A DNA stretch of 29,023 nt from Patescibacteria group bacterium. GTDB taxonomy: Bacteria > Patescibacteriota > Microgenomatia > UBA12405. The position numbers were made by a program, and so were the translations under genes. The DNA is taken from positions 1-29,023 of the forward strand of contig JAHIEZ010000038.1 of NCBI GenBank assembly GCA_018901355.1. Direction: 5' to 3'. This document shows positions 1 to 29,023 of this stretch, piece after piece. Below the pieces are notes generated by a model that did no database searches, was not told the DNA's origin, and saw only the letters and a program-made list of their open reading frames with translations. How positions within the stretch are numbered: position 1 is the stretch's first letter; every line of letters begins with the position of its first letter.

Positions 1-51
1 AAATTTTGTCGGTTCATCCGGTAGTTTTATTCCTTGCGCCAAAACTTTCAT
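1..51 (-). CDS. 5' end of a probable second pilin-like (TrbC/VirB2-type) gene; runs off the window
   Basis: ATG at 51-49 overlaps the TGA of the upstream pilin (TGATG). It reads MKVLAQGIKLPDEPTKF with no stop to the window edge; 'LAQ' resembles a processing motif. Only 17 codons are visible. Confidence 0.55.
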   Translation of the reverse strand, partial: MKVLAQGIKLPDEPTKF

Positions 52-449
52 CAATTTATACCTGGAATATGTAATATGTCTACTGTTATCAATCTTAGCA
101 AAAACACCGCAAACACCGACACCAACAGTCCCGTTACCGCCGAGCCGATTGTTTCTCTGGCCGCCTGCATCGCTTTCGGATCTCCCTTGGTCGTCGCCAT
201 CATGATAAATCCATAAATCATCAGCAAAAAGGCAATTCCTCCCGCCACTCCAAACAACCAGCTTAAGAGCCAAGCCACAAAATCATTGGCAGAAACCGGC
301 ACACAGCCCAAAGCCGTGTTTACTCGGGGATCACTCGAATCTGCTCCAAAACCGGGGCAAAATTCATTTGCCGCCCACACTTGATTTATCCTTCCGCTCA
401 AACCCATTACAAAAATTGCCCAAAACGCCGACAATCTACTTAATTTCAT
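51..449 (-). CDS. TrbC/VirB2-like pilin (CPR type)
   Basis: Signal peptide ending VWA, a Cys pair (CPG...LGC), two hydrophobic helices separated by 'GFIMMATTKGDPKAMQAARETIGSAVTGL', the typical CPR pilin pattern. Confidence 0.75.
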   Translation of the reverse strand: MKLSRLSAFWAIFVMGLSGRINQVWAANEFCPGFGADSSDPRVNTALGCVPVSANDFVAWLLSWLFGVAGGIAFLLMIYGFIMMATTKGDPKAMQAARETIGSAVTGLLVSVFAVFLLRLITVDILHIPGIN

Positions 450-480
450 GCCCTAGTATACCAAATGTTACTATTTACTA
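450..480. promoter_or_regulatory. Back-to-back extended -10 promoters for the pilin (-) and SpoIID (+) genes
   Basis: Minus strand: TGgTATACT (463-455), 5 nt before ATG449. Plus strand: TGtTACTAT (466-474), 6 nt before GTG481. Confidence 0.55.
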
Positions 481-2184
481 GTGACCAAAAAAGCCATTTT
501 TTTTATTATCTTTATTTTTCTTTCTTTTCTCCTTCCCCGCCTTGTTTTTGCTCTTAGTTTAGATGACGAAATTAGCCAAATTAGTAAGCAAATTGCCGAT
601 CTGGAATCTGCCATTGCTCCTCTAAAAAACGAATCCACTAGTTTAAAAACAAAAATTTCCTCTGCCAAGTCTCAAATTTACCAAACTCAAACCGCCATCA
701 CTGATATTGGTCAAAAACTGATAGACAAAGAAGCCGATTTAGAAATTCAAAAACTCCTCTTTTCCGAAAGAATCAAAAGATATTACAAAAATTCCAAGAA
801 ATTTTCTCCTCTCTTAGTCTTTTTTTCTCAGGATCAAAGCTCCGATCTTTTGCGTCAATATACCTGGTATCAGTCCATTATCAATCGCGACAAGGGTCAA
901 ATTATTCAGTTTGGTCAGGATATTAAATCTCTCAATCAAAACAAAGAAAAACTAAAAGTTTCCCAAGAAAAACTGGCTGTTCTCCAAAAAAGCTTAGAAG
1001 ATCGGTTTGGTTTTCTGGCTACCGAAATCAAAAAGGCCGAAGATTACAAAGCCGAGTTAACCCGAAAACAACAGGATTTAATCGCCGCCAAAACCGCCAT
1101 GTTCAACACTTCCGTTGGCGATGTCAGCTCCTCTCAAGACCCCGCTTCTCGGGCCGATTACAACCCCGGTTTTTCTCCCGCCTTTGCTCTTTTCTCCTTT
1201 GGTGCTCCTCACAGAAAGGGCATGAGCCAATTTGGTGCTTTTGGTCGGGCCAAACAGGGTCAAAACGCCGAAACTATTCTAAAAGCCTATTATGGTGATA
1301 TTAGGATAGAAACCATTGATACCGCCGGTTCTATCAATACTTCCGTCGGTACTCTGCCCTTTGAAGACAATTATCTTTTAGGCATTGCCGAAATGCCCAC
1401 CAAATGGGGAGAAGAAGGTGGCATGGAGGCTCTAAAGGCCCAAGCTATTGCCGCTCGGACCTACTCTTTAGCTTATACCAACAATCGTGCCGGTTCTATT
1501 TGTGTTACCGAAGCCTGTCAGGTTTACAGTTCTTCCAAGGCCGGTTCTCCCGGCATTTGGCGTGACGCTGTCACCGCCACTCGGGGTATGGTTGTCAAAT
1601 CAAGCCAAACCAACAATATTTTTTCCACCATGTATGCTTCCACTTCCGGTGGCGCTATCTATTCTTATACTTCCCTTGGTCACTCCACTCCCCAAATTTG
1701 GGATACCACCTGCAACACTCAGTCTTGCTGGCCCGGTGACGCCTACGAAAAAATTTCCGATTCTCCCTGGTATTACAAAGGTTGGTATCAGACCAGATCT
1801 TACCAGTCCTGCGGTCGTTCTCATCCTTGGCTCAATCAGGAAGAATTTTCCGACGTTTTAAATGCCATTCTCTATTATTCCCGGACCAACGATTATTCTC
1901 ATCTTTCCCAAATCGATTCCGGTGGTTGTTTTGGTGGTAACGACCCGGATGCTTGGTCCAAAGACGAGCTTCGTCGTCAGGTCGGTAGTCACGGTGGCCC
2001 CATCAGTTCCGTTAATTCTGTTAGCATTGATTATTCCACTTCCGGTATTACTCAAACCGTTAGAGTCAGTACCGACAAGGGTGATTTTTCCTTTTCCGGC
2101 GATGATTTTAAGACCGTCTTCAACCTTCGTGCCCCCGGCGCTATTGTTATCAAATCCTCTCTCTTCAACATCGAAAAGAAGTAG
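481..2184 (+). CDS. SpoIID/LytB-domain peptidoglycan lytic transglycosylase with signal peptide and N-terminal coiled coil
   Basis: Signal peptide; long heptad region (aa ~25-205); 'PHRKGMSQFGA', 'YLLGIAEMP..W...EALKAQAIAARTY', 'YASTSGG' and 'FKTVFNLRAP' are SpoIID-type motifs. GTG start. Confidence 0.85.
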   Translation: MTKKAIFFIIFIFLSFLLPRLVFALSLDDEISQISKQIADLESAIAPLKNESTSLKTKISSAKSQIYQTQTAITDIGQKLIDKEADLEIQKLLFSERIKRYYKNSKKFSPLLVFFSQDQSSDLLRQYTWYQSIINRDKGQIIQFGQDIKSLNQNKEKLKVSQEKLAVLQKSLEDRFGFLATEIKKAEDYKAELTRKQQDLIAAKTAMFNTSVGDVSSSQDPASRADYNPGFSPAFALFSFGAPHRKGMSQFGAFGRAKQGQNAETILKAYYGDIRIETIDTAGSINTSVGTLPFEDNYLLGIAEMPTKWGEEGGMEALKAQAIAARTYSLAYTNNRAGSICVTEACQVYSSSKAGSPGIWRDAVTATRGMVVKSSQTNNIFSTMYASTSGGAIYSYTSLGHSTPQIWDTTCNTQSCWPGDAYEKISDSPWYYKGWYQTRSYQSCGRSHPWLNQEEFSDVLNAILYYSRTNDYSHLSQIDSGGCFGGNDPDAWSKDELRRQVGSHGGPISSVNSVSIDYSTSGITQTVRVSTDKGDFSFSGDDFKTVFNLRAPGAIVIKSSLFNIEKK

Positions 2185-2200
2185 AATGCTAAAATAGATT

Positions 2201-2938
2201 ATGCCACGAGCTTCCAATTTAGACACTATCGCCCCCGATGATTTAATTGCCCCTCCTGCTTCCCCCAAGCCTAAGCCCAAAAAAAAGTCTAAACTCAAAA
2301 AAATTTCTCCAAAACCTATTTCCCAATCTAAAGACCTGCCTTACCGCCAAAAAGTTTACCAACTTATCAAAGACACCACCAAAACCTCCTTTTCTTCTTT
2401 TTTGGCTCGTCCCAAAGTTTTTACCTTTGATTCCCGCGAAGATGACGAGGAGATTATTTTAGTTTTACGCCGTCATTGGTTTACCAATCTATCCTGGATT
2501 ATTATCGCTCTTTTTATGTTTCTTACTCCGCTCGTTCTTTCTTTTTTCCCTTTTTTCAATCTTTTTCCTCAAACTTTTCACCTTATCATGTTTCTTTTTT
2601 TGTACTTGATTTCTTTTGCCATCGCTTTTGAAAATTTTTTGTCTTGGTATTTTAATGTTTTTATCATTACCGAAGAAAGGGTGATTGACATCGATTTTTA
2701 CAATTTAATCGACAAAAAGATGTCCGAAGCCAAAATTAGCATGATTCAGGATATTACCGTCAAAACCAACGGTGTTGCTCAAACCCTCTTCAATTTTGGC
2801 ACCATTCTGGTTCAGACCGCCGCCGAAGTTCCGGTTATTACTGTCGAAAAAGTTCCTTCTCCCAATATCGTTTTACAAGTTCTTCAACAAATGCGCTCCG
2901 AAGAAGAGCAGGAAGTTTTGGAGGGCAGACTCAAATGA
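2201..2938 (+). CDS. Membrane protein with bacterial PH (bPH_2-like) domain
   Basis: 'EEIILVLRRHW', two TM helices, 'WYFNVFIITEERVIDIDF', 'IQDIT...G..QTLFNFGTILVQTAAE'. Confidence 0.8.
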   Translation: MPRASNLDTIAPDDLIAPPASPKPKPKKKSKLKKISPKPISQSKDLPYRQKVYQLIKDTTKTSFSSFLARPKVFTFDSREDDEEIILVLRRHWFTNLSWIIIALFMFLTPLVLSFFPFFNLFPQTFHLIMFLFLYLISFAIAFENFLSWYFNVFIITEERVIDIDFYNLIDKKMSEAKISMIQDITVKTNGVAQTLFNFGTILVQTAAEVPVITVEKVPSPNIVLQVLQQMRSEEEQEVLEGRLK

Positions 2939-3159
2939 ACCAAGAAGTTTCTTTTTTTCTATCTTTATCTCAAAGTATTTTTGCTTTTCTTGGCTCTCTT
3001 ATCTATTCTATTTTTGCCTTAGTTATCGTTAAACAAGTCAAGTCTATGTCCAAAAATGTTTATGACAAATTCAACCGAATCCTGATTATTTTTTCCTATC
3101 TCCATTTTGTTTTCTCTCTCGTCTTCCTTTTTTCCGCTTTCTTGCTTTTGATAACATAA
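2935..3159 (+). CDS. Small two-helix membrane protein
   Basis: 74 aa, two hydrophobic segments, ATGA overlap with the upstream gene, 4 nt before the next gene. Confidence 0.75.
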   Translation: MNQEVSFFLSLSQSIFAFLGSLIYSIFALVIVKQVKSMSKNVYDKFNRILIIFSYLHFVFSLVFLFSAFLLLIT

Positions 3160-3163
3160 ATAA

Positions 3164-5023
3164 ATGCACTTCACCTGCCGCTCTTTTATTGGAAAACCCG
3201 AGCCGGGTCATTGGTCCCAATATTGGGAAAACGAACCCGACGACCCCTTTATTGTCGGCCGTCGTGGCCACCTTTTTGGTCTTCTTAGCCTCAAATTTGA
3301 CGATGACTCTCAATCTGCCAGTGATTTTGGTCACCAAATTATCAGAGAAATTAGTCAATCCTATTTTTCTTCTTCAGAACTTGGTCCGGCCGATCAGCTT
3401 CATGAGGCTATAAATTCGGTTACCGCCAACCTTGATCCCCAAGTTTCCTTTTTGAGTATTATCACCGCTGTTGTTTATCAGCAAACACTTTATTTATTTA
3501 TTTATGGTCAAGGCCACGTCATTCTTCGTCGTCTCAATCAAATTGCTCCTCTCCTAACCGGCAAAGACAACCAATCGGTTTCTCTTTCCGGTCCTCTCCG
3601 GGCGGAAGATGATGTTTTCTTTTGTACCTCGGCTTATTTTGATCAAACAAGCTGGAAAAAAATAAAAGAAATTTTATCCTTTCCTTCCATTAAAGAGATA
3701 GAAGAATCTGCCCTTTCTTCTCTCTATTCGTTGCCTGATCAAATTGCAGTTTCCGCCGCTCTTGTTCAACCTCATTTTGATACTCCTCCGGAAGAACCGG
3801 AAGCACCGCCTCCCATTGCCACTCCTCCGCCTGTTGAAGACTCCTCTCCTCCCCGTCCTTCTTTTTCTCTGCCTTCTTTTTTCAAAAAAGCTTTAAGCAA
3901 AAAACCGGAACTTTACGTTTCCCATCATCAAGTCGGACAATTAAACAAACGCAAAAAACTCAATATTGCCATTGCACTTGTTTTACTTTTGGCGCTGGCT
4001 TTTAGTTCTTATTTTGGTTTTCGCAAAACCGAAGCCGCCAAAGCGGAAGCCAAATTTAGTCAACTATCTCAAAAAATCACCGACTCTCTCAAAAATGCCC
4101 GTGATGTTAAAAACATAAATCTGGAAAGCTCCGTCGAATTTGCCGCTCAAGCAGACTCTCTCTATCAGGAAATTGCTCTTCTCAATCTTCATCAGGAGCA
4201 ATTAGATTCTTTTCACCAGCAAATTCAGGATATTTTAGCCCAAACCGGTTCATCCCAAGGCCTAAGTCTTGATTTTTTTTACGACACCTCTTCTATTAGT
4301 TCTAAGCCCAAATACAGTCAAATGATTTTTTCCGACGATAGTCTCTATCTTTTAGATTCTTCCATTGGTCGGGTTGATTCTCTTGGTTTGGAAAATAAAA
4401 ACACCAAAAATATTTCCATCAGTGACGATATCAAAAACGCCCTCACTCTCGTCAAATCAGACAACAATTATTATATTCTTACCGCCACCGACGTCTCTCT
4501 TTTGGCTAAAACCAAAACCGAAGCAAAAATTAAATTTTCCGACATTGGTTCAAACATCAAACCTCTGGATCTTCAGTCTTGGAATAGCGCTCTTTACTTG
4601 CTTACCGACAGTTCTATTTATAAATACACCCTTTCCGGTTCTTCTTTCTCTTCTCCTTCAGCTTGGCTTCAAGACGAAACTGTTTTGCCTCAAAACCCCA
4701 GTTCTTTTGCTATCAATGGCAAAATTTGGCTTCTCTCTGCCACTGGTAAGCTCCAGCCTTATATCCGTGGTCTGGCCGATAATTACCAACTTTCTCAAAC
4801 ACAAGATATTAGCCAGGCCAAAAATCTTCTCACCGGCCTTGACGACCAACGTCTTTTCTTTACCGCTTCCGACAATTTAGTCTATGTTTACGACAAAGAC
4901 GGTCAATTTATTTCCAAATACAATTTAGGTGACCAAAAAATTCAAGACATTGCTTTTGATGAAAAAGCTTCTGTTCTTTATCTTCTTTGTCAGGACCAAA
5001 AAATTTACTATCTTTCCTTATAG
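3164..5023 (+). CDS. Single-pass membrane protein: degenerate PP2C-like N-domain, Pro-rich linker, TM, helical stalk, beta-propeller-like C-domain
   Basis: The N-domain follows the PP2C strand order ('GHLFGLLSL', 'LYLFIYGQGHVILRR', 'LRAEDDVFFCTS'). TM 'LNIAIALVLLLALAFSSYFGF'. The C-terminus has repeated short beta-blades ('LYLLDSS', 'YYILT', 'LYLLTDS', 'IWLLS', 'VYVYDKDG'). Confidence 0.75.
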   Translation: MHFTCRSFIGKPEPGHWSQYWENEPDDPFIVGRRGHLFGLLSLKFDDDSQSASDFGHQIIREISQSYFSSSELGPADQLHEAINSVTANLDPQVSFLSIITAVVYQQTLYLFIYGQGHVILRRLNQIAPLLTGKDNQSVSLSGPLRAEDDVFFCTSAYFDQTSWKKIKEILSFPSIKEIEESALSSLYSLPDQIAVSAALVQPHFDTPPEEPEAPPPIATPPPVEDSSPPRPSFSLPSFFKKALSKKPELYVSHHQVGQLNKRKKLNIAIALVLLLALAFSSYFGFRKTEAAKAEAKFSQLSQKITDSLKNARDVKNINLESSVEFAAQADSLYQEIALLNLHQEQLDSFHQQIQDILAQTGSSQGLSLDFFYDTSSISSKPKYSQMIFSDDSLYLLDSSIGRVDSLGLENKNTKNISISDDIKNALTLVKSDNNYYILTATDVSLLAKTKTEAKIKFSDIGSNIKPLDLQSWNSALYLLTDSSIYKYTLSGSSFSSPSAWLQDETVLPQNPSSFAINGKIWLLSATGKLQPYIRGLADNYQLSQTQDISQAKNLLTGLDDQRLFFTASDNLVYVYDKDGQFISKYNLGDQKIQDIAFDEKASVLYLLCQDQKIYYLSL

Positions 5024-5037
5024 GATATAATTGCCTC

Positions 5038-5448
5038 ATGAGGCATTTCAATCGTCAATCCCGTGACTATAAATTTATCGAAAAAGTCGAAGCCGGACTT
5101 GTTCTGACTGGTTCTGATGCCAAATCGCTTCGTGTTCAGCCGGTTCAATTTCAATCCGCTCAAGTCGAAATTCAAAACGGTCAACCGGTCATTATCGGCC
5201 TCAATATCCCTCTTTACAAATATTCACAGGGCCAAACTATCGACACCACTCGTAGCCGTAATCTCTTACTTTCTTCTTCTCAAATAAAAAAACTCCAATC
5301 TTACCGCAAACAAAAATACATGCTTATTCCGGTTACCATCTATTCTCAGGGAGTTTGGTTTAAGCTGGAAATCGGCATCGGCCGCAAACTAAAAAAATAC
5401 GAAAAAAGAGAAATACTAAAAAAAAGAGAATTTAGAAAATCATTCTAA
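5038..5448 (+). CDS. smpB: SsrA-binding protein (short form, 136 aa)
   Basis: 'RDY..IEKVEAGLVLTGSDAKSLR', 'RSRNLLL', 'LIPVTIY', 'FKLEIGIGRKLKKYEKRE'; adjacent to the tmRNA gene. Start placed at ATG5038, not 4987, because TATAAT (5026-5031) lies 6 nt upstream. Confidence 0.9.
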   Translation: MRHFNRQSRDYKFIEKVEAGLVLTGSDAKSLRVQPVQFQSAQVEIQNGQPVIIGLNIPLYKYSQGQTIDTTRSRNLLLSSSQIKKLQSYRKQKYMLIPVTIYSQGVWFKLEIGIGRKLKKYEKREILKKREFRKSF

Positions 5449-5682
5449 AATTTTGTGTTTTTTCAAAAAAGCTCTTCCAGATCCTGATTTAAAATATTTT
5501 TCTAAATTAAAAGCAGAATACTTATTTCTTATTGAAATAACAGCGATCAAACTTACGGGTAATCTACTTTTTGTTGCCCCAACCAGTCCTTTTTTGTGTT
5601 TCTCAAACCTTTCTTTTAGGTTATTAGTACAACCAAGATAGGTTTTTTTATCCTTACAACTCAAAAAATAAACATGGTACAC
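5440..5682 (-). CDS. Small stand-alone GIY-YIG nuclease family protein
   Basis: 'YHVYFL...KTYLGCTNNLKERFEKHKKG...TKSRLPV.L...EKYFKSGSGRAFL'. Overlaps the smpB 3' end by 9 nt, convergently. Confidence 0.9.
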   Translation of the reverse strand: MYHVYFLSCKDKKTYLGCTNNLKERFEKHKKGLVGATKSRLPVSLIAVISIRNKYSAFNLEKYFKSGSGRAFLKKHKILE

Positions 5683-5708
5683 CTACCAATTTATCATATT
5701 TTGTGGAG

Positions 5709-5784
5709 GACTTTGTCTCGCCGTAGCCGAGACGACTAGCTGAAGCGAAGTCCGACTTCGCTAAAGCTACGTCGAGGCGAAGGA
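5709..5784. repeat. Nested GC-rich palindromic element at the tmRNA 3' end
   Basis: Hairpin GTCTCG(5715-20)/CGAGAC(5728-33); hairpin AGCGAAGT(5744-51)/ACTTCGCT(5755-62), extended by TAGC/GCTA and CGAC/GTCG. GCGAAG and GTAGC sub-units recur. Flanked by CTCC copies on the minus strand (5788-85 and 5708-05). Confidence 0.8.
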
Positions 5785-6217
5785 GGAGATGCCCCGCAAT
5801 GAACGGGGGTCCGAAATGGAATTTAAAAAACGTCTACAAGCTTATTTTGCTTATTTTTAATCCTCAAAATATAAACAAAAAAATTCTTTTGAGGCTCTGT
5901 TTGTTTTTCCCTCTCGGGAATCTTATTTATCGTTAAAAACAGAAATTAACGACACAGCATTCCAGTTTAAATTACACCCGACCAATCTCCTCTGGAATGG
6001 GGGACTGATCCGATGGCTAATTTAGCAAACAGCCAAGGCTGGAGTTTGATTTCCAAACAAGGACCGTTCAAGTTCACCGAATTTATCGGCAACTTTAGCT
6101 AAATTAACACCAAAAGTTTTAGCTTTGGCATTTTCTTTTTGAAATCTGTTTTACGACTGTTTTCAAAGTCGGCTTGCGGTTTTTCAAAGTTCTCTTCCGT
6201 CGATGCAATACATCTCC
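5784..6217 (-). ncRNA. ssrA: tmRNA (one-piece, about 434 nt)
   Basis: 5' GGAGATG-TA-TTGCA-TCGAC pairs with 3' GAC-CCCCG-TTCATTG-CGGGG-CATCTCC. Helix GCAAGC/GCTTGT; PK1-like CGAC/GTCG plus TTTGAAA/TTTCAAA; tag ORF 6129-6022; TATAAT promoter upstream; next to smpB. Confidence 0.9.
6022..6129 (-). other. tmRNA tag reading frame AKAKTFGVNLAKVADKFGELERSLFGNQTPALAVC*
   Basis: GCC resume codon just after the PK1-like structure, open for 35 codons to TAA (6024-6022), hydrophobic C-terminus. The resume codon is inferred from position. Confidence 0.75.
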
Positions 6218-6303
6218 GTATTTGTATTATACCAAAAATCTTCTAAAATATCCTATATTATTTTCTCAAAACCAACATTTATCAAGAAAGTCTTAATATA
6301 GAC

Positions 6304-6331
6304 TTGATTTTGACTATTTATGTGTTATTAT
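6304..6331 (+). promoter_or_regulatory. Sigma70-type promoter of the toxin-antitoxin operon (leaderless geometry)
   Basis: TTGATT(6304-09)-N16-TATTAT(6326-31) with TG at 6323-24; ATG 6 nt downstream. Confidence 0.55.
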
Positions 6332-6337
6332 TAGGCT

Positions 6338-6592
6338 ATGCAAACACAAAACACTCAACTTCGGGTAACCTTACCGGTTCAACTTCAGGCTTATTTACAG
6401 ACCAAAGCCAGTAAATTTGGCCTAAGCCTATCCGCTTATGTCAAAAACTTAATTATCAATGACGTTCAAGACGTTGACTATCCTATTTTTCAAGCCTCCG
6501 ACGGGGTAGAAAAATCTTATAAAAAAGCCATCAAAGACAGATCTAAAGCTGTCGAAGTCAACGACATTGACCAATATTTTAGTAACCTGTGA
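6338..6592 (+). CDS. Type II antitoxin, ribbon-helix-helix (RelB-like)
   Basis: Beta strand 'QLRVTLP', two helices 'LQAYLQTKASKFGLSLSAYVKNLI', acidic C-terminus 'EVNDIDQYFSNL'; GTGA overlap with the toxin gene. Confidence 0.75.
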   Translation: MQTQNTQLRVTLPVQLQAYLQTKASKFGLSLSAYVKNLIINDVQDVDYPIFQASDGVEKSYKKAIKDRSKAVEVNDIDQYFSNL

Positions 6593-6858
6593 AAAAGATT
6601 ACCTTAAGTCCTTTGTTCCGGAAACAACTAAAACAGTTACGACAAAAAGATATTAAGTTATTTGGAAAAATTCAAAAACAGCTTGTTTCATTTCAGTCTA
6701 ACCCTCGGCACCCTTCCCTACGTTTACACAAATTAAAAGGCGAATTGCAGGACGTTTGGAGTTTGTCGGTTACCATGAATTTCCGATTGCTTTTTATAGA
6801 AGATACGGAGTACTATTTTTTTGATATGGGTAACCACGATCAAATATATAAAAAATAA
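6589..6858 (+). CDS. Type II toxin, RelE/YafQ-family mRNA interferase
   Basis: 'FRKQLK', 'HPSLRLHKLKGEL.DVWSLSV..NFRLLF', 'DMGNHDQIY'. GTG start. Confidence 0.85.
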   Translation: MKKITLSPLFRKQLKQLRQKDIKLFGKIQKQLVSFQSNPRHPSLRLHKLKGELQDVWSLSVTMNFRLLFIEDTEYYFFDMGNHDQIYKK

Positions 6859-6863
6859 ATTTG

Positions 6864-7874
6864 CTATATTATTTTTTCTTTTCTTAATCTTCCCAGGCCG
6901 GTTAGTATTACTACACTTACAACCAAACTAAAAACACCCGAAAATTGTTCCAAATAAAATTTAAATACTGATGATAGAAATATATTTATCAATAAGCCCA
7001 TTCGGAAATAATTTATTCCTCGACTTTTCTTTTTTCGCCACACCCAATAAATTCCTGCCATAAAAAAGATCGATGTTAGAAAATCAAAAAATATTTTTAA
7101 TCCAAACATCCACCCATTCCATTCTTGTGAAAATAAATATTTACCAAAAATCATCGCATCATATATTCCTCCGATTGCATAAATTAATGCCAAAACCAAC
7201 AAAAAAATCAAAGCGAATCGTTTTTTAAAAACATCATGATAGGTAAATCTTTTTATCCCCTTCCACCATCTTTGGGTCCGTCTTTCTTTTTTGTCCTCAA
7301 TCGCTTCTATTTTTACAATCAAATTTTTCAAACCGATCACAAAAAATTTAATTGCCGGATCTGTTTTTTTAGTCAAACGATTTAGTTTTTTTATCAATTC
7401 TCTCTTTTTACTTTTTCCCAAGTCTTTTTCTGTTATTTCTTCTAAATCAGCCAAAGCTTGATACAACAGCGTTTTTGGATTTTGCGCTATGTTTCTTTCC
7501 AAAAATCGGTAAAGCAAAAACATCAAAACAAAAAATATATACATCACCACAATCGCCGGTTGAAAAAAATAATCATTGTCTATCGACAAAAATTTTCCCG
7601 ACTCATCAATAAACCATCCCAATCCCCAGCCAAACCCGACCGAAGCTATTTTTTTATATTTTTGTCCATGGGTAATCAAAGCTAAAATCATTCCCCAAAG
7701 CATTAATATTCCTCCCCAAAACAAGTGAGAAATGTGCCACTTGCCTCCTCCAATTATCGGGTAAGACGTCATGTCTAAAAATAATCTTGTCAATAGCACC
7801 GTTCCTATCGCACTCACCATCATTATCAAAATCAACTCGCTTGCGTTTTGTTTAAATGGTAGTATTACCCTCAT
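6864..7874 (-). CDS. Multi-pass membrane protein of unknown function
   Basis: About 7-8 hydrophobic segments, motif 'HISHLFWGGILM' and 'GWFIDE.GKF...NDYF', central charged helical domain. Confidence 0.8.
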   Translation of the reverse strand: MRVILPFKQNASELILIMMVSAIGTVLLTRLFLDMTSYPIIGGGKWHISHLFWGGILMLWGMILALITHGQKYKKIASVGFGWGLGWFIDESGKFLSIDNDYFFQPAIVVMYIFFVLMFLLYRFLERNIAQNPKTLLYQALADLEEITEKDLGKSKKRELIKKLNRLTKKTDPAIKFFVIGLKNLIVKIEAIEDKKERRTQRWWKGIKRFTYHDVFKKRFALIFLLVLALIYAIGGIYDAMIFGKYLFSQEWNGWMFGLKIFFDFLTSIFFMAGIYWVWRKKKSRGINYFRMGLLINIFLSSVFKFYLEQFSGVFSLVVSVVILTGLGRLRKEKII

Positions 7875-7895
7875 TCTTCATTCTATACTTATTTT

Positions 7896-8516
7896 ATGTT
7901 TCTCGATTTTTTATTTCCTCCCCGTTGCTACATCTGTTCCCGTCCCGGTTCCTATTTTCATCCTCATTGTTTTTCCTATCTTGATAGTCTGCCTTTTGTT
8001 CCGCCTTCCTTTTCCGATCAGGGACGGCTCTCTCTTTTTAAATATCACGGCCCTATCCGTCGGGCTATTACTGATCTTAAATATGATTTTGTCAGCCATC
8101 TTGTTCCTGATTTTTCTTCTCTTGTTTGTCACAAATTAAAAACAGACTTTCCTAATTTACTCAAATACTGGAAAAAATTTCATTATTGTTTTGTTCCCAT
8201 TCCTCTTCACCCCAGTCGCCAGCGTTTTCGCGGCTTCAACCAATCGGCTCTGCTTGCTTCTCGTCTTGCTTCCGATCTCAAGCTTGGTTATAGTCAATCT
8301 CTGCTTCGTCCTCGTCCCACTTCTCCTCAAGCCCAGTTAAGCCGTCCGGAGCGTCTAAAAAATCTTGGCCAACCTTTTTGTCTTAATTCCCCCTCTCCTC
8401 TCCCCCAAAATATCATTCTTTTCGATGATGTCTACACCACCGGCGCCACCATTCGTGCCGCCATTATGGCTCTACCTGTTTCCACTTCTCTTTTTATTTT
8501 TACTCTGGCTTCCTAG
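7896..8516 (+). CDS. comF: ComF/GntX family phosphoribosyltransferase-like competence protein
   Basis: 'LDFLFPPRCYIC', 'VPIPLH..R...RGFNQS..LA', 'IILFDDVYTTGAT'. Confidence 0.9.
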   Translation: MFLDFLFPPRCYICSRPGSYFHPHCFSYLDSLPFVPPSFSDQGRLSLFKYHGPIRRAITDLKYDFVSHLVPDFSSLVCHKLKTDFPNLLKYWKKFHYCFVPIPLHPSRQRFRGFNQSALLASRLASDLKLGYSQSLLRPRPTSPQAQLSRPERLKNLGQPFCLNSPSPLPQNIILFDDVYTTGATIRAAIMALPVSTSLFIFTLAS

Positions 8517-9194
8517 TTAATTTCTCTGTTCCGGTACATTTCCACTGATCGTTCGGCCTTTTTTTATTTCTTCCTCGTTTTTTGGCATGACTGCCTCTTC
8601 TATTTTTGCCTCTTCCAGTATCGTTCCTTCAATTGGGGTTAGCGAGCTTAAGTAAAAATTATCCACATGTAGTCCATGTCCGGCCAACGACTCCTGCAAT
8701 TCTTCTTTAATCTCGTCTTCTATTTTAGTTCTGTCGGTTGATAGAGCCATATTTAGGGCATAATTAGTTATCACTTTTCTAATCCTGCTTCTGGTTACCG
8801 GTCTGACCACTTTGCTCACAAAATTTTCTCCTATATTCTGCCAAATTTCAGGTAGTTTCTCGGTATCAAGTTTTATCAGAACTGTCGCCTCCACCGCCAC
8901 GAACTTATTGTCAGCCGTGACCGCATTTATCACCTCATCACCCATGATCTCTTTACCATCATCTTTCAAAATCACATCTTTACTGATAGTGTATTCAATC
9001 AGCTGAGCGTTAAACAGCTTCACCCGATGAATTATCGGGATCTTAAAATGCATTCCCGGATACCACACATTCTTAATTACCCCCCTAAAAATACTGTAAA
9101 TACAGCCCACATGTCCCGGCGGCACGGTCACGATAAAACCGCCTACTACTTCGTCTACAAAAAGGGAGACTAATAAGTTGTCTATGGATGCCAT
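8517..9194 (-). CDS. SPFH/prohibitin (band 7) family protein
   Basis: 'TVPPGHVG......GV......PGMHFKIP', 'VRP..RS.IR.V', 'R.KIE.EI.EEL..SL..HGL.V'. Confidence 0.85.
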   Translation of the reverse strand: MASIDNLLVSLFVDEVVGGFIVTVPPGHVGCIYSIFRGVIKNVWYPGMHFKIPIIHRVKLFNAQLIEYTISKDVILKDDGKEIMGDEVINAVTADNKFVAVEATVLIKLDTEKLPEIWQNIGENFVSKVVRPVTRSRIRKVITNYALNMALSTDRTKIEDEIKEELQESLAGHGLHVDNFYLSSLTPIEGTILEEAKIEEAVMPKNEEEIKKGRTISGNVPEQRN

Positions 9195-9205
9195 ATATTT
9201 ATTGA

Positions 9206-9859
9206 TTATACACGGAAAGCCTCTGCCAGTTCTAGCAGTTCTTTTCGAGGATTTTTTGCTTTTACCACATCTGAAGCCACCAAAATGCCCGACGCTCCCA
9301 TTTTCAAAGCTATTTCCACATCTTTTGCTTCATGTACTCCGGCTCCTGCCAGCACCGGTATCGGTTTTAAAATTTTAACCATTTTTTCAATCATTTTCGG
9401 TTCTTCGCTTGCCACCGACTTCTCTTTATTTCCAATCAAATATTTTGGTTCATAAGCCACAAAATCGGTTTTTAAATTTTTTGCCCAACCCTCAATTTGT
9501 CCCAGGCTTTGCAAACACAGTACCGACACAAAATCTTTTGGCCAGTCAGCTAGCATTTTTCTGATTGTCCCCGGTTTTTTCCGGCATTCCGAGTGATTGA
9601 TTAGACTACCGTCTATCCCCAACGCCTTAGCCGCTTTTGCCGACACATTCCCCGTTTTTGCTCCTTCCATATATTCCCCCACATCCTGCAAAAATACTCT
9701 TCTTTTGGTTATTTCTTTCACTCTCAAAGCATCCAACGCTCCCACTACCGGTATTATTTCCACTCCACTCTTTTTGCTTACCTCCAGACAAATCTTTGCC
9801 AAATCTATCGCTTTTTTACCAAAACTTTCTTCATAAACTTTAAAATTTACCAATATCAT
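9206..9859 (-). CDS. tpiA: Triosephosphate isomerase, short archaeal-type
   Basis: 217 aa; 'VNFK', 'GAKTG', 'GSLINHSE', 'VAYEP..LIG', 'LAGAGV', 'GILVASDVVKA'. Confidence 0.9.
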   Translation of the reverse strand: MILVNFKVYEESFGKKAIDLAKICLEVSKKSGVEIIPVVGALDALRVKEITKRRVFLQDVGEYMEGAKTGNVSAKAAKALGIDGSLINHSECRKKPGTIRKMLADWPKDFVSVLCLQSLGQIEGWAKNLKTDFVAYEPKYLIGNKEKSVASEEPKMIEKMVKILKPIPVLAGAGVHEAKDVEIALKMGASGILVASDVVKAKNPRKELLELAEAFRV

Positions 9860-9862
9860 TTT

Positions 9863-11314
9863 TTAATTATTTAATTTATATTTGCTGGTCGTCTGAGCTA
9901 TTCCGTTCAGCAGATCCGGTAAGACCTTATCTACCGTTGCTCTATTTATTACCACTCCGTTTATGGCATTTTTAAAATAAGTATTCATTTCGTCGTTTAA
10001 GCCGTCATCAAAAGTTCGCGAACTGGTAAAACCGCAAGACGCTTGGTCCGCCGCTTCTACAAAAGCTTTTATCTTAGGATTACTCGCCAAAGCCTCGGCC
10101 ATACTTTTTCTCGGACTGATTTCTCCAAAAGCCCTAATCTGTGACGCCGTTTTATTCATCAAATCCAAACCCTCCTGCGAAGCCAAATAAGTCAAAAAAG
10201 TAAAAGCCGCTTCTTTTTTTTCGCTTTTATTGTTAACTGCTTCCACCCAATAACTGGCCCAATGAATATCCGTCAACCCCTCTCCTCCACTGGTATTTAT
10301 TGGCAATTGAGGCACTTTCATAATGCCATAATCAAGATCTGGTGTCATTTCTCCCAAGTTAAACACTCTCCAAGCCGGGGCAAAATAAAAAGCCAAATTA
10401 CCGCTGGCAAATAGCTGAGTAGAGTTGGGCAAATCTGCATCCCAAGTTTTTCCGTCGGCAAACAAGGTGTAAAAAGTCAGCACTGTTTTCAGTTTTTCTG
10501 CAAAAGCCACATCTTGTTTTTTAATATCTGCTCCATTTTGTTTCATCATCAGTCCCACAATATCACTCCAATGATCCACGTTTTCTGTCGTTCCCATTGC
10601 CACCCCTGCCACTTTAATCTTTCCCCGTTCGTCTTTGACTGTTAATTTTTCCGCCGTACTTTTAAATTCCAGCCAACTTTCCGGCAATTTCACTCCGGCC
10701 GCCTCAATCAGTTTTTTGTTATAAAAAAGCGACAAACCATCATACATTATTGGTACGGCCATAAAAGAGCCGTCCTTTTTTAGATCCCTTTTGTAAACTT
10801 CAAAAAAATCTTCTTCCATCCCTATTTTATCCGTCACTCTTTTTGGTATCGGTGCCAAATAATCACTAAACATCGGCAACCAGCTGGCATGAATTCTAAA
10901 AATATCCGGTACCTCCTCCGTTCCGCCTTCCTTTTTCAATCTTCCCGCTAGTCGGCTTCTGTAATTATCATAAGAATTTTTACTGTAATTTATTTTAATA
11001 TTGGGATTTTTAGCTTCAAAGTCAGCTATTACTCCAGCCATCACACTTTCTTCCTCCCACAAACCCCAATAATTTAGGGTCACTATTTTTCCGCTTTTAA
11101 CACTTCCATCCCCCAACATTTTAATTACCAAAACTATTACTATTATTACCACCGCTATTCCTCCGCCTATCATCCATTTGGGCAAATTCTTTTTTTCCGT
11201 CTTTTTTTCAGAACTGACCACTTTTTCCGCTTCTTTTTTTTCCTCCTCTTCCTCCTTATCCAAACCCAACGGTACTCTTGAAGGCAACGGAGATTTTATT
11301 TCACTTAAGTTCAC
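9863..11314 (-). CDS. Carbohydrate-type extracellular solute-binding protein with a TM anchor
   Basis: TM 'WMIGGGIAVVIIVIVLVI', 'FEAKNPNIKI', 'PDIFRIH..W', 'AVPI..D.L.LFYNK', 'F.SG.LA....PAW'. GTG start. Confidence 0.85.
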   Translation of the reverse strand: MNLSEIKSPLPSRVPLGLDKEEEEEKKEAEKVVSSEKKTEKKNLPKWMIGGGIAVVIIVIVLVIKMLGDGSVKSGKIVTLNYWGLWEEESVMAGVIADFEAKNPNIKINYSKNSYDNYRSRLAGRLKKEGGTEEVPDIFRIHASWLPMFSDYLAPIPKRVTDKIGMEEDFFEVYKRDLKKDGSFMAVPIMYDGLSLFYNKKLIEAAGVKLPESWLEFKSTAEKLTVKDERGKIKVAGVAMGTTENVDHWSDIVGLMMKQNGADIKKQDVAFAEKLKTVLTFYTLFADGKTWDADLPNSTQLFASGNLAFYFAPAWRVFNLGEMTPDLDYGIMKVPQLPINTSGGEGLTDIHWASYWVEAVNNKSEKKEAAFTFLTYLASQEGLDLMNKTASQIRAFGEISPRKSMAEALASNPKIKAFVEAADQASCGFTSSRTFDDGLNDEMNTYFKNAINGVVINRATVDKVLPDLLNGIAQTTSKYKLNN

Positions 11315-11373
11315 TCTTATATCATACCAACATTTCTCTTTTTAATCACAAGCCTAGCTGGTAAAATAAAGCC

Positions 11374-12111
11374 ATGTCACCTTTTTGGTCCAGTTTTATC
11401 GCAGTTTTTGCGATTAGTTTTTTGTCTCTTTTTTTAGCCCTTATTCTTGTCAGTCAAAAAAAATCCTTGCCCCGTCTCAGTCAATTTTTAGTTAGCTTGG
11501 CCGTTGGTTCTTTACTGGGAGATGCCTTCATCCATCTTATTCCTGAGTCTTTTGAGCATCTTTCTTCTGCCAGTTTTTCTTTACTGCTTAGTTTAGGTTT
11601 TTTCCTCTTTTTTATTTTAGAAAAAACTCTTTGTTGGCATCACTGTTCTCCTTTGGAAAACCATCAGCACCGCCATCCTATTGTGGCCGTCAACTTAGCC
11701 ACCGACTCGCTTCACAATTTTATTGATGGTCTTATTATTGCTTCCTCTTTTTCTGTCAATTTCTCCCTTGGTTTGGCCACCAGTTTAGCGGTGCTTTTTC
11801 ATGAAATTCCTCAGGAGATAGGGGATTTTGGTATTTTTATTCATCAGGGTCTTTCCCCCCTTAGAGCTCTTTTTCTCAATTTACTTTCTGCCCTGACCGC
11901 CTTTCTTGGTGTCTTTCTCCTTTTTTTGCTTGGTCCTACCGTTGCCAATTTGGCCGATTTTCTTCTGCCTTTTACTGCCGGTGGTTTTATCTATTTGGCC
12001 GCCTCTGATCTTGTCCCTCTGCTTCACTCTCATTCCGGTTCTCCCTCCTCCGATTTCCTTCAATTTTTTTTCATCAGCCTCGGTCTTTCCATTATGTTCC
12101 TGTTATCATAA
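11374..12111 (+). CDS. ZIP family divalent metal transporter
   Basis: 'GSLLGDAFIHLIPE', His-rich loop, 'DSLHNFIDG', 'HEIPQEIGDF', 'GGFIYLA.SDL.P'. Confidence 0.92.
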   Translation: MSPFWSSFIAVFAISFLSLFLALILVSQKKSLPRLSQFLVSLAVGSLLGDAFIHLIPESFEHLSSASFSLLLSLGFFLFFILEKTLCWHHCSPLENHQHRHPIVAVNLATDSLHNFIDGLIIASSFSVNFSLGLATSLAVLFHEIPQEIGDFGIFIHQGLSPLRALFLNLLSALTAFLGVFLLFLLGPTVANLADFLLPFTAGGFIYLAASDLVPLLHSHSGSPSSDFLQFFFISLGLSIMFLLS

Positions 12112-12114
12112 ACC

Positions 12115-12528
12115 ATGGAAGTTTCAATTTATACTGATGGCGGGGCTAGGGGCAATCCCGGCATTTCCGGTTTTGGTTTGGTGGTTTTAGATCAATCTCA
12201 AAAAATTATTCACCAACAGTCTCAATTTCTTGGTATTAAAACTAACAATGAAGCCGAATACCTTGGTCTGATTGCCGCTCTTACTTGGTTAAAAGACAAT
12301 TATGATTCTCTCTCTATTACCCAAGCCAACTATTACTCCGACTCCCAGCTTTTAGTTAGACAAATTAAAGGTAGCTATAAAGTTAAAGCCCAAAATCTTT
12401 TACCTCTTTTTCTTTCCGCCAAAACTCTTTTGTCCCAAATTCCCATCCCTTTTCATCCTCAGGATATTCGTCGCCACCACAATCAACTGGCCGACTCTCT
12501 TGCCAATCAGGCCATGGATAGGCGTTAA
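12115..12528 (+). CDS. rnhA: Ribonuclease HI family
   Basis: 'YTDGGARGNPG', 'TNNEAEY', 'YSDSQLLVRQ..G.YKVK', 'N..ADSLANQAMD'. Confidence 0.9.
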   Translation: MEVSIYTDGGARGNPGISGFGLVVLDQSQKIIHQQSQFLGIKTNNEAEYLGLIAALTWLKDNYDSLSITQANYYSDSQLLVRQIKGSYKVKAQNLLPLFLSAKTLLSQIPIPFHPQDIRRHHNQLADSLANQAMDRR

Positions 12529-12533
12529 CCACC

Positions 12534-14243
12534 ATGAAAAACAAAAATTCTGTTTTTTATTTTTTTGCCCTCAGTTTTTTTCTTTTTTCTTTACTCTGTT
12601 TTTTTCTCCGTTTTTCTTTTCAACTCACTCCGCCCCAAACTTTTCTTTTGCAAACAGATTTTTCCCGTCTTAGTCCTGATCAGGTCAACCAAATTATGAA
12701 ATCAGATTTTTCTTTATTTACCGACCTTTCTCTTACTTCTTCAGAAGTTACTTTTTCTTTTCAACCGGCTTCAATTTCCGCCAAAATCAATTATCCCCAA
12801 ACTGGCCAGCAACTTTTTTTTCAATACGACTCGGCTTTCTCTTTCTTTTCTCAAGTTAAAAGATTTTTTTCACCTCAGCATTATTCACTTATTGTCGATT
12901 ACGATTCCCTGTCTTTTGACATCTTTCTGGCTGGTCTTTCAGCTCAGGTTAACCAAGCTTTTCTCCCCGCCAGGCTTGAGCTCAAACAAGGTCGAATTTC
13001 TTTTGTCCCCGGTCAGCTGGGTCAGCTTTTAAACATTGCCTTTCTTCGCCAAACCCTTCTCAATCGTCTAGCCCAAAATGACTCATCTCCTCTGGATTTA
13101 CCTCTGGAAACTCTTGGTCGCCTGCCTACTGAAGACGACATTTCCGCTCTCAGTCAAAAAGCCCAAAAATTAATTGGTAAATCTCTGATTTTGACCGGAG
13201 ATCTACCCGATATTATTGTTGATGATCAAACTCTCACCTCTTGGCTGGATTTTTTTTCAGAGGATAATTCCGAGATGATTAAACAATATGTTCACTCTTT
13301 GTCTCAGACGGTTAAAAAAGACCCCGTTAATGCCGTTTTTCAGTTTGAAGACAACAAAATCGTTGAATTTCGTCCTTCCCAAAACGGCTTTTCTCTTTTA
13401 GAAGATGATCTTTCCTCTTCTCTTGCCACTTACCTCAATCGCCTTATCGCCACCGACTCTGCCTCTCTTTCTTTCGCTCTTCCTCTTATTTCTGCTCCGC
13501 CCCTAGTTCGTACCCAAGATGCCAACAATCTCGGCATCAAAGAACTTTTAGGCCGGGGCACTTCCACCTTCAAGCACAGCTCTGCCATCAGAAACAAAAA
13601 CATCCAAAAAGGTTCTTCTGTTGTCAATCATATTTTAGTTCCTCCCGGTTCTACCTTTTCTTTTTTAGAAGCCTTAGGTGATGTTACCCTGGAAACCGGT
13701 TATCAAAAAGCCTATATCATCCGTCAGGGTAAAACAGAACTTGATGTTGGTGGCGGTATTTGCCAAATTTCTACCACTTTTTTTCGGGCTATGCTGGATA
13801 GTGGGGTAGATATTATCGAACGTCGCCCCCATGCTTTTCGGGTTAGTTACTATGAAGAGGACAGACCTCCCGGTTATGATGCCACTGTTTTTATTCCCAA
13901 TCCTGATCTTAAATTCAAAAACGACACTCCGGCTCACATTCTTATTCAAAGCACCTATGACGGAGACAACAAAATTCTCACCTATGAATTTTATGGTACT
14001 TCCGATGGTCGGCAAGTAGAAATAAAAAACTACAAACAATGGGGTTGGCAAGCCCCTCCCGAAACCCGTTACATTGACGACCCCACCTTACCACCGGGCA
14101 AATTGGTTAGAGAGGAAACCGCCGTTCCCGGCATCAAAACCTCTTTTGATTGGTTGGTCACCCGAGGTGACGAAATTCTCCATCAGCAAACATTCCAAAG
14201 CAATTATGTTCCCTGGGCCGCCGTCTTCCGCCGTGGAGTTTAG
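12534..14243 (+). CDS. VanW-domain protein with N-terminal anchor and peptidoglycan-binding-like region
   Basis: 'R..NI..G...V....V.PG.TFSF...LG', 'GGGICQISTT.FRA.L..G..I.ER..H', 'G.DAT.....DLKFKN'. Confidence 0.9.
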   Translation: MKNKNSVFYFFALSFFLFSLLCFFLRFSFQLTPPQTFLLQTDFSRLSPDQVNQIMKSDFSLFTDLSLTSSEVTFSFQPASISAKINYPQTGQQLFFQYDSAFSFFSQVKRFFSPQHYSLIVDYDSLSFDIFLAGLSAQVNQAFLPARLELKQGRISFVPGQLGQLLNIAFLRQTLLNRLAQNDSSPLDLPLETLGRLPTEDDISALSQKAQKLIGKSLILTGDLPDIIVDDQTLTSWLDFFSEDNSEMIKQYVHSLSQTVKKDPVNAVFQFEDNKIVEFRPSQNGFSLLEDDLSSSLATYLNRLIATDSASLSFALPLISAPPLVRTQDANNLGIKELLGRGTSTFKHSSAIRNKNIQKGSSVVNHILVPPGSTFSFLEALGDVTLETGYQKAYIIRQGKTELDVGGGICQISTTFFRAMLDSGVDIIERRPHAFRVSYYEEDRPPGYDATVFIPNPDLKFKNDTPAHILIQSTYDGDNKILTYEFYGTSDGRQVEIKNYKQWGWQAPPETRYIDDPTLPPGKLVREETAVPGIKTSFDWLVTRGDEILHQQTFQSNYVPWAAVFRRGV

Positions 14244-14245
14244 TT

Positions 14246-15274
14246 TTATAATTTTGCCCTTGGTTCTCTGTCCAGTTTGCTAATGTTTTTTACAAACTCA
14301 CCCCTTTTAGCTTTATAATACGCCACCACTCCGATCATGGCCGCGTTGTCTGTATTTAATTTTTTACTCCAAGGCAAATACAGAGGTAGATTTCTCTTTT
14401 TTGCCAATTTTTTCAATCTTTTTCTTAAATTTTGATTAGCCATCACTCCGCCACTGGCCATCAGGCTTTTTGGGCAGTAGTAGTCAACTGCCTTTTCAAA
14501 ACGGATTAGTAAGCTGTCAAATACTGCTTCCTGAAAACTGGCCGCCAAATTGGCAAAATTTTTGCCAATTTTTTCTTTACTCCAATCTTTAATTTGGTAG
14601 TAAAAACTGGTTTTTAGTCCCGAAAAAGAATAGTCAAAGCCTTTCCTACCCTTCATTGGTCGGGGCAAATCCAAAAATTTTTCATCGCCTTTTTCCGCCA
14701 ATCTCTCAATTATCGCTCCTCCTGGATATCCCAGTCCCATCAATTTTGAAGCCTTATCTAGTGCTTCTCCTGCCGCATCGTCCAGCGTTTCTCCTTTTAC
14801 TTCATATTTTCCTATTTTTTTCATTAGCACAATCTTGCTGTGTCCCCCCGATACCGTCAACACCAAGGCCGGTAGCTCTATTTTTCTTTCCGGTTTGCCC
14901 CGACTGTTTTTCAAAAAATTACTCAAAATATGTCCCTCAATATGATTGACCGCCACCAATTTTTTCTTGTATTTTTTGGCCAAGTCTTTGGCTTTTTCTA
15001 TTCCCACCCCCAAAGCTACCGCCAAGCCCGGTCCATAAGTTATCCCGATTAGATCAATTTCTTCTATTTTTACCCGGGCTCTTTTTAAAGCCTCCTCCAC
15101 TATCGGTCCGATTTTTTCTTCATGAGCTCTTTTGGCCAAGTTTGGTACTACTCCTCCCCATTTGGCGTGCAAGTCAATTTGAGAAGAAATTACGTCGCTC
15201 AGTATTCGGTCTCCGTCCAATACTGCCGCACAAGTATCGTCACAACTGGTTTCAATTGCCAAAATCTTTTTCAT
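14246..15274 (-). CDS. tsaD: tRNA t6A37 threonylcarbamoyltransferase
   Basis: 'LAIETSCDDT', 'GGVVP..A.R.H', 'TYGPGL..AL.VG', 'NHIEGH', 'VSGGH', 'TLDDAAGEALDK', 'SFSGLK', 'TDNAAMI'. Confidence 0.96.
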   Translation of the reverse strand: MKKILAIETSCDDTCAAVLDGDRILSDVISSQIDLHAKWGGVVPNLAKRAHEEKIGPIVEEALKRARVKIEEIDLIGITYGPGLAVALGVGIEKAKDLAKKYKKKLVAVNHIEGHILSNFLKNSRGKPERKIELPALVLTVSGGHSKIVLMKKIGKYEVKGETLDDAAGEALDKASKLMGLGYPGGAIIERLAEKGDEKFLDLPRPMKGRKGFDYSFSGLKTSFYYQIKDWSKEKIGKNFANLAASFQEAVFDSLLIRFEKAVDYYCPKSLMASGGVMANQNLRKRLKKLAKKRNLPLYLPWSKKLNTDNAAMIGVVAYYKAKRGEFVKNISKLDREPRAKL

Positions 15275-15290
15275 TTGTGTATTATAAATT
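15275..15290. promoter_or_regulatory. 16-bp divergent intergenic region with overlapping -10 hexamers
   Basis: Minus TATAAT (15286-15281), 6 nt before tsaD ATG; plus TATTAT (15280-15285), 5 nt before ATG15291. Confidence 0.5.
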
Positions 15291-15917
15291 ATGGACGCAA
15301 ATAGGTCTGATCTAAATAATTTGGGTAAAAAGCCACCTTATCTTCTTTTGTCTTTTCTTTTTTTAGCTCTTACCGGTACTCTCCTTTTTTTCTTTCTAAA
15401 AATTTATACCCCATTTTCCGCCAAAACTCCTCCCGCCACCCCCACTTCAGCCATTCTCCCTCCCATTCCCACCATCGAGTCCCGTCCCAGTTATGATCTC
15501 GAGCCACCCCCCAGCTCTTTCCCTCTTCCCACTTCTATTCCTACCCTTACCCCTGTTGCCACTCCCACCCATCTTTCCTTTTCCAGCTCCGAAGATGCTT
15601 TTAGTCTGCAATATTCTCTGGACTACTCTCTTTCTCAAGATGAAACTTCCTCCGGTCGCCGTTATGCCTTTTATTCTCAGGAGGCCTCTATCACTGTTCA
15701 TGTCGGCGATACTTGGTCCTGGTCTCATCCCGGTCGTCAATTTAGCCCTGAGTTCCAAGTCAATGGAGTTGATGCCTTCCGCTACGATATCAATCTTCAA
15801 ACCATCGTCGATGTTGAAAAAGATGGCCGGAAATATACCGTTCAATGTGTCCACAACGGCAAAGACGAGCCAAAAGCCGACTGCGAAACCCTTCTCTCCT
15901 CCTTCCGTTTTCTCTAG
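15291..15917 (+). CDS. Membrane-anchored surface protein: Pro/Thr-rich stalk and PsbP-like domain
   Basis: TM helix, P/T-rich linker, 'FSLQYS..Y', 'V.G..A', terminal 'LLSSFRF'. Confidence 0.7.
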   Translation: MDANRSDLNNLGKKPPYLLLSFLFLALTGTLLFFFLKIYTPFSAKTPPATPTSAILPPIPTIESRPSYDLEPPPSSFPLPTSIPTLTPVATPTHLSFSSSEDAFSLQYSLDYSLSQDETSSGRRYAFYSQEASITVHVGDTWSWSHPGRQFSPEFQVNGVDAFRYDINLQTIVDVEKDGRKYTVQCVHNGKDEPKADCETLLSSFRFL

Positions 15918-15920
15918 CCT

Positions 15921-16970
15921 TTACCAGCTTATTTTCCTTGTTTTTTCATCCACATAAGAAAATCGTACCCCCACATAATTTACCTTTTTCTTTAGTTTCT
16001 CAAAATTTTTTTTTCCCATTCTTTCCGGCCATTCGATACAGGCCACTATTTTCGGCTCAAACAATTTTAAAAATCCAATCTCTTTCATTTCAAACTCTCT
16101 CTCGATTCGATACAAATCAAAATGCAAAAACCTCTTACCCTTGTCTATTTTATATTCGTTGTAAATCACAAAAGTAGGGGACTGTATTCTTTCCCCAATT
16201 CCCAATGCTTTTGCCAATCCTCTGGCAAAAACTGTTTTACCTGCCCCCAAATCTCCTGTTAGACCAAACACTAAAATCTTATTTTTCTTGTTCTCTCTTG
16301 CCAGTAAAAATTCCGCTATTTTTTTTGTTTCTGCCTCCGATTTTGACAGCAAACTTTTTCCACCCCCACTTGTTACCAGTTCACCTCTTCTCAGTATTTC
16401 TTTTTTCCCCACAGTATTAATCACTGTTGACGGTTTGTTTCTGGCCAGTTTTCCGCCATCAACTATCAAATCAATCATCTTCATTTTCTTTTTTGACAAA
16501 GTTTTTAGAAAGCTTTCTACCGAATAATGCGGACTTCTGCCCGCTAAATTTGCCGACGTTGCCGTTATTGCTCTTCCCAATTGTCTTGTCAGCTCCATCA
16601 TCAATTTACTTTCTGTTATTCTAATCCCCAGAGTTCCGTCCTCTGCCTCAATCCCTTTGGCTGTTTTATGTTTTCCCCGCGAAATTACCGTAAATGGTCC
16701 CGGTAGCAAATTTTCATAAATCCTTTCTGCTTTTTTATTTAATTTGACATATTTTTTTGCCATTGTCATATCTGCCACCGCCACCGATATGGCCTTACCC
16801 GTCCATCTGTTTTTAAAAGCCAAAAGTTTATCCACTGCTTTCTGATTTTCAGCATCCACCGCCAATCCGTAAACCGTATCCGATGGAAATACCACCAGTC
16901 CTGCCGCCCTTAATTCCGCCACCGTCTCTTTTACCGCCTTTTGGTAATTTTCCAATTTCACCCTTTTCAT
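15921..16970 (-). CDS. tsaC-tsaE: Fusion of TsaC (YrdC/Sua5-N threonylcarbamoyl-AMP synthase) and TsaE ATPase
   Basis: N-half: 'FPSDTVYGL', 'K.R...K', 'LLPGPFT', 'TSANL.G', 'STV'. C-half: 'GDLGAGKT.F.RG', 'SPTF', 'HFDLYR', 'IEWPE'. One uninterrupted 349-aa ORF. Confidence 0.92.
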   Translation of the reverse strand: MKRVKLENYQKAVKETVAELRAAGLVVFPSDTVYGLAVDAENQKAVDKLLAFKNRWTGKAISVAVADMTMAKKYVKLNKKAERIYENLLPGPFTVISRGKHKTAKGIEAEDGTLGIRITESKLMMELTRQLGRAITATSANLAGRSPHYSVESFLKTLSKKKMKMIDLIVDGGKLARNKPSTVINTVGKKEILRRGELVTSGGGKSLLSKSEAETKKIAEFLLARENKKNKILVFGLTGDLGAGKTVFARGLAKALGIGERIQSPTFVIYNEYKIDKGKRFLHFDLYRIEREFEMKEIGFLKLFEPKIVACIEWPERMGKKNFEKLKKKVNYVGVRFSYVDEKTRKISW

Positions 16971-17018
16971 GGCGCTATTTTATCATTTTTCCGCCTTGCT
17001 TCGTGCTAAAATAAGCCC

Positions 17019-19283
17019 ATGGACAAGCATTACCAACCCAGTTTAGAACCGGACATTTATCAGCTTTGGTTGGACAAAAAAGTTTTTACCCCCAAAATCA
17101 ATCCCAAAAGAAAACCTTTTACTATTATTTTACCCTTGCCCAATGCCAACGATCCCATGCACATGGGTCATGCCATGTTTACCATAGAAGATATTCTTTG
17201 CCGTTATCATCGCATGCTTGGCGACCCCACTCTTTGGCTCCCTGGCGCCGATCATGCCGGTATCGAAACCCAGTTTGTTTTTGAAAAAAAGCTGGCTCAA
17301 AATGGTAAATCAAGATTTGACTACGATCGTCAAACTCTTTATAAAATGATTTGGGACTATGTTGAAAAAAACCGAAAAATCAACCAGTTTCAACTAAAAG
17401 AACTCGGATTTTCTCTTGATTGGACCAGATATCACTATAGCTTAGAACCCAAGATTATTGAACAAGTCTTAGCTACTTTTAGAAAACTTCACGCCGACAA
17501 ACTTTTATATCGGGGCGAGCGTATTGTCAATTATTGCACTCACTGTGGTACCGCTTTTTCAGAACTGGAAATTGATCACGTTGAAAAAGATGATTTTCTC
17601 TATTATCTCGATTATGGTCCGATTCAAATAGCCACCACCAGACCGGAAACAATTTTTGCCGATGTGGCCGTGGCCGTTAATCCTCAAGATAAAAAATATA
17701 AAAAGCTTATCGGTCAGCAAGCCATTGTTCCTCTTATGAGCAAAACCATCCCAATTATTGCCGACGACTTAGTAGATATTAATTTTGGCACCGGCGCTCT
17801 CAAAATTACTCCCGCCCACGACACCACCGATTTTGAAATTGGCCAAAAACACAAATTACCTACCATTTCCTGTATTGAGCTTTCGGGAAAAATGACCAAT
17901 ACCATCGATGGTATAAACGGGCTTTACCCCAAACAAGCCAGAATCAAAACCCTCGAAATGTTGGAAAAACAAGGCAAGCTAATCAAAACAACACCCTTAC
18001 ACCACACTGTCGGTATTTGTTATCGCTGTAAAAACACCATCGAGCCTCTACCCGTCCCCCAGTGGTATGTCAAAACCAAGCCTTTGGCCAAGCCGGTCAT
18101 CGACTCGATAAAAAAAGAAGATACTGAAGTTTTTCCCAAAAGATTCAAAAAAACCTATCTTGACTGGATGGAAAACATTCACGATTGGAACATTAGCCGT
18201 CAAATTGTTTGGGGTCCCCAAATTCCGGCTTGGTATTGTCTTGATTGTCATCCCGATATTCAACTAAATTTTATCGACAAAAATGGAAACATTGTTTCAG
18301 GCAAATACCAGGACATTAAAGAAAAATATTCTTTTGAAGATATTAAAAAAGGACTGCAAACCTTAAATGCTCCTGTTTCTTCAAAATATTTTCTTGAAAA
18401 TACCGATAATTCTTGCCCTCACTGCTCCGGTCATCATATCTTACAAGAAACCGACACTTTTGACACTTGGTTTTTGTCGGGCCAATGGCCCCTGACTACT
18501 CTTGGATTTAATGTTGTCGATCCTAAAAAAAGCTCTCCTGATTTTAACTACTTTTACCCCACCTCGGTTTTAGACACTCTTTGGGATATTTTATTTTTCT
18601 GGGTCGGTCGTATGATGATCTTCGGTTTTTATCTTACCGGCAAAACACCTTTCAAAATGATTCATCTTCATGCCAAAGTGGTTGATGAAAAAGGCCAAAA
18701 AATGAGCAAATCAAAAGGCAATGTTATCAATCCTAGTGACACTGTCAAACAATCCGGCGCTGATGCCCTTCGCTTGGCCCTTGTTTACGGGGTTGCTCCC
18801 GCTTCCAACATTGCTCTTTCTCAGGATAAAATTAAAGCCCAGAGCCATTTTGTCAACAAAATTTGGAATGCTTCCCGTTTCGCCCTGATGACTCTTGACC
18901 GTTTTCCCAAAGCCTCTTTTACTCTTCCTAAAAAACTTCATCCCGACGATCAAAAAATCATCAAAAAATTAAACAAACTTATTACTTCTGTTACCTCTGA
19001 TATCGAAAAATACCGTTTTGGTCAGGCCAGCGAAAATCTTTATCAATTTTTCTGGCACCAGTTTTGTGATTCTTATCTCGAATCCATCAAAAATAAGGGG
19101 GCTACGGCCATTCCTGTTTTAATGCACCTGCTTATCACTCAATTAAAGCTACTTCATCCTTTCGCTCCCTTTGTTACCGAAGCCGTTTACCAACAACTTC
19201 CTCCTATTTTTACCAAAAAACAACCAATTTTAGCCACTGCCTCCTGGCCCAGCCCCATTCATGAAAAGACCCAAAAATCTTAA
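17019..19283 (+). CDS. valS: Valine--tRNA ligase
   Basis: HMGH (HIGH motif), 'PGADHAGIETQ', 'ATTRPET', 'ALKITPAHD', 'DWNISRQI.WG', 'DTWF', 'KMSKSKGN', 'GADALR'. Confidence 0.96.
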   Translation: MDKHYQPSLEPDIYQLWLDKKVFTPKINPKRKPFTIILPLPNANDPMHMGHAMFTIEDILCRYHRMLGDPTLWLPGADHAGIETQFVFEKKLAQNGKSRFDYDRQTLYKMIWDYVEKNRKINQFQLKELGFSLDWTRYHYSLEPKIIEQVLATFRKLHADKLLYRGERIVNYCTHCGTAFSELEIDHVEKDDFLYYLDYGPIQIATTRPETIFADVAVAVNPQDKKYKKLIGQQAIVPLMSKTIPIIADDLVDINFGTGALKITPAHDTTDFEIGQKHKLPTISCIELSGKMTNTIDGINGLYPKQARIKTLEMLEKQGKLIKTTPLHHTVGICYRCKNTIEPLPVPQWYVKTKPLAKPVIDSIKKEDTEVFPKRFKKTYLDWMENIHDWNISRQIVWGPQIPAWYCLDCHPDIQLNFIDKNGNIVSGKYQDIKEKYSFEDIKKGLQTLNAPVSSKYFLENTDNSCPHCSGHHILQETDTFDTWFLSGQWPLTTLGFNVVDPKKSSPDFNYFYPTSVLDTLWDILFFWVGRMMIFGFYLTGKTPFKMIHLHAKVVDEKGQKMSKSKGNVINPSDTVKQSGADALRLALVYGVAPASNIALSQDKIKAQSHFVNKIWNASRFALMTLDRFPKASFTLPKKLHPDDQKIIKKLNKLITSVTSDIEKYRFGQASENLYQFFWHQFCDSYLESIKNKGATAIPVLMHLLITQLKLLHPFAPFVTEAVYQQLPPIFTKKQPILATASWPSPIHEKTQKS

Positions 19284-19704
19284 ATATATCTTTTATTTTT
19301 TCTTTCTCTTTGCCTTCATTTTTAACTCTTTTTTCTTTCTTTTCCCTGCCGATTCCCGCCCCTTACTTTCTTTTTCCAAGGGAGATCGTTACTATTCCCG
19401 TCTTCAGCTCTGGTTTTCTTTAGCCAAAAAAAACGACTGGGCTTCCGCCGACAAAATTGAGCCCTTACTCGACCCCGTCGATATCAAAGATTATAAATCC
19501 AAAAATCGCATCGAAGATATCAAATCACAAATAGACTTAATTTCTTTAAAACAGGAAAAAACCGTTGAAGATTGGCTCGAACTGGCCAAACTTCAAGCCA
19601 AAATAGGGGACTATGATCAAGCCAAACAATCTCTCAAACAAGCCCAAACCATTGATCCGGTCAGAGATGACATCAAGCAGTTTTATTTTCAGCTCGATCG
19701 TTAG
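19261..19704 (+). CDS. Membrane-anchored protein with a C-terminal TPR motif
   Basis: N-terminal TM; 'WLELAKLQAKIGDYDQAKQSLKQAQTIDP' is a TPR; overlaps the valS end. Confidence 0.7.
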   Translation: MKRPKNLKYIFYFFFLFAFIFNSFFFLFPADSRPLLSFSKGDRYYSRLQLWFSLAKKNDWASADKIEPLLDPVDIKDYKSKNRIEDIKSQIDLISLKQEKTVEDWLELAKLQAKIGDYDQAKQSLKQAQTIDPVRDDIKQFYFQLDR

Positions 19705-20374
19705 TTTTCTCTTCTTCTTTCTTTTCTTCCTCTTCTCCTTCTTCTCCCTCACCTTTCTGTTTGGTTGCTTCCACCTCTTCCGGAGCCACCGTTTCTTCTA
19801 TTACTTCCTCTTCTTTCGGTTCTTCCGTTTTAACAATCAGTTGATCTTCGGCGGTTTTAATTTCCACCTTTTCTTTATCAACTTTCAAATCAGCCACCGT
19901 AATAGTATCTTCTACTGTTTTTAGAGCCGACAAGTCCACTTCAAGTTTTTCCGGTAAATCAGCCGGCAAAGCTTCCACTTCCACCTCAGATGTTACTTCC
20001 ACCAAAATGTTTCCGTTTTTAACCGAAAAAGATTCTCCAATCAATTCTATCGGTACACTGGCCACAATCTTTTCCTTCAAATTTACTTTATAGCAGTCAA
20101 CGTGAATTAAAATGTCACTTACCACTCCATATTGAGGATTTCTCAAGAGGATAGGGAGGGCTTCTTCTTTTTCCACCATCAAGTCCACCAATCCTGATTC
20201 TCCCACATTTTCCCATACTCTTTCCACAGCGCTTCTTTCCATTTGCAGAGATATCGAGTCTACCCCTTTCCCGTACAAAGTGGCCGGCAACAACCCCTCA
20301 GCTCTCAATCTTTTAACCTTTTTTCCCTTAAGTGTTCTTATTTCCGCCGCTAATTTTGGATTTTCTTTTTTCAT
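19673..20374 (-). CDS. rplY: 50S ribosomal protein bL25 (Ctc-type, with acidic tail)
   Basis: 'R...GKKVKRLR.EG.LPA.LYG', 'H.D.Y.V', 'VEVEALPADLP....VD...L', E-rich tail. Confidence 0.93.
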   Translation of the reverse strand: MKKENPKLAAEIRTLKGKKVKRLRAEGLLPATLYGKGVDSISLQMERSAVERVWENVGESGLVDLMVEKEEALPILLRNPQYGVVSDILIHVDCYKVNLKEKIVASVPIELIGESFSVKNGNILVEVTSEVEVEALPADLPEKLEVDLSALKTVEDTITVADLKVDKEKVEIKTAEDQLIVKTEEPKEEEVIEETVAPEEVEATKQKGEGEEGEEEEKKEEEKTNDRAENKTA

Positions 20375-20464
20375 TTTTTCCTTTGCCCTTCGACAATTCT
20401 ACAGGCAAAAAGTAACTAGAAGCGATTATAACACAAGCCTGCTTCAACAATGCTAAAATCAAGC

Positions 20465-21493
20465 ATGACTGTCACTAAAAATCTCTTGTCCGCCTCTGGT
20501 GGAAAACCTCGAATTCTCACCGGTGATCGGCCCACCGGCCCTCTTCATTTGGGTCATTTTGTCGGCACTCTCCAAAACAGAGTCAAACTACAAGATAAAT
20601 ATGATTGCTTTTTTATCATTGCCGATCTTCACACTCTTACCACTGCTCCCGGCAAAGATAAAACTTCCACTTTAAACGATCGGGCCAGGGGACTGGTTTT
20701 GGATTATCTTTCTGTTGGCATTGATCCTGCCAAATCTGTCATTTATCAGCAATCACAAGTTCCCGAAGTTACCTATCTTTCCCTAATTTTTACCAATCTT
20801 ATTACCGTTGCCCGAGCTCAGCGTGTTCCCACTCTCAAAGAAGTTATGCACGATCTGCATATTCAAAAACCTTCTCTGGGGCTTCTAAATTATCCCGTTT
20901 TACAATCAGCCGATATTCTTATGTTTAAAGCCGATTTGGTCCCGGTTGGCAAAGATCAGCAATCTCATGTTGAAGTTACCAGGGAAATTGCCAAAACCTT
21001 TAACAAGACCTATTCTCAGGTCTTTCCAATCCCCAAAGCCCTAATCGGCGATGTTCCTACCCTTGTTGGTACCGACGGTCAAGCCAAAATGAGTAAGTCT
21101 ATTGGTAATTGTATTTATCTTTCTGATGATGCTACTACAGTTACCAAAAAAGTTATGTCTATGTATACCGACCCCAAGCGTCTTCGGGCTACTGATCCGG
21201 GCACCGTTGAGGGCAATCCTGTTTTTATCTATCACGATGTTTTTAACCCCAACAAGGCCGAAATAGCCGATCTCAAAACCCGCTACCAAGCCGGTCAGGT
21301 GGGGGACGTTGAAGTCAAGCAAAAACTAGCCCTCGCCCTCAATAAATTTCTAGATCCCATCCGCGTCCGTCGGGCCAAGTATGAAAAAAATACTGCTCTT
21401 TTAGACAAAATTATTGCTTCTGGTTCCAAAATCGCCCGCCTCCAAGCCCAAAAAACCCTCGTTCAGGTCCTCTCCGCCATGGGTCTAAATTAA
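20465..21493 (+). CDS. trpS: Tryptophan--tRNA ligase
   Basis: 'TGDRPTG.LHLGH', 'IADLH', 'YPVLQ.ADIL', 'VPVG.DQ..H.E', 'KMSKS.GN'. Start placed at ATG20465 because TGcTAAAAT (20451-59) lies 5 nt upstream. Confidence 0.96.
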
Positions 21494-22236
21494 CCTGCTC
21501 TTCTCTCGCATCTTTGCGCTATCATTTCTTCTGCCCATTCTTTTGTTACGTTGGCTTTTTGAGCAAAGGCAACCAATTCTCCCGTCCTTTCAATTCTTCT
21601 ATATGCTATATATCTCGGTCTATTTTCCCTTGAAGTTTCCGATAATTCCACTATAAACTCAAATTTTGTCTCTGCATCAACCCACCAAGCCGTTTTGTAT
21701 CTGAATCTATTCTTTCCCCTTTGACCCTTACCTTCAACTGCTTCGTCACTACACACTGCTCTTATCAATGTCTTCAAATCTTTTGCGGTTTCTCTGTCAA
21801 CTAATCCTACTCGGGCCACTCTCTCCGGCCGATCGGCAAAAACAGCTATTGGATTTTTCCAAAAAGTCGATCTCCTCAAGTTTTCATCTGCGGTTGAATC
21901 CTCCAAACCCTGATAAGCCTCGTCTCTGTCGGCTAAAAGTAAAAAGCCTCCGCCTCTCGACAAGAGATATATCTCCGCCGATTCTACTCTTGGTCTTGTC
22001 GGACTGACAAAACTTAGATAAGGATTTCCCGTGTGACTGACAACCTCTCCTCTTTGTCCAAGTAAAGCCAATACCGATAAGGCAGATTCACATTGTTCTT
22101 TTCTATAACCCAACATTGACAAATTTGCCGGCGTTAACGTTTCTTCAAACATTTTTGTTATTTCCCCAAAACCAATCGACGGTGGTCTATCTTTAAGGGC
22201 AATTCCTATTCTAATAAAAGCTTCATGTAAACTCAT
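21490..22236 (-). CDS. Hypothetical cytoplasmic protein
   Basis: 248-aa ORF with ATG start, fills the gap between trpS and the next gene, natural composition; no family recognised. Confidence 0.7.
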
Positions 22237-22278
22237 TTATGACAAATTTTACTAAATTTCACCTAAAAATTCAAAAAT

Positions 22279-22743
22279 ATGATAATCTTATACAAGCAAA
22301 TATATGAAAAAAACAAACAAAACAAACAGACAAACCCCTCCGAAGAAAAAATAATTTCTTCCGAAGTTACCGAAAAAGACTGTAAAATAAAAGTTATTAC
22401 CACTCAAAGAGAATTTTTTCTCGATACCGCCCTAACCAATTGTGATCAATTTATTTCCAATCAAGTTTCCCCTTCTCAAAAATACGTCGCCTTTCAGGAC
22501 ATCACCAGTCCCGATTCCCAAGTCAAAATTTACAGTCTCGAACACGATCAAGTTTTTTCTGTTGACGTTCTTGGCACCTCTACTATCAAATATTTAGATT
22601 TTCTTGCTGATGATCGTCTGGCGGTTATCAATCTCCCTGACATGGGTGTTGATTATTCTTACTTTTCTTCAGATCAAAACAGCCTCAAACTTTATGACCC
22701 AGACGGCCTGGAGCTTTATTCGGTCACTGTCGACAAAATCTAA
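22279..22743 (+). CDS. Hypothetical protein with partial beta-propeller-like blades (possibly 5'-truncated)
   Basis: 'SPSQKYVAF', 'VKIYSL', 'LDFLADDRLAVI'; no signal peptide or TM seen. Confidence 0.55.
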   Translation: MIILYKQIYEKNKQNKQTNPSEEKIISSEVTEKDCKIKVITTQREFFLDTALTNCDQFISNQVSPSQKYVAFQDITSPDSQVKIYSLEHDQVFSVDVLGTSTIKYLDFLADDRLAVINLPDMGVDYSYFSSDQNSLKLYDPDGLELYSVTVDKI

Positions 22744-22819
22744 TTTATCCTGTCATATGCAAAGTTTTCTGTGGACTGTGTACGAACAAATTCGGACTGA
22801 ATTTAAAAAAAATATATAA

Positions 22820-22935
22820 ACTGCCCCGCTCGTCCCGTCCCGGTCGGGACAAAAAACGCGCCTGCCCGCCTTTGGAGGGGGGCTCGATTAAAGTTATTTT
22901 TTGCGCGCGCGATTTGCGATTGATTCGCAATCGCA
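22820..22935. repeat. GC-rich non-coding tract with hairpins
   Basis: GTCCCG...CGGGAC pairing, GCGCGCGC run, and TGCGATTG(22915-22)/CAATCGCA(22928-35), an 8-bp stem with 5-nt loop, in otherwise AT-rich DNA. Confidence 0.6.
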
Positions 22936-23269
22936 CTACTTTTGATATTTTTCGATAATTGTACTTTTATACGTTTTTAGAGATTTTTCTTCTAAATTCA
23001 ACGTACACAGATTGTAAAAGTCAGTTTCAATATCAACAGCCATCTGCCATCGTTGATTTTCAGAACTGGAAATATTTTCCGAGTTACGTGCTTTATCGGT
23101 TTTTTGTACTGTTCTTAAATAACTTTGCGCAAAGTGTGTACACAGTCTTTCTTTAGTGGAATATAGTTTGCCATTGTCATCAAAATCATCCTTATACAAA
23201 AAATAGCCACCAACGATAATCGTGATACCTACAATCAAAAATACAATGATTACTTTTTTTGTTTTTCAT
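22936..23269 (-). CDS. Small membrane-anchored hypothetical protein, frameshifted near the start
   Basis: ATG23269 directly follows the upstream stop and is 31 nt from the in-frame TTG23238. Removing one A from the A7 run (23260-23254) gives MKNKKVIIVFLIVGITIIVGGYFLYK..., a normal anchor. Confidence 0.65.
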
Positions 23270-23827
23270 TTACATTCCTGTAAAAAGTACAAATAAATGG
23301 GAAATAAAATACAGTGCAGTATCAACTTGTAGAAAAAATGGTGGATTTTTCTTAATTGCTTCACCTTGTTTGGTTATATTAAATAAATCAGTATGTAAAT
23401 TTCTGATTAAAACAATGTCCCAATTGCCGGTATTGGTTTTTCCCACATAGGATAACCTGACTTGAGGTAGAAATGTTGCTCCTAGGCTAAATATTTTCAT
23501 ATTCTTTGTTTGATCTTTGTCGCAGTCGTATTGTTTTGAAATTATATCGTTATCTAGGGTACCCGCAAAAACCAGGCAGCCCGTCCAAGTGATGCGATCA
23601 GAAACTCCGTCTCCGTTTATATCTACATCAACATTATTAGGAATGTTCCATGTTTCCAATCGATATACCTTATCGTACTTATAAAATAGATTGAATTGAT
23701 CAGCATCGGTTAAAAAGATAGAGATTACATTTACAACGATAATAGCAAAAGAAATGATTAGTCCTAACAAAAGAAAAAGGCGCCAAGAAAAAGGTTTGTT
23801 CATTTTATCGTGTTTCTGATGTTTCAT
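23270..23827 (-). CDS. Membrane protein with a DxDxNGDG Ca-binding-like loop
   Basis: N-terminal TM, 'DVDINGDGVSD', a Cys pair, C-terminal TM; extended -10 TGaTATACT 7 nt upstream. Confidence 0.7.
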   Translation of the reverse strand: MKHQKHDKMNKPFSWRLFLLLGLIISFAIIVVNVISIFLTDADQFNLFYKYDKVYRLETWNIPNNVDVDINGDGVSDRITWTGCLVFAGTLDNDIISKQYDCDKDQTKNMKIFSLGATFLPQVRLSYVGKTNTGNWDIVLIRNLHTDLFNITKQGEAIKKNPPFFLQVDTALYFISHLFVLFTGM

Positions 23828-23871
23828 AGGTTTGAGTATATCAGATTGTGGTAATAAACGCTAAAAATAAG

Positions 23872-23900
23872 TTGCATTTCTTTTTCAGATTATATACAGT
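23872..23900 (+). promoter_or_regulatory. Sigma70-type promoter in front of a hairpin RNA
   Basis: TTGCAT(23872-77)-N17-TACAGT(23895-900); predicted start near 23907, at the foot of the hairpin. Confidence 0.5.
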
Positions 23901-23904
23901 GATA

Positions 23905-23983
23905 TTGTACTCAACTTTATTCATTAGGTCGTCTTTTTTAATGGCCATTTTGGACAATTTAAGGCGACTTAAGTTGAGTACAA
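23905..23983 (+). ncRNA. Candidate small structured RNA (long bulged hairpin)
   Basis: 13-bp perfect stem TTGTACTCAACTT(23905-17)/AAGTTGAGTACAA(23971-83), 8-nt 5' bulge, inner stem AGGTCGTCTT(23926-35)/AAGGCGACTT(23961-70) with two G.U pairs that work only on the + strand. Confidence 0.4.
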
Positions 23984-24123
23984 CCGGAACGGCCATTTAA
24001 GTTTTAAGTTGTTCTTTAAAATTTTTGCGTTTTTGTCCGAGCCGACTTTTTACGAGGACGAAGACCGAGCGTGAAGATGGCGATGCGAGCGCCCTCCCCG
24101 ATAACCACAATTATTCAAAACTG

Positions 24124-24196
24124 TGGGCATACCTGGAGTCGAACCAGGGACATCTGACTTATAAGATCAGCGCTCTAACCACTGAGCTATATGCCC
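24124..24196 (-). tRNA. tRNA-Ile, anticodon UAU
   Basis: GGGCATA|TA|GCTC|AGTGGTTA|GAGC|G|CTGAT|CTTATAA|GTCAG|ATGTC|CCTGG|TTCGACT|CCAGG|TATGCCC|A; CCA not encoded. Confidence 0.93.
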
Positions 24197-24253
24197 GGTC
24201 TTAATTTTTAAAAATTAATTAATAATTCGTAATTGATCAATTGATAATTAATT

Positions 24254-24329
24254 TGGTAGCAGGGGGGGGAATCGGACCCCCGACCTATCGCTTATGAAAC
24301 GATCGCTCTAACCGCTGAGCTACCCTGCC
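24254..24329 (-). tRNA. tRNA with CAU anticodon, probably elongator Met
   Basis: GGCAGGG|TA|GCTC|AGCGGTTA|GAGC|G|ATCGT|TTCATAA|GCGAT|AGGTC|GGGGG|TCCGATT|CCCCC|CCCTGCT|A|CCA; no initiator features. Confidence 0.88.
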
Positions 24330-24353
24330 TCGGTTCGATTATTATACCAAGAA

Positions 24354-24513
24354 TCACCCTAACCTTCTCCTCAAATACGCTCTTCCAAATCCGGATTTTA
24401 TTTTTTTTCTCTTTCTATGGCTCTTTTTCTTTCCCGACAAGCTTCGTAATATATCAACTCCAAAGATTTTTCTTTTTTTTACCAGTTGACCCCCATCTCT
24501 CGTCTAATAAAAC
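24354..24513 (-). pseudogene. C-terminal half of a GIY-YIG nuclease gene, inactivated
   Basis: Reads GVNW*KKEKSLELIYYEACRERKRAIEREKK, then after a one-base frameshift in the A8 run (24408-24401) IKSGFGRAYLRRRLG*. Shares KSGxGRAxL with the intact GIY-YIG at 5440-5682. Absent from the ORF track. Confidence 0.8.
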
Positions 24514-25677
24514 TCAGTCTGTAAACCTAAAAGTAGACAGAATTTTTTCTTGCAAGTCTGTAATTTCACTTTGGTTTTGAAAAGAAACAGAATAAAGAAT
24601 GTTATTCTTCTCTGTTTGTAAAGCAAATATTGGCGGTGAGCATCCAGGACCGTCACAATACCCTTGTGACAAATAGTAAGTTTTCCAAGCGTTAGCCGAA
24701 ATATTTTTTATACCATTTGATTGGGTATCCAAAAAATATTGAGTATCTCCTGGTAAATATTTTTTATTTACCCAAATCTCCAAAAAAACGGCCTCTCCTT
24801 TTTTTATAAAGATTTGTAGCTTCTGGATATTATGTTGATCATTATCATATTCAAAAAAAGAATAATTAGAAGGGTATTTAAATTCAAGCTCATATTTATC
24901 ATTTTTATATGTTTTCCAGTCGGCAGTTTCATCTATAAATCTAAAACTGGACAAAATTTGTCTATAAATCACGTCTCGATTATCCCCGTAAATATAAATT
25001 GCAAATATTTTTTCTTTATATGGAATAACCACCGAGCTGCAACTTAATGGTTCACAGGTAGTATTTTCTTGATAACGAGCATTTATCCCGTCTATCTTGA
25101 TTAATTTATCACTTGGGAAATAAAGATTTAAACCCATTCCTCCAATTTTATCCTTGTAATAATATTCTTCATATTTTTCCAAGGAGACATTTTCCGGATT
25201 GTTAAAATAGACAACTTTTACATAAGGAAAAACGTCCTCTGTTTCTGTTTTTTCGTCACCAACCAATTCGGCGATGATGTCAGTCTCCAATGAAGAATCT
25301 TTCTTTCTTTCTTCAACTCTAAACGTTTGTGGATACCTAAACTCAAATCCGTATTCCTCGTCTCTATATGTTTTCCAATCAGCCATTTCGTCAGGAGCTG
25401 GAATCACAGTTATTGGGGGACAAGGGGCAAACTCACAATTTGGCCCGGTCCTCCCGACTGCCGAACCGTCAGCACAAACCATCGCTTCCGAACTGCAGGC
25501 CTTTGGTCCACCAAAGAATCTAAACGCATACGCTCCGCCCCCGATTAACAAAACAACCCCCAAAACCGGCAAAATTATGTTCAAATTAAATTTTTTCTTT
25601 GCCATCACCGGCGTTTCGTCAACGGGCAAAACCGGCTCTTGAGGTTGAATTGGAATTTCTGGTATTTGTTCTTCCAT
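24514..25677 (-). CDS. Membrane-anchored surface protein with a Cys-rich minidomain and two tandem PsbP-like domains
   Basis: TM helix; 'CSSEAMVCADGSAVGRTGPNCEFAPCP'; two repeats starting 'ADWKTY...Y..EF.YP' and ending 'ILS(S/T)FRF'. Start placed at ATG25677. Confidence 0.8.
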   Translation of the reverse strand: MEEQIPEIPIQPQEPVLPVDETPVMAKKKFNLNIILPVLGVVLLIGGGAYAFRFFGGPKACSSEAMVCADGSAVGRTGPNCEFAPCPPITVIPAPDEMADWKTYRDEEYGFEFRYPQTFRVEERKKDSSLETDIIAELVGDEKTETEDVFPYVKVVYFNNPENVSLEKYEEYYYKDKIGGMGLNLYFPSDKLIKIDGINARYQENTTCEPLSCSSVVIPYKEKIFAIYIYGDNRDVIYRQILSSFRFIDETADWKTYKNDKYELEFKYPSNYSFFEYDNDQHNIQKLQIFIKKGEAVFLEIWVNKKYLPGDTQYFLDTQSNGIKNISANAWKTYYLSQGYCDGPGCSPPIFALQTEKNNILYSVSFQNQSEITDLQEKILSTFRFTD

Positions 25678-25720
25678 TACTTTATTAAGTATACACAAAA
25701 ATCAAATTGAAGTTCGATTG

Positions 25721-25790
25721 TTGCGGAGCCAGGAGTCGAACCTGGTCTGTGAGATTATGAGCCTCACGTGCAGCCCTACACTACCCCGCA
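25721..25790 (-). tRNA. tRNA with CAU anticodon, initiator-like but aberrant (70 nt)
   Basis: TGCGGGG|TA|GTGT|AGGGCT|GCAC|G|TGAGG|CTCATAA|TCTCA|CAGA|CCAGG|TTCGACT|CCTGG|CTCCGCA|A; acceptor and anticodon loop resemble tRNA-fMet. Confidence 0.8.
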
Positions 25791-25821
25791 TATATTAGCC
25801 TCACATCTTACCACAGATTTC

Positions 25822-26181
25822 CTACCTAAACAAATCCAACCATTCCTCATATTTTGCTCTTGTTTGGTCCATATTTGTTTCCGGAAACAAATCAATTTCC
25901 CCTTCCTCTTCCGGTATTTCCAGCCAATAATCATCCTCTGTCCCCAGTCCAAAGCTTTCTCTGGCTTGACGGTTGATAAAGGCGCTACTGGTAGCGTATT
26001 CAATCTGCCGGTTCATTTCTCTGTTTTCTCTCTCCATTTCTACTATTTCTTCATAAATTTCTTTATTTTTCCCCTTAGCACTCAGTAATATTCCTGCCTG
26101 TTTGTAAATATTAGACAGATTTGACAGCAAAAACCCCGTTCCGATTAGATAAAAAATAATCTTTTTAATTTTATTAAACAT
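25822..26181 (-). CDS. Septum formation initiator family (DivIC/FtsB/FtsL-like)
   Basis: Short N-tail, TM, coiled coil, 'FINRQARESFGL....D'. Confidence 0.85.
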   Translation of the reverse strand: MFNKIKKIIFYLIGTGFLLSNLSNIYKQAGILLSAKGKNKEIYEEIVEMERENREMNRQIEYATSSAFINRQARESFGLGTEDDYWLEIPEEEGEIDLFPETNMDQTRAKYEEWLDLFR

Positions 26182-26235
26182 CTTGTTGTCTCCTATCCTA
26201 ATTTATGTTATTATAAGACCACACTCTATCAAACT

Positions 26236-27102
26236 ATGACAAACTTATCTTTTGACTATGCTCTAAATTTATTTAGCAATTTTCTAAGCAATTCAGGCAA
26301 GTCAAACAACACTATTGTAGCCTACAAAGGCGACATAAACCAAATAATTAAATTTTTTACAGGAACCGGTATCAACACTATTGACGCTGTCAAACCTTCT
26401 CATATCGACGATTTCAAAAAGGATTTAGACGACAAAAATTACACCGCCAAATCCATTTCTCGTAAGTTAAACTCCATCAAAAACTTTTTTTCCTTTCTTA
26501 AATCCGAAGCGGTCATCAGTACTGATCCTTCTTCTGATATCAAACATCCCAAATACGAAAACGATCTCCCCAAAATCTTAAAACCGATTGAGTATCGGGC
26601 TCTTCGCGATGCCTGCCGTCACGACAATCGTGCCACCGCTATCGTCGAGCTTATGCTTCAAGCCGGTCTTCGTATCAAGGAAATAGAGGTTCTTTTGCTG
26701 GAAAATATCAAAGAGCAACAAGTTACCATCGGAGCTTACGAGTCTCACTTTCAAAGGGAAATTCCTTTAAACAATTCTGCCAAAACAGCCTTAAAACGCT
26801 ATATTGATGAAACTCGTTACCAAACCAAGTCCAAAAATGTTTTTATCACCAAAACCGGTCGCCCTCTTTTAGCCAGAAATATTAGAAGCCTTTTAAACCG
26901 CTATTTTGCCAAAGCCGGTATTGAAGGCATCAAGGTTAATGATCTTCGCAACACCTTTATCGTTTTCCAGCTTAAATCCGGTGTTCCCATTGACATTGTT
27001 TCTCAAATCGTCGGCCACAAAAGAATTTCCACTACCGAAAAATATTTGGAACTGATTGAAGACAAAGACGAGTCCAAAAACTTCAAACTTAAGGAACTTT
27101 AA
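26236..27102 (+). CDS. XerC/XerD-like tyrosine recombinase
   Basis: SAM-like N-domain ('S.NTI.AY..D', 'SISRKL.SI..FF.FL'), 'GLRI.E', 'DLRNTF', 'VGHK.I.TT..Y'. Confidence 0.9.
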   Translation: MTNLSFDYALNLFSNFLSNSGKSNNTIVAYKGDINQIIKFFTGTGINTIDAVKPSHIDDFKKDLDDKNYTAKSISRKLNSIKNFFSFLKSEAVISTDPSSDIKHPKYENDLPKILKPIEYRALRDACRHDNRATAIVELMLQAGLRIKEIEVLLLENIKEQQVTIGAYESHFQREIPLNNSAKTALKRYIDETRYQTKSKNVFITKTGRPLLARNIRSLLNRYFAKAGIEGIKVNDLRNTFIVFQLKSGVPIDIVSQIVGHKRISTTEKYLELIEDKDESKNFKLKEL

Positions 27103-27124
27103 AACCCCTTTTTTTAGTGTTTAA

Positions 27125-27608
27125 TGCGAGAACAAGCCTTTAGTCTATAAAGGAGTATTTGAATTAATGGAACACGCGAGAAATCTCGGATTCTAATTTT
27201 CCATTAATTCATGATCAAGTAACAACCGTTTCAGGTAGTTTTGAAAAAACCTTGCGGGCCCTACGACTATTAAAAGAAAAAGGTGTACCCACAAGAATCG
27301 GAGTTATAATCATGAGACAAAACCAAGAATCGATAGAAACTACTTTAGAATTAATCAAACGCTTGGGTTTTGATGCAGAAAATTCATTAGATGTAATTAG
27401 ACCTTTTGGAAGAGGAAAATCCGAAATTTTAATTCCTAGTCAAGCCGTCCATCACCAATTCGGACTGACAAGTTCACCATCCTTTATCACAAATCCAGAC
27501 GATTTTCTCAATCATCAATTTCTTAATCCATGTTGGGCCGGAAAAATTGCTGTTAATTCCGCGGGTAATATTTCACCTCGCACTGGACAATGGCATGATA
27601 AGATATAA
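27125..27608 (+). pseudogene. Fragmented radical SAM/SPASM gene
   Basis: Piece 1 (27125-27193): KPLVYKGVFELMEHARNLGF. Piece 2, another frame from about 27192: SNFPLIHDQVTTVSGSFEKTLRALRLL...IMRQN...NPCWAGKIAVNSAGNISP. No CxxxCxxC; SPASM cut before its PC motif. Confidence 0.75.
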
Positions 27609-27640
27609 ACATTACTGCCGTCCAGTGATGAATTAAGTTT

Positions 27641-28459
27641 ATGAAATGGAGATATCGGGCCACGAAAGAAGATCTGAAAGCAATTAAGGAAGGAATTGAA
27701 ATAGTTTGGAGCGGGAAATTAAACCACATTTTTGAGGATAAGAACTTAATTGAAAATACCAATGTTTTGTCGTTTGATTCGGACTTTCTTTTTCTGTGGA
27801 TGAGACAGAAACAGGGGGGGTGGAAGTTAAAAAAAATAAAACATGAGATTTCATTTAATCAAAAAGATCAATCTGGATGGCAGGCGGGGTTACTGAAAAA
27901 TAAAATGTATCAATATTTGCCAAAATTAAAAAAAAACAATTTTGCCATTTGTGGCAGCCTATTGTTTCCATTTCTTAATGCCCATAAAACTAAAAATAGT
28001 TTTGATGCTTATTCCACTCGCATGAGTTATCTGGCCACCATAGTCCACGAGTTTGCTCACACCTACTACAAAAACTTTATTTATAATAACTTTTGTACCA
28101 AAACTAAAAATGTTTCTTTTTTACAAACTGCTTTAAGATCTTCCTTCAGAAAAAGAAATAAAGAAGAGTTAAAGATATATTTACCTCTTCCTTCTTACCT
28201 TGGCGAAATTTTTGCTTTTTGTGTTGAATATGAAACGGCAGAGATATTTTTTCCAAAACACAAAAAGAACATAGATAGATCTGACGGTAAGTATATTAAA
28301 TATTGCTTAGACCAAGAAAATAAAAGAAAAACAGGGTACATCCCTATATTTGAGAAACACGACGATCACTTGATGGCTATGGTTTTTGGTAGAATTCTTT
28401 TGGAGAAATACCCAAAAATTTGGGAGAAAAAAATACTGGAAGCAATGATAATGGTTTAA
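27641..28459 (+). CDS. Hypothetical protein with an HExxH zincin-like motif
   Basis: 'ATIVHEFAHTYY' followed about 50 aa later by 'GEIFA', a gluzincin-like third ligand. Confidence 0.65.
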   Translation: MKWRYRATKEDLKAIKEGIEIVWSGKLNHIFEDKNLIENTNVLSFDSDFLFLWMRQKQGGWKLKKIKHEISFNQKDQSGWQAGLLKNKMYQYLPKLKKNNFAICGSLLFPFLNAHKTKNSFDAYSTRMSYLATIVHEFAHTYYKNFIYNNFCTKTKNVSFLQTALRSSFRKRNKEELKIYLPLPSYLGEIFAFCVEYETAEIFFPKHKKNIDRSDGKYIKYCLDQENKRKTGYIPIFEKHDDHLMAMVFGRILLEKYPKIWEKKILEAMIMV

Positions 28460-29023
28460 AGCCTAGCCCTTCTGGCTATTTCTGCTTCCACCATTTCTTT
28501 TGGTTTACCGTATTTTAGTGAGGATAATTTTTTGATCATTTCTGCCATTTTCGGATTACCTTCTTTTTTCATTTCCTCCGCCGCTACTCTAAGCGAAAAC
28601 GGCTTTTCCGGTGTTCCGTTTATCAGAGTTTTAAGATAAATTTCTCCGGTACCCAAATTGAGCAAGTCATGTTCACTAAAAGTTGGTTCAAATTGTTTGT
28701 TTAAAAATCCGGCGTCACCGATTCCCACCCTAAATCCACAAATGGTACCTACGTTTCCAAACACCGCATTTTTCACCTCATCATCCATTTGTGACACAAA
28801 TTGATTAGCCACCGTTAGGTTCAAGTGGTACTTTCTTGCCTCTGACAGTATGACAGCAAAATCCTGAGTGGCAAAATTTTGAAACTCATCCACGTACAGA
28901 TAAAAATCCTTGCGTTCCTCCTCCGGCGTATCCACGCGGGCCATCGCCGCCATCTGAATTTGTGCAACAAGCACAAGCCCCAAAAGCTGTGTATTTAGAG
29001 TCCCCAACTTACCTTTGGAAAGA
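28456..29023 (-). CDS. C-terminal part of a VirD4/TraG/TraD-like ATPase; 5' end outside the window
   Basis: Frame open to the window edge (LSKGKLG...); Walker B 'YLYVDEFQNF', 'ILSEARKY.L.L.VANQ', 'AVFGNVGT...FRVG..DA'. Confidence 0.9.
   Translation of the reverse strand, partial: LSKGKLGTLNTQLLGLVLVAQIQMAAMARVDTPEEERKDFYLYVDEFQNFATQDFAVILSEARKYHLNLTVANQFVSQMDDEVKNAVFGNVGTICGFRVGIGDAGFLNKQFEPTFSEHDLLNLGTGEIYLKTLINGTPEKPFSLRVAAEEMKKEGNPKMAEMIKKLSSLKYGKPKEMVEAEIARRARL

Follow-up and report, generated by a model that had tools for sequence, protein, structure and literature searches.

The locus described here raises the question of which amino acid is loaded onto a transfer-messenger RNA (tmRNA) that lacks both the G3·U70 wobble pair and the A73 discriminator of alanine identity. 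G3·U70 is described as "completely conserved" in tmRNA (Himeno et al., 2014; PMC3985003). The gene lies in a window of 29,023 nucleotides (i.e., the whole stretch of DNA that was analyzed), which comes from a groundwater Shapirobacteria genome.

The gene (ssrA) was identified on the minus strand at positions 5781–6217 as a one-piece tmRNA of 437 nt by its match to Rfam family RF00023 (87.0 bits against a gathering score of 47, E 9.9e-33), which extends over the full length of the model (positions 1–374). This is the sole RF00023 match above cut-off in the 738-kb, 80%-complete genome. The minus-strand RNA starts with 5' GGAGAUG and its 3' end reads GGAC-CCCCG-UUCAUUG-CGGGG-CAUCUCC-U-CCU. From the sequence and the Rfam alignment, the 5' acceptor strand GGAGAUG was placed at 6211–6217, with A3 at 6215 (T on the plus strand), and the 3' acceptor strand CAUCUCC at 5785–5791, with U70 at 5787. 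All seven pairs of the resulting helix are Watson-Crick, pair 3:70 is A-U and no G·U pair was found at any position of the acceptor stem, which confirms what the original prediction had read from the letters. Its reading of base 73 as U holds as well: the discriminator U73 at 5784 is followed by C74, C75 and U (5783–5781), A76 is not encoded, and U73 stands in register with the A73 and CCA-like trailers of relatives that carry G3. The gene therefore combines the RF00023 score, the 7-bp acceptor stem, the 5-bp T-stem, the tag frame and the smpB gene expected of a tmRNA with the absence of the G3·U70 wobble pair and of the A73 discriminator.

The T arm (5792–5808, minus strand) consists of the stem CCCCG/CGGGG, with strands at 5808–5804 and 5796–5792, and the loop UUCAUUG at 5803–5797, with U at position 58. 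The original prediction had listed this loop without A58 among the anomalies; the sequence is as reported, but it has no link to the identity change. T-loops without A58 are class-wide and are also found in G3-type tmRNAs, and the absence of A58 is therefore not part of the change. More specifically, C occupies position 58 in 16 of the 21 G3 tmRNAs of the order. Across the class, the usual U54/A58 pair is missing from the loops: any of the four bases can stand at position 54, and U, C or A at position 58.

An assembly error hiding a G at position 3, which had been raised as an alternative, is ruled out. DNA contigs from two studies span positions 6215, 5787 and 5784 and show no alternative letter, and A3 is found in 43 genomes. 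A register shift or a relocated G·U pair is likewise excluded by the seven Watson-Crick pairs together with a conserved 5' boundary: the heptamer GGAGAUG starts 43 related tmRNAs, and the sequence upstream of it is unrelated among them. No second, canonical tmRNA copy was found in the window's genome or in the single-contig genome G027. In two RNA libraries, contigs cover portions of the tmRNA body (in one case at 99% identity), which is no proof of transcription; they stop short of the tmRNA ends, including position 3, and are silent on mature termini and CCA addition.

The gene is followed by a structured 3' trailer (5700–5780, minus strand) of nested hairpins ending in GUCCUCC, with a minimum free energy of −35 kcal/mol. 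Homologous trailers were found in G003, G004, G007, G009, G027 and G028, with a T-run after several of them, so that at least six other Shapirobacteria genera have these hairpins downstream of ssrA. The trailer contains a 6-nt direct repeat, TCCTCC; removing one copy yields U73-CCA, as in G001, and not A73. The possibility that the trailer is an insertion hiding an A73 was rejected on both grounds. Beyond the trailer, on the same strand, lies a stand-alone GIY-YIG nuclease of 80 aa (5440–5682; Pfam, 45 bits). On the other side, upstream of ssrA, two small overlapping ORFs occupy 6338–6858 on the plus strand. The second (89 aa) has a weak likeness to YafQ/RelE-type toxins (Pfam E 1.5e-5, below cut-off), and the two may form a toxin-antitoxin pair.

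Judging from its sequence, the window tmRNA is apparently functional. Its tag frame (6022–6129, minus strand) begins at the resume codon GCC, comprises 35 codons encoding AKAKTFGVNLAKVADKFGELERSLFGNQTPALAVC and ends in the hydrophobic C-terminus ALAVC before a TAA stop. Tag frames are intact in all 54 translated tmRNAs of the order, with the canonical hydrophobic ends ALA, AFA, AVC or AAC. Ten tmRNAs were added later, and all eight that could be translated also have intact frames; the remaining two, one without a resume site and one cut by a contig end, are outside this count. All five T-stem pairs stay standard throughout the 43 A3 tmRNAs despite many two-sided changes (e.g., pair 52:62 is GC in 27, CG in 8, GU in 7 and AU in 1), and the acceptor helix is perfectly conserved in the same genomes. 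The gene for the protein partner, smpB, adjoins ssrA (4987–5448, plus strand; Pfam PF01668, 102 bits) and is present in 56 of 61 related genomes. The argument that the tag ORF and smpB speak against simple decay is thus borne out, and the option that the tmRNA is non-functional is disfavored. The tags of Shapirobacteria are also long, 28–39 residues (14 in one genome) versus mostly 10–21 (up to 33) in sister families, and share the N-terminal motif AK(K/N)(S/T)FGVDLTKVA. Both the length and the motif exceed the needs of a C-terminal degron, which suggests an extra function, for example adaptor binding.

Next, we looked at positions 3 and 73 across the class, where both ends could be read for 74 tmRNAs. 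A3-U70 was found in 43 of them, i.e., the window tmRNA and those of 42 other genomes, and G3·U70 in the other 31. The A3-U70 tmRNAs are distributed over family f1 (Candidatus Shapirobacteria, the family of the window; 38), f3 (2), f7 (1) and f25 (2). The discriminator follows position 3 without exception: all 31 G3 tmRNAs have A73, while the A3 tmRNAs have G73 (23) or U73 (20) and never A or C. Three more f1 genes, cut by contig ends, also have non-A discriminators. In addition, 401 genomes of the class were scanned for the 3' end of the tRNA-like domain; the CAUCUCC strand was found in 180, and among the matches listed (150 of 181) a non-A73 base is confined to f1 and f25. The loss of the alanine identity pair is thus clade-wide, and it affects an RNA on which selection otherwise still acts.

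To place these changes in time, trees were built from AlaRS and from concatenated AlaRS and SerRS sequences (LG+G4, 36 rows). On the AlaRS tree, f1, f3 and f7 form one clade (support 99–100) apart from the G3 families of the order. On both the AlaRS and the concatenated trees, G3-bearing lineages separate this clade from f25, a family of another order. An AU test rejected the monophyly of all A3 bearers (delta lnL 173, p 0.00036); it used the two genes under LG+G4, its group was defined once the tree had been inspected, and some of the SerRS rows show signs of transfer. By this test, the A3 change arose in f1+f3+f7 and separately in f25. One genome, G032, carries G3 and A73 and is nested deep in the f1+f3+f7 clade as the sister of G009 (A3, U73); this placement has an SH-aLRT value of 96 in the order-level AlaRS tree and of 99 in the concatenated one. 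U73 or G73 is found in six further members of the genus, and A3 in all four of them with a readable 5' end. The G032 tmRNA is 74.5% identical to that of G009 over its full length, whereas G3-type tmRNAs matched it only over the last ~70 nt. Given this nesting and this likeness, G032 is a double reversion and not the recipient of a transferred gene. Positions 3 and 73 are therefore coupled, having changed together at two gains and one reversal. Since G73 is found in the basal families f3 and f7 and in the independent f25, A3 with G73 is probably ancestral among the A3 states and thus probably the first state of the change; within f1, the discriminator was exchanged between G and U at least four times.

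The alanine system shows no matching change. All 25 tRNA-Ala genes read (2 from the window's genome and 23 from relatives) keep G3·U70 and A73, which disposes of the alternative that the tRNA-Ala of the clade also carries A3-U70. AlaRS is single-copy and no duplication specific to the A3 clade was found; G021 carries a second, divergent AlaRS (C9:20223–22076), and the enzyme of G000 lies at L048:1489–3192. Across the whole order, AlaRS is a short form of ~570–600 aa without the C-Ala domain. Its G·U-reading residues were located by alignment to the structure of the E. coli fragment. The equivalent of N303 (E. coli numbering) is conserved everywhere except in f3, where it is Pro (PSPKEAGY), and A3 and G3 lineages alike have Q or E at the position of D400. 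No AlaRS column holds a residue common to both A3 lineages and rare elsewhere, and of the 149 columns that the G3 lineages conserve, none has been lost in both A3 lineages (controls reach 2).

These results bear on the reading in which alanine is still attached, with AlaRS, perhaps helped by SmpB, recognizing features other than G3·U70 and A73. In every system tested, tmRNA is charged by AlaRS (PMC3985003), and the short form of the enzyme with its Q or E at the D400 equivalent also counts in favor of this reading. SmpB shows a signal as well: both A3 lineages have lost the conserved state in 3–4 of ~25 columns, among them the K of the RNA-binding motif RKLLL, and its Pfam scores are lower in both (90–127 bits versus 110–174 in G3 lineages, with overlapping ranges). 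This signal is weak, since controls reach three changed columns; same-residue convergence between the A3 lineages is limited to one column and the revertant G032 keeps an A3-type SmpB. The SmpB changes are suggestive and do not discriminate between explanations. Against continued alanylation, the AlaRS motif has identical states where the tmRNA keeps G3·U70, and an AlaRS that still needs G·U in tRNA-Ala is unlikely to accept an A-U tmRNA. Moreover, A73 was dropped together with G3 and both were regained in G032, which is unlike compensation within alanine identity and indeed its opposite. We infer that charging of A3 tmRNAs by AlaRS is no longer efficient and regard retained alanine as unlikely, though it is the strongest rival of the serine reading proposed below. 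The altered AlaRS proposed in the original prediction thus finds no support, and of its four options charging by another synthetase is the best that remains. Taking all candidates together, we find it somewhat more probable than not that the amino acid is not alanine.

Which synthetase could this be? The tRNA-like domain has no anticodon, and therefore only anticodon-independent synthetases are candidates. We compared the acceptor end of the tmRNA with those of the 26 tRNAs found in the window's genome, and tRNA-Ser alone shares its GGAG start. Three further tRNA genes were noted in passing: a tRNA-Ile with anticodon UAU (24123–24196, minus strand) adjoins two tRNA genes with CAU anticodons. 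The tRNA-Tyr of G000 (C104:1216–1288) starts with CCAGCGG and ends with CCGCUGG-A, so that its first pair is C1-G72; C1-G72 is the archaeal/eukaryotic type of tRNA-Tyr and G1-C72 the bacterial one.

The match to tRNA-Ser extends over the top of the helix, G1-C72, G2-C71, A3-U70 and G4-C69 (GGAG/CUCC) being common to the tmRNA and the resident tRNA-Ser. Among the tRNA-Ser genes read, 33 of 34 have G1 G2 A3, 29 of 34 the GGAG start and all 34 G73. As G1, G2 and G4 are already present in the alanine-type stem, matching tRNA-Ser takes just one new base plus G73, which counts against the serine reading. G73 is present in 23 of the 43 A3 tmRNAs, including those of the basal f3 and f7 and of f25; the window tmRNA, like the other U73 bearers, differs here, and its U73 against the G73 of every tRNA-Ser read is a further point against serine. 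According to the review by Giegé and Eriani (PMC9976931), serine identity does not depend on the anticodon and is read from the shape of the long variable arm; bacterial tRNA-Ser have conserved G1-C72 and G2-C71 pairs, and G73 is a moderate serine determinant, with an effect in vivo that is absent in vitro when the transcripts are unmodified. G73 is also an antideterminant against LeuRS and TyrRS (PMC9976931), and a non-A discriminator argues against LeuRS. In tmRNA, the connector helix points away from the tRNA-like domain the way a class II variable arm does (Himeno et al., 2014; PMC3985003), so that the P2 helix has a comparable orientation, with no real long variable arm.

SerRS is present in the window's genome as a single copy, and no SerRS duplication specific to the A3 clade was found. 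Only two of 90 conserved SerRS columns are changed in both A3 lineages (0–1 in controls), which is a weakness of the serine reading: Q87 lies in the coiled-coil arm, and F311, a state that two G3-type genomes also have, follows motif 2. Elsewhere, G031 carries a second, divergent SerRS (C4:57801–59039), and the SerRS of G053 and G058 (family f2) are 63–65% identical to the Shapirobacteria enzyme versus ~51–54% for most f2 and 44% for one, and may have been transferred.

From this evidence we tentatively propose, holding the idea to be a serious possibility rather than a probability, that the window encodes a functional tmRNA of a Candidatus Shapirobacteria bacterium with a switched identity, charged by SerRS. 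In this mechanism, the tRNA-like domain would have switched its aminoacylation identity from G3·U70 with A73 to A3-U70 with a non-A discriminator (G or U), and AlaRS, still demanding G3·U70 in tRNA-Ala, would have stopped charging it efficiently. SerRS would charge the tmRNA instead, ignoring the anticodon and reading the top of the acceptor as it reads that of the resident tRNA-Ser, with the long P2 helix standing in for the variable arm that it recognizes by shape. The non-A discriminator would keep LeuRS and TyrRS off the class-II-like molecule. Trans-translation would proceed as usual, and the first residue of the tag would be serine and not alanine. Serine charging would explain the A3 change, G73 as the first state, and why U73 was tolerated later and A73 avoided. 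Against this mechanism, a true variable arm is missing from tmRNA, and SmpB, when bound, might get in the way of the coiled-coil arm of SerRS.

The other explanations account for less of the pattern. U73 is the discriminator of tRNA-Thr, tRNA-Gly and tRNA-Cys in the window's genome, and with at least four flips between U and G within f1 one could envisage a third synthetase, neither AlaRS nor SerRS, that is of the ThrRS, GlyRS or CysRS type or differs between U73 and G73 lineages. These tRNAs have C2-G71 or other acceptor pairs unlike the G2-C71 of the tmRNA, and ThrRS and CysRS need the anticodon that tmRNA lacks. A histidine-type identity was rejected, as G is never present at position −1 nor C at position 73. 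A third synthetase is in our view rather improbable. An uncharged or decaying tmRNA, in a clade that is losing trans-translation, would fit the three f1 genomes (G010, G012 and G026, 84–96% complete) without a tmRNA and the five (84–91% complete) without smpB among 37 f1 relatives. The intact tags with their conserved N-terminal motif, the T-stem pairs held by compensatory changes, the perfectly conserved acceptor helix and the smpB retained beside ssrA all speak against it, and we consider decay very unlikely. Least probable of all is a post-transcriptional editing or modification of A3 that restores a pair readable by AlaRS: inosine at position 3 is without the 2-amino group that AlaRS reads in the minor groove, and editing leaves the coupled change at position 73 and the double reversion in G032 unexplained.

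In most respects the tmRNA resembles the canonical one-piece tmRNA/SmpB system (RF00023; E. coli SsrA), being alike in architecture, 7-bp acceptor, T arm, pseudoknot-rich body, resume codon GCC, hydrophobic tag end and adjacent smpB. It differs in having A3-U70 for G3·U70, U or G for A73 and longer tags. A precedent for a change of amino acid is an E. coli tmRNA whose identity was moved by engineering to histidine (Nameki et al., 1999, cited in PMC3985003); a few changes at the acceptor end were made in it, and trans-translation still works. On this basis, alanine is stated to be no prerequisite for trans-translation (PMC3985003). The histidine tmRNA is a laboratory construct, whereas the present case is natural, clade-wide and convergent, with no G at −1 and no C73. 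Natural AlaRS substrates that lost or relocated G3·U70 are also known from metazoan mitochondrial tRNA-Ala, as cited in PMC9976931. According to that account, tRNA-Ala and AlaRS co-evolved in metazoan mitochondria, whereas here both are canonical and the tmRNA alone has changed.

In the papers searched, no natural and conserved tmRNA that lacks G3·U70 was found to be described, searches for tmRNA in CPR/Patescibacteria returned nothing, and the main text of the 2025 tmRNA database paper contains nothing on such tmRNAs. Alanine features are used as a filter by gene finders and curators; for example, a 2014 tmRNA/SmpB survey rejected candidates with poor AlaRS features. ARAGORN finds 4 of 54 tested tmRNAs of the order and misses the window gene. 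A3 is not the reason for this blindness, as changing A3 to G in silico brings no detection and 17 of the 21 G3-type tmRNAs of the order are missed too. Under strict filters, 21 of 61 also escaped the Rfam model, and tmRNAs of the order are probably under-annotated.

The clade is a natural, selected exception to the statement in reviews that every tmRNA has G3·U70. It makes the question of whether trans-translation needs alanine and AlaRS testable, with sister lineages bearing G3 and A73 and a natural double revertant as built-in controls. The convergent, coupled changes at positions 3 and 73 provide a rare opportunity to see the evolution of synthetase identity in an RNA for which it is indifferent what amino acid is attached. 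Shapirobacteria and their relatives, and independently f25, may have a serine-loaded tmRNA, a suggestion we advance with some reserve, which would be the first natural one not charged with alanine. In this reading, the amino acid on tmRNA is functionally neutral, so that synthetase identity could drift, switch convergently and even revert.
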